Assembly: GCA_964612625.1 (NCBI GenBank)
Contig: CAZTCK010000001.1
Span: 34,284-63,203, forward strand
DNA from: an uncultured archaeon
GTDB lineage: Archaea; Aenigmatarchaeota; Aenigmatarchaeia; QMZP01; QMZT01
Direction: 5' to 3'
DNA: 28,920 nucleotides
The translations under genes were made by a program, and so were the position numbers. Within the stretch, counting starts at the first letter, position 1. Every line of letters starts with the position of its first letter. Below are positions 1 through 28,920 of this stretch, piece after piece. The notes beneath the pieces were generated by a model. It made no database searches. It worked only from the letters and a program-made list of their open reading frames with translations, and had not been told where the DNA came from.

Positions 1-411
1 GAGTATTTTATTTTTTCCCCTGTAAGACAGGATGCTGTTCTTCAGTGTGTTTATCTTCCTTTCCCCGTACCTTTCAAAGATTTCCCCAATCCCGCAAATT
101 GTTATATCACCCTCCTTGTTGACGTTTACACATTCAACAACATTTTCGAAAAAATCGTGAGGAAGCTTTTTCTTAATCACCCTTTTTAACTTCACAAACT
201 CCTCTCTTCGCTGCTTCGCTGGAATGTTTTTTCCCGGAAGAAAATCATCATATCTTCCGGGCATGCGGAGCACTTCACCAACTTCTTTTCTGATCTCGGT
301 TATTACCCTCTCTGCGTGCATATATTCCTTCCTGTTCCTGTACGCTCCTTCTGCTGTCCCGGCCACCAACGAAAAAATCAAAAACGGCAGAACTACCTTT
401 CTATAATTCAT
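1..411 (-). CDS. Hypothetical secreted protein, partial (3' end runs off the left edge; not in the ORF track)
   Basis: Hand translation from ATG at 411 gives 137 open codons to position 1: MNYRKVVLPFLIFSLVAGTAEGAYRNRKEYMHAERVITEIRKEVGEVLRMPGRYDDFLPGK... The N-terminus looks like a Sec signal peptide (basic n-region, hydrophobic h-region, A-E-G/A cleavage region). No family recognised. Confidence 0.7.
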   Translation of the reverse strand, partial: MNYRKVVLPFLIFSLVAGTAEGAYRNRKEYMHAERVITEIRKEVGEVLRMPGRYDDFLPGKNIPAKQRREEFVKLKRVIKKKLPHDFFENVVECVNVNKEGDITICGIGEIFERYGERKINTLKNSILSYRGKNKIL

Positions 412-430
412 ACTGTTAATATTTCGACTG

Positions 431-458
431 AAAAAATAAAAACCAAAACAGATTTTGG
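431..458 (-). terminator. Probable terminator of the rpl1-rplP0-rpl12 operon
   Basis: Just after the rpl12 stop, the minus strand reads CCAAAA-tctg-TTTTGG (hairpin, 443-458) followed by TTTTTATTTTTT (431-442). Confidence 0.55.
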
Positions 459-462
459 AGAA

Positions 463-762
463 CTAGCCGAAGAGTGCCCCTAAACCTGCGGCAGCTTCTT
501 CCGCCTTCTCTTCTTCCTTTTTCTCCTCTTTCTCTTCCTTCTTCTCCTCACCCTTTGGCTGTTCTGCAGGTGCTGCTGCCTGAACCACCGAAGCACCTTT
601 TATGGCCTCGTCTATGTTGATATCCTTGAGATTTGCAACCAGTGCCTTTATCTGTGCTTCGTCCACTTTTGCTCCTGCAGCGGTCATTACCTTCTTGACG
701 TTTTCCTCATTAACTTCCTTTCCCAAAGAGTGCAGGAGTAATGCCGCGTATACCATTTCCAT
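463..762 (-). CDS. rpl12: 50S ribosomal stalk protein L12 (aP1)
   Basis: [12 protein letters not shown]-terminus, Ala-rich hinge, acidic Glu/Lys tail and C-terminal [12 protein letters not shown] typical of archaeal P1/L12. Confidence 0.97.
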
Positions 763-764
763 CT

Positions 765-1691
765 TTACCCCTCCTTTGTTGTTTTATCATCATGAGTTTC
801 TGTCTCTTTCCCCCCGCTTTCTTCCTCTGTTTCCTTCCCGGTCATTTCCAGATTCCCAACCTTCCCCTTAAGCACCTCTGCGCACGCATACGCCTTTGCG
901 AGCACGCTTCCCATAGTTTCCTTGGTAAGGATATTTGCCTCGAGTGCAACGGATATCGCCTCTTTGTGTGCCTTTGCCAGCAAGAGCGGAAGCGTCTCAG
1001 CGCTCGGAATCCCCGCATTCAGCGCAAGATTAAACGCATTTGTGTAAGCGCTTGCGATATCATTCTCGTATTTTTCTCTGGGCACAAAAAGGATATCCTT
1101 CATATATATCATGCCCCTGTCATAAACAGCTAGCAGATTCAGGGATATTTCAACCGGTTCTATCCCGAGTTTCATGAGAACGTCAGCAACAGGTTTTGTT
1201 ATTTCCTCCCCTTCTTTGACAACCACCGTGTCCTTTTTCACAACTATCTTGTCACCTTCCACCCCTGCAGGGATCTTAATTCTCTGCAGTTCCCCTATTA
1301 CAGGACCGGGCTTCAGATTGGTTGGACCTTCCTTCACTATTATATCCTTCGTGGCCACATCACCGGGTTTTGCAGGTGCGGACGATTTTGACGATTCTAT
1401 TATCTTGGCCAGTTCAAAGGGGTTGACCTCACTGAGCAGGAGCGCGGGCTGGTTTTTTATCTGTTCTTCCAGCTTTTTGAGGCCGTCTATTTTAGAGTTT
1501 TCTATTGCAAATTTCAGCGAACTTTTTCTCACCATCTTTATAACTGCTTTCCCCCTTAGCTTTTCCCTTATCTCCTGAAGCTGTCTCGCGGGAAGTTTGA
1601 ACATGTCGAGTATCCCTATTACCGGATATTTTTTAAGTTCTTCCTCGAGTTTCTTCACCGCAAGTTTTTTTCTTTCGGAAACCATCCTCAC
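765..1691 (-). CDS. rplP0: 50S ribosomal protein L10/P0 (uL10)
   Basis: [37 protein letters not shown] motifs and C-terminal helical repeats; lies between rpl1 and rpl12. Start is GTG 1691 (GTGA overlap with the rpl1 stop) or ATG 1685. Confidence 0.96.
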
Positions 1692-2323
1692 ACCCTAAGT
1701 TTTACAGACGGACCCATCGTAAGCTTTATGAACGCCCCCCTGATGTTTGCCCTCCCCTTCGGAAGTTTTTCCTTCACGAAATTCATGACCGCGATGACAT
1801 TCTTCATGATTTGTTCATCTTTCATATTTTCAGTTCCTACAGGAACGTGAATTACAGGAGAGTCTTTGAGCTTTATCCTTACCATCTTTTTGCTCATTTC
1901 AATGAAAGGTTTTACGCTTCCTTTTGGCGGGATGGGTTTTGGCATCTTTCCTCTTGGCCCCAAAACAACACCAAGCGTTTTGCCCACCAGCGGCATGAGC
2001 GGTGCCTCGCAGAACCACCACTCATATTCGTTTGCGTATTTTTTCAGTTTTTTCTTGTCTTTCCCCAGTTTCTCAAGTTCGTCTTTTGTCACAACCATGA
2101 CGCCTGCTTTTTTCGCTTCCGAAAGCAGAGAATCAACAATAAATATAGACTTGCTTTCCTTTCCTCTGCCCTCCGGAAGCGGGAATTCTAGATTGAGTCT
2201 GTTTTCAGGTTTTTTGAGGTCTACGTTCTTGAGACTGATTGCAAGATCCCAAGTCTGAAGAAAATTCCTCTTTTTCGCTTTTTCTTTCGCTTCCTTTATT
2301 TCCTTCAAAAACTCTTCTGCCAT
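1688..2323 (-). CDS. rpl1: 50S ribosomal protein L1 (uL1)
   Basis: KRNFLQTWDLAISLKNVDLKKPENR, LGPRGKMPKP, HVPVGTENM and KLTMGPSVK motifs of archaeal L1; strong SD upstream. Confidence 0.97.
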   Translation of the reverse strand: MAEEFLKEIKEAKEKAKKRNFLQTWDLAISLKNVDLKKPENRLNLEFPLPEGRGKESKSIFIVDSLLSEAKKAGVMVVTKDELEKLGKDKKKLKKYANEYEWWFCEAPLMPLVGKTLGVVLGPRGKMPKPIPPKGSVKPFIEMSKKMVRIKLKDSPVIHVPVGTENMKDEQIMKNVIAVMNFVKEKLPKGRANIRGAFIKLTMGPSVKLRV

Positions 2324-2326
2324 GAT

Positions 2327-2336
2327 TCAACCTCCT
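2327..2336 (-). promoter_or_regulatory. Shine-Dalgarno site of rpl1 (AGGAGGTTGA)
   Basis: Minus strand reads AGGAGGTTGA-atc-ATG; the identical decamer precedes dnaG (5871-5880). Confidence 0.75.
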
Positions 2337-2391
2337 GCTTACGCAGTAAACGGTCAGATTCTTAATTGTTGTATGCGAATGTATTTAAATA

Positions 2392-2829
2392 TTACGCAAG
2401 AATCAGCCAGGCCATATAAAGAAGGAAGAGATGCCTGAGAGGAAGAATTACATGTCTTTTTTTCACAACAGAGACGATGGAAAGAATGCAGTTAATGGTA
2501 AAAAGACAAAACCAGGGCGGAAACATCGCGAAAATTATACCCTCCGAGAGCCTGTCGCTGGTGAGGTCAACAAAATAGCCTTCTTCGGATGCCCTGCCAA
2601 ACTTCCTGGCTACTAATCCGTCAAGCCAGTCGAGAATGAGCACAGAAAGAAGAAACAGCAGCGAGAAAGGCGGGAATGTCCTGAACGCCACAAGAAAACC
2701 CAAAGAAAGGATGACCGAAAGCCCGGAGAGTATGCTGGGCTCAACGTTCGGAAGGGGGAGGAAGAGACCTATTCCGTCCAGGGTTTTTCTTATTTTTTTC
2801 ACAAAGCCAAACTTGCTGTTTTCAGACAA
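2392..2829 (-). CDS. CDP-alcohol phosphatidyltransferase family protein
   Basis: Signature D-x2-DG-x2-AR-x8-G-x3-D-x3-D in DWLDGLVARKFGRASEEGYFVDLTSD; hydrophobic. TTG start after GGGGTG. Substrate cannot be assigned from sequence. Confidence 0.85.
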   Translation of the reverse strand: MSENSKFGFVKKIRKTLDGIGLFLPLPNVEPSILSGLSVILSLGFLVAFRTFPPFSLLFLLSVLILDWLDGLVARKFGRASEEGYFVDLTSDRLSEGIIFAMFPPWFCLFTINCILSIVSVVKKRHVILPLRHLFLLYMAWLILA

Positions 2830-3266
2830 AACAACACCCCCGCAACGATTGTTAAGGAAATTTCGAATACAACTTTATTTCTGTACGTGTAAGGAGATAT
2901 GTGGAGGAACACAACCTTATCGGAGTACGGATAGAACGGCATTGATTTCCCGGTAATGAAATCAATTGCGAAATGAAGTATCACACACACTGCCCCGATG
3001 CTGACAGCCGAGGGGTCAAAAAATATATATGCTGCACAAAAAAGTGCTGAAAAGACGGAAAGTCCGTACATTTCATGAAATCTTGTCCTTGCCTCTGCCC
3101 CGAACCTTCTTTTCACCACCCCTCCCCTGACTTTTAAAAGATACGGGATATGTGTCAGATCTATGAGGACAGACGCCAGAAATATGAGCACCACGTATTT
3201 CCATGCGTTACCAAAAGCGAAATCAACTACAAGGTAGTTGAACAGAAAATGAAAAAGAGGATTCAT
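2799..3266 (-). CDS. Membrane-bound metal-dependent hydrolase (YdjM/DUF457-like)
   Basis: N-terminal His (FHFL), ASVLIDLTH, RTRFHE, HFAIDF and PFYP pattern with transmembrane segments; 4-nt overlap with the cca stop. Confidence 0.7.
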   Translation of the reverse strand: MNPLFHFLFNYLVVDFAFGNAWKYVVLIFLASVLIDLTHIPYLLKVRGGVVKRRFGAEARTRFHEMYGLSVFSALFCAAYIFFDPSAVSIGAVCVILHFAIDFITGKSMPFYPYSDKVVFLHISPYTYRNKVVFEISLTIVAGVLFCLKTASLAL

Positions 3267-4642
3267 GTTCTCCTCCTGAAATATTTCCCGAGGAACACTG
3301 AAAACTCCCTGTCTCTTGCAATCAGTTTTTCAACATCCCCGGTTTTCAGTATCCTGAAGCCCTTTGAGATACCCTCTGCTATATGCGATCTGACTCCGTC
3401 CTCGAGCAGTTTCTTTCTGCTTCTTGAGAGAAAACTCTCAAGAAGTTTTCCGAATTCCCTGTACTTTCTCTTTACTTCAGCCACCCATCTGCTGCCTTCG
3501 ATGTGCGCTTTATTCCCGTATTTTTCCCTGAATTCTTTTACGTGTTTTGCGGAACGAACCGGCGGGCCATTCACCTTCCTGATTTCAGGGAGTTTCCACG
3601 TTTTCATTTCCAGGAGCATATAAGAGGATTTCTCGTCGCTCCACACCTCGGTCATGAAAACTTCAAATTCGTTATCATGCGCGAGATTCACAATTCTGTT
3701 CATGGTCTTTCTCATCTGTGCCCAGAGAATATCATCAACAACAGGCGGTCTCTTGAATTTCACCACGAAAAGCTCAGTTCCCCTCTCTTTCAGGACTTTT
3801 CTTAACTCATTTCTCTTCATAGGAATTTTTTCTATTTCAAAAAACCTTTCCGAAGGTTTTTCGACAAACTTTCTGCATGTTTCTACAAACTTTGCGAAGT
3901 TCCCTTCGGAGAGAGCCGCAGCCACATTTCTCTTGGGGTCGGTAGGGTCTATGACTATAAGCGGCTGGCCTCTGAAATAGTCCTCGGGCCTTTCTATGGC
4001 GGAATGGCCCTCAAGGTCTATGAATTCTCCGAATTTCCAGTTTCTTGCGGATTTAACGAGGTTTTTGAATGTTCTGTATTTTATGATAAGAAGTTCACAA
4101 AGATACCCGGAGAATCCCTGCGTGCGTATATCAGACCCGTAAACATCCATTGCCTTGCAGAACTGCTTCAACAGCCTAACCTCTTTTGACATTTCAGGTC
4201 TGAGGTGTTTCAGTACGTAATTGTTGTGGAATGGTGTACGGTCAACAGCAGATTTTATTTTGGAGGCAGATTTTACCCTGTAACACGGCACGATATCAAG
4301 AGAAAAGCCGTTCACCTTTCCCTTGACATACGGATGTTCGGCATACGAAATCTCGTATCTGCCGCCAAGTTTCTTTACGATTTTCCTTCCGATATCAAGA
4401 CCAGTTTTTTCGAGTTTCTCTCTCGGATACGATACAGGGAACATTATGAATATGTCTATTTCCTTTTTGTCTGTGAGCCATGTGTCGCGGATAAGCGAAC
4501 CCGCAAGTGTTTTCTCGAGACCGAGTGGTTTTATTACAGCGTCTACCGCATCAAGAACCCTTTTCAGAACACATGAAAGTTCACGTCTTTCCTTTTCATT
4601 CGGGGTTATTCTTCTGATCACTTTCTTCAGAATGGTGTCCAT
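3263..4642 (-). CDS. cca: Class I (archaeal) CCA-adding tRNA nucleotidyltransferase
   Basis: GSLIRDTWL..KEIDIF, YAEHPYV, DIVPCY, SAVDRTPFH, GFSGYLCELL and DPTDPKRNVAAA motifs. Confidence 0.97.
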   Translation of the reverse strand: MDTILKKVIRRITPNEKERRELSCVLKRVLDAVDAVIKPLGLEKTLAGSLIRDTWLTDKKEIDIFIMFPVSYPREKLEKTGLDIGRKIVKKLGGRYEISYAEHPYVKGKVNGFSLDIVPCYRVKSASKIKSAVDRTPFHNNYVLKHLRPEMSKEVRLLKQFCKAMDVYGSDIRTQGFSGYLCELLIIKYRTFKNLVKSARNWKFGEFIDLEGHSAIERPEDYFRGQPLIVIDPTDPKRNVAAALSEGNFAKFVETCRKFVEKPSERFFEIEKIPMKRNELRKVLKERGTELFVVKFKRPPVVDDILWAQMRKTMNRIVNLAHDNEFEVFMTEVWSDEKSSYMLLEMKTWKLPEIRKVNGPPVRSAKHVKEFREKYGNKAHIEGSRWVAEVKRKYREFGKLLESFLSRSRKKLLEDGVRSHIAEGISKGFRILKTGDVEKLIARDREFSVFLGKYFRRRT

Positions 4643-4691
4643 AATAAACTATTTATTTCGCTCCAATTAAAATAAAGTGTCTGGTGTCCGC

Positions 4692-5519
4692 ATGCATGCA
4701 CGAAAAACGATACTGGATGAGATTGTTGATACCGAAAGACCAGTAACCTGTATATGTCCGGAAAGCCCGGTTGTGTGCAGAAAAGATTCCAGCATAAAGG
4801 ATGTTCTTAAAATCATGCTCGGGAAAAAGTACAGAAAACTTCCGGTACTTGACAAATCAGGGCGTTTAAAAGGTGTTATTACCTCTGTAGACATGCTGAA
4901 TCTTCTCGGCGGCGGCGAAAAATACAGGACATTCAGGAGATGCAGGGAAAGCCTCAGAGCAAAGATTGAAAAATTCATGACAGACCGTGCGGCAACAATA
5001 GAACCGAAGACGAGCATAGGCGAAGCTGCAGATGTTTTCAGAAAGGAGGGCAGGGGATTTTATCCGGTTGCTGATTCGGGAAGGATAGTATCTGTTGTTT
5101 CCGAATGGGATATCGTGAAACTGCTGAAAAAACCGACAGGAATTAAGGTTTATGAGGTTATGTCAGAAAGGCCGATTGTGGCAAGGGGAGACTACATAGT
5201 ATACGATACTGCTAAAATGATATGCAGGGGAGGCTTCAGGAGATTGCCGGTTGTCGAAAACGGGATACTGACAGGAATAGTGACACCAACCGATATTCTC
5301 AACCATTTCATAAGGGGCGGATCAAAAAACCTTCTGCATGACGCAACACCCCTGGAGATGATTATGAAGAAGAATGTGGTGACGGTCAGTCCGGATGAAG
5401 ACATCTTTTCTGCGGTAAAAACCATGAAAGGCAGGAGAGTCGGAGGCATGCCTGTTGTGGAAGACGAGGAACTTCTTGGTATAATAACCGAGAGGGACAT
5501 ACTGGATGTAATCGCATGA
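4692..5519 (+). CDS. Four-CBS-domain (two Bateman module) protein
   Basis: Repeated CBS motifs (YRKLPVLD..GVITSVD; GFYPVAD..VVSEWD; FRRLPVVE..GIVTPTD; VGGMPVVE..GIITERD). ATG 4692 preferred over the track's GTG 4677. Confidence 0.9.
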   Translation: MHARKTILDEIVDTERPVTCICPESPVVCRKDSSIKDVLKIMLGKKYRKLPVLDKSGRLKGVITSVDMLNLLGGGEKYRTFRRCRESLRAKIEKFMTDRAATIEPKTSIGEAADVFRKEGRGFYPVADSGRIVSVVSEWDIVKLLKKPTGIKVYEVMSERPIVARGDYIVYDTAKMICRGGFRRLPVVENGILTGIVTPTDILNHFIRGGSKNLLHDATPLEMIMKKNVVTVSPDEDIFSAVKTMKGRRVGGMPVVEDEELLGIITERDILDVIA

Positions 5520-5965
5520 AAAAAATAGACGAAGAGGAAATGAACAGAATTATAGAAGAACTGAAAGACGCCCTTGTTGTGGTAGAGGGCAAAAGAGACG
5601 AAAAAGCTTTAAAAAGCCTCGGGGTGAAAGATATTATTACCATCGACGGGAAACCGCTTTACGAAGTGGCTGAAATCCTATCGAGGTCAAAAAAGGACAT
5701 AGTCATACTGACAGATTTCGACAGAAAGGGCAGGGAGATGAGAAATAAGCTGAGAAACCTGCTCCAGAGACGCGGGAAACATCCCAATTCAAAATTAAGA
5801 GGAAAGATAATGTCTTTGGGAAGAAACAAAATCGAAGACTTCGGAAATCTTGATATCCGAAGCTCTCTTAAGGAGGTTGATGTTTATGTCAAAACTTGCA
5901 CCAAGTTCAATAAAATACGTGATAAAAGCGGAAATAGACGCAAAAGGGGTAATAGAGAAACCTGA
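5516..5965 (+). CDS. Small stand-alone Toprim-domain protein (RNase M5/primase-like)
   Basis: VVVEGKRD and ILTDFDRKG (conserved E and DxD); ATGA coupling to the CBS gene; 3' tail overlaps dnaG. Confidence 0.88.
   Translation: MKKIDEEEMNRIIEELKDALVVVEGKRDEKALKSLGVKDIITIDGKPLYEVAEILSRSKKDIVILTDFDRKGREMRNKLRNLLQRRGKHPNSKLRGKIMSLGRNKIEDFGNLDIRSSLKEVDVYVKTCTKFNKIRDKSGNRRKRGNRET
5871..5880 (+). promoter_or_regulatory. Shine-Dalgarno site of dnaG
   Basis: AGGAGGTTGA with ATG 5886 at canonical spacing. Confidence 0.7.
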
Positions 5966-7070
5966 TGTTATAGGGGCTATTTTTGGTCAGACCGAGGGTT
6001 TGCTCGGTCCGGATCTCGACCTCAGGGAGCTCCAGAGAACCGGGAGAATAGGGAGGATCGAGGTCAACATAAAATCGGAGAAGGGCAAATCACACGGGGA
6101 GATTATAATACCTTCTTCTCTTGACTCAGCCGAGACAGCCCTTATAGCAGCAACGCTCGAAACTATAGAAAGGGTAGGTCCCTGCTCGGCAAAGATAACG
6201 CTGAAATCAGTAGAAGATACAAGAGAAGCAAAAAGAAAATTTGTGGTGGAAAAGGCCAAAGCGATACTCAAGGAATTGCTTGACAAGGGCATACCGGATA
6301 CGTCAAAAATAGCAGAGGAGATAAAGGAGGAGATAAAGACCTACGAAATAACAACATATCACGGACTTCCGTGCGGCCCCAACCTTCTTGACTCAGAAGA
6401 GATAATCATCGTTGAGGGAAGGGCAGACGTGATAAACCTCGTGAAGTACGGAATAAAGAATGTAATAGCCATAGAAGGGAGTTCGATTCCGCAGGCTATA
6501 ATTGACCTTTCGAAAGAGAAGATAACAACAGCATTCCTCGATTCGGACAGGGGAGGAGACCTGAACCTCAAAAGCCTGCTGGAAACCGCGGACTTGGATT
6601 ATGTAGCCATCGCTCCCGAAGGAAAGGAGGTGGAGGAACTCTCGAAGAAGGAGGTTTTCAAGGCACTGAGAGAAAAGGTTTCTGCTTCTCAGTTCAAGAT
6701 GGAAAAGCACAACCAGGCAGACAGGAAGGAAAAACTACCTGCCAGACAATTTGCAAAACCACAGCCGAAAACAGCAAAGATAACAGAGGAACAGAGAAAA
6801 ATTTTCAAAAAAACCCTGGACGAGCTCATAGGGACACGCGCTGCGTGTATTTTTGATTCAGACTTCAATCTGCTCGGGAAGGTCCCGCTGAAGGAGCTGC
6901 AAAACACGCTGAAAACACTGGACAATCCGTATGCGGTGATATTTGACGGCAAGGTGGATTACAAACTGGATATGATCGCCAGAAGGAAGGGTATAAAGTT
7001 TCTTGTGGGGATGGAAAAGGAGAGAATGAAATCGCATATAAACATACTCTCCAAGGAAGACCTATCATAA
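5886..7070 (+). CDS. dnaG: Archaeal DnaG-type primase (exosome-associated DnaG)
   Basis: KYVIKA..GVIEKPDVIGAIFGQTEGLLG.DLDLRELQ.TGRIGRI, ETALIAATLETIERVGPC, IIVEGRADV and DSDRGG. Start placed at ATG 5886 from the SD. Confidence 0.96.
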   Translation: MSKLAPSSIKYVIKAEIDAKGVIEKPDVIGAIFGQTEGLLGPDLDLRELQRTGRIGRIEVNIKSEKGKSHGEIIIPSSLDSAETALIAATLETIERVGPCSAKITLKSVEDTREAKRKFVVEKAKAILKELLDKGIPDTSKIAEEIKEEIKTYEITTYHGLPCGPNLLDSEEIIIVEGRADVINLVKYGIKNVIAIEGSSIPQAIIDLSKEKITTAFLDSDRGGDLNLKSLLETADLDYVAIAPEGKEVEELSKKEVFKALREKVSASQFKMEKHNQADRKEKLPARQFAKPQPKTAKITEEQRKIFKKTLDELIGTRAACIFDSDFNLLGKVPLKELQNTLKTLDNPYAVIFDGKVDYKLDMIARRKGIKFLVGMEKERMKSHINILSKEDLS

Positions 7071-7110
7071 TTTATTAGGACATAACCCCAAATATTTAAA
7101 CGGCGGAAAC

Positions 7111-8148
7111 ATGGAAAATTTGCTCAGAAAACTCGTTGGTTCGTCCTCTGTTTCAGGATCCGAAGAAAACGTAAGGAATGTTATAGCAAAAGAAATCAAA
7201 CCATACGTAGATGAAATACGGGTTGACAGGATAGGCAATCTTATCTGCAGAAAGGGTTCAGGCAGCCCGAAAATCATGCTGTGTGCCCACATGGACGAAG
7301 TGGGGCTGATTGTGAAGTATATAGACGAAAAGGGATTTATAAGATTCGAACCTGTTGGGGGGTGGGACCCGAAGATACTTCTGGCCCAGAAATTCAAGAT
7401 ACATGGCTCCAAAGGCCCGGTTGTCGGGGTAGTTGGTTCAAAACCGGTTCATCTGCAGGATAAAGAAGAAGAGAGAAAACCGCCAAAAATCAGTGACATG
7501 TTCATAGACGTTGGTGCGAAGGACAGGAAACACGTGGAAAGACTTGGTATAAACGTGGGGGATTTCATAACACATTACACCGATTTCAACAAACTGGCAG
7601 GCTCGAGGGTGACGGGACACGGCTTTGATGACCGCATAGGATGTCTGGTTATGATAGAGGTTATGAAAAATCTCAAGAAGTTCAGGGGTACGGTATACGC
7701 GGTGGGAACGGTGAAAGAGGAAATAGGGCTTGTTGGTGTGAGGGGTTCTGCATTCAGTATAAAGCCTGATGTTGTTATAGCAATTGACACCACAATATCT
7801 GGTGATACACCGGAACTTAAACCCCACGAGGCTGTCACAAAAATAGGGGAAGGTCCAGCTCTGGTCATAAAGGACGCAATAAGTGTTATACAGAGAGAAA
7901 TGAAAAACTGGGTCAAAGATGTTGCAAAGAGAAGCGGGGTTAAACTCCAGTTCGATGTACTTTCAGGAGGTGCAACAGACGCCTCCGTAACCCCCATGGT
8001 CGGGGAGGGTATACCTTCACTTTCAATTCTCGTACCTTCACGTTACATACACACTCCGGTAGAAGTTGCCGATATGAATGATGTGAAAGATACCATAAAA
8101 CTCGTGACAGAACTGGTGAAATCGGCTCACAAGAAATTTGTTTCATAA
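7111..8148 (+). CDS. M42 family aminopeptidase (TET/Frv-like)
   Basis: AHMDEVG, FDDRIGC, EEIGLVG, IDTT, GGATDA and RYIHTP metal-ligand motifs. Confidence 0.94.
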   Translation: MENLLRKLVGSSSVSGSEENVRNVIAKEIKPYVDEIRVDRIGNLICRKGSGSPKIMLCAHMDEVGLIVKYIDEKGFIRFEPVGGWDPKILLAQKFKIHGSKGPVVGVVGSKPVHLQDKEEERKPPKISDMFIDVGAKDRKHVERLGINVGDFITHYTDFNKLAGSRVTGHGFDDRIGCLVMIEVMKNLKKFRGTVYAVGTVKEEIGLVGVRGSAFSIKPDVVIAIDTTISGDTPELKPHEAVTKIGEGPALVIKDAISVIQREMKNWVKDVAKRSGVKLQFDVLSGGATDASVTPMVGEGIPSLSILVPSRYIHTPVEVADMNDVKDTIKLVTELVKSAHKKFVS

Positions 8149-8532
8149 AATTTTCACATTTCCGTGTACAGGTATAACTTCAAGTTCTCCTCTGTATATC
8201 TGCACACTGCCAACGATATTAATATGTGCGCCATCTTTTATGCTTTCGATGTCAACACCCTTTATTTTCAGGGCATCCAGAGTATCTTCCCACAGAACAA
8301 CTTTCACACTCCCGGTTTCATCTTGGAGTGTGAAGAAGACATGACCACCATTTCTAAAAACACCTCTTACCTGTCCGGTAACATTCACAATTTTTCCCGT
8401 ATATGATTTGTCCAGTTCTCCTATTTTCACGTGAAGTGATGATACAGAGAGGGTGAGGAGGTATATGAGAATAATGCAAAACACAGAACCTGTTGCCGAT
8501 ATTTTTGCCATACTTCTTTCATTCATCTTCAC
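8143..8532 (-). CDS. Membrane-anchored OB-fold nucleic-acid-binding protein
   Basis: N-terminal hydrophobic anchor (SVFCIILIYLL), then VNVTGQVRGV..GGHVFFTLQDETGSVKVVLW..NIVGSVQIYRGELEVI (OB fold of the tRNA_anti/RecJ type). GTGA coupling to thpR; alternative ATG 8526. Confidence 0.8.
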   Translation of the reverse strand: MKMNERSMAKISATGSVFCIILIYLLTLSVSSLHVKIGELDKSYTGKIVNVTGQVRGVFRNGGHVFFTLQDETGSVKVVLWEDTLDALKIKGVDIESIKDGAHINIVGSVQIYRGELEVIPVHGNVKIL

Positions 8533-9074
8533 AGCCTGAGCTTGAATACAGCCAAATCTTCATATACTGGCCCATTTTTTGTGAGGGTGCTCGATTTAAG
8601 TTTCACCTCTTTCACGTACATTTCACCTATATCCGCATCTTTCATCTTCTCTATAAAATTAAGCAGAATTTCCCTATTTTTCCCCGACCTGACCCTTCCT
8701 ATTGTCATATGAGGTGTGAGTTTCGCATCCCCAATCTTCACGTTTTCATTCACGCTCTTCATGAGAGATACAAATTCATCTCTTCCTTCCCCGATACCAA
8801 GCCATATAGCCCTTATGTAGTTCGCATTTCCAAAAAATCCCATGCCCTTTACACGTATTTTGAACGTGCCCTTTCCCTCAATACTTTTTTTGATAAGGTC
8901 TCCTATCCTTTTCACTTCTTCACACTTCACGTCACCGAGAAACTTAATCGTGAAATGAAGATTGGATGACTCAACAAATTTCACATCTACGTTTAGCCGT
9001 TCTATCTCTTTCTGAATCCCGGACACTTTATTTGCGAGTTTCCTGTCCAAATCAACCGAAATAAAACACCTCAT
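8529..9074 (-). CDS. thpR: RNA 2',3'-cyclic phosphodiesterase / 2'-5' RNA ligase (2H phosphoesterase, LigT/ThpR)
   Basis: MRCFISVDL start, two HxT motifs (NLHFTIKF, PHMTIGR) and C-terminal SSTLTKNGPVYE. Confidence 0.93.
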   Translation of the reverse strand: MRCFISVDLDRKLANKVSGIQKEIERLNVDVKFVESSNLHFTIKFLGDVKCEEVKRIGDLIKKSIEGKGTFKIRVKGMGFFGNANYIRAIWLGIGEGRDEFVSLMKSVNENVKIGDAKLTPHMTIGRVRSGKNREILLNFIEKMKDADIGEMYVKEVKLKSSTLTKNGPVYEDLAVFKLRL

Positions 9075-9155
9075 TGGAAAATATTGGAGAGGTGATATAA
9101 ATTTTTTACTTTTTCACAACAACTTCACGAAAGTTATTTAAATATTTTTTCCAAT

Positions 9156-10244
9156 ATGAAAACTATGAATCACGAAATGAAGCCAAGTGAAAGCTATATG
9201 AAGATATTTAACTGGAGGGAGAACCCTTTCAGCTTCAAAATTCTTCCCAACCTCTTTGTCGGATACGGAAAAGAAATAGAAAAAATATCAAAAAGCATAG
9301 AAAACAACGAAAAACTTTCAATACTCATAGGCCCGACGGGTTCCGGAAAAACGACATTTATGAAGTTTTTGGCAGAAAGTTTTAAGGGCAAAAGAAAGGT
9401 TTTTTATCTCTCCAAACCACCGAAAAATCCGGAGGACTGGGTGAAGATTTTTACAAACTTCATAGGATTTGGTTTTTTCGAACGTTTATTTTCACGCAAA
9501 AAAGAAATAAACTTGTACAATCTTAGTGAGTGGGTGAACAAAAAAATGAAAAATGTAAATATGACATTACTTGTAGATGAAGGTCATGAAGCGAGTATCG
9601 AGACGCTTGAATGGCTCAGAACACTCACGGACCAAATAGACAATCTTTCGGTTGTTATGGCAGGATTGCCTGTTCTTGACTCTGTACTCAGGGAAAATCT
9701 CGAAACTTTCACGCGAAGAGTGAACACAAGGATCGAACTCACGAATCTGACAAAATCAGAAACAAGAGAACTTATTAAGAGGAGAATAGAATGGGTCGGG
9801 GGAGAGGACATAAAGCCGTTCATCTCAGAGACTGTAGAATTCATACACCAGAAAACAGGAGGATTCCCGAGGGAAGTCATAAGGGTCTGCAACGAACTTG
9901 TAAAAGCTGCGGTGGAGAAGAATATTTCAACAATTGATATGAATTTCCTGAAAGATTCCGAACCAGTTTCGCGCGGAAGGATTATGCTTAACTCCTTGAA
10001 CACGCTCCCTTCTAAACAAAGAAGTATCATTCAGATACTGGATGAACACGGAGAATTGACGCCGGCAGAAATTGTGGAAAAGATGGATACAGGAAGCTAC
10101 AAAAACAAGGACAACGCAATCAGATCCGTCAACAACATACTCAAAAGACTTGTTGAGGAGGGCTTTGTTCTCAGAAACAGAAGGGGAAAAAGTTATCAGT
10201 ATTCCCTCTCAGACAAAATAAAAACGCTGATGGTGAATGCATAA
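9156..10244 (+). CDS. ExeA/GspA-like AAA+ ATPase with C-terminal winged-helix domain
   Basis: FNWRENPFS N-terminal motif, Walker A GPTGSGKTT, Walker B LLVDEGHE, Arg-finger RRV, GGFPREV. C-terminal ~80 aa LPSKQRSIIQILDEHGELTPAEIVEKM..VNNILKRLVEEGFV.R is BlaI/MarR-like wHTH. Start could be 9156, 9165, 9177 or 9198. Confidence 0.8.
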   Translation: MKTMNHEMKPSESYMKIFNWRENPFSFKILPNLFVGYGKEIEKISKSIENNEKLSILIGPTGSGKTTFMKFLAESFKGKRKVFYLSKPPKNPEDWVKIFTNFIGFGFFERLFSRKKEINLYNLSEWVNKKMKNVNMTLLVDEGHEASIETLEWLRTLTDQIDNLSVVMAGLPVLDSVLRENLETFTRRVNTRIELTNLTKSETRELIKRRIEWVGGEDIKPFISETVEFIHQKTGGFPREVIRVCNELVKAAVEKNISTIDMNFLKDSEPVSRGRIMLNSLNTLPSKQRSIIQILDEHGELTPAEIVEKMDTGSYKNKDNAIRSVNNILKRLVEEGFVLRNRRGKSYQYSLSDKIKTLMVNA

Positions 10245-10294
10245 ATTTTTAAATAGTTTGGTTTCATAATATACATATCATTCAGGGGGATGTT

Positions 10295-10555
10295 ATGGAA
10301 GAAAGGATAAGAAGCAGAGATTTGATGGGAAAAATTCTGGTTTCGGAGGAAAGCGGAAAGAAATTCGGAGTGGTTGGTGATGTTGACTATATAGTTGAAT
10401 CAGGAGAACTGATAAACCTCGTTCTCGTACAGCCAACAAAACACGCAAATGAACTCAACCTCCAGGAAGATGACAAAGGAAGGGTCCTGATACCGTTCTC
10501 AGCGGTAAAGTCAGTTGGAGATTTTGTGATAGTGACCGAAAAGGACCTCATATGA
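10295..10555 (+). CDS. PRC-barrel domain protein (CdpB-like archaeal family)
   Basis: LMGKILVSEESGKKFGVVGDV..ESGEL..L.V and GRVLIPFSAVKSVGDFVIV pattern; SD-like AGGGGGA upstream. Confidence 0.85.
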   Translation: MEERIRSRDLMGKILVSEESGKKFGVVGDVDYIVESGELINLVLVQPTKHANELNLQEDDKGRVLIPFSAVKSVGDFVIVTEKDLI

Positions 10556-10592
10556 ATTTCCGCTTTTCCTTTTGTTTCTGGGATAGATATAA

Positions 10593-10609
10593 ATTTGACC
10601 CGGTCAAAT
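10593..10609. promoter_or_regulatory. Perfect palindrome ATTTGACC-C-GGTCAAAT, putative operator
   Basis: 8-bp arms with a 1-nt spacer, between the TATA-like ATATAAAT (10587-10594) and ATG 10619 of the HTH gene. Confidence 0.6.
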
Positions 10610-10618
10610 AATAATATT

Positions 10619-10921
10619 ATGTCCAGAAAATCCTACTACAGAAACACCGTAAAAAACGTTATACGGATACTCAGTTTGCTAAAAAAATCAGAGGAAAACG
10701 GAGAGCTGCTTACCATATCAAAAATATCCAAACTCACAGGACTCCATAAATGGACTGTTTCCCGGACAATAGACATATATATGTCGCCCTATGTCGAAAT
10801 AACCGTTCCGGACGGCTTTGAGGATGTTGGACTAAAGATAAAATTCGTTAGACTCAAGAACCCGAGGATAACAAAAGAACAGGCCCTGAGATTTCTCAAA
10901 TTCAGAACTCTCACTTTTTAG
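10619..10921 (+). CDS. Small helix-turn-helix protein, putative transcription regulator
   Basis: [22 protein letters not shown] is an HTH of the IclR/ArsR style. ATG 10619 lies about 25-30 nt after the TATA (leaderless) and is preferred over TTG 10595. Convergent with radA with a 4-nt overlap. Confidence 0.7.
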
Positions 10922-11865
10922 TCTCTCACACCTTCAGTCAAAACCCTGAATACAGCTTCGCCCTCCGGAAGGTTCGGGGAGTCTATGAGCTTTGCGATTC
11001 TCTTTTCACCTTTTGACTTTCTCAGATAAACGCGAAACGTCGCCTGGTGTCCAAGTATGTGCCCTCCGATAGGGGCGGTTGGGTCGCCAAAAAGAACATC
11101 CGGTCTTGCCATAACCTGGTTGGTTACATAAATCGCAAGGTTATAGACGTCTGCCAGTCTCTGGAGATGATGGAGATGACGGTTGAGTTTTTGCTGGCGG
11201 TCTGCAAGCGTCCCTCTTCCTGTATAATCCGAACGGAATGAGGATGTGAGAGAGTCTATAATCATAAGTTTCACATTTTCTTTCTTTATAATATCCTCCG
11301 CCTTTTCAGCGAGCAATACCTGATGGTCAGAATTGTACGCTCTCGCAACGAAGATGTTTTCAAGCGTCTTGTCGGGGTTCAGACCAAGTGCCTCGGCCAT
11401 CTGTTTTACCCTTTCGGGTCTGAACGTCTGTTCGGTGTCTATGAATATAACCTTTCCCTCAAGACCTCCTTTTTCTTTTGGTAACTGGACAGAAACTGCC
11501 AGCTGGTGCGCAAGCTGGGATTTTCCGGAGCCGTATGCCCCGTGCATCTCGGTTATTGCCTGCGTTTCAACACCACCGCCGAGAAGGCTATCAAGCGCTT
11601 TGGAACACGTAGTTATTTTGCCTATGTTTTCTCTTTTTTTGAGAACATCCTTTGCTGACTCAAAACCCATTTTTAGTTTCTGTCTTGCGGCTGCAATAAT
11701 TTTGTTTGCGGTCTCCACCCCTATTCCCGTTGCTGCAGAAAGCTCCCCGGCAGAAGAAGCCGCAATGCTCATAAGATTGTCATATCCGGCCTCTTTCATC
11801 TTTTCCAAGGTCTTTTCACCGACACCCGGAAGACTTTCTATATCCTTTGTCATATCAATCGGCAT
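10918..11865 (-). CDS. radA: DNA repair and recombination protein RadA
   Basis: N-terminal HhH (LPGVGEKT), LLGGGVET, Walker [32 protein letters not shown] and GGHILGH; no intein. Start 11865 or 11853. Confidence 0.98.
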
Positions 11866-11885
11866 TTATATTTCATTTTAATATA

Positions 11886-12896
11886 TTAATCTTTAACTCT
11901 CATCTTCCCAAGAAGTTTTTCCGCTTCTTTCTTGGGGTCTGCCTCTTCGACCCAGTTTGCCACCAACTCAAGTCTTTCCGTTATCCTGTTCCTCCTGAGC
12001 CTGCCCCTTATTATAAATTCCTTCCCGAGTGGCAATTCTTCGTACACCTGAGCCGGTTCGCCCATTTTTCTCAGTTCATCCACACTCCTTCCGATAATTT
12101 TTTCGGCAAGCTCCCTGAAAAAGACGGCATTCACATTTCCGGACCCGTCATCTATTACACCCGAAAGGACGAGCGTATACTTTGGCTCCACGCGGTTGTG
12201 CTCTCTGCATTTCCAAGCATCCCCTTCCCTTTCCAGTCTGGACTCGCATACAGGGCATACTTCAAAAAAGAGATTTTTTCTGAAAATCTGGACAAGAGAT
12301 GCCCTGACTTCAACGTATTCCCCTTCTTTGAGATCGCATATGCTCTTTACCTTCAATTCTTGGTTCTCCTGGCCCGAATCGGCAACTTCATGTATTTCGA
12401 TATCGGACTTTTCCATCCGCCCTCCTCTACCGAGCCGTATCTCGCAACCACCCATTCCATTTTCCTTCACGTAACCTCCGGTTATCTTCACAACATCACC
12501 AATCTTCACGTCAAGTTTATTCAGAATGTCTATTTCCCTGTCCCAGAGAGACACCCTCGCGGTTCCCGTTTCATCACCTATCGTAACATTCACAACGCTC
12601 CCCTTTCTCCCTCCTTTCTCGAAATCCCTCCTTTCGGATATGTTCACGACTTTTCCCACAACATCAACCAGACGCATCCCAGGAATCACATTCTTTATCT
12701 TGAGCGTCCGCTTTTTGACTTCCCTGAAAAGATTCACCCCGAGTTCTTTCCCGACTATGTATGCGGCACCTTCTGGTGATACCAGGCCGGAAAGTTCAAC
12801 CTGCTTTTCCTCTATCTTCTTTTTCACTTCCTCTTCCGAAAGCCCGGAACCTTTTGCAATTTCCCCGACAATCTCCTTTAGGGAAAACATAAACAT
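11886..12896 (-). CDS. rpa: Replication protein A (OB folds plus Zn finger)
   Basis: N-terminal helical GLVSPEGAAYIVGKELGV, OB fold (IGDETGTARVSLWD), second OB fold with CPVC..CREH zinc finger and DDGSGNV. Start 12896 or 12890. Confidence 0.88.
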   Translation of the reverse strand: MFMFSLKEIVGEIAKGSGLSEEEVKKKIEEKQVELSGLVSPEGAAYIVGKELGVNLFREVKKRTLKIKNVIPGMRLVDVVGKVVNISERRDFEKGGRKGSVVNVTIGDETGTARVSLWDREIDILNKLDVKIGDVVKITGGYVKENGMGGCEIRLGRGGRMEKSDIEIHEVADSGQENQELKVKSICDLKEGEYVEVRASLVQIFRKNLFFEVCPVCESRLEREGDAWKCREHNRVEPKYTLVLSGVIDDGSGNVNAVFFRELAEKIIGRSVDELRKMGEPAQVYEELPLGKEFIIRGRLRRNRITERLELVANWVEEADPKKEAEKLLGKMRVKD

Positions 12897-12942
12897 CTCG
12901 AATAAACTTTGAAAGTCATCTATAAAAACTTATACGCTGAAG

Positions 12943-14628
12943 CTATTCTATTATCCTGAGACCCGTATACGTTCTCAGAACCCGGGCCGCTTTCTTTGCT
13001 TTTGTTTTGTATGGCGGGATATCCTTCTCTACCCATTCCATTATTATAGAAGGTTCCTTGTAATAGAGGTTGATCAGTTTTCCAACTTCATCAAAATCCG
13101 TAACACCAAACTTTCGCATCCATTCGAGTATCTTTGCCCTTGTTTTGAGTTCCTTTACGATTTCCTCGTATGTCACCCCCTTGTCAAATGCCATCTTTTT
13201 AAGAAGATAGGATTCTTCCAGGTTCTCCGAGAACGTATCTGTCGAGGGGTTCCAGTCAAATACCTTTATTGTGTGCGGCGTCCCTGTTTTCGGGTCAACA
13301 GATTCTATTTCATTTACTTCTTTGACCCTCCTTGCGGATTTGCCCTTCTCCTTTGCATGGACCATGACAACCACGATATCGAGTGTTTCTATCAGAGTTG
13401 GCGATAGTTCGATAGGGGGGGTCTCCAGACGTTTTATAACGTCTTCCACGGAGCCGGCATGTATAGTTCCGAGAGATGAGTGACCGCTTGCCATACCCTG
13501 AAACATAACATACGCTTCCCTCCCTCTCACTTCACCAACTATTACGTAATCCGGATTCTGCCTAAACGATTCCTTCAACAATTCGAATAACGTGACCTCA
13601 CCGTATCTCTTTCCGCCGACTTCAGGCACTCCGAACCCGATTCTGGAAACACTCGGTATCCAGTTCTCATGCGGGAGGTTGAGCTCGCGCGTATCCTCTA
13701 TCGAGACGATTTTGTCCTCAGGAGGGATAAACATGCTCATCACATTCAGGAATGTGGTTTTGCCTGTTGAAACCCCCCCGCAAATGAGGGTCGAGGTTCT
13801 CGATTCCACCATCAACCAGAGATATGCCATGAGGTCTGATGACGCCGTGTTGAAATTCAAGATGTCTATCGGGGAGAACGGTTCAACCCTGAACTTTCGT
13901 ATGGAAAATGTCGGGCCCTTCGTCGTGACGTCCTTCGCGAGTGTGGCCTGAACCCTCGACCCGTCCGGAAGCGAACCGTCAAGCAGGGGTTTTGCGTATG
14001 ATATGTATCTCCCGCAGCGTTCCGCGAGTTTTATGACAAAGTTGTTCAGATAACCACTGTCCTTGAAAACTATATTTGTTTCAATTGAGCCGAATTTCCT
14101 GTGGACAACAAAAACAGGGGTGTTCAAACCCGGGCATCCTATGTCTTCTATGTACGGGTCGTGAAGCAATCCCTCGATCTCGTTAAACCCGACAAAGTCC
14201 CGGTATATGTAATAAGTTATCTTTGCATACGTTTCGCCCGGTATCACGAGATTTTCATCTTCCAGAATTTTCTGCAGTTTCCCCTGTATGTATTCGAAAA
14301 CCTTCCCTCCTTCCCTGACCGCGGAAAGCTCGACGTCTATTATCTCAAGCAAATCCCTTTTTACAGTCTCCAGAATTTCTTTTTCATTCTTCGATAATCC
14401 CGGTTCTATCACGTGATAGACAAGACCCTTTTTTTCATGATTCCATTTTATGTGGGCATACACGAACGGCTCGAGAAGGGGGTATTTGACGTCGATTTCT
14501 GTGGCCTTTTTGAAGGAAGGGAAGATAATGAGGTGACGCGGTTCTCTTATCTCCACGCGAGGATATTTTATCCTTCCTGCCGTCCTGATTTTTTCTATTT
14601 TTTCCCTAAGTGCCCCCCTCAGGTTCAT
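12943..14628 (-). CDS. Type II/IV secretion / type IV pilus assembly ATPase (FlaI/VirB11/TadA family)
   Basis: GLLHDPYIEDIGC, PLLDGSLPDGSRVQAT, FSIRKF, Walker A GGVSTGKTT, IEDTREL, LKESFRQNPDYVIVGEVRG and GHSSLGTIHA. Confidence 0.95.
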   Translation of the reverse strand: MNLRGALREKIEKIRTAGRIKYPRVEIREPRHLIIFPSFKKATEIDVKYPLLEPFVYAHIKWNHEKKGLVYHVIEPGLSKNEKEILETVKRDLLEIIDVELSAVREGGKVFEYIQGKLQKILEDENLVIPGETYAKITYYIYRDFVGFNEIEGLLHDPYIEDIGCPGLNTPVFVVHRKFGSIETNIVFKDSGYLNNFVIKLAERCGRYISYAKPLLDGSLPDGSRVQATLAKDVTTKGPTFSIRKFRVEPFSPIDILNFNTASSDLMAYLWLMVESRTSTLICGGVSTGKTTFLNVMSMFIPPEDKIVSIEDTRELNLPHENWIPSVSRIGFGVPEVGGKRYGEVTLFELLKESFRQNPDYVIVGEVRGREAYVMFQGMASGHSSLGTIHAGSVEDVIKRLETPPIELSPTLIETLDIVVVMVHAKEKGKSARRVKEVNEIESVDPKTGTPHTIKVFDWNPSTDTFSENLEESYLLKKMAFDKGVTYEEIVKELKTRAKILEWMRKFGVTDFDEVGKLINLYYKEPSIIMEWVEKDIPPYKTKAKKAARVLRTYTGLRIIE

Positions 14629-14636
14629 TCAGACCC

Positions 14637-14894
14637 CTATCTCTTCTTTTTGACAATTCTTCTGTGCCTAGCGCATGCAGGGCAGACGTAAATTTTTGTG
14701 GTTGAAAGTGAGATTCTCCTCCTCCCCATCTCCTTTCTGAGGGAAGGGTCTGTTATCGAGAATCCCCTGTACATGGAAAATGTTTTGTATTTCGGAACCT
14801 TTCTCCCACAGAAACCACACGTGACCATGGTTTCCTTTCCCCTTGTCTTCGTGTGATGCCATCCCCTTTTGTAAAACTGCTTTTTGGTCATCAT
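14637..14894 (-). CDS. rps26e: 30S ribosomal protein eS26 (S26e)-like zinc-binding protein
   Basis: RGK..V.CGFCGR.VPK.K, DPSLRKE, Y.CPACA.H..IV match the archaeal/eukaryotic S26e pattern with all four Zn-ligand cysteines; SD AGGTGA upstream. Confidence 0.8.
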   Translation of the reverse strand: MMTKKQFYKRGWHHTKTRGKETMVTCGFCGRKVPKYKTFSMYRGFSITDPSLRKEMGRRRISLSTTKIYVCPACARHRRIVKKKR

Positions 14895-14985
14895 CTCACC
14901 TGCACTTTATATTTAAACTGATATTATATAAGAAAATCAGGGTAACTTTAAATATTAATCAGGACATCCACATATATGTGATAGC

Positions 14986-16392
14986 ATGAAAGAAAAGTTG
15001 AAACAGATTTCGGATTACGAATGGGTACTGAATAAAGACGCCAGACCGAAAATGAACGTAGGGGCAAAGGTGGTTGGAAACAAGAGGGTGGTCGACTCTC
15101 TCGAAGACGCCGCTGTCCAGCAGCTCACAAATGTTGCATGCCTTCCGGGGGTGATAGAACCGGTGATAGGTCTGCCTGATATGCACTGGGGTTACGGTTT
15201 GCCGATGGGGGCTGTGAGCGCATTCGATTTCGAGAAGGGTATAATATCCTCCGGTCTGTGCGGATTTGATATAAACTGCGGGATAAACTCAATACGAACG
15301 AATCTCACCTATGATGAAGTGAAACCGAAATTGAACGAATTGATAACCGGACTCTTCAAAAACGTGCCGTGCGGTGTGGGCGCAAAAGGACGGTTGAAGC
15401 TCACATACGACCAGCTCGACCAGGTCCTTACAAGGGGCATTAACTGGGCAATAGAAAATGGTTACGGGGACGAAGAAGACAGGAAGCATATTGAAGAAAA
15501 CGGATGTATGGAGGGAGCTGACCCTTCAAAGGTTTCTGACCTTGCGAAGAAGCGCGGCCTCCAGCAGCTTGGAACTCTCGGGGCCGGAAACCACTTTCTT
15601 GAAATACAAAGAGTTTCCGATATTTATGATGAAGAGACGGGGAAGAAATGGGGTATCCGCGAGAAAGATCAGATCCTGATAATGCTTCACTGCGGTTCAC
15701 GCGGTCTCGGGCATCAGGTAGCGACAGACTATCTGAAAATTCAGGAGAAGGCCGTAAAGAAGTACAATATATGGCTTCCTGACCCCCAGCTTGCATGCGC
15801 ACCAGCCACTTCGAAAGAAGGTCAGGATTACTTCACAGCGATGAAATGTGCTGTCAATTACTCGTTCACAAACCGTTTGGTTATGACGCAATGGATTCGC
15901 GAAACATTTGAGAAGGTGTTCGGAAAGGACTGGGAATCCATGGATATGCATACGATATACGGATTATGCCATAATGTGGTGAAAATAGAGGAACACGTGA
16001 TAGACGGGGAAAAGCGGAAGGTATACGTTCACAGAAAAGGCAGCACGCGTGCGTTCCCTGGTGACCCCGTTCTTATCGCAGGGACAATGGGCACTGCAAG
16101 TTACATTCTGAAAGGAACAAAAACAGCGATGGAAAAGACTTTCGGCTCGACCGTTCACGGTGCGGGGCGAAGGATGTCAAGGCACGCGGCCATTCGAAAA
16201 TTTTGGGGAGGGAAGGTCAAAGAGGAACTGGCAAAGAAGGGGATTGTTGCGCAATCAACCCACCCGAAGGTTCTCGCAGAGGAAAGTCCGGATGCGTACA
16301 AAAACGTTGATGATGTAATAGAAAGCGTTCACGGACTTGGAATTTCGCTGAAGGTTGCACGCATGACACCGATAGGCGTGTGCAAGGGATAA
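14986..16392 (+). CDS. rtcB: RNA-splicing ligase RtcB
   Basis: PDMHWGYGLPMG, DINCG, GAGNHFLE, HCGSRGLG, HNV, VHRKG, TVHGAGR and EESPDAYK motifs; no intein. Confidence 0.97.
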   Translation: MKEKLKQISDYEWVLNKDARPKMNVGAKVVGNKRVVDSLEDAAVQQLTNVACLPGVIEPVIGLPDMHWGYGLPMGAVSAFDFEKGIISSGLCGFDINCGINSIRTNLTYDEVKPKLNELITGLFKNVPCGVGAKGRLKLTYDQLDQVLTRGINWAIENGYGDEEDRKHIEENGCMEGADPSKVSDLAKKRGLQQLGTLGAGNHFLEIQRVSDIYDEETGKKWGIREKDQILIMLHCGSRGLGHQVATDYLKIQEKAVKKYNIWLPDPQLACAPATSKEGQDYFTAMKCAVNYSFTNRLVMTQWIRETFEKVFGKDWESMDMHTIYGLCHNVVKIEEHVIDGEKRKVYVHRKGSTRAFPGDPVLIAGTMGTASYILKGTKTAMEKTFGSTVHGAGRRMSRHAAIRKFWGGKVKEELAKKGIVAQSTHPKVLAEESPDAYKNVDDVIESVHGLGISLKVARMTPIGVCKG

Positions 16393-16393
16393 G

Positions 16394-16804
16394 TCATATG
16401 TCAAGGCTGACCACTACTTTATATCCTCTTTTTGTCTTTTCAAGAGAAAATTTGTAATACGTGACCGCTTTTACGAGCGTGCCCCCCTTTTCAGGTTTCG
16501 CCTCCTCCCCGTAACATTTCGCCTTCAGCCCCCTTTCATTTATTTCAACAACATCAAATTTCGAGAAGAATAGACCTTCTGTATCCACAAGCGATATCAG
16601 TTCCTGCAGCCAGTTGAACATGAGGTCTTTCGTATCATCTCCCTTTACGTTAACTTCCCTCTCAACTTTTGGTTTAACCTTTTCGATCTGGCATATCACA
16701 TTGAAGAGAGCGTAGGCTGCATTCTCAAAAAGTTCATTCAGATTCTTTCCGTACGCCTCGAATACCACGTCTGATGTGAGGTCATCTACGAATTTGTACC
16801 TCAT
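16394..16804 (-). CDS. Archease (RtcB cofactor)
   Basis: DDLTSDVVFEAYGKNLNELFENAA, LMFNWLQELI, VKAVTYY and C-terminal SLDI. Confidence 0.93.
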   Translation of the reverse strand: MRYKFVDDLTSDVVFEAYGKNLNELFENAAYALFNVICQIEKVKPKVEREVNVKGDDTKDLMFNWLQELISLVDTEGLFFSKFDVVEINERGLKAKCYGEEAKPEKGGTLVKAVTYYKFSLEKTKRGYKVVVSLDI

Positions 16805-16846
16805 AAAAAGATTTACGAGTGGATAAAATAAAAATTAGGATGGTGT

Positions 16847-17281
16847 TTAATACGGCCTGAACCCGAGACCCTGAATGTCGTATCTTCCTATCAAATCCTG
16901 CGCTCCCCTGCACTGAAGAGATTGGACAAAAACCTGCTTCAGCGTGTCATCCGCCGACAGTTTGACGGTTTTTATGTCCTGATACGAGATGTTGAGACTT
17001 TCGAATTTCTGGGAAACTATTGTTTCATTCTGATAAACCAGCCTTACAGAAAAACCCTCCAAAGGAACGTCACCGGTGTTGAAAAGCGCTAGGGACAGTT
17101 CTTTTGTATTGTTGTCGTAATAGGCCCTTTGTATGAGCAGCCCTGCTCTTGCACAGAACTGAAGCTCCGAACGGCTCTGCGTTACAAACTGCGTAGCCCA
17201 TCCTGCGAGAATTCCTGCAACAATCATGGTGAACGCTATCAGCATTATGACGGCAATCAGGGGGGATATACCTTTCCTCAT
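16847..17281 (-). CDS. Archaeal type IV pilin (class III signal peptide)
   Basis: MRKG|ISPLIAVIMLIAFT prepilin peptidase site and hydrophobic helix; two Cys; sequons NNT, NET and NIS. Confidence 0.9.
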   Translation of the reverse strand: MRKGISPLIAVIMLIAFTMIVAGILAGWATQFVTQSRSELQFCARAGLLIQRAYYDNNTKELSLALFNTGDVPLEGFSVRLVYQNETIVSQKFESLNISYQDIKTVKLSADDTLKQVFVQSLQCRGAQDLIGRYDIQGLGFRPY

Positions 17282-17285
17282 CTTA

Positions 17286-17765
17286 TCACTCCTTTGTTAT
17301 ACTCAACGTTTCAGCCGAAAACGTCGGGCATGCCTTGTTCAGGACCTTTACCTGGTCTGCTGTGCTGCCAAGCGCCGAATGATAATCGCCGTCCATGTTT
17401 ATTATTATTATGGCCGACCTCTGCTCTTTGAGAGGATTGCTTTCGGTTATGTTCGGGCTTATTGTAAGTCGGGTATCGCTTGAATTGTATACCCAGACGT
17501 CTGTCCCGTTGAGTACCTGCACGGTGAACCCGTAGAGTTCCACGCTTCCGAGATTCGTTATGATGATGGTCATGTTATTGGTCGATGAATCGAAACTCAC
17601 CGAATCAATCCTGTAGTTCGTGTTCGTGACGCATGCACTGCTTGCCTGCTGTGTTCTTGAACTTACCCAGTGGGTTATCCATGACGATATCATCACCCCA
17701 ACCGCAACGGTTATCGCTATAAGGAGAACAGCAGCTATCACTGGGGATATCCCTTTCATGCCCAT
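17286..17765 (-). CDS. Archaeal type IV pilin (class III signal peptide)
   Basis: MGMKG|ISPVIAAVLLIAITVAVG; two Cys; sequons NMT, NGT, NSS and NIT. Start ATG 17765 or 17759 rather than the track's 17783. Confidence 0.9.
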   Translation of the reverse strand: MGMKGISPVIAAVLLIAITVAVGVMISSWITHWVSSRTQQASSACVTNTNYRIDSVSFDSSTNNMTIIITNLGSVELYGFTVQVLNGTDVWVYNSSDTRLTISPNITESNPLKEQRSAIIIINMDGDYHSALGSTADQVKVLNKACPTFSAETLSITKE

Positions 17766-17812
17766 AATATATATAAGTGGCAAGTGGCTAATATATATTT
17801 TTAAATAAGTGC
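17765..17812. repeat. Short direct-repeat cluster in the divergent pilin/ppdK promoter
   Basis: TAATATATAT (17765-17774 and 17789-17798) flanks tandem AAGTGGC x2 (17775-17788); degenerate AAGTGC at 17807-17812. Confidence 0.6.
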
Positions 17813-17835
17813 GATAAAAAATTAATCCGATCGTT

Positions 17836-20445
17836 ATGAAAGAAAAAAAGGTTTACTTTTTCGGGGAGAGAGGAAAAGAAAGCAAAAATCTGCTTGGCGG
17901 CAAGGGAGCGAATCTGGGTGAGATGACAAAAATAGGCCTGCCCGTTCCGCCCGGTTTCACGATTTCGACAAAGGTATGCCTGGACTTCATAAAAACCGGA
18001 AAATGTCCGAAGGGACTGAAGAAGGAGATTCATGCGAATTTAAGAAAACTCGAAAGGAAGATGGGAAGAAAATTTGGTGACGAAAAAAAACCGTTGCTTG
18101 TTTCTGTGAGGTCGGGTGCCCCGATATCAATGCCCGGGATGATGGACACTGTTCTGAACCTCGGTCTCAATGAAAGGACGTTACGCGGCCTTGAAAATAT
18201 GAGCGGGGACGCGAGGTTTGCGTGGGATTCTTACCGAAGGTTCATACAGATGTTTGGTGATGTCGTACTCGGTGTGGAACACGCAAAATTCGAGAAGATT
18301 CTGGACAGGTACAAGAAGGGGAGGAAGGACACGGATTTGAAGGTCGATGAACTGAAGAGAATAGTGGAAGACTACAAAAAACTCGTAAAGAAAGAAACCG
18401 GGAGGGCATTTCCTGACGATCCTGAAAAACAGTTGCACATGGCAATCAGCGCGGTGTTCAAATCCTGGAATAACAAGCGTGCGAAAATCTACCGGAAACT
18501 TCACGGCATTCCCGATGATATGGGTACTGCTGTGAATGTTCAGGCCATGGTGTTCGGGAATCTGGGCTGGGATTCAGGAACGGGTGTTGGGTTTACGAGG
18601 AACCCCTCAACGGGCGAAAATAAACCATACGGGGAATATCTCCTCAACGCACAGGGCGAGGATGTCGTTGCGGGGATACGAACACCAAAACCCATATCCG
18701 AGCTCAGGAAGGATATGCCCAAGGTTTACAGGGATTTAATGAAGGTCTACAAACTTCTCGAAAAACATTACAGGGACATGCAGGATTTTGAGTTCACGAT
18801 AGAGAAAGGGAAGCTTTTTGTCCTTCAGACAAGGACAGGGAAGAGAACGGCACAGGCAGCGGTTAAGATCGCAGTGGATATGGTAAAAGAGGGTCTGATA
18901 ACGAAAGAGGAAGCAGTAATGAGAATAGAGCCGAACCAGATAAATCAGCTGTTGCACAAACAGCTCGACCCGAAGGCAAAGGAGAAGGCAAAGGTCATCG
19001 CGAAAGGTCTGCCTGCCTCTCCCGGGGCAGCAGTCGGTATGGCGGTCTTCACCGCGGACAGGGCGGAAGAACTCGCCAACAAAGGAAAGGATGTCATACT
19101 CGTGAGGAACGAAACCTCGCCCGAAGACATAGGCGGCATGTCAGTTTCGAAGGGCATACTTACGGCAAGAGGGGGGATGACATCGCACGCCGCAGTTGTA
19201 GCGAGGGGGATGGGAAAGTGTTGTGTTGCGGGATGCGAGGAAATAGCGGTGAATGAAGAGAAAAAGATGTTCAAGGTTGGTGATGTTCTGGTCAAAGAAG
19301 GGGACTGGATAACACTGGATGGAGGAACGGGCGAGGTGATATTGGGCAGGCTTTCTGTCATCGACCCGCAGTTGAAGGGCGAATTCAGAACACTCATGAA
19401 ATGGGCTGACGAGTTTCGCAGACTCAAGATCAGGACCAATGCTGACACCCCGAAAGACGCAGGGAGGGCGAGGGAATTCGGAGCTGAAGGGATAGGTTTG
19501 GCAAGGACAGAACACATGTTTTTCGAGGGAGACAGAATAAAGGCCGTACGTGAGATGATACTGGCTAGGGATGAAAGAGGGAGGAGAAAGGCGCTTAAAA
19601 AACTGCTCCCGATGCAGATGAACGATTTTGTGAAGATTTTCAGGGAGATGAGTGGCCTGCCGGTTACCATACGCCTGCTGGACCCGCCGCTTCATGAATT
19701 TTTGCCAAAGAAGGATAACGAAATAAAAGAACTCGCAAAGGAAATGGGTGTGACTTTTGAGGAGCTGAAGGAAAAGGTCGAATCGTTGAGCGAATTTAAT
19801 CCGATGCTCGGATTCAGGGGTTGCAGACTTGGAATAGTGTACCCGGAAATTCCGGAGATGCAGGTAGAGGCGATAATCGGGGCCGCCATTAAGGTCAACA
19901 AATCCGGAGGGAGGGCCTTGCCTGAAATAGAGATACCAGTCCTCGGAAGCGTCGAGGAAGCAAAAGTCATGAGGGAAACGATAGACAGTGTTGCAAAGAA
20001 TCTTATAAAGAAATCCGGCGTGAGAGTCAGATACAAAGTCGGTACCATGGTGGAACTTCCAAGAGCGTGTGTTGTTGCCGATAAGCTTGCGGAGTTCATG
20101 GACTTCTTTTCATTCGGAACAAACGACTTAACACAGACGGTTTACGGGTTCTCCCGTGATGATGCGGGAAAATTCATACCAAAGTATATAGAGATGGGAA
20201 TTCTAAAGGAAGACCCATTCCAGATACTCGACAGGGACGGGGTTGGGTCTCTCATGAAAATGTGCGTCAAACTCGGAAAAAAGACAAAACCGAAAATTGA
20301 GATAGGAATTTGCGGGGAGCACGGAGGGGAGCCGAAATCAGTCGAATTCTGCCATATGATAGGACTTGACTACGTCTCCTGCTCACCATTCCGCGTTCCC
20401 ATAGCAAGACTCGCAGCAGCACAGGCGAGGATAAAATATAGATAG
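17836..20445 (+). CDS. ppdK: Pyruvate phosphate dikinase
   Basis: LLGGKGANLGEM, LLVSVRSGAPISMPGMMDT, NAQGEDVVAGIRTP, LQTRTGKR, phospho-His motif GGMTSHAAVVARG, FSFGTNDLTQ and GICGEHGG. Confidence 0.98.
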   Translation: MKEKKVYFFGERGKESKNLLGGKGANLGEMTKIGLPVPPGFTISTKVCLDFIKTGKCPKGLKKEIHANLRKLERKMGRKFGDEKKPLLVSVRSGAPISMPGMMDTVLNLGLNERTLRGLENMSGDARFAWDSYRRFIQMFGDVVLGVEHAKFEKILDRYKKGRKDTDLKVDELKRIVEDYKKLVKKETGRAFPDDPEKQLHMAISAVFKSWNNKRAKIYRKLHGIPDDMGTAVNVQAMVFGNLGWDSGTGVGFTRNPSTGENKPYGEYLLNAQGEDVVAGIRTPKPISELRKDMPKVYRDLMKVYKLLEKHYRDMQDFEFTIEKGKLFVLQTRTGKRTAQAAVKIAVDMVKEGLITKEEAVMRIEPNQINQLLHKQLDPKAKEKAKVIAKGLPASPGAAVGMAVFTADRAEELANKGKDVILVRNETSPEDIGGMSVSKGILTARGGMTSHAAVVARGMGKCCVAGCEEIAVNEEKKMFKVGDVLVKEGDWITLDGGTGEVILGRLSVIDPQLKGEFRTLMKWADEFRRLKIRTNADTPKDAGRAREFGAEGIGLARTEHMFFEGDRIKAVREMILARDERGRRKALKKLLPMQMNDFVKIFREMSGLPVTIRLLDPPLHEFLPKKDNEIKELAKEMGVTFEELKEKVESLSEFNPMLGFRGCRLGIVYPEIPEMQVEAIIGAAIKVNKSGGRALPEIEIPVLGSVEEAKVMRETIDSVAKNLIKKSGVRVRYKVGTMVELPRACVVADKLAEFMDFFSFGTNDLTQTVYGFSRDDAGKFIPKYIEMGILKEDPFQILDRDGVGSLMKMCVKLGKKTKPKIEIGICGEHGGEPKSVEFCHMIGLDYVSCSPFRVPIARLAAAQARIKYR

Positions 20446-20515
20446 GGATGTAGATATTCCAGCAGGCTAATCTTTAAAAATCCTGCCAGAAGATTATAAT
20501 TTGAAAGTGATAGGC

Positions 20516-21055
20516 ATGATGAAAGTGAAGGATGTCATGAAAAAACACGTGGTGACAGTAGACCCGGATATGAACATGTCCACCATAGCGAAGATACTTA
20601 CGAACAACAGAATAGGCTCTGTTGTAATTGTGGACAGGGGAGGAAAGCCATCGGGAATGGTAACAACAAACGATATAGTGACCCTGATAGCACGAGGAAG
20701 GGACCCGAAGAAGGTGAAGGCATGGGATTTCTGGAAAGAAAGAAAACGTCCGTTCATGACGGTATCCCCGGACGAGGGAATAACAAAGGTAGCAAAGAAG
20801 ATGATAAAAACAGGCGTTAAGAGGTTTCCTGTTGTTGATGAAGGAAAACTCGTGGGCATCATTTCCACGAAAGAGATACTTCTCGTCTCACCCGAGCTGA
20901 TAGAGATACTTTCCGAAAAACTCAAGGCAAAGGTTGACGCCGTCGCAAGACCTGACCAGACTATTTCAGGCCTTTGCGAGAGGTGCGGAGAGTACTCGGA
21001 CGAACTGAAAAATGTTGAGGGCAGGTGGCTCTGCCAAGACTGCAGGGAGATGTAG
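20516..21055 (+). CDS. CBS-pair protein with C-terminal zinc ribbon
   Basis: Two CBS motifs (RIGSVVIVD..GMVTTND; GVKRFPVVD..GIISTKE) and C-terminal GLCERCG..WLCQDC. ATG 20516 or 20519. Confidence 0.88.
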   Translation: MMKVKDVMKKHVVTVDPDMNMSTIAKILTNNRIGSVVIVDRGGKPSGMVTTNDIVTLIARGRDPKKVKAWDFWKERKRPFMTVSPDEGITKVAKKMIKTGVKRFPVVDEGKLVGIISTKEILLVSPELIEILSEKLKAKVDAVARPDQTISGLCERCGEYSDELKNVEGRWLCQDCREM

Positions 21056-21057
21056 TT

Positions 21058-21104
21058 TAAACAATTGTTTATCCGAACTTCCCGATAATATAAACAGATG
21101 TTTA
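21058..21104. promoter_or_regulatory. Two palindromic boxes TAAACA-NN-TGTTTA, putative operators
   Basis: TAAACAATTGTTTA (21058-21071) and TAAACAGATGTTTA (21091-21104), 33 bp apart, just upstream of the TATA-like TATATATTT (~21109-21117) of the LTD gene. Confidence 0.6.
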
Positions 21105-21141
21105 AACATATATATTTTAGTATACAAATTATCTCTTTCTA

Positions 21142-22647
21142 ATGAAATTTTATACATTCCTTGCCCTGTCCTTGCTGTTCCTTGCGGGGAGCGCGGATGC
21201 CCTCATTATAAATGAGGTAGTTCCGAATCCCGTTAACAGGAATAACGAATGGGTTGAACTATACAACCCGGAAAATGCGGACATGAATTTTTCACTCTGG
21301 TTAATAGGAGATGACGAAGAAGCCGATGAAATAACATGTCACACCATTGAGAATTGTTCGCTGGAAACAAACGAAACGTACATACTGATAATAGGGCGCG
21401 GAGCCAACATATCGGACATAACAAACGAGAGCGTGACTTATTTTTACGTCGATGATATGAGAATAGGCAATTCCTTGAGCAACACCGGGGACAACGTGAG
21501 CCTCTACAATTCAACAGGTCCTGTTGATAACGTTGTCTACCCTCCCTTTTCAGACAAAAAGGGCTATTCATGGGCGAGAGACGAAAAAGGAAACTGGTCT
21601 TATTGTATTTTGCCGACGCCCGGGAAGCCCAACATTTTCACAAACACCTCTGAAAACGAAACCGAAGAAAATCAAACAGAAATTGATAACGTGTGTGATC
21701 TCCACCTCTGGATAAAATGCAACAGTACATTCGGTCTGGAAAGCAACAAGTATTACCCGATGGTCGAAGACCTGAGAGGCGGGAGTTTCAGGCCGGAGGT
21801 CGAATACTGGATAGAGGACATGTTCGGCAACATCGTGAGACCGAAGCGGAGAACCAACAACACCAATGTCGCCAAATCATGGAAACCGCCTGAAATCAAA
21901 GGAACGGAAGCGTATGTGATACGTGCGGTGATAACGAATATTGTGTGCAACGACACCAATATCTCCAACAATCGCGCAGAAAAGGTTATTGTAGTCAAAG
22001 GGAACGAACCATATTCAGAATGTGTATGCGAAACAAAGATTGTAGAAAAACCGTGCTCCTGCAGTCCGTGTCCGAAATGCATTTCTAGGGAAGAGAAAAA
22101 CAAAAGGCATGAGGAATTCGAAATACTTTCGTATCCGGTTTCCGTGAGAATAGGCGAAGATATCACGGTGGAACTCAGGATAAGAAACCCGTTTTCCCAT
22201 GACAGGAATTACACGGTTTATTCATACGCGTACAGCAGAAATAAACCGATCTCTCTCGGTTTCGACGGGAACCGCTGGCTGAGTGGATGGGATGCGAACA
22301 AACAGGAAATTTCACTCTCCCCGAATTCCTCCATCATCCTTGAGCTGAAGAACAGAATAGCGAACGCCACAGAACCCGGGAAGTATAAACTCAGGGTGAG
22401 GATACTTTGCAATGGGAAAAAACACGACATAACGAAGGATATCATGGTGAACGAAGGCATAGTGGTCCCTGAAAACCCTGAAAACAAAACCGAAAACAAA
22501 ACATCCGAATATGAAACAACTGAAAAACACGATTTTGAAAGACACGACAGAACACCGACAGGCCGGGTGATTTCAAGCGGTGATAACTGGTTCTCAGCTT
22601 TCGTTGAAAACGTAATCAATTTCTTTAAAAACCTGCTCAGTTTATAA
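21142..22647 (+). CDS. Secreted lamin-tail-domain (LTD) surface glycoprotein
   Basis: Sec signal peptide (..LAGSADA), LTD motifs IINEVVPNP..NEWVELYN, LSNTGDNVSL, YSWAR, PTPGKPN. Ig-like beta-rich domains follow. About 20 N-x-S/T sequons by hand count. Cys-rich CVC..CSCSPCPKC linker and amphipathic C-terminus. Confidence 0.82.
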   Translation: MKFYTFLALSLLFLAGSADALIINEVVPNPVNRNNEWVELYNPENADMNFSLWLIGDDEEADEITCHTIENCSLETNETYILIIGRGANISDITNESVTYFYVDDMRIGNSLSNTGDNVSLYNSTGPVDNVVYPPFSDKKGYSWARDEKGNWSYCILPTPGKPNIFTNTSENETEENQTEIDNVCDLHLWIKCNSTFGLESNKYYPMVEDLRGGSFRPEVEYWIEDMFGNIVRPKRRTNNTNVAKSWKPPEIKGTEAYVIRAVITNIVCNDTNISNNRAEKVIVVKGNEPYSECVCETKIVEKPCSCSPCPKCISREEKNKRHEEFEILSYPVSVRIGEDITVELRIRNPFSHDRNYTVYSYAYSRNKPISLGFDGNRWLSGWDANKQEISLSPNSSIILELKNRIANATEPGKYKLRVRILCNGKKHDITKDIMVNEGIVVPENPENKTENKTSEYETTEKHDFERHDRTPTGRVISSGDNWFSAFVENVINFFKNLLSL

Positions 22648-22709
22648 TATTAGAGTGATGTTCCTTGCGGACGTCTTTCGCGAATTCACGGGCCTGTAGC
22701 TCAGCTGGA

Positions 22710-22754
22710 AACAGCGAATGACGCAGGCTTTGCCTGCGTCCATCGAATCGGCAG
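22710..22754 (+). other. tRNA intron 1 (45 nt), D-loop, position 20/20a
   Basis: Relaxed BHB: central helix GCUG/CGGC (22704-07 with 22749-52), bulges GA|A and AG|U, internal 9-bp hairpin GACGCAGGC-TTT-GCCTGCGTC. Confidence 0.8.
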
Positions 22755-22794
22755 TAGAGCACTTGCCTCCTAAGCAAGGGGTCGAGGGTTCGAA

Positions 22795-22858
22795 AGTCGA
22801 AACCACCAGCGGGTTTCGACGCATCCTGCAACCAAATTCAAGACCACAGGATTGAAAA
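22795..22858 (+). other. tRNA intron 2 (64 nt), T-loop, position 59/60
   Basis: BHB closed by the T-stem: central helix UUCG/UGAA (22789-92 with 22853-56), bulges AA|A and AA|U. Two internal hairpins (22796-22820 and 22823-22852). Confidence 0.85.
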
Positions 22859-22915
22859 TCCCTCCAGGCCCGTTCCTGCATAGATTTATAACTTTTCGCG
22901 GACAAAACTATAAAC

Positions 22916-23677
22916 ATGGCAAGGATTATTGCTGTATCCTCCGGTAAGGGTGGCGTCGGGAAGACGACACTCGTTGCGAACCTCGCTGCTGCCCTCGCCC
23001 GATACGGAAAATCGGTTGTAGCCCTCGACGCGAATCTCACGACATCCAACCTTGCCATACACCTCGGCATGCACCTCTACACTCGAACACTCCACGATGT
23101 TCTGGAGGGGAAGGCGAGGATAAGGGATGTCACATACGAACACAAATCCGGTTTTAAAATCGTTCCGGCTGACATATCATTCAGAAGGATAAGGGATGTG
23201 AAAACGCACGAATACCTCGATATTTTTTACAAACTCATCGAAGACCACGACTTCGTTCTGATAGATTCGCCCGCGGGTTTGGGGAGAGACTCGATCGCAA
23301 CGATAGAGGCGGCGGATGAACTCATAACCGTAACAAACCCTGAACTTCCCGCTGTAACCGATGCGCTCAAGCTGAGTCTCATCGCCAAAAAATACTCCAC
23401 ACATAATCTGGGTGTGGTTGTTAACAGGATAAAAAGGGAATCGCATGAGGTCCCTGTTGAACACATAGAGAAGATGTTAGGCCTGCCGATAATAGGACGA
23501 ATTCCTGAAGACAAAGAAGTCCGGAAGGCGATCGCTCTGAAGGAGCCGGTTGTCTCCCACAACCCGAAGTCTATCGCTGCGCAACATATGAAAGCGATTG
23601 CGGCGAAACTTATCGGGGAAGAATATGAACCGAAAATCCCGTGGGGTCTACGTCTGTTCGGCTGGCTGACGAGGTAA
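22916..23677 (+). CDS. minD: Archaeal MinD-family ATPase
   Basis: Deviant Walker A SGKGGVGKTT, LDANLT..NL, LIDSPAGLG, VTNPE..AVTDA, VVNR, IPED..V; amphipathic C-terminus LRLFGWL. Confidence 0.9.
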   Translation: MARIIAVSSGKGGVGKTTLVANLAAALARYGKSVVALDANLTTSNLAIHLGMHLYTRTLHDVLEGKARIRDVTYEHKSGFKIVPADISFRRIRDVKTHEYLDIFYKLIEDHDFVLIDSPAGLGRDSIATIEAADELITVTNPELPAVTDALKLSLIAKKYSTHNLGVVVNRIKRESHEVPVEHIEKMLGLPIIGRIPEDKEVRKAIALKEPVVSHNPKSIAAQHMKAIAAKLIGEEYEPKIPWGLRLFGWLTR

Positions 23678-24376
23678 TCGCCCGGACATTCTCGCCACGA
23701 GAACGCTTATTTCAAAAAGTATCATCATAGGCAAAGCAACGAGTACCTGCGTTACAGGGTCGGGAGGCGTTATGACCGCAGCAACCACGAATATGAGGAT
23801 TACCGCATAACCTCTTTTTTCCGACAGACTTTTTGCATCTATTATTCCGGCCTTAACCAGAGCGAGCGAAATCACGGGCAACTCGAATATCACGCCCATC
23901 GTTATACACGTGAGGAAAACGAAGTTCACGAAGTAGTTCACGCTCCAGAGGTTCGCTATTCCTGCAGAAGAGGCGAGTGAGCTGAAAAACCATATTATGA
24001 CCCTGAGCAGGATGAAATACGAGAAAAGGAAACCTGTCACGAAAAGCACGGACCCGGAAACTATAGACAGCTTCGCTATTTTCCTCTCCCTTTCATTCAG
24101 CCCCGGTTTCATGAAGGCGAACACGTGATAGAGAAGAAGAGGGATGGAAAGAAGGAGCGCGAAGAATATACCGATGTTTATCTTCACCAGGACGTATTCC
24201 AGCGGATGTGTAACGATCAGATGAACGTCAGGAGAAAATAGGTCAGAGTTCACCCTGTTCATTATGTGGTCACTCGCGAGAAAGCCGATTATGAAGAACC
24301 CGAGGAAAACAATGGTTATCACAAGTAAGCGAAACCTCAGCTCGCTTAAATGCTCTAAAACGCTTTTCTCTTCCAC
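23648..24376 (-). CDS. tatC: Twin-arginine translocase subunit TatC
   Basis: EHLSELRFRL, HPLE, PGLNERE, FELP, ITPPDPVTQ and LFEIS; six hydrophobic segments; GTG start after AGGTG. Confidence 0.95.
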   Translation of the reverse strand: MEEKSVLEHLSELRFRLLVITIVFLGFFIIGFLASDHIMNRVNSDLFSPDVHLIVTHPLEYVLVKINIGIFFALLLSIPLLLYHVFAFMKPGLNERERKIAKLSIVSGSVLFVTGFLFSYFILLRVIIWFFSSLASSAGIANLWSVNYFVNFVFLTCITMGVIFELPVISLALVKAGIIDAKSLSEKRGYAVILIFVVAAVITPPDPVTQVLVALPMMILFEISVLVARMSGRLPRQPAEQT

Positions 24377-24389
24377 AGAATTAACACCT

Positions 24390-24560
24390 TTAACCCGCGG
24401 GTTTTTTCCTTCGCTTCCTCTTCGGCTCCTCGATCTCCACGCTCTTCTTGTATTCCCTCACCGCTTTGCCTAACGCCTTCGCGAGTTCAGGAAGTTTTTT
24501 CGGACCGAGTATTATCAGGATTATGAAGAGGATTATCAGAACTTCAGGCAAACCTATCAT
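24390..24560 (-). CDS. tatA: Twin-arginine translocase subunit TatA
   Basis: MIGLPEVLIILFIILIILGPKKLPELAKALGKAVREYKK (TM helix, G-P hinge, amphipathic helix). ATG 24560 preferred over TTG 24572. Confidence 0.93.
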   Translation of the reverse strand: MIGLPEVLIILFIILIILGPKKLPELAKALGKAVREYKKSVEIEEPKRKRRKKPAG

Positions 24561-24607
24561 GCGAATCCCCAATATTTTACTTAATTCCCTAATTTATATA
24601 CTTATTT

Positions 24608-26761
24608 ATGGGCCTCGATTTAATACGGGGGAAAAGGGAGAAACTTCTGTTCTTCGCGATAACTTCCCTCGGCGTTTCATCTATCGTCACACAGCTCTTC
24701 CTCATGCGCGAGTTCCTGAACGTGTTTTACGGGAATGAGCTTGTTTTCGGCGTGATCCTGGGGAACTGGCTGCTGCTGACGGGCATAGGGAGTTATGCGG
24801 GGAAAGCGAGTAAAAAGGTGAAGGACAAAACAAAACTCCTCGTTTCTCTCCAGCTTTTGATCGCGGTTCTCCCCTTCTTCTCACTCGCATTCATCCGTGC
24901 GCTAAGGATGGTTCTCGTCCCCGGTGAGGCGGTGGATTTCGCGCACATCTTCCTCTCGAGTTTCGTGATACTCCTTCCCTACTGCGTGATTTCGGGGTTC
25001 CTCCTTACCCTTGCCTGTTCTGTCTTCTCACTCAAACGTTCCGGTGAGGATATAGGGAAGGTCTACCTGATGGACAATATAGGCGATATCCTCGGGGGTT
25101 TCCTCTTCTCCTTCATCCTGGTCTTCCTTTTCGACCCATTCCAGATGGCGTTCTTCCTTCTCTTCCTCATTCTGGTGTCAGCGTACTTCCTGGGCTCCTA
25201 TAACAGAAATAATATGCTTCGATTCATCGTGCTTGTTTCTATCGTTTTCTCGCTTTTCCTCCTCCCCCTCGATCTCAACTCCCTGACGCTCGGTTTCCTG
25301 TTCCCCTCCCAAACCATCGTATTCCAGAAATCCTCCCCTTACGGGTATATCGTGGTAACCGAAACTTCAGGCCAGCTAAACTTCTTCGAAAACGGTCTTC
25401 CTCTTTTCTCGACGGAGAACACGATCGAAAACGAGGAGAACGTTCATTACGCGATGGTGCAGCGTGAGAAACCGCGAAACATCCTTCTGATTTCCGGAGG
25501 CGTGGCGGGGACGACAAGTGAAATTCTGAAGTATAATGTCACGAGGATCGATTACGTCGAGCTCGATCCTTTGATAATTGAGCTGGGGAGAGCGTATACA
25601 AACAGCCTGGATGACGGAAGAATACGAACGTTCATGACGGACGGGCGGATGTTCGTGAAATTCGTGGACAACGAGTATGACGTCGTGATAATCGACCTCC
25701 CCGACCCGAGCACCGCGCAGCTCAACCGTTTCTATTCCCTCGAATTCTTCCGCGAGGTCAAGCGCATCCTTTCGCCTTCCGGCGTGGTTTCGCTGAGTCT
25801 GTCGTCATCTCCGAACTACATGAACTACGAAACCATCCGTCTCAACGCGATAGTTTACCGCACGCTGAAATCCGTTTTTGAACACGTGATCGTGATCCCC
25901 TCCGGGGACGAAAATTACTTCCTTGCTTCAGATTCTCCTTTAAGTTATAACATTTCCGGCCTGGTGAAGGAAAGGGGGATAGAGACGAAATACGTGAACG
26001 AACACTACCTGAAAGGGAAGCTCACGGAAGAGCGGATAAATTACGTAAGGAATGCGATCTCGAAGGAAAAACGGATAAACACGGACTTTGTCCCCCTCGC
26101 CTACTATTACCATCTCCTTTACTGGGAAAGCGAGATGGGCGGGGGAATATGGATAGTTTTCGTTATAGCGATAATCCTCGTTTTTCTCCTCCTTCGCTCC
26201 TCCCCCATCCCCTTCGCGATATCCACGACCGGATTCGCCGCTTCTTCCCTCGAAGTCATCCTCCTCATCGGCTTCCAGATCCTCTACGGCTACGTTTATC
26301 AGTACGTGGGCGTTATAGTCGCCTTTTTCATGCTGGGCCTCGCGATCGGTGCGTATTACGCGAACCTCACGATCAAAAAGAGAAGAAGGAAGGACATGGT
26401 GAAAATCGAACTCTCCATATTTTTGTTTTCCCTCTCGCTCCCCTTCGTTCTCCTCTTCCTCTCCTCTCTGAAAAACGAAGCGTTTGTTTCGCTTTCTTCC
26501 CTTATCTCATTCCCAATACTCACGTTGATCATCTCCGCGCTTGTAGGATTCGAATTCCCGATCGCCTCGAAATTGCACACGCGAAAGAAAGAGATCGAGC
26601 ACGCAGCGGGTGTTCTCTACGCCTCCGACCTCATCGGAGCGACAATAGGGGCGTTAATAACATCGACATTCCTCATCCCGATCCTCGGCGTGATCAACAC
26701 GTGCGTGCTCGTGGGCATAACGAATCTGGTTAGTGGAGTGGTGGTGTGGAAAACGAGGTAA
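24608..26761 (+). CDS. Polytopic membrane protein with central spermidine-synthase-like (class I SAM-dependent) domain
   Basis: N- and C-terminal homologous multi-TM modules flank SSPYGYIVV, PRNILLISGG, YVELDP, DGRMFV, YDVVIIDLPDP and FYSLEFF..LSPSGV. This is the fused MFS-like/spermidine synthase architecture; activity is unproven. Confidence 0.85.
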   Translation: MGLDLIRGKREKLLFFAITSLGVSSIVTQLFLMREFLNVFYGNELVFGVILGNWLLLTGIGSYAGKASKKVKDKTKLLVSLQLLIAVLPFFSLAFIRALRMVLVPGEAVDFAHIFLSSFVILLPYCVISGFLLTLACSVFSLKRSGEDIGKVYLMDNIGDILGGFLFSFILVFLFDPFQMAFFLLFLILVSAYFLGSYNRNNMLRFIVLVSIVFSLFLLPLDLNSLTLGFLFPSQTIVFQKSSPYGYIVVTETSGQLNFFENGLPLFSTENTIENEENVHYAMVQREKPRNILLISGGVAGTTSEILKYNVTRIDYVELDPLIIELGRAYTNSLDDGRIRTFMTDGRMFVKFVDNEYDVVIIDLPDPSTAQLNRFYSLEFFREVKRILSPSGVVSLSLSSSPNYMNYETIRLNAIVYRTLKSVFEHVIVIPSGDENYFLASDSPLSYNISGLVKERGIETKYVNEHYLKGKLTEERINYVRNAISKEKRINTDFVPLAYYYHLLYWESEMGGGIWIVFVIAIILVFLLLRSSPIPFAISTTGFAASSLEVILLIGFQILYGYVYQYVGVIVAFFMLGLAIGAYYANLTIKKRRRKDMVKIELSIFLFSLSLPFVLLFLSSLKNEAFVSLSSLISFPILTLIISALVGFEFPIASKLHTRKKEIEHAAGVLYASDLIGATIGALITSTFLIPILGVINTCVLVGITNLVSGVVVWKTR

Positions 26762-26767
26762 TATGAA

Positions 26768-28177
26768 TCACTCCTCCCAAACTTCCGCCTGATACGTTTC
26801 GATGCGAACGTCGGGTTTCGTCCAGCAGTCGGGAGGTGATCCCTGTTTCAGGCAGAGTCTCGAAAGAAAGTCCTGTTTGTTGGGAAGCGAGCCCCAGACC
26901 TGCGGGAGATACGTGGATGTTCGCCCGCGATAGTGTATAACGACCCCGTCCACCCCCGGTCTGAGCTTTTCGAGGAGGTCCTGCGGACTTTCGAAAGCCA
27001 ACGGTTTCGGAACGGAGAGGACGGAGATTTCGATCTTTATGTCTTTCAGTTCTTCATATGTTACGGCTTCGAATCTCGGATCGTTAAGAGCGGCGTTCAC
27101 CGCGTTGTCTATGACGCATTTATAGAGTTCTTCCTGCGGGAGGATGTGCCCTATACATCCGCGGAGGTTTCCGAATTTGTTGAGCGTGACGAAGCACCCG
27201 CGTATTTCTCTCAACTTCAGCGTGAGTTCGCTCGCTTCGACCTTTGGTTTGCCCTTCCCGCTCAAATAGGATTCGAGGGTTTGCCTCGCGAGTTTCGTGA
27301 GGAACTCCCTTTCCTCTTTCGAAAAGCCCGTTTCGTAAAATGCGATGGAAGCGTAGCCAACGACGCGCGATTTATCCCCGGCTGTATCGCCCGAATTCCT
27401 GTAATCGAGCAGTTTCCCCTCCCATCCAAAATCCTTCGCGAGATGCATGAGCGTCAGGATGGGGATTTTCCCGCATGCCTCGCATGCGTCCATCCCCTCA
27501 AAATCGAGCGAGGGGATAGAATGAATACAAAACGCATCCAAACTCTTCGCCTGTTCATAGGGGTAGTAATGCGAAAGGTCAGAGCTCGCGATAACGAGCG
27601 TCCGGTCATCAATGTATTTCGAAAGTATCTTCGCGAGGGTTTCAGGATCTATATCACCGACAACAATCGGGATGATCTCGAAATCGTACAAAACCTTCTG
27701 CAGGAACGGGATCTGAACCTCCACCGAGTGTTCTTTCGCATGAATCCGCTCATCGTAAAAGAAATATCTCTCCTTCCGTAACCCGTCCGCTTTCTTCGAA
27801 ATTCTTACGAGTCCCAGCGGGGTCTCGTAGTGGGTCGCGTTCGGGATGGAAAAACCGGAAAAACGGGCGTGATGCGAAGGACCGAGTATTATGACCGTGT
27901 CGTAGCGTTCGCCCTCGAGCTGTTTGTATCCGTAGGCGGCAACAGGGCCGGAGTAGATATAACCCGCATGCGGCGAAACGAGACCTCTAACCTTCGTCAA
28001 GCTTTTCTCCGCCTGCGAAAGGTATTCCGATATTATGGAATCGAGCTCATTCGCGTCCGCGGGGTAGAAGGCCCCTGCGACATTCGGCTTCTTCACAATC
28101 ATCTTCTCGCCCCCTTCGGTTACACATCCTGAAACCAGGAGGACGAATAAAATCACGAGCACGAACCTCAAATTCAT
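26768..28177 (-). CDS. amrB: AmmeMemoRadiSam protein B (Memo)-protein A (AMMECR1) fusion with lipoprotein-type signal peptide
   Basis: Memo motifs VAGAFYP, PHAGYIYSG, GPSHH, EHSVEVQ, SSDLSHY, CG, NSGD. AMMECR1 motifs GCFVTL, LRGCIG, DPRF, EISVLS, YLPQVW. N-terminal MNLRFVLVILFVLLVSG|C. ATG 28177 overlaps the amrS stop (ATGA). Confidence 0.93.
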   Translation of the reverse strand: MNLRFVLVILFVLLVSGCVTEGGEKMIVKKPNVAGAFYPADANELDSIISEYLSQAEKSLTKVRGLVSPHAGYIYSGPVAAYGYKQLEGERYDTVIILGPSHHARFSGFSIPNATHYETPLGLVRISKKADGLRKERYFFYDERIHAKEHSVEVQIPFLQKVLYDFEIIPIVVGDIDPETLAKILSKYIDDRTLVIASSDLSHYYPYEQAKSLDAFCIHSIPSLDFEGMDACEACGKIPILTLMHLAKDFGWEGKLLDYRNSGDTAGDKSRVVGYASIAFYETGFSKEEREFLTKLARQTLESYLSGKGKPKVEASELTLKLREIRGCFVTLNKFGNLRGCIGHILPQEELYKCVIDNAVNAALNDPRFEAVTYEELKDIKIEISVLSVPKPLAFESPQDLLEKLRPGVDGVVIHYRGRTSTYLPQVWGSLPNKQDFLSRLCLKQGSPPDCWTKPDVRIETYQAEVWEE

Positions 28178-28920
28178 AACTTCCACACCCCCGCTATCGG
28201 CTCGCCACAGAAGGCGCAGGAATCGTTTTCGATGTGATTCTGAAGAATCGAATAACCTTTCCTTTCGATAACGATTTTCCCGCAGTGCGGACAGTAAGTA
28301 TTCTCCCCCTCATGCCCCGGGACATTCCCTATGTACACGAATTTCAACCCGACGTCCATCGCGATTTCCCTCGCTTTCTCCAGCGTTTTAACGGGCGTGG
28401 GAGGGAGATGTTTCAGTTTGTATTCGGGATGAAAGCGTGAGAAGTGGAAGGGGTAATCCCTCCCAAGATTTCGCGCAATCCACTCACACATCTCCCTTAT
28501 CATTCCGAAATCATCCGTGTACGTGGGGATGACGAGGTTTGTGATCTCAAACCACACGTTTTCGCTCTTCAGGATTTTCAGCGTGTCCAGGACCGGCTGC
28601 AACCGACCGGCATTGAGCGTGTTGTATATTTCCTCCCTGAAGCTTTTGAGATCGACGTTCGCCGCATCCAGATATTTGCAGAGGTCACGAAGTGCTTCTT
28701 CGCTCATGTAGCCGTTCGTTATCCAGAGGTTCTTTATACCATGCGAACTCGCTAGCTTCGATGTATCGTACATATACTCGTAAAACGCGGTGGGCTCGGA
28801 ATAAGTGTAGGCGATGGAAGCGCATTTATACGCCAGCGCATTCTTCACAACATCTTCCGGGAAGAGTTCAACATTTTTCGTGTCTTCCGGTCTGAACTGC
28901 GAGATTTCCCAGTTCTGGCA
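28174..28920 (-). CDS. amrS: AmmeMemoRadiSam radical SAM enzyme, partial (5' end beyond the right edge)
   Basis: The frame stays open to the window edge and reads CQNWEISQ (end of the CxxxCxxC motif), then AYTYSEP, ITNGY, AANVDLK, EITNLVIP, HFSRFHP, YIGNVPG and TYCPHCG. Confidence 0.93.
   Translation of the reverse strand, partial: CQNWEISQFRPEDTKNVELFPEDVVKNALAYKCASIAYTYSEPTAFYEYMYDTSKLASSHGIKNLWITNGYMSEEALRDLCKYLDAANVDLKSFREEIYNTLNAGRLQPVLDTLKILKSENVWFEITNLVIPTYTDDFGMIREMCEWIARNLGRDYPFHFSRFHPEYKLKHLPPTPVKTLEKAREIAMDVGLKFVYIGNVPGHEGENTYCPHCGKIVIERKGYSILQNHIENDSCAFCGEPIAGVWKL

Follow-up and report, generated by a model that had tools for sequence, protein, structure and literature searches.

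Positions 22690-22872 on the forward strand of the window (the whole 28,920-nt stretch of DNA analyzed here) very probably constitute a functional tRNA-Arg(CCU) gene of a DPANN archaeon, most likely a member of the Aenigmatarchaeota, that is interrupted by two BHB introns which are old in its clade and have been precisely lost in some lineages. The first-pass annotation had proposed a tRNA-Arg(CCU) in three exons, with introns in the D-loop and T-loop and none at 37/38, and this architecture is borne out by the exact coordinates, by the ARAGORN call of the spliced 74-mer and by orthologs carrying introns at the same sites. The segments of the locus are as follows.

22641-22649 (+): putative TATA-like box TTTATAATA, read from the sequence, ~45 nt 5′ of the tRNA and overlapping the stop codon of the upstream LTD-domain gene
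22690-22709 (+): exon 1, 20 nt, GGGCCTGTAGCTCAGCTGGA; acceptor 5′ strand, U8 and A9, D-stem 5′ strand, and D-loop to A20
22710-22754 (+): intron 1, 45 nt, in the D-loop at linear position 20/21 (Sprinzl 20/20a)
22755-22794 (+): exon 2, 40 nt, TAGAGCACTTGCCTCCTAAGCAAGGGGTCGAGGGTTCGAA; end of the D-loop, D-stem 3′ strand, anticodon arm, variable loop, T-stem 5′ strand, and T-loop to A59
22769-22771 (+): anticodon CCU (CCT), in exon 2
22795-22858 (+): intron 2, 64 nt, in the T-loop at 59/60
22859-22872 (+): exon 3, 14 nt, TCCCTCCAGGCCCG; U60, T-stem 3′ strand, acceptor 3′ strand, and discriminator G73

Deletion of 22710-22754 and 22795-22858 leaves a 74-nt cloverleaf that ARAGORN calls as tRNA-Arg(cct), in which all 21 stem pairs are Watson-Crick and the set of conserved tRNA nucleotides is complete; the earlier description of this product as perfect is thus upheld. 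The anticodon loop (CTCCTAA) is contiguous, with no intron at 37/38, and CCA is not encoded at the 3′ end. The putative TATA box is unusually distant, residing ~45 nt from the mature 5′ end, and A/T-rich boxes are likewise found 20-45 nt 5′ of the tRNA in orthologs. On the minus strand, a 142-aa ORF (22642-23070) overlaps both the tRNA and a well-supported ParA gene, and is regarded as a mechanical ORF.

Several genes elsewhere in the window encode proteins of tRNA maturation or related families, as identified with Pfam.

3263-4642 (-): archaeal-type CCA-adding enzyme (PF09249, PF21133, PF01909)
8529-9074: LigT-like 2H phosphoesterase
14986-16392 (+): RtcB tRNA-splicing ligase (PF01139, E = 2.5e-159)
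16394-16804 (-): Archease, the RtcB cofactor (PF01951, E = 3.2e-38)

The RtcB and Archease genes are convergent, with 3′ ends 1 nt apart, and lie ~6 kb upstream of the tRNA. A CCA-adding enzyme is needed in this organism because the tRNA gene does not supply the terminal CCA itself. A Pfam scan of 28 window ORFs turned up no EndA domain. The remaining Pfam assignments describe an archaeal gene set (RadA, RPA, L1/L10, archaeal pilins, a PilB-like ATPase and PPDK), and the host is apparently a DPANN archaeon of Aenigmatarchaeota-like affinity, not one of the Thermoproteales or ARMAN; Aenigmatarchaeota is a phylum of the Nanobdellati/DPANN in current taxonomy. In the 19 window genes, AGG is the commonest Arg codon (163 of 400), so the cognate tRNA is unlikely to be dispensable, although an intact second tRNA-Arg(CCU) could lie elsewhere in the genome, beyond the 28.9 kb covered.

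In its unspliced form the locus is invisible to standard tRNA finders, as had been anticipated for genes of this type. ARAGORN reports no tRNA at 22690-22872 or anywhere else in the raw window; Rfam finds nothing at gathering thresholds and no tRNA in permissive E-value mode. The permissive search did return a match to the S15 leader at 5751-5854, which scores 21 bits, below the gathering score of 39.5 (E = 0.58), and is taken as chance. ARAGORN also makes no call on the unspliced gene or on either of the singly spliced forms. Because these programs report no tRNA, a MAG of this lineage would seem to be without a decoder for its commonest Arg codon, and a tRNA missed in this way affects estimates of both completeness and codon capacity in DPANN genomes.

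The cloverleaf itself exceeds chance. When a splice template with the dimensions of the gene (20/45/40/64/14) was slid across both strands of the window and ARAGORN was run on each of the 57,476 placements, a tRNA was called at only eight, all of them adjacent offsets around 22690. An accidental cloverleaf, or a set of chimeric inserts created during assembly, is accordingly a negligible prospect: the metagenomic origin of the window is the one point in its favor, and it is opposed both by the template control and by the recovery of the gene from independent ENA, Logan and JGI assemblies of the same population (L001, L002, which is partial, and L023), which agree over the 183-nt gene except at 22735, where T is replaced by C in the intron-1 hairpin. 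Orthologs from seven further MAGs or contigs weigh in the same direction. Since ARAGORN accepted template shifts of -4 to +3 nt in this control, and so tolerates displacements of a few nucleotides, the exact junctions need evidence beyond the ARAGORN call.

Such evidence is provided by relatives. Genome contigs were scanned with an exon-2 pattern in which the anticodon arm was fixed and the remaining positions were free, yielding 20 loci, mostly in DPANN MAGs; a scan of metagenomes, limited to copies interrupted in the T-loop, yielded three contigs (one belongs to the population of the window itself), and the comparative set is therefore small. Nine of the loci are syntenic orthologs, from DPANN MAGs that are mostly labeled Aenigmatarchaeota, in which the tRNA lies directly upstream of the same ParA/MinD-family gene as judged by tblastn. 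The amino-acid identity of this ParA to the window protein is 81% in L003, 76% in L020 and 56-59% in the others, and the upstream LTD-domain gene is common to several of the orthologous loci.

Six of the syntenic orthologs (L008, L009, L012, L016, L024 and L025) contain both introns at the same two sites, the T-loop intron alone is present in syntenic L019 and non-syntenic L006, and L003 and L020, the two closest relatives of the window, are intronless. With the window included, the 20/21 site is occupied in seven sequences and the 59/60 site in nine. All nine predicted spliced products are called as tRNA-Arg(cct) by ARAGORN. The intronless genes, which act as a natural positive control and as a surrogate for the mature product, are called directly and score 70.3 and 74.5 bits against the Rfam tRNA model (RF00005), whereas the interrupted orthologs receive no Rfam score. 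The D-loop GGATAGAGC and the T-loop TTCGAATCC of the intronless orthologs match the junctions predicted for the window. The same D-loop, together with a T-loop of the form TTC(G/A)AATCC, occurs in every row of an alignment of spliced and intronless sequences, so that the junctions predicted for the window recreate what the uninterrupted relatives encode.

The helices of the mature tRNA are maintained across this set. In the 11-sequence alignment, 100% of the cells of the cloverleaf are paired, as compared to 28-56% in slid controls, and six pairs display compensatory changes, a result reached by none of 500 shuffles. Four of these pairs are in the acceptor stem, which joins exon 1 to exon 3, and two are in the T stem, which joins exon 2 to exon 3. 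The invariance of the anticodon stem is uninformative because the search pattern fixed the anticodon arm.

At both introns, the predicted cuts fall 2 nt into 3-nt bulges of BHB-like motifs. This feature of the first-pass annotation stands for each boundary, but a strict BHB exists only at the T-loop; at the D-loop the motif is a relaxed one without significant covariation. Both motifs were delineated by an analysis anchored on the cut sites.

22704-22755 (+): relaxed BHB of intron 1
22784-22864 (+): strict 3-4-3 hBHBh′ of intron 2

In the T-loop motif, the outer helix is the 5-bp T stem itself (22784-22788/22860-22864), and the 4-bp central helix is formed between T-loop nucleotides 54-57 (UUCG, 22789-22792) and the 3′ end of the intron (UGAA, 22853-22856). 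Bulges of 3 nt, AA^A at 22793-22795 and AA^U at 22857-22859, flank this helix, with the predicted cut after the second nucleotide of each. The inner helix of the window sequence pairs GUC (22796-22798) with GAU (22850-22852) and consists only of G.U, U-A and C-G. Two helices lie inside the intron itself, a 9-bp hairpin (22796-22804/22812-22820) and another at about 22823-22827/22848-22852. In the fold constrained to the BHBs, the 9-bp hairpin begins directly at the bulge, so that a three-way junction is an equally possible variant of the motif.

The position of the T-loop junctions is well defined. When each of the two cuts was displaced by -6 to +6 nt, giving 169 combinations, the register dictated by the cloverleaf was the single best BHB in eight of the nine sequences and tied for best in the ninth. 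When the sequences are aligned on their junctions, 89% of the cells of this BHB are paired, as compared to 41-63% in slid controls; eight of its 14 pairs show double changes, and the covariation score is reached by none of 500 shuffles. Shifts of -1 or -2 at this intron would yield an identical mature sequence, since the exon ends in GAA and the intron ends in AAAA.

The D-loop motif is better classed as a relaxed BHB than as a strict one. Its central helix is fully paired in the window (four of four, GCUG at 22704-22707 with CGGC at 22749-22752), and its bulges, GA^A (22708-22710) and AG^U (22753-22755), again have the predicted cut after the second nucleotide. The outer helix is the D stem, which is separated from the rest of the motif by an A14.A21 mismatch, and the inner helix is weak in the window, comprising 1 bp followed by an internal loop. 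Across the seven sequences with this intron, 75% of the cells are paired, as compared to 21-52% in slid controls; the covariation is not significant, with the observed values reached by 28 and 110 of 500 shuffles. The remainder of the intron includes a 9-bp hairpin (22720-22728/22732-22740).

It is conceivable, though very unlikely, that the gene is functional but that one junction is processed differently, for instance with the D-loop intron removed in another register or only after the T-loop intron, in which case the mature D-loop, including position 20, would differ from the model or a specialized factor beyond the standard EndA would be required. The unconstrained minimum free energy (MFE) fold of the isolated RNA (-76.6 kcal/mol) does prefer a competing register, GCUG/CAGU, that would bury the 3′ splice site, and imposing both BHBs together with the stems of the cloverleaf raises the energy by 4.3 kcal/mol, to -72.3 kcal/mol. 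Moreover, in the cut-shift scan the D-loop register ties with neighboring registers in several orthologs, and a shift of -1 in the window would place G at position 20 and still give a tRNA acceptable to ARAGORN. However, all seven sequences offer the modeled register, and the GCUG/CAGU competitor is absent from L008, L009, L012 and L024. Only the modeled register yields the D-loop GGAUAGAGC, which is invariant in all 11 orthologs, including the three whose D-loop is uninterrupted. Intron 1 is also clearly related by descent to its D-loop counterparts in L016, L008 and L025, in an alignment that spans three ParA clades, and its hairpin has undergone a compensatory change from GCAGG/CCUGC to GCAGA/UCUGC. 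Availability in every sequence, the invariant product and this homologous intron with its compensatory hairpin change together favor the modeled D-loop register, and the insensitivity of the mature sequence to small T-loop shifts makes the predicted tRNA more robust still.

The retention of A20 had been proposed as independent support for the modeled junction. The occurrence of GGAUAGAGC in all of the orthologs, intronless ones included, agrees with that proposal as far as the sequence of the D-loop is concerned, while the role of A20 as an identity element is general background, the rules having been established for bacterial ArgRS.

The comparison with relatives also bears on the possibility that the locus is a decaying pseudogene, in which two insertions have broken a once intact tRNA-Arg(CCU) and a functional tRNA is no longer made. 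Such a history could account for the blindness of standard finders to the locus, for the intact genes at the same place in the nearest relatives, L003 and L020, and for a D-loop motif that departs from the textbook BHB. Yet the exons are free of defects, with Watson-Crick pairing in every stem and the conserved nucleotides present, and they are 94% identical across orthologs, while the introns can be aligned between close relatives only. Both interruption sites are kept in six other genomes, at ParA identities down to 56%. The stems that span the interruptions co-vary, and as the intron sequences diverge freely, the helices at the cut sites keep pairing through compensatory changes. A pseudogene is also difficult to reconcile with the status of AGG as the most used Arg codon in the window, and this explanation is regarded as highly unlikely. 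Judging from these patterns of substitution, selection appears to maintain exactly the helices that the splicing pathway needs.

A route from gene to mature tRNA can be proposed for the two-intron gene. Its transcript would be a precursor of ~183 nt plus leader and trailer, and may begin 3′ of the TTTATAATA box. Before splicing, the 3′ end of each intron would pair with loop nucleotides of the adjoining exon, 15-18 of the D-loop at intron 1 and 54-57 of the T-loop at intron 2, to form the two 4-bp central helices. With G18 and C56 tied up in these helices, the elbow between D-loop and T-loop would not form in the precursor. EndA would recognize each BHB independently and cut at four bulge positions, after A20 and before U20a at the first intron and after A59 and before U60 at the second. 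RtcB with Archease would ligate the three exons in order and also circularize the introns. RNase P and RNase Z would presumably trim the ends, and the CCA-adding enzyme would complete the 3′ end of a mature 74-nt tRNA that reads AGG. Transcription, EndA cleavage, ligation, aminoacylation and use in translation are steps that we infer by analogy with characterized archaeal systems.

One of the closest of these systems is found in ARMAN-2 (Ca. Micrarchaeum), where a 59/60 intron of pre-tRNA-Cys(GCA) is cleaved in vitro by the epsilon2 EndA and pre-tRNA-Pro(GGG) carries two T-loop introns, at 53/54 and 59/60 (Fujishima et al., 2011; PMC3239211). The window gene resembles these precursors in its DPANN host, its 59/60 T-loop intron, the presence of more than one intron per gene and the lack of reliance on 37/38, as well as in a BHB built from the T stem and T-loop nucleotides. 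It differs in belonging to an Aenigmatarchaeota-like phylum, in the identity of the tRNA and in the combination of D-loop and T-loop sites. In addition, the ARMAN-2 tRNA-Cys intron is 13 nt long and forms a relaxed hBH, whereas the T-loop intron of the window is 64 nt long and can form a strict hBHBh′.

For the D-loop intron, the relevant comparison is pre-tRNA-Thr2(UGU) of Aeropyrum pernix, which has a D-loop BHB intron with processing documented both in vivo and in vitro (Hirata et al., 2011; PMC3241643). EndA suffices for this reaction, although cleavage is slower and needs the Crenarchaea-specific loop that confers broad specificity (PMC3241643). The position of the intron in the D-loop is shared with the window gene, but the A. 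pernix system couples a crenarchaeal (alpha-beta)2 EndA to a single intron with a canonical BHB, in contrast to the relaxed D-loop motif and the second, T-loop intron found here.

Up to three introns per tRNA gene occur in the Thermoproteales, for example in Pyrobaculum calidifontis (PMC8450103; PMC3239211). Similarities to the window gene include the failure of generic finders and intron positions that are common to relatives, with gain and loss. The Thermoproteales differ in that they are a TACK lineage with an L1/CSL-type (alpha-beta)2 EndA and intron families with signs of transposition between tRNA genes, whereas no second copy of the window introns was found, within limited data: a blastn-short search of 16 introns against the window and all loci returned none outside the orthologous positions.

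Within the DPANN, alpha4 EndAs with an L3 loop go with increased disruption of tRNA genes, and disrupted tRNAs probably remain undetected (Kaneta et al., 2018; PMC5829648). The window gene is an instance of the situation those authors predict, a disrupted DPANN tRNA missed by predictors, from a phylum whose tRNA sets, as far as their text shows, were not included among their genomes (PMC5829648). The BHB models of tRNAscan-SE 2.0 were trained on introns from Crenarchaeota/Euryarchaeota and Thaumarchaeota (PMC8450103). Our search of the open-access literature found no description of the window gene or of Aenigmatarchaeota tRNA introns. Multi-intron tRNA genes with non-canonical sites are nevertheless already described in Thermoproteales, ARMAN-2 and other DPANN, as is their dependence on broad-specificity EndAs, and the present gene would be unsurprising to a specialist. 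It extends this class of gene to Aenigmatarchaeota-like archaea and leads to the prediction that the EndA of the lineage accepts both non-canonical positions and the relaxed D-loop motif. Current understanding is not overturned by these observations, whose value resides in annotation and in a small natural series of intron loss.

Other roles were considered for the locus and its introns. A duplicated tRNA 3′ end, as would be left by an att remnant, was sought elsewhere in the window and not found; a single match to GGTTCRAWYC (7343-7352) lies inside a peptidase gene, occurs at chance frequency and was rejected as an att trace. Inspection of the introns by eye revealed no C/D-box (RUGAUGA...CUGA) or K-turn motifs.

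The history of the introns can be approached through the adjacent ParA gene, for which a neighbor-joining tree, indicative only because it rests on one gene, resolves three clades. Genes with both introns occur in all three clades; the window itself nests with L003 and L020, which have none. The simplest reading of these sequences would have both introns ancestral, with their precise loss in L003 and L020, once or twice, and loss of the D-loop intron in L019. A tentative proposal, which we would place somewhat short of probable, is that one Aenigmatarchaeota-like DPANN clade has kept the decoder of its most used Arg codon interrupted by an unchanged pair of non-canonical introns, in the D-loop and the T-loop and never at 37/38, from a time before its ParA proteins had diverged to ~56% identity, and that precise deletion of the pair then occurred in sister lineages, in one event or perhaps in two independent ones. 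If so, the LTD-tRNA-ParA locus would be a natural series for archaeal tRNA intron loss, for example by recombination with a spliced copy, and would imply an uncharacterized DPANN EndA that cuts a D-loop motif almost without an inner helix. The presence and absence of introns at this one syntenic locus (both, T-loop only, none) form a compact series that is useful for dating and explaining such losses. The acceptor stem carries a further trace of this history: the window has GGGCCUG, which is the L003 type, while the other intron-bearing genes have GGGCCCG, and this shared type argues against recent import of an intron-bearing allele into the window lineage.

In the two closest relatives of the window by ParA identity, L003 (81%) and L020 (76%), the counterpart of the interrupted gene at window 22690-22872 is a tRNA-Arg(CCU) gene from which both introns are precisely absent, at positions 698-773 and 1670-1745, respectively. 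In all three, the tRNA gene occupies the same position, between the gene for an LTD-domain protein and that for ParA. This shared placement of an uninterrupted gene implies that both introns were cleanly lost in the line or lines represented by L003 and L020, in either one or two events.

Within the population of the window itself, the exons of tRNA-Arg(CCU) are identical to those of two other assemblies (L001 and L023). Over all 183 nt of the gene, the sole change is a T-to-C substitution at window 22735, which resides in the intron-1 hairpin and converts an A-U pair to A.C.

Among more distant loci, L009 (JAADIF010000034.1) is titled Candidatus Micrarchaeota, and its ParA and two-intron tRNA-Arg group with those of L012 and L024, which are titled Aenigmatarchaeota; the phylum label of L009 may be imprecise. 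The exon-2 pattern, in which the anticodon arm is fixed and other positions are free, also matches two bacterial MAGs, L005 and L018 (Vallitaleaceae and Fimenecus), whose tRNA-Arg(CCU) genes are uninterrupted. The sequence of the anticodon arm is therefore common to both domains, and a match to this arm alone is not evidence of relatedness.

Arginine codon usage in 19 genes of the window is strongly skewed toward AGR, with 163 AGG and 134 AGA codons and 103 for the four CGN codons combined. The commonest, AGG, is the codon decoded by the predicted tRNA-Arg(CCU). Directly 3′ of the tRNA gene, at window 22885-22892, is a TTTATAAC box, which lies ~28 nt 5′ of the ParA ATG at 22916. Because of this spacing and the retention of the box in orthologous loci, it is suggested to be an archaeal promoter, from which a leaderless ParA mRNA would be produced.

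Four genes related to RNA ends and tRNA maturation reside within this single 28.9-kb window, and the convergent pair among them is separated by only 1 nt between the 3′ ends:

3263-4642, minus strand, archaeal CCA-adding enzyme
8529-9074, minus strand, LigT-like 2H phosphoesterase
14986-16392, plus strand, RtcB, convergent with Archease
16394-16804, minus strand, Archease, convergent with RtcB

Three further ORFs were recorded in the window:

5516-5965, plus strand, Toprim-domain ORF of 149 aa
5850-7070, plus strand, Toprim-domain ORF of 406 aa
26768-28186, minus strand, single 472-aa ORF with fused Memo-like and AMMECR1 domains

A match to the bacterial S15 leader at 5751-5854 (plus strand), which scores 21.3 bits (E = 0.58), below the Rfam gathering score of 39.5, most likely arose by chance. 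The two Toprim-domain ORFs overlap by 116 nt; they could be two genuine primase-like genes, or the arrangement could stem from a frameshift or a wrongly assigned start.

Follow-up and report, generated by a model that had tools for sequence, protein, structure and literature searches.

Five genes lie together at one end of the window (the whole stretch of DNA that was analysed, 28,920 nucleotides from an uncultured archaeon), namely tatC, tatA, a gene for a membrane protein of 717 aa that contains a spermidine-synthase-like domain and to which we give the working name SpeEmem, an amrB-amrA fusion (amrBA) and amrS (Table 1). Profile matches and coordinates bore out the placement of all five in a preliminary description of the locus, together with the 6-nt gap (26762-26767) across which SpeEmem and amrBA converge and the coupling of amrS to amrBA, where stop and start overlap as ATGA (28174-28177), a layout also found in L010, L011, L012 and L130. 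The 47-bp divergent spacer which it had reported between tatA and SpeEmem held as well, provided that tatA starts at the ATG at 24560, as it is called (56 aa) in the 99%-identical contig L129; a TTG at 24572 would give 60 aa and a spacer of 35 bp. Promoters for near-leaderless transcripts are a possible, merely inferred, content of this spacer. At its 3' end tatC overlaps the convergent minD by 30 nt, and family membership of TatC and TatA was met on curated models (TIGR00945 and TIGR01411). The window edge cuts amrS inside its CxxxCxxC motif and leaves about 135 N-terminal residues, including the signal region, outside.

Table 1. Coordinates, strands and profile scores of the features in the tatAC-SpeEmem-amr region of the window.
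Feature	Position	Strand	Remarks
tatC	23648-24376	-	242 aa; TIGR00945 176 bits (cut-off 133); PF00902 9e-57
tatA	24390-24560	-	56 aa from ATG at 24560; PF02416 1.9e-17; TIGR01411 57.8 bits (cut-off 53.9)
tatA/SpeEmem divergent spacer	24561-24607	.	47 bp, AT-rich, two TATA-like stretches
SpeEmem (membrane spermidine-synthase-like gene)	24608-26761	+	717 aa; PF01564 at residues 274-431; NF037959 'fused MFS/spermidine synthase' also matches
amrB-amrA fusion	26768-28177	-	469 aa from ATG at 28177; TIGR04336 263 bits (cut-off 26), TIGR04335 197 bits (cut-off 99); PF01875 and PF01871
Memo domain of AmrBA	~27344-28087	-	
AMMECR1 domain of AmrBA	~26777-27295	-	
Lipoprotein-type signal peptide of AmrBA	28124-28177	-	MNLRFVLVILFVLLVSG, then C
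amrS	28174-28920	-	C-terminal 248 codons only; TIGR04337 281 bits (cut-off 220)

The core of the cluster is an AmmeMemoRadiSam system, since all three models of the triad are passed and the genes adjoin each other with translational coupling. The radical SAM CxxxCxxC and flanking Cys motifs of AmrS, the MEMO1 metal-site motifs PHAGY, GPSHH and SSDLSHY and the AMMECR1 motif RGCIG of AmrBA are all conserved, and full-length AmrS relatives score 350-380 bits on TIGR04337. The classical triad, for which a cytoplasmic role in RNA-base modification has been discussed (Balaji & Aravind 2007, PMC2034487), carries no signals. Here, by contrast, AmrS has a Tat signal, as judged from relatives, AmrB and AmrA form a single protein that opens with a signal peptide or anchor, the cassette has as its constant fourth member a SpeE-like protein read as 14-TM, and there is linkage to tatAC and to membrane redox genes. 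By sequence, the characterised proteins closest to AmrS are PflA and other glycyl-radical activases (3c8f at 4e-8; TIGR02493 matches). Activases act on a partner protein, so that by analogy AmrS might possibly act on AmrBA; AmrS differs from them in its extra N- and C-terminal Cys motifs and in activase-model scores far below the cut-offs, and no glycyl-radical enzyme partner of AmrS is present.

The key prediction of the preliminary description was a Tat signal on AmrS, to be read at the amrS 5' end beyond the window. We took the N-terminus from relatives instead, and in the nearest of them (P0121, L010, L011 and L012) the RR signal is present. P0121, an AmrS 94% identical to the window fragment and encoded on a contig (L130) of about 89% DNA identity to the window, begins MTRREFVKKGLLLAAGVGIG, a canonical twin-arginine signal (also read as MTRREFVKKGLLLAAGVGIGAYAF, with MTRREFVKKG at the start), and the corresponding signals are ITRREFVKKG in L010, ISRRDFIKKG in L011 and ISRRDFLKKS in L012. 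An S/T-R-R-x-F-L-K motif followed by an uncharged h-region is met in P0121, L010-L013, L095 and L112, and the L013 protein passes the Tat-signal model TIGR01409 (21.4 bits against a cut-off of 16.7). A twin-arginine signal was found in 99 of the 120 closest AmrS homologues, and in a second sample an RR or KR signal was found in 50 of 55 SpeEmem-adjacent AmrS proteins. It is likely, by inference from these relatives, that the window AmrS bears a Tat signal too. The AmrS signals of L010-L012 showed no AxA cleavage site, so the signal is probably retained as an N-terminal anchor, much as an uncleaved signal may act as an anchor in Rieske proteins. The known Tat-exported Fe-S proteins (hydrogenase small subunits, Rieske proteins, NapG-type ferredoxins) share the S/T-R-R-x-F-L-K signal and the acquisition of Fe-S before export, but they are electron-transfer subunits, and we found no Tat-exported radical SAM enzyme in the literature searched. 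In some relatives, chiefly Omnitrophota, the N-terminus of AmrS is of Sec or lipoprotein type, which is hard to square with export of an Fe-S enzyme.

The lipobox signal peptide which had been claimed for the B-A fusion was upheld: the AmrBA signal peptide MNLRFVLVILFVLLVSGC fits the pattern [LVI][ASTVI][GAS]C, as LVSG then C, and is conserved in a relative with about 89% DNA identity; SGC stands at this place in P0001-P0004 and in L130. AliA, the archaeal lipidation machinery, has been reported in DPANN (PMC12462473). An N-terminal hydrophobic segment is present in 114 of the 120 closest fused AmrBA homologues; a lipobox occurs in only about 8 of the 120, with signal anchors in the rest. In these homologues K+R residues number 4.8 before the hydrophobic segment and 2.3 after it. 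By the positive-inside rule AmrBA is likely to be oriented N-in/C-out with Memo-AMMECR1 outside, as had been proposed, though this is inferred and there are no experimental data. At a few loci a signal-bearing AmrBA is paired with a signal-less AmrS.

SpeEmem consists of seven TM helices, a spermidine-synthase-like nucleoside-binding domain (about residues 222-510) and a C-terminal MFS-like helix bundle, and its AF2 model reached a pLDDT of 90.4 and a pTM of 0.90. With Foldseek, the top 50 matches of the C-terminal block were all MFS transporters, at TM-scores of 0.5-0.65 and weak E-values of 0.025-0.2, and none of the Pfam MFS models matched SpeEmem. Spns1, an MFS transporter of lipids, and FLVCR2, which transports choline, are among the structural neighbours of the TM block. 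Since the last C-terminal helix is modelled as one continuous helix of 53 residues, the 14-TM reading is not fully settled. The K+R-rich loops (1.8-3.5 per loop, family-wide) all lie opposite the SpeE-like domain, while the domain-side loops have 0-1.7; the domain, inserted between two central helices, is inferred from these loop charges to face outward, which we consider likely.

SpeEmem falls below the equivalog cut-offs for a spermidine synthase or polyamine aminopropyltransferase (TIGR00417 87/250, NF002010 109/260 and NF002956 208/472 bits), and among the spermidine-synthase models only the Pfam domain model passes. The acid of GGG(D/E)G is lost (GGVAG in the window protein; S, G, A, T or N at that position family-wide), the YHE tyrosine is absent, and at the first Asp position of DxxDP the broad family has N, D or S, although the archaeal subgroup keeps the Asp. 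E276, E318, D345 and P367, in contrast, each persist in 46 or more of 49 sequences. Because the GGG(D/E)G acid is missing and the catalytic Asp is often missing family-wide, any assignment of a ligand to the domain is tentative. The 'fused MFS/spermidine synthase' proteins (NF037959) and the membrane polyamine aminopropyltransferases of PRK03612 type likewise join a PF01564 SpeE fold to a polytopic membrane region, and the former name is the one that NCBI gives to the archaeal SpeEmem orthologues; SpeEmem differs from these proteins in its scores far below the equivalog cut-offs, its degenerate motifs, its domain predicted to face outward and its nearly constant place in an amr cassette.

Because the loci were sampled by similarity to window proteins, their frequencies carry a bias, and the Fisher test was made without correction for phylogeny. 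Within these similarity-chosen samples the exported variant turned up among archaea in DPANN and Altiarchaeota, and among bacteria in many anaerobic phyla. The preliminary description had proposed co-occurrence of these genes across genomes as a check, and the linkage proved to be conserved, SpeEmem lying almost always next to amr genes and tatAC adjoining in rearranged orders. Amr genes were present at 46 of the 50 SpeEmem loci flanked on both sides, and of 59 Tat-type AmrS genes 42 had SpeEmem no more than 6 kb away, as against 5 of 19 signal-less ones. SpeEmem is thus a dedicated fourth component of the amr cassette.

The tatC orthologues beside amr/SpeEmem cassettes (L010, L011, L013, L032, L095, L112, L133, L137 and L138) raise the question whether the neighbourhood is functional. 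One could argue that tatAC adjacency in the window is inherited synteny without function, Tat serving substrates elsewhere in the genome. The caveat that adjacency may be secondary had already been raised in the preliminary description; only about 29 kb of the genome is visible, tatAC adjoins just two of many bacterial loci (L043 and L161), and several archaeal loci with the cassette or SpeEmem have no tatAC in their 7-kb flanks (L140, L139, L206, L150 and L178). Against this, the adjacency is seen in at least eight sampled DPANN/Altiarchaeota lineages and at least four gene orders, recurring in Woesearchaeota, Nanoarchaeota, Aenigmatarchaeota, Altiarchaeota and an Omnitrophota bacterium with differing orders and orientations. 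In a reverse TatC search a cassette stood next to every DPANN/Altiarchaeota locus recovered, but not next to the bacterial or Thermoplasmata ones. The claim that no other Tat substrate is visible in the window also held, as we found no other ORF with a twin-arginine signal there, and no RR-signal ORF other than AmrS in 197 kb of related DPANN/Altiarchaeota loci. We consider the synteny explanation unlikely.

In relatives the cassette neighbours include NosR/NapH-like FMN_bind+Fer4_5 proteins, DsbD_2 proteins and a Tat-signal DUF362 protein, and natural SpeEmem-Fer4_5 fusion proteins exist. Directly upstream of amrS in relatives is encoded a 2-TM protein of 80 aa that has no family match and in which two histidines are invariant; in the window's close relatives it is the sole electron-conduit candidate. 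FMN_bind+Fer4_5 and DsbD_2 proteins beside the cassette in several lineages, and the Fer4_5 fused to some SpeEmem, resemble the NosR/NapH-type and CcdA/DsbD-type conduits feeding periplasmic enzymes, although such conduits are absent from the window.

These neighbours bear on a second objection, that the system is cytoplasmic like the classical triad, its hydrophobic segments tethering the proteins to the inner face, RR not being a working signal and tatAC a housekeeping neighbour. In its favour, neither the classical triads in L005 and L008 nor the second copies in L039 and L063 carry signals, all of these being evidently cytoplasmic, SAM and the low-potential electrons needed by radical SAM enzymes are normally cytoplasmic, most bacterial cassettes have no adjacent tatAC, and there are the few signal-less AmrS proteins alongside signal-bearing AmrBA. 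Against it, the full S/T-R-R-x-F-L-K consensus and the uncharged h-region are kept across archaea and many bacterial phyla though the catalytic domains are just 45-65% identical, the charge bias of AmrBA and the loop charges of SpeEmem predict that their domains lie outside, the redox neighbours are modules of periplasmic type, and tatAC adjacency survives several rearrangements in DPANN/Altiarchaeota. A cytoplasmic location appears improbable to us.

We favour the reading that the cluster is an extracytoplasmic, membrane-tethered version of AmmeMemoRadiSam along with its export route, to which we give a probability of about 0.68, the localisation being inferred from sequence alone. AmrS, a PflA-like radical SAM enzyme, would be exported folded with its Fe-S clusters via TatAC, and AmrBA would cross the membrane independently and stay attached to its outer face, through the lipobox cysteine in the window protein and through a signal-anchor helix in most relatives. 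SpeEmem would furnish what is missing for a radical SAM enzyme once it is outside the cell, where to our knowledge no source of SAM is known; preferably it would export and present SAM, or alternatively flip or present a membrane-bound substrate. The reductive cleavage of SAM may draw its electrons from the small membrane redox proteins (2-TM di-histidine, NosR/NapH-like or DsbD_2), and the three outer domains would modify a membrane-surface substrate of unknown identity. In genome-reduced DPANN and Altiarchaeota archaea AmrS may be a main reason to keep tatAC. A supply by the polytopic protein of SAM or, as had been suggested earlier, of a compound derived from it fits an MFS-like core with an outer domain of nucleoside-binding type and remains an inference. 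The overall interpretation of the preliminary description was supported: of the three outcomes it had named as refuting (AmrS without any Tat signal, other obvious Tat substrates explaining tatAC, no conserved linkage) none was met.

A third explanation accepts export but takes SpeEmem as a flippase, presenter or enzyme for lipid- or polyprenyl-linked substrates, AmrS being exported with SAM bound as a regenerated cofactor. The structural neighbours Spns1 and FLVCR2 speak for it. Tat exports folded, cofactor-loaded proteins, and some radical SAM enzymes, such as lysine 2,3-aminomutase, regenerate SAM. A computational study (Burroughs et al. 2019) reportedly tied Memo-AMMECR1 contexts to isoprenoid modification. 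On the other side, the conserved nucleoside-binding residues of the SpeE fold suit a SAM-like ligand better than a lipid, and the presence of SpeEmem with exported cassettes and rarely with signal-less ones suits supply of a normally cytoplasmic item; neither point is decisive, but we hold this alternative to be unlikely, and SAM supply remains our preferred reading.

AmmeMemoRadiSam itself is known but uncharacterised; we did not find the exported variant described in the searchable literature, and the exported, SpeEmem-bearing form is likely to be new. A bolder reading, which at present we would not quite back, is that of a widespread radical SAM family outside the cytoplasmic membrane, exported folded by Tat, tethered beside Memo-AMMECR1, given SAM by a dedicated MFS/SpeE-fold membrane protein and electrons by small TM redox proteins, and forming the principal Tat client in genome-reduced DPANN/Altiarchaeota. 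An outside location, in the favoured reading as in this one, is unexpected, because radical SAM chemistry has been assumed to be intracellular only.

The preliminary description had proposed an exported AmmeMemoRadiSam module beside a Tat translocase. Its observation of the gene set and layout was confirmed, as were its distances: the tatA ATG (24560) and the gene of the membrane protein SpeEmem lie 47 bp apart (35 bp if counted from an upstream TTG), SpeEmem and the fused Memo-AMMECR1 gene amrBA converge with a 6-nt gap, and the radical SAM gene amrS is coupled to amrBA by an ATGA stop/start overlap. The amrS frame leaves the window within its CxxxCxxC motif. The divergent tatA/SpeEmem spacer is AT-rich and holds two TATA-like stretches, the spacing of which would possibly fit near-leaderless transcripts in both directions, although this is inference only. 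The tatC gene converges on archaeal minD, their 3' ends overlapping by 30 nt. The remaining genes are archaeal housekeeping genes (among them those of ribosomal proteins L1 and L10, CCA-adding enzyme, RadA, RPA, RtcB, archease, a PEP-utilising enzyme and archaeal MinD), and the cluster was therefore taken as resident chromosomal context. The closest named relatives of its proteins are from Nanoarchaeia, Woesearchaeota, Aenigmarchaeota and Altiarchaeota, which points to a DPANN-type archaeon as the probable source. Exact-sequence look-up found no identical sequence on record for the window AmrBA, with either of two alternative starts, or for SpeEmem; near-identical contigs were reached through homologues, L129 stopping just past SpeEmem and L130 supplying the amrS 5' end.

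Features of the window and of related loci (L-numbers), with positions in each sequence
Feature	Sequence	Positions	Strand	Remarks
Overlapping ORFs	window	5516-5965		Toprim domain
	window	5850-7070		Toprim domain
PEP-utilising enzyme	window	17836-20445		869 aa
Lamin-tail protein	window	21142-22647		501 aa
tatC/minD overlap	window	23648-23677		30 nt
tatC	window	23648-24376	minus	TIGR00945 above curated cut-off
tatA	window	24390-24560	minus	TIGR01411 above curated cut-off
tatA/SpeEmem spacer	window	24561-24607		AT-rich
TATA-like stretch	window	~24573-24580
TATA-like stretch	window	~24594-24601
SpeEmem	window	24608-26761	plus	717 aa, polytopic, spermidine-synthase-like domain
amrB-amrA fusion	window	26768-28177	minus	TIGR04336 and TIGR04335 above curated cut-offs
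amrS	window	28174 to window end	minus	TIGR04337 above curated cut-off
473-aa ORF	L011	11460-12881
PEP-utilising enzyme	L011	19448-21434		called 1298 aa
2-TM di-histidine protein	L130	302-544
2-TM di-histidine protein	L010	8577-8819
2-TM di-histidine protein	L011	8573-8815
2-TM di-histidine protein	L012	8567-8809
2-TM di-histidine protein	L013	7601-7885
2-TM di-histidine protein	L001	13821-14081
2-TM di-histidine protein	L033	7672-7932
2-TM di-histidine protein	L036	7561-7836

Some further observations concern these surroundings. The lamin-tail protein is secreted, with a Sec signal peptide and many N-x-S/T sequons, and is found beside minD also in L011 and L129. The PEP-utilising enzyme of L011 (PPDK/PEP synthase type) has faint intein/LAGLIDADG matches, while that of the window has no intein match. 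The two overlapping Toprim ORFs may belong to a single primase-like gene whose start is misplaced or whose frame is shifted. In L011 a 473-aa ORF without Pfam match, absent from the window, lies between amrBA and SpeEmem.

The AmrS N-terminus is absent from the window and was taken from relatives. Contigs with AmrBA homologues of 76%, 66% and 65% identity encode AmrS of 393-395 aa, which begin ...ITRREFVKKGLIIAAGIGIG, ...ISRRDFIKKGIVAAAGIGIG and ...ISRRDFLKKSLLAAAGIGLG, respectively. The nearest full-length AmrS, P0121 (94% identity over the window fragment), begins MTRREFVKKGLLLAAGVGIGAYAF, and its contig shares ~89% DNA identity and the same amrS-amrBA junction with the window. In 99 of the 120 closest AmrS homologues we observed an RR motif with a hydrophobic stretch behind it, the others being mostly truncated or KR variants. 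The signal-bearing relatives are full TIGR04337 members (350-380 bits), and since this model does not begin until about residue 60-85, the signal represents an addition to the family. The Tat-signal model TIGR01409 scored above cut-off in one AmrS relative and narrowly below it in two. AmrS of the close relatives L010-L012 showed no AxA cleavage site, from which we infer that the signal may remain in place as an anchor.

Read from the ATG at 28177, the window AmrBA has a lipobox signal peptide and begins MNLRFVLVILFVLLVSGC. Translation from an internal ATG (M29) would instead give a signal-less, cytoplasmic protein, and this start was rejected. The upstream start is favoured because of the ATGA overlap with amrS, because the sister contig L130 has near-identical signal-coding DNA that differs by conservative or synonymous changes, and because an N-terminal hydrophobic segment is present in 114 of the 120 closest fused homologues. 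In most homologues this segment consists of a helix preceded by K/R-rich residues, without lipobox. K+R averages 4.8 over the 15 residues preceding the helix versus 2.3 after it, and D+E is reversed (0.9 before, 2.35 after), so that by the positive-inside rule the Memo-AMMECR1 domains are predicted to lie outside. The lipobox is plausible here because archaeal lipoprotein lipidation enzymes, recently identified, have been reported in DPANN (PMC12462473).

Furthermore, SpeEmem proved to be a regular companion of the form predicted to be exported. One genome per species was scanned with an AmrS alignment and the best 80 loci were annotated. The order amrBA-SpeEmem-amrS or its permutations occurred in Bacteroidales, Desulfobacterales, Verrucomicrobiota, Ignavibacteriota, Planctomycetota, Omnitrophota, Aenigmatarchaeota and Altiarchaeota. 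SpeEmem lay within 6 kb of 42 of the 59 Tat-type AmrS, as against 5 of the 19 signal-less ones (Fisher p ~9e-4, uncorrected for phylogeny), and two of these five adjoin a second, exported-type cassette. AmrB neighbours with an intact N-terminus beside Tat-type AmrS had a signal in 33 of 34 cases. The reverse scan, made with a SpeEmem alignment, found amr genes at 69/80 loci, and at 46/50 of those flanked by 2.5 kb or more on each side; full-length AmrS adjoining SpeEmem carried an RR or KR signal in 50 of 55 instances. In contrast, the classical AmmeMemoRadiSam triads (L005, L008) have AmrB and AmrA as separate proteins, without signals and without SpeEmem.

The AlphaFold2 model of SpeEmem (55 sequences) was confident, with pLDDT 90.4 and pTM 0.90, and placed seven helices on the N-terminal side of the SpeE-like domain and six on its C-terminal side. 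The final helix has 53 residues; as the model shows it unbroken, it is uncertain where the C-terminus lies. The soluble domain resembles aminopropyltransferase structures. Because the top 50 Foldseek matches of the whole model were soluble aminopropyltransferases only, the transmembrane block was modelled and searched separately, and the C-terminal helix block alone matched MFS transporters only (TM-scores 0.5-0.65, weak E-values). Sequence search of the PDB retrieved no structure for AmrS, for the AmrB-AmrA fusion or for a membrane SpeE protein. Across 49 family members K+R-rich loops (means 3.2, 3.2, 2.6, 1.8, 1.9, 3.5, 2.1 and 1.8) alternate with K+R-poor ones (1.0, 1.7, 0, 0.24, 0.41 and 0). 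The SpeE-like domain is in register with the poor loops and is therefore predicted to be outside; both short, fully hydrophobic helices flanking it border a K/R-rich loop, so the N- and C-terminal blocks agree independently. We read the model as predicting a 6+6 MFS-like core with a helix-domain-helix unit inserted centrally, an arrangement that would resemble 14-helix MFS proteins.

We also considered whether SpeEmem is a genuine spermidine synthase. The nucleoside-site features E276, E318, D345 and P367 are each kept in at least 46 of 49 sequences. The acidic residue of GGG(D/E)G and the tyrosine of YHE are absent from the domain, DxxDP is often without its first Asp in the broad family, and SpeEmem scored below every aminopropyltransferase equivalog cut-off. 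On these scores and motifs the identification was rejected. The finding gives context to the many 'fused MFS/spermidine synthase' annotations, which are probably not spermidine synthases.

The tatA and tatC genes adjoin the cassette of amrS, amrBA and SpeEmem in the window, in L010 and L011, in L013 (Aenigmatarchaeota), in L032 and L112 (Altiarchaeota), in L095 (Nanoarchaeota) and in L133, L137 and L138 (Woesearchaeota), the archaeal loci showing at least four different orders or orientations. Bacterial adjacency was noticed in one Omnitrophota and one Bacteroidales locus (L043, L161). The TatC locus scan used a four-sequence alignment, a five-sequence version being too divergent; it found the cassette beside every DPANN/Altiarchaeota match and beside no bacterial or Thermoplasmata match. 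No credible RR-signal ORF other than AmrS was found in the window or in 197 kb of these archaeal loci, which were selected around the cassette and do not amount to a genome-wide census of Tat substrates. Membership of the AmmeMemoRadiSam families, the export signals, the conserved four-gene cassette and the tatAC linkage in DPANN/Altiarchaeota are shown by sequence and comparison.

Directly upstream of amrS, relatives of the window (L130, L010-L013), Verrucomicrobiota and Planctomycetota encode a ~80-aa protein with two TM helices, two invariant histidines and invariant Gly and Arg, for which no Pfam match was found; judging from its position in the relatives, the window's copy would fall just past 28920. 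Other lineages have as neighbours NosR/NapH-like proteins (FMN_bind and Fer4_5, sometimes with DsbD_2), stand-alone DsbD_2 or a Tat-signal DUF362 protein. The NosR/NapH-like and DsbD_2 families bring reducing power to the membrane's outer side, and their presence agrees with an outward-facing redox enzyme. In some proteins (P0313, P0322, P0327 and P0334, ~955-971 aa) SpeEmem is naturally fused to a C-terminal Fer4_5 domain of NapH/NosR type, which physically ties the SpeE-like membrane protein to a transmembrane electron-transfer module. The DUF362 protein, of ~330 aa and with its own twin-arginine signal, adjoins the cassette at L002, L003, L071, L079, L089 and L091, in several bacterial phyla.

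Exceptions were also noticed. Some AmrS, mainly of Omnitrophota, have Sec-type or lipoprotein-type N-termini without RR and keep CxxxCxxC; among their loci, L055, L056, L057, L075, L076 and L092 have a stand-alone DsbD_2 gene beside the cassette, and L053, L054 and L081 have larger NosR-like proteins. Sec export would be unusual for an Fe-S enzyme, the maturation of which afterwards is without explanation. At a few loci signal-bearing AmrBA occurs with signal-less AmrS.

We infer that AmrS would be exported folded with its clusters and remain anchored, that AmrBA and the SpeE-like domain would lie on the same side of the membrane, that SpeEmem may supply SAM or, alternatively, the substrate, and that electrons may come from small redox proteins. 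The provider role is suggested for SpeEmem because it occurs mainly with the exported variant and joins a transporter-type core to a fold binding SAM-like nucleosides. The interpretation in the preliminary description is supported for localisation and linkage, while its SAM-supply step is still a hypothesis. RNA-base modification was proposed earlier for the system (PMC2034487), and Burroughs et al. 2019 (J Biol Chem) reportedly proposed modification of nucleotide bases or isoprenoids. An outward, membrane-tethered module suits a membrane-surface substrate better than RNA, the actual substrate being unidentified.

The searchable literature yielded neither a functional study of the AmmeMemoRadiSam system nor a report of a Tat-exported radical SAM enzyme. 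This did not cover Burroughs et al. 2019, in which an earlier mention of the SpeE-like neighbour or of the signals is not excluded. The exported form is a variant of a known, uncharacterised system, new as far as the searchable literature shows. Since it needs SAM, a low-potential reductant and oxygen-sensitive clusters, radical SAM chemistry is regarded as strictly cytoplasmic. This view would be challenged by a clade with canonical Tat signals that is both large and phylogenetically broad; such a clade would also imply that SAM and electrons are brought across the membrane. Memo and AMMECR1, which have links to human disease, are conserved all the way from archaea to humans; to our knowledge, no biochemical function has been established for either. 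With its fixed set of partners, a version at the membrane surface limits where the substrate has to be sought, and its exposed proteins are accessible to experiment. For the archaea themselves, the module would offer a concrete reason for the retention of tatAC in very small DPANN genomes.

Follow-up and report, generated by a model that had tools for sequence, protein, structure and literature searches.

A predicted membrane-tethered variant of the AmmeMemoRadiSam system in an uncultured hydrothermal-vent archaeon

Background

Memo and AMMECR1 proteins are conserved from archaea to humans and have links to human disease, and we know of no reaction or substrate that has been established for either. 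Human MEMO1 (3BCZ, 7KQ8, 7L5C) is a cytosolic, single-domain protein without a signal peptide. Memo is said to have been linked, in an abstract of 2019 by Burroughs and colleagues, to the modification of nucleotide bases and isoprenoids. The stand-alone archaeal AMMECR1 proteins are likewise free of signals. They have been associated with PIN and NFACT genes, and a role in RNA modification was predicted for them (PMC4075521, PMC6393860). In the AmmeMemoRadiSam system an AMMECR1 protein (protein A, TIGR04335) and a Memo protein (protein B, TIGR04336) are combined with a radical SAM protein (TIGR04337).

Archaeal lipoproteins carry a thioether-linked lipid that is attached by enzymes of the AliA/AliB type (arCOG02177). 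Processing of an archaeal lipobox has to our knowledge been shown experimentally in haloarchaea only. The lipoproteins that are known or predicted so far are mainly substrate-binding or redox proteins; according to predictions, they are prevalent among Euryarchaeota and DPANN, and most of them are Sec substrates (PMC12462473). Regarding redox enzymes, DsbD, FMN_bind and NapH/NosR-like proteins were described as trans-membrane electron-transfer modules of extracytosolic enzymes, in a study without mention of radical SAM, Memo or AMMECR1 proteins (Meheust et al. 2021, PMC8238504).

No description of an exported AmmeMemoRadiSam system was found in the literature searched (Burroughs et al. 2019 was not covered), and this literature yielded neither a report of an extracytoplasmic radical SAM enzyme nor one of a Memo or AMMECR1 protein with a lipobox.

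Here we analyzed a stretch of 28,920 nucleotides from an uncultured archaeon, referred to as the window. All three AmmeMemoRadiSam families are present in it above their curated cut-offs, with proteins B and A fused and the fusion apparently coupled in translation to the radical SAM gene. The window version differs from the described system by a lipobox on the fusion, a Tat signal on the radical SAM enzyme of its relatives, tatA and tatC alongside and a polytopic SpeE-like membrane partner. We give a probability of roughly 0.75 to the reading that the locus encodes an extracytoplasmic, membrane-tethered variant of the system with a membrane or envelope substrate. Export, lipidation and substrate are inferred in this reading.

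Results and discussion

Composition of the fusion gene

The open reading frame of the fusion is real and has the span given in the original prediction, which was silent on the strand; it lies on the minus strand (Table 1). An in-frame GTG is located 9 nt upstream of its ATG, at 28186. The Memo domain was recognized by Pfam PF01875 (residues 31-278, 210 bits, cut-off 27) and by TIGR04336 (residues 29-280, 263.1 bits, cut-off 26), the latter over profile positions 1-270 of 270. The AMMECR1 domain matched PF01871 (residues 295-467, 165 bits, cut-off 25) and TIGR04335 (residues 292-467, 197.2 bits, cut-off 99). Since both domain models begin later, residues 1-28 of the fusion lie outside of either model. 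Homologs of the fusion already bear the public names 'AmmeMemoRadiSam system protein B/A'.

An AlphaFold2 model of the fusion had a mean pLDDT of 93, with confident domains from approximately residue 27. Its Memo part has the fold of human MEMO1 (TM-score 0.80 against 3BCZ and 7KQ8, 27-28% identity), and the MEMO1 chain aligns from its residue 3 to residue 27 of the fusion. The motifs PHAGY, GPSHH and SSDxxH align with MEMO1, and the His/Asp ligand positions are conserved as H70, H102, D200 and H203, all of which were invariant in an alignment of 28 sequences. C235 was at least 90% conserved in the same alignment. It is located in C-G-K-x-P-I, resembling the surroundings of MEMO1 C244, and the equivalence of both residues is inferred from the motif only. 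The AMMECR1 part shares its fold with human AMMECR1, PH0010 (1VAJ, TM-score 0.83), MM0484 (1ZQ7) and ST0229 (1WSC). Within the LRGCIG motif at residues 338-343, L338, R339, G340, C341 and G343 were invariant. In contrast to the stand-alone archaeal proteins, this domain scored best on the AmmeMemoSam_A model and is predicted to be exported. Judged by motif and profile both domains are intact, and catalytic activity can be inferred at most, as activity data are lacking.

Table 1. Position of the analyzed features within the window
Feature	Position	Strand	Remarks
tatC	23648..24376	-	PF00902, 192.6 bits; same position in L005 and L006
tatA	24390..24572	-	PF02416, 62.7 bits; same position in L005 and L006
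Polytopic membrane protein, 717 aa, central spermidine-synthase-like domain	24608..26761	+	Convergent with the fusion gene
Memo-AMMECR1 fusion precursor gene (AmmeMemoRadiSam proteins B and A fused)	26768..28177	-	469 aa; ATG at 28177, stop at 26768-26770
AMMECR1 domain, residues 292-467	26777..27304	-	Profile matches and alignment to 1ZQ7 and 1VAJ
Memo domain, residues 29-280	27338..28093	-	Profile matches and MEMO1 alignment
Internal ATG (Met26), candidate alternative start	28100..28102	-	Start position of signal-less relatives
Predicted Sec-type lipoprotein signal peptide MNLRFVLVILFVLLVSG and lipobox Cys18, codons 1-18	28124..28177	-	Read from sequence and rule
Lipobox V-S-G-C (V15-S16-G17-C18)	28124-28135	-	Read from sequence
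ATGA overlap	28174..28177	-	Radical SAM stop TGA 28174-28176, fusion ATG 28175-28177
AmmeMemoRadiSam radical SAM gene, 3' part, 248 codons	28174..28920	-	N-terminus beyond window end
SD-like GGGGGTG	28186..28192	-	-15 to -9 of the fusion ATG; inside the C-terminal radical SAM codons (…GVWKL*)

N-terminal signal of the fusion and its conservation

The fusion begins with MNLRFVLVILFVLLVSGCVTEGGEKMIVKKPNVAGAFYPA, in accordance with the earlier reading. R4 is located in the n-region and is followed by an uncharged core (F5-V15) and by a Cys at position 18. This layout fits the lipobox pattern of archaeal lipoproteins such as those processed by AliA/AliB in Haloferax volcanii, for which we used [LVI][ASTVI][GAS]C with the Cys at approximately position 15-35, preceded by a hydrophobic core and, before this core, by a charged n-region. 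A lipoprotein rule in the style of PROSITE PS51257 was satisfied as well (Cys18, K/R within the first seven residues). The window has 68 ORFs of 100 aa or more, and none but the fusion passed this rule. A tether of about eight residues separates the signal peptide MNLRFVLVILFVLLVSG and the Cys that follows it from the Memo domain. In the AlphaFold2 model residues 4-15 form a separate helix (pLDDT ~60), and residues 17-22 are disordered (pLDDT < 50).

The evidence for the signal peptide consists of rule-based and hydropathy checks only. Within these limits the lipoprotein signal that had been proposed for this gene was borne out, and the Memo His/Asp/Cys motifs and the AMMECR1 LRGCIG motif, likewise described as intact, proved invariant or nearly so in the 28 sequences. 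Cleavage before Cys18 and its lipidation are expected by inference; no experimental data exist.

A hydrophobic N-terminal segment, defined as a 15-mer before the Memo domain with a mean Kyte-Doolittle value of at least 2, was found in 116 of 121 homologous fusions (49-99% identity). Absence of the extension from all close homologs, which was to have refuted the original prediction, is thereby ruled out. On this comparison of sequences the hydrophobic N-terminus is not an artefact of gene calling. The lipobox itself was kept in the clade of the window, comprising P0001-P0004 and L088 (65-99% identity), as [LI][VIL]SGC at positions 15-26; lipoboxes were also present in bacterial-type fusions. 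The genome-contig search yielded only four distant relatives. Among these, metagenome-assembled genomes carried a lipobox together with Tat (Acidobacteria), a Sec signal (Rifleibacteriota) or no signal (Bathyarchaeia).

The flanking charges of the fusions had a median net value of +3 before and 0 after the hydrophobic run, with a median uncharged run of 21 residues, and the charge was higher before than after the run in 98 of 111 fusions. This indicates an N-in/C-out orientation, with the catalytic domains predicted to be outside.

The radical SAM partner

The ATGA overlap of the radical SAM and fusion genes suggests translational coupling. Stop-to-start overlaps of both genes were found elsewhere, spanning 4 nt in L005, L007 and L088 and 13 nt in L006. 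Motifs comparable to the SD-like sequence in front of the fusion precede the L1, pilin and tatC genes of the window.

The radical SAM fragment reached 281 bits on TIGR04337 (cut-off 220). Since its N-terminus lies off the window, a Tat signal was inferred from a close relative: P0127, which starts with MTRREFVKKGLLLAAGVGIGAYA, is 94% identical to the fragment in protein, and its contig L088 is 92% identical to the window in DNA. The N-terminus of P0127, in which A-Y-A is a possible cleavage site, scored 17.2 bits on TIGR01409 (cut-off 16.7); together with those of L005, L006 and P0190 the range was 17 to 27 bits. A simplified TatFind rule was passed by 112 of 120 radical SAM homologs, compared with 1.2% of shuffled N-termini, and the consensus was K-I-S/T-R-R-E/D-F-I/L-K-K. 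The twin-arginine signal in front of a cofactor-containing enzyme resembles that of Tat-exported Fe-S enzymes. Logan contigs from vent runs that overlapped the window end added a 30-nt overhang with the radical SAM motif CNFRCxxC and stopped short of the N-terminus. Exact-sequence look-ups with the window protein and with P0242 returned no contig.

The signals of both genes could be compared at 52 loci. A signal on the fusion was paired with Tat on the radical SAM protein at 25 loci, 16 had neither, and none combined a Tat-bearing radical SAM protein with a signal-less fusion. At six loci (L025, L036, L057, L058, L077 and L082) a signal-bearing fusion was accompanied by a radical SAM protein without N-terminal extension. 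A neighbour-joining tree groups the signal-less versions as a single clade, which means that no more than a handful of evolutionary events may underlie the covariation. For this reason the Fisher test (p ~2e-7) is not taken as a probability.

Elsewhere in the family, bona fide TIGR04337 domains (362-416 bits) were fused to DsbD_2, FMN_bind, NapH/NosR-like (including a NapH-like Fer4_5), CBM_11 and beta-propeller modules, with a TM or Tat-like segment at the N-terminus. Fusions to FMN_bind, Fer4_5 and DsbD_2 resemble extracytosolic electron-transfer systems. P0257 and P0262 have an FMN_bind domain first and the radical SAM domain next, without a TM segment between them. Two triple fusions, P0255 and P0277, had only a Sec-like or TM segment, and signal-less triple fusions exist as well. 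In P0277 more positive charge was found after the TM segment than before it, which suggests a cytoplasm-facing orientation of this protein.

Neighbouring genes

Besides tatA and tatC, the neighbourhood encodes the 717-aa membrane protein with 14 TM segments. It matched NF037959 (fused MFS/spermidine synthase) with 64 bits (cut-off 40) and PF01564 with 87 bits, and remained below the equivalog cut-offs of PRK03612 (207.8 vs 472 bits) and TIGR00417 (86.8 vs 249.6 bits). In polyamine aminopropyltransferases the Asp of the GGGDG motif selects decarboxylated SAM. The window protein has SGGVAG instead (family consensus ggG..G), without this Asp. The name spermidine synthase (SpeE) was rejected on both grounds.

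The 14-TM protein accompanies only signal-bearing versions of the system. Where the loci were fully flanked, it occurred at 19 of 24 whose fusion bears a signal and at none of eight whose fusion does not; overall the figures were 31 of 54 and 0 of 26. Hydropathy averaged over the family, together with K/R counts, places the SpeE-like domain outside, with readings from both sides in agreement, and its outward orientation is thus a prediction.

In the closest relatives an 80-aa protein with two TM segments lies upstream of the radical SAM gene. Its matches to cytochrome b561, Sdh_cyt and DUF4405 were all sub-threshold, and we do not claim it as an electron carrier. All-against-all clustering of neighbouring ORFs revealed no further widely conserved partner, most clusters being alternative-frame artefacts. 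The window also carries archaeal markers, namely RadA, RPA, archaeal pilins, L10/P0 and an RtcB/archease pair. No tRNA genes were found in it.

Proposed model

The model builds on the observed signals and their conservation, on synteny and on the integrity of the domains. In this model the fusion precursor would be exported via Sec, its first 17 residues serving as a lipoprotein-type signal peptide, and Cys18 would become the lipid-modified new N-terminus. The intact Memo-AMMECR1 protein would then be held by its short tether at the outer face of the cytoplasmic membrane. The coupled radical SAM protein may be exported via Tat, folded and with its Fe-S cluster; tatA and tatC lie next to these genes. 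The 14-TM protein, with a presumed outward AdoMet-fold (spermidine-synthase-like) domain, would be a further conserved partner. Given the extracytoplasmic placement of the components, the substrate would most likely be a membrane or envelope molecule, such as a lipid, an isoprenoid or a surface polymer, and not cytoplasmic RNA. Actual export, lipidation, the orientation of the domain in the membrane partner and the nature of the substrate are inferred, and nothing about them is experimental. The original prediction had argued against a purely cytoplasmic target; this argument is strengthened by the Tat signals of the partner, the adjacent tatA and tatC genes and the membrane partner found with signal-bearing versions only.

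A stronger form of the model is more tentative, and we would rate its chances at slightly under even. In this form the radical SAM protein, Memo, AMMECR1 and the AdoMet-fold domain of the 14-TM protein constitute a complete modification system outside the cytoplasmic membrane. Radical SAM enzymes depend on SAM and on a reductant of low potential. In other lineages the exported enzyme may be wired to trans-membrane electron modules of the DsbD, FMN or NapH type. SAM might leave the cytoplasm as a cofactor that is tightly bound and regenerated, or it might be supplied via the polytopic MFS/SpeE-like partner. Points against the model in either form are the lack of an evident SAM source outside the cell, the six loci with a signal-less radical SAM protein, and the absence of Tat from P0255 and P0277.

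Alternative explanations

Translation might begin solely or additionally at Met26, giving a cytoplasmic Memo-AMMECR1 protein, and in the extreme case the extension would never be made. Met26 coincides exactly with the start of the signal-less fusion L002 of Bathyarchaeia (MIRKPAVAG), and its ATG is preceded, at a distance of 9-15 nt, by a G-rich stretch (AAGGGGG). However, L088 has lost this stretch at 92% identity, only 18 of 116 homologs have a Met at the corresponding position, and the hydrophobic extension is retained nearly throughout the family. Additionally, it is the upstream ATG that has the ATGA overlap and the SD-like motif, and the radical SAM partner and the neighbouring genes point to export. 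We therefore regard a start at Met26 as very improbable. A start at the internal Met only, which would have refuted the original prediction, is accordingly unlikely. Its further suggestion of an internal-Met cytoplasmic isoform stands merely in so far as a minor isoform cannot be excluded, because Met26 coincides with the start of signal-less relatives. The N-terminal segment, if made, could also be an uncleaved signal anchor, so that a type II membrane protein would be held at the outer face by its TM segment without being lipidated. About 100 of the 121 homologs have a K/R-rich n-region and a hydrophobic run of ~21 residues without a Cys, which makes a plain anchor the commonest state of the family. 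For the window protein this is nevertheless unlikely: its hydrophobic core of 11 residues is short for a TM helix, the lipobox was kept within its clade (P0001-P0004, L088) despite divergence to 65% identity, and predictions point to many lipoproteins in Euryarchaeota and DPANN (PMC12462473).

Two other explanations concern the radical SAM protein and the sidedness of the whole system. The enzyme could be a maturase: it would modify the Memo-AMMECR1 polypeptide itself, for instance at the conserved Cys/Gly loop, and the two would not act jointly on a small molecule; a shared compartment would then be unnecessary. Anaerobic sulfatase-maturing enzymes (anSME), which act before Sec export, would be a precedent, as would glycyl-radical activases. 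TIGR04337 is most similar to the glycyl-radical activating enzymes PFL-AE, NrdG and YjjW, and the six loci whose radical SAM protein is signal-less despite an exported fusion would fit. Yet the export signal of the radical SAM protein in the clade of the window, detected in 112 of 120 homologs, would be superfluous for a maturase acting before export. The modules fused to it elsewhere (FMN_bind, DsbD and NapH-like) imply that the enzyme goes through repeated redox cycles at the membrane, and the signal-less triple fusions speak against a maturase as well, which leaves us doubtful of this explanation. Finally, all components could be anchored in the membrane and still face the cytoplasm, where SAM and reductant are found, with the signals being N-out anchors or non-functional look-alikes. 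The charge distribution of P0277 agrees with this. It is hardly compatible with the N-in/C-out bias of the fusions (98 of 111), the classical lipoboxes in archaeal and bacterial members, the canonical Tat motif scoring above the TIGR01409 cut-off, and the adjacent tatA and tatC genes. Furthermore, P0257 and P0262 have the radical SAM domain behind an FMN_bind domain of extracytosolic type with no TM segment in between, and we give a cytoplasm-facing system very little credence.

Implications

The extracytoplasmic reading would place the action of this enzyme system from an uncultured hydrothermal-vent archaeon probably at the outer face of the membrane and not in the cytoplasm. The export signals extend to a large clade of DPANN-type and other archaea and of several anaerobic bacterial phyla, which by this prediction exports Memo/AMMECR1 proteins and apparently the radical SAM enzyme too. 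Should the stronger form of the model hold, the cytoplasm is not the only place of radical SAM chemistry. This would be a surprise for radical SAM enzymology, where a cytoplasmic supply of SAM and reductant is assumed. To judge from the fusions, electrons could arrive through modules of the DsbD, FMN_bind and NapH-like kinds, and the AdoMet link that is still missing might be the conserved 14-TM SpeE-like protein. The predicted export narrows the search for the substrate of Memo and AMMECR1 to molecules that can be reached at the surface of the membrane. In the stronger form of the model, prokaryotic relatives of human MEMO1 and AMMECR1 would act on a membrane-proximal substrate other than RNA.

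The fusion protein and its N-terminus

The Memo-AMMECR1 fusion begins with MNLRFVLVILFVLLVSGCVTEGGEKMIVKKPNVAG… and its n-region contains a single Arg (R4), followed by 11 uncharged hydrophobic residues and the lipobox V-S-G-C18. The N-terminal sequence and lipobox of the original prediction were confirmed by reading the ORF, which was the only one among 68 window ORFs of at least 100 aa to satisfy a PROSITE-style lipoprotein rule. The Memo and AMMECR1 motifs had been described as intact as well, and H70, H102, D200, H203 and LRGCIG were indeed invariant in an alignment of 28 sequences. In the AlphaFold2 model (mean pLDDT 93) residues 4-15 formed a separate helix, residues 17-22 were disordered and confident domains started at around residue 27. 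The model matched MEMO1 (TM 0.80) and PH0010 (TM 0.83), and the same PDB entries were recovered by sequence search. The protein clearly belongs to the AmmeMemoRadiSam system, a label that public sources already give to its homologs.

The fusion ATG at 28177 shares an ATGA overlap with the stop codon (TGA) of the radical SAM gene upstream. It is preceded at -15 to -9 by GGGGGTG, similar to the SD-like motifs of other operon-internal genes of the window, and an in-frame GTG is located 9 nt upstream (28186).

The 120 best homologs (49-99% identity) were all Memo-AMMECR1 fusions, the named ones originating from Altiarchaeota, Woese-, Aenigm- and Nanoarchaeota, Theionarchaea and some bacteria. Together with the window protein, 116 of 121 fusions carried a hydrophobic 15-mer (mean Kyte-Doolittle of at least 2) ahead of the Memo domain. 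Absence of the extension from homologs would have refuted the proposed signal peptide; since it is conserved to this extent, that objection fails. The uncharged run had a median length of 21 residues, with a median net charge of +3 in the 15 residues before it versus 0 after it, and in 98 of 111 fusions the preceding side carried the higher net charge. Due to this asymmetry the catalytic domains are predicted to lie outside according to the positive-inside rule.

Positions of the analyzed features (window positions unless a relative's contig, L, is named)
Feature	Position	Strand	Remarks
Memo-AMMECR1 fusion ORF	ATG 28177, stop 26768-26770	minus	469 aa
Pfam Memo PF01875	fusion residues 31-278		210 bits, cut-off 27
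Pfam AMMECR1 PF01871	fusion residues 295-467		165 bits, cut-off 25
TIGR04336 (AmmeMemoSam_B)	fusion residues 29-280		263 bits, cut-off 26
TIGR04335 (AmmeMemoSam_A)	fusion residues 292-467		197 bits, cut-off 99
SpeE-like polytopic protein, central spermidine-synthase-like domain	24608-26761	plus	717 aa, convergent, NF037959
tatA	24390-24572		two genes away from fusion
tatC	23648-24376		two genes away from fusion
Small membrane protein upstream of radical SAM gene	L005:6573-6818, L006:6493-6822, L007:6567-6812, L088:302-544		~80 aa, not in window
Cys-rich secreted protein	L005:9460-10881		473 aa
Lamin-tail protein	21142-22647	plus	501 aa
PilB/T2SSE-type ATPase	12943-14628	minus	
Archaeal type IV pilin-like genes	16847-17281, 17286-17783	minus	two genes
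Overlapping Toprim ORFs	5516-5965, 5850-7070	plus	different frames

A probable Tat signal on the radical SAM partner

The upstream gene encodes the AmmeMemoRadiSam radical SAM enzyme (TIGR04337, 281 bits versus a cut-off of 220, on 248 residues only). Its 5' end is beyond the window, so the N-terminus had to be read from relatives. The fragment was 94% identical to the homolog P0127, whose contig L088 shares 92% DNA identity with the window across the whole overlap, and P0127 begins with MTRREFVKKGLLLAAGVGIGAYAFASF…. Among long contigs the next-closest are L005 and L006, where the enzyme begins with …KISRRDFIKKG… and …KITRREFVKKG…, respectively. A simplified TatFind rule was met by 112 of the 120 best homologs versus 1.2% of shuffled N-termini. 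Their consensus K-I-S/T-R-R-E/D-F-I/L-K-K led into a Gly/Ala-rich h-region that frequently ended in A-Y-A, and four of the 112 combined the Tat motif with a lipobox. The remaining eight comprised four RK or RM variants and four that were N-terminally truncated or without the region. TIGR01409 gave 17-27 bits (cut-off 16.7) for four tested N-termini, and Pfam TAT_signal matched homolog P0190. The genes tatA and tatC are arranged identically in L005 and L006.

In all four closest relatives the gene immediately preceding the radical SAM gene encoded a conserved small protein with two TM segments and conserved His residues (…LHLNL…, …IHxGI..YF.L+R); its only matches, to cytochrome b561/Ni_hydr_CYTB, Sdh_cyt and DUF4405, stayed below threshold. 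A role as membrane electron carrier for the exported enzyme is possible but unproven.

The radical SAM fragment was also searched against 1.84 billion representative proteins, resulting in 923 clusters at E ≤1e-30, of which the best 150 included signal-less, Tat and fused forms. All 10 fused examples scanned scored 362-416 bits with TIGR04337. The domain was preceded by a CcdA-like 6-TM domain, DsbD_2, in P0246 and P0256, by DsbD_2, FMN_bind and a NapH/NosR-like module in P0261, by TM, FMN_bind and NapH-like modules in P0271 and P0273, and by a single N-terminal TM or Tat-like segment and FMN_bind without TM in between in P0257 and P0262. A TM segment was combined with CBM_11 in P0252 and with a beta-propeller in P0248. 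Loop charges of P0246 (12 inside versus 2 outside) place its radical SAM domain outside. FMN_bind, NapH-like and DsbD modules are trans-membrane electron-transfer devices of extracytosolic redox enzymes (PMC8238504), a source without any mention of radical SAM, Memo or AMMECR1.

Triple fusions were found without signal (radical SAM-AMMECR1-Memo, ~950-1150 aa). P0255 (Memo, AMMECR1, radical SAM; 835 aa), one of the 10 scanned fusions, and P0277 (radical SAM, Memo, AMMECR1; 838 aa) instead carried their three domains after a single hydrophobic segment at the N-terminus (a signal and a TM, respectively) lacking an RR motif. Charges of P0277 were higher after the TM than before, suggesting that it may face the cytoplasm. 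In both proteins either an Fe-S domain would have to be exported via Sec, in an unexplained manner, or the domains may face the cytoplasm. Judged from these architectures, work at the membrane would be the common denominator of the family, and in the window's clade all predicted signals point to the outer face.

As a separate observation, the radical SAM gene of P0288 is interrupted by an intein (Intein_splicing and LAGLIDADG_3 matches); P0336, P0361 and P0381 have similar N-terminal sequences (no domain scan).

A SpeE-like membrane protein adjoins the signal-bearing fusion

The convergent neighbour matched NF037959, fused MFS/spermidine synthase, with 64 bits versus a cut-off of 40. Relatives, counted down to 25-35% identity, adjoined the fusion in 31 of 54 loci with a signal-bearing fusion versus 0 of 26 without; where both flanks were at least 2.5 kb, the numbers were 19/24 and 0/8. 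Family-averaged hydropathy and K/R counts indicated a topology of 7 TM, domain and 7 TM, which by this crude prediction puts the domain outside, read from either side. Nucleotide-binding motifs were kept (GxGxxG, VELDP, DGR, …LPDPxTAQLNRFYT), and the family-specific LPDPxTAQLNRFYTxEFF was highly conserved. The GGGDG motif lacked the Asp responsible for selecting decarboxylated SAM (SGGVAG in the window), and SpeE equivalog models stayed below their cut-offs. A spermidine synthase identity was thus rejected in favor of the name AdoMet-fold domain. From its motifs the domain is probably not a classical aminopropyltransferase but a binder of SAM or a related nucleotide.

In one relative, L005, the fusion and SpeE-like genes are separated by an additional gene for a Cys-rich secreted protein, which has an HExxH-like motif (FAHEAGHLMGL) but no significant Pfam match.

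Pairing of signals across loci

Both genes were present in 52 fetched loci. A fusion with signal, anchor or lipobox was paired with a Tat-bearing radical SAM enzyme in 25 loci, and both proteins lacked a signal in 16; a signal-less fusion with a Tat-bearing enzyme was never found. Signal-bearing fusions were further paired with a radical SAM enzyme carrying a plain TM segment (2 loci), having no N-terminal extension (6 loci) or not assessable because the gene was cut by the contig end (3 loci). Neighbour-joining grouped the signal-less class into a single clade, and the class with exported fusion and signal-less radical SAM enzyme arose twice within the signal-bearing group. The association of the signals is clear, though few evolutionary events may underlie it.

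Proposed mechanism and alternatives

We propose that the fusion precursor would be exported via Sec, with Cys18 lipidated and the signal peptide removed, both of which are inferred. In Haloferax, lipidation of the AliA/AliB type is known. For Euryarchaeota and DPANN, predictions indicate that lipoproteins are common (PMC12462473). The mature protein would be held at the outer membrane face on a tether of ~8 residues, with the Tat-exported radical SAM enzyme and the 14-TM partner's outward AdoMet-fold domain next to it. The system may act on a membrane or envelope substrate; reaction chemistry and SAM source were not identified. SAM might reach the outside as a cofactor that stays bound and is regenerated, or the MFS-like partner might supply it; both options are speculation.

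Three main rivals have to be weighed. The motif [LI][VIL]SGC is kept in the window's clade (homologs P0001-P0004 and L088, 65-99% identity) and classical lipoboxes occur in bacterial-type members, but most other homologs have a plain signal anchor; an unlipidated anchor would give the same location. A cytoplasmic isoform could arise from the internal Met (residue 26, ATG 28100-28102) considered in the original prediction. This Met is positioned where signal-less relatives begin, such as a Bathyarchaeia homolog starting with MIRKPAVAG, and looks like the ancestral start with the signal added later in front. However, only 18 of 116 homologs have a Met there, and a relative of 92% identity has a deletion of the G-rich stretch in front of it. 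By this comparison the internal start is not a conserved feature, even though a minor isoform cannot be excluded.

The radical SAM enzyme could also be a maturase, which would account for the six loci (L025, L036, L057, L058, L077 and L082) in which a fusion with signal or lipobox is paired with an extension-less enzyme whose gene has a stop codon just upstream of M..VQCELCP. These loci do not fit a simple model with everything outside; there the radical SAM enzyme apparently does not accompany the fusion out of the cell.

Genomic context and significance

The remaining window content was archaeal (RadA, RPA, archaeal pilins, L10/P0, RtcB and archease), and near-identical sequence was found mostly in hydrothermal-vent metagenomes besides a few marine or sediment ones. 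The PilB/T2SSE-type ATPase and the pilin-like genes flank the RtcB/archease pair. The standard signal peptide (MKFYTFLALSLLFLAGSADA) and many N-x-S/T sequons make the secreted lamin-tail protein a probable surface protein, and a homologous gene is found at the same position in L005. The Toprim ORFs have one Toprim domain each; separate genes, a frameshift or misassembly of this DnaG-like primase region could each explain the pair.

The exported configuration was not found described in the literature searched, which did not include the comparative study of greatest relevance (Burroughs et al. 2019). We could not find descriptions of the Sec/lipobox signal of the fusion, the Tat signal of the radical SAM enzyme, the SpeE-like partner or the electron-module fusions. 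A radical SAM enzyme that truly functions outside the cytoplasm would make the system highly interesting.
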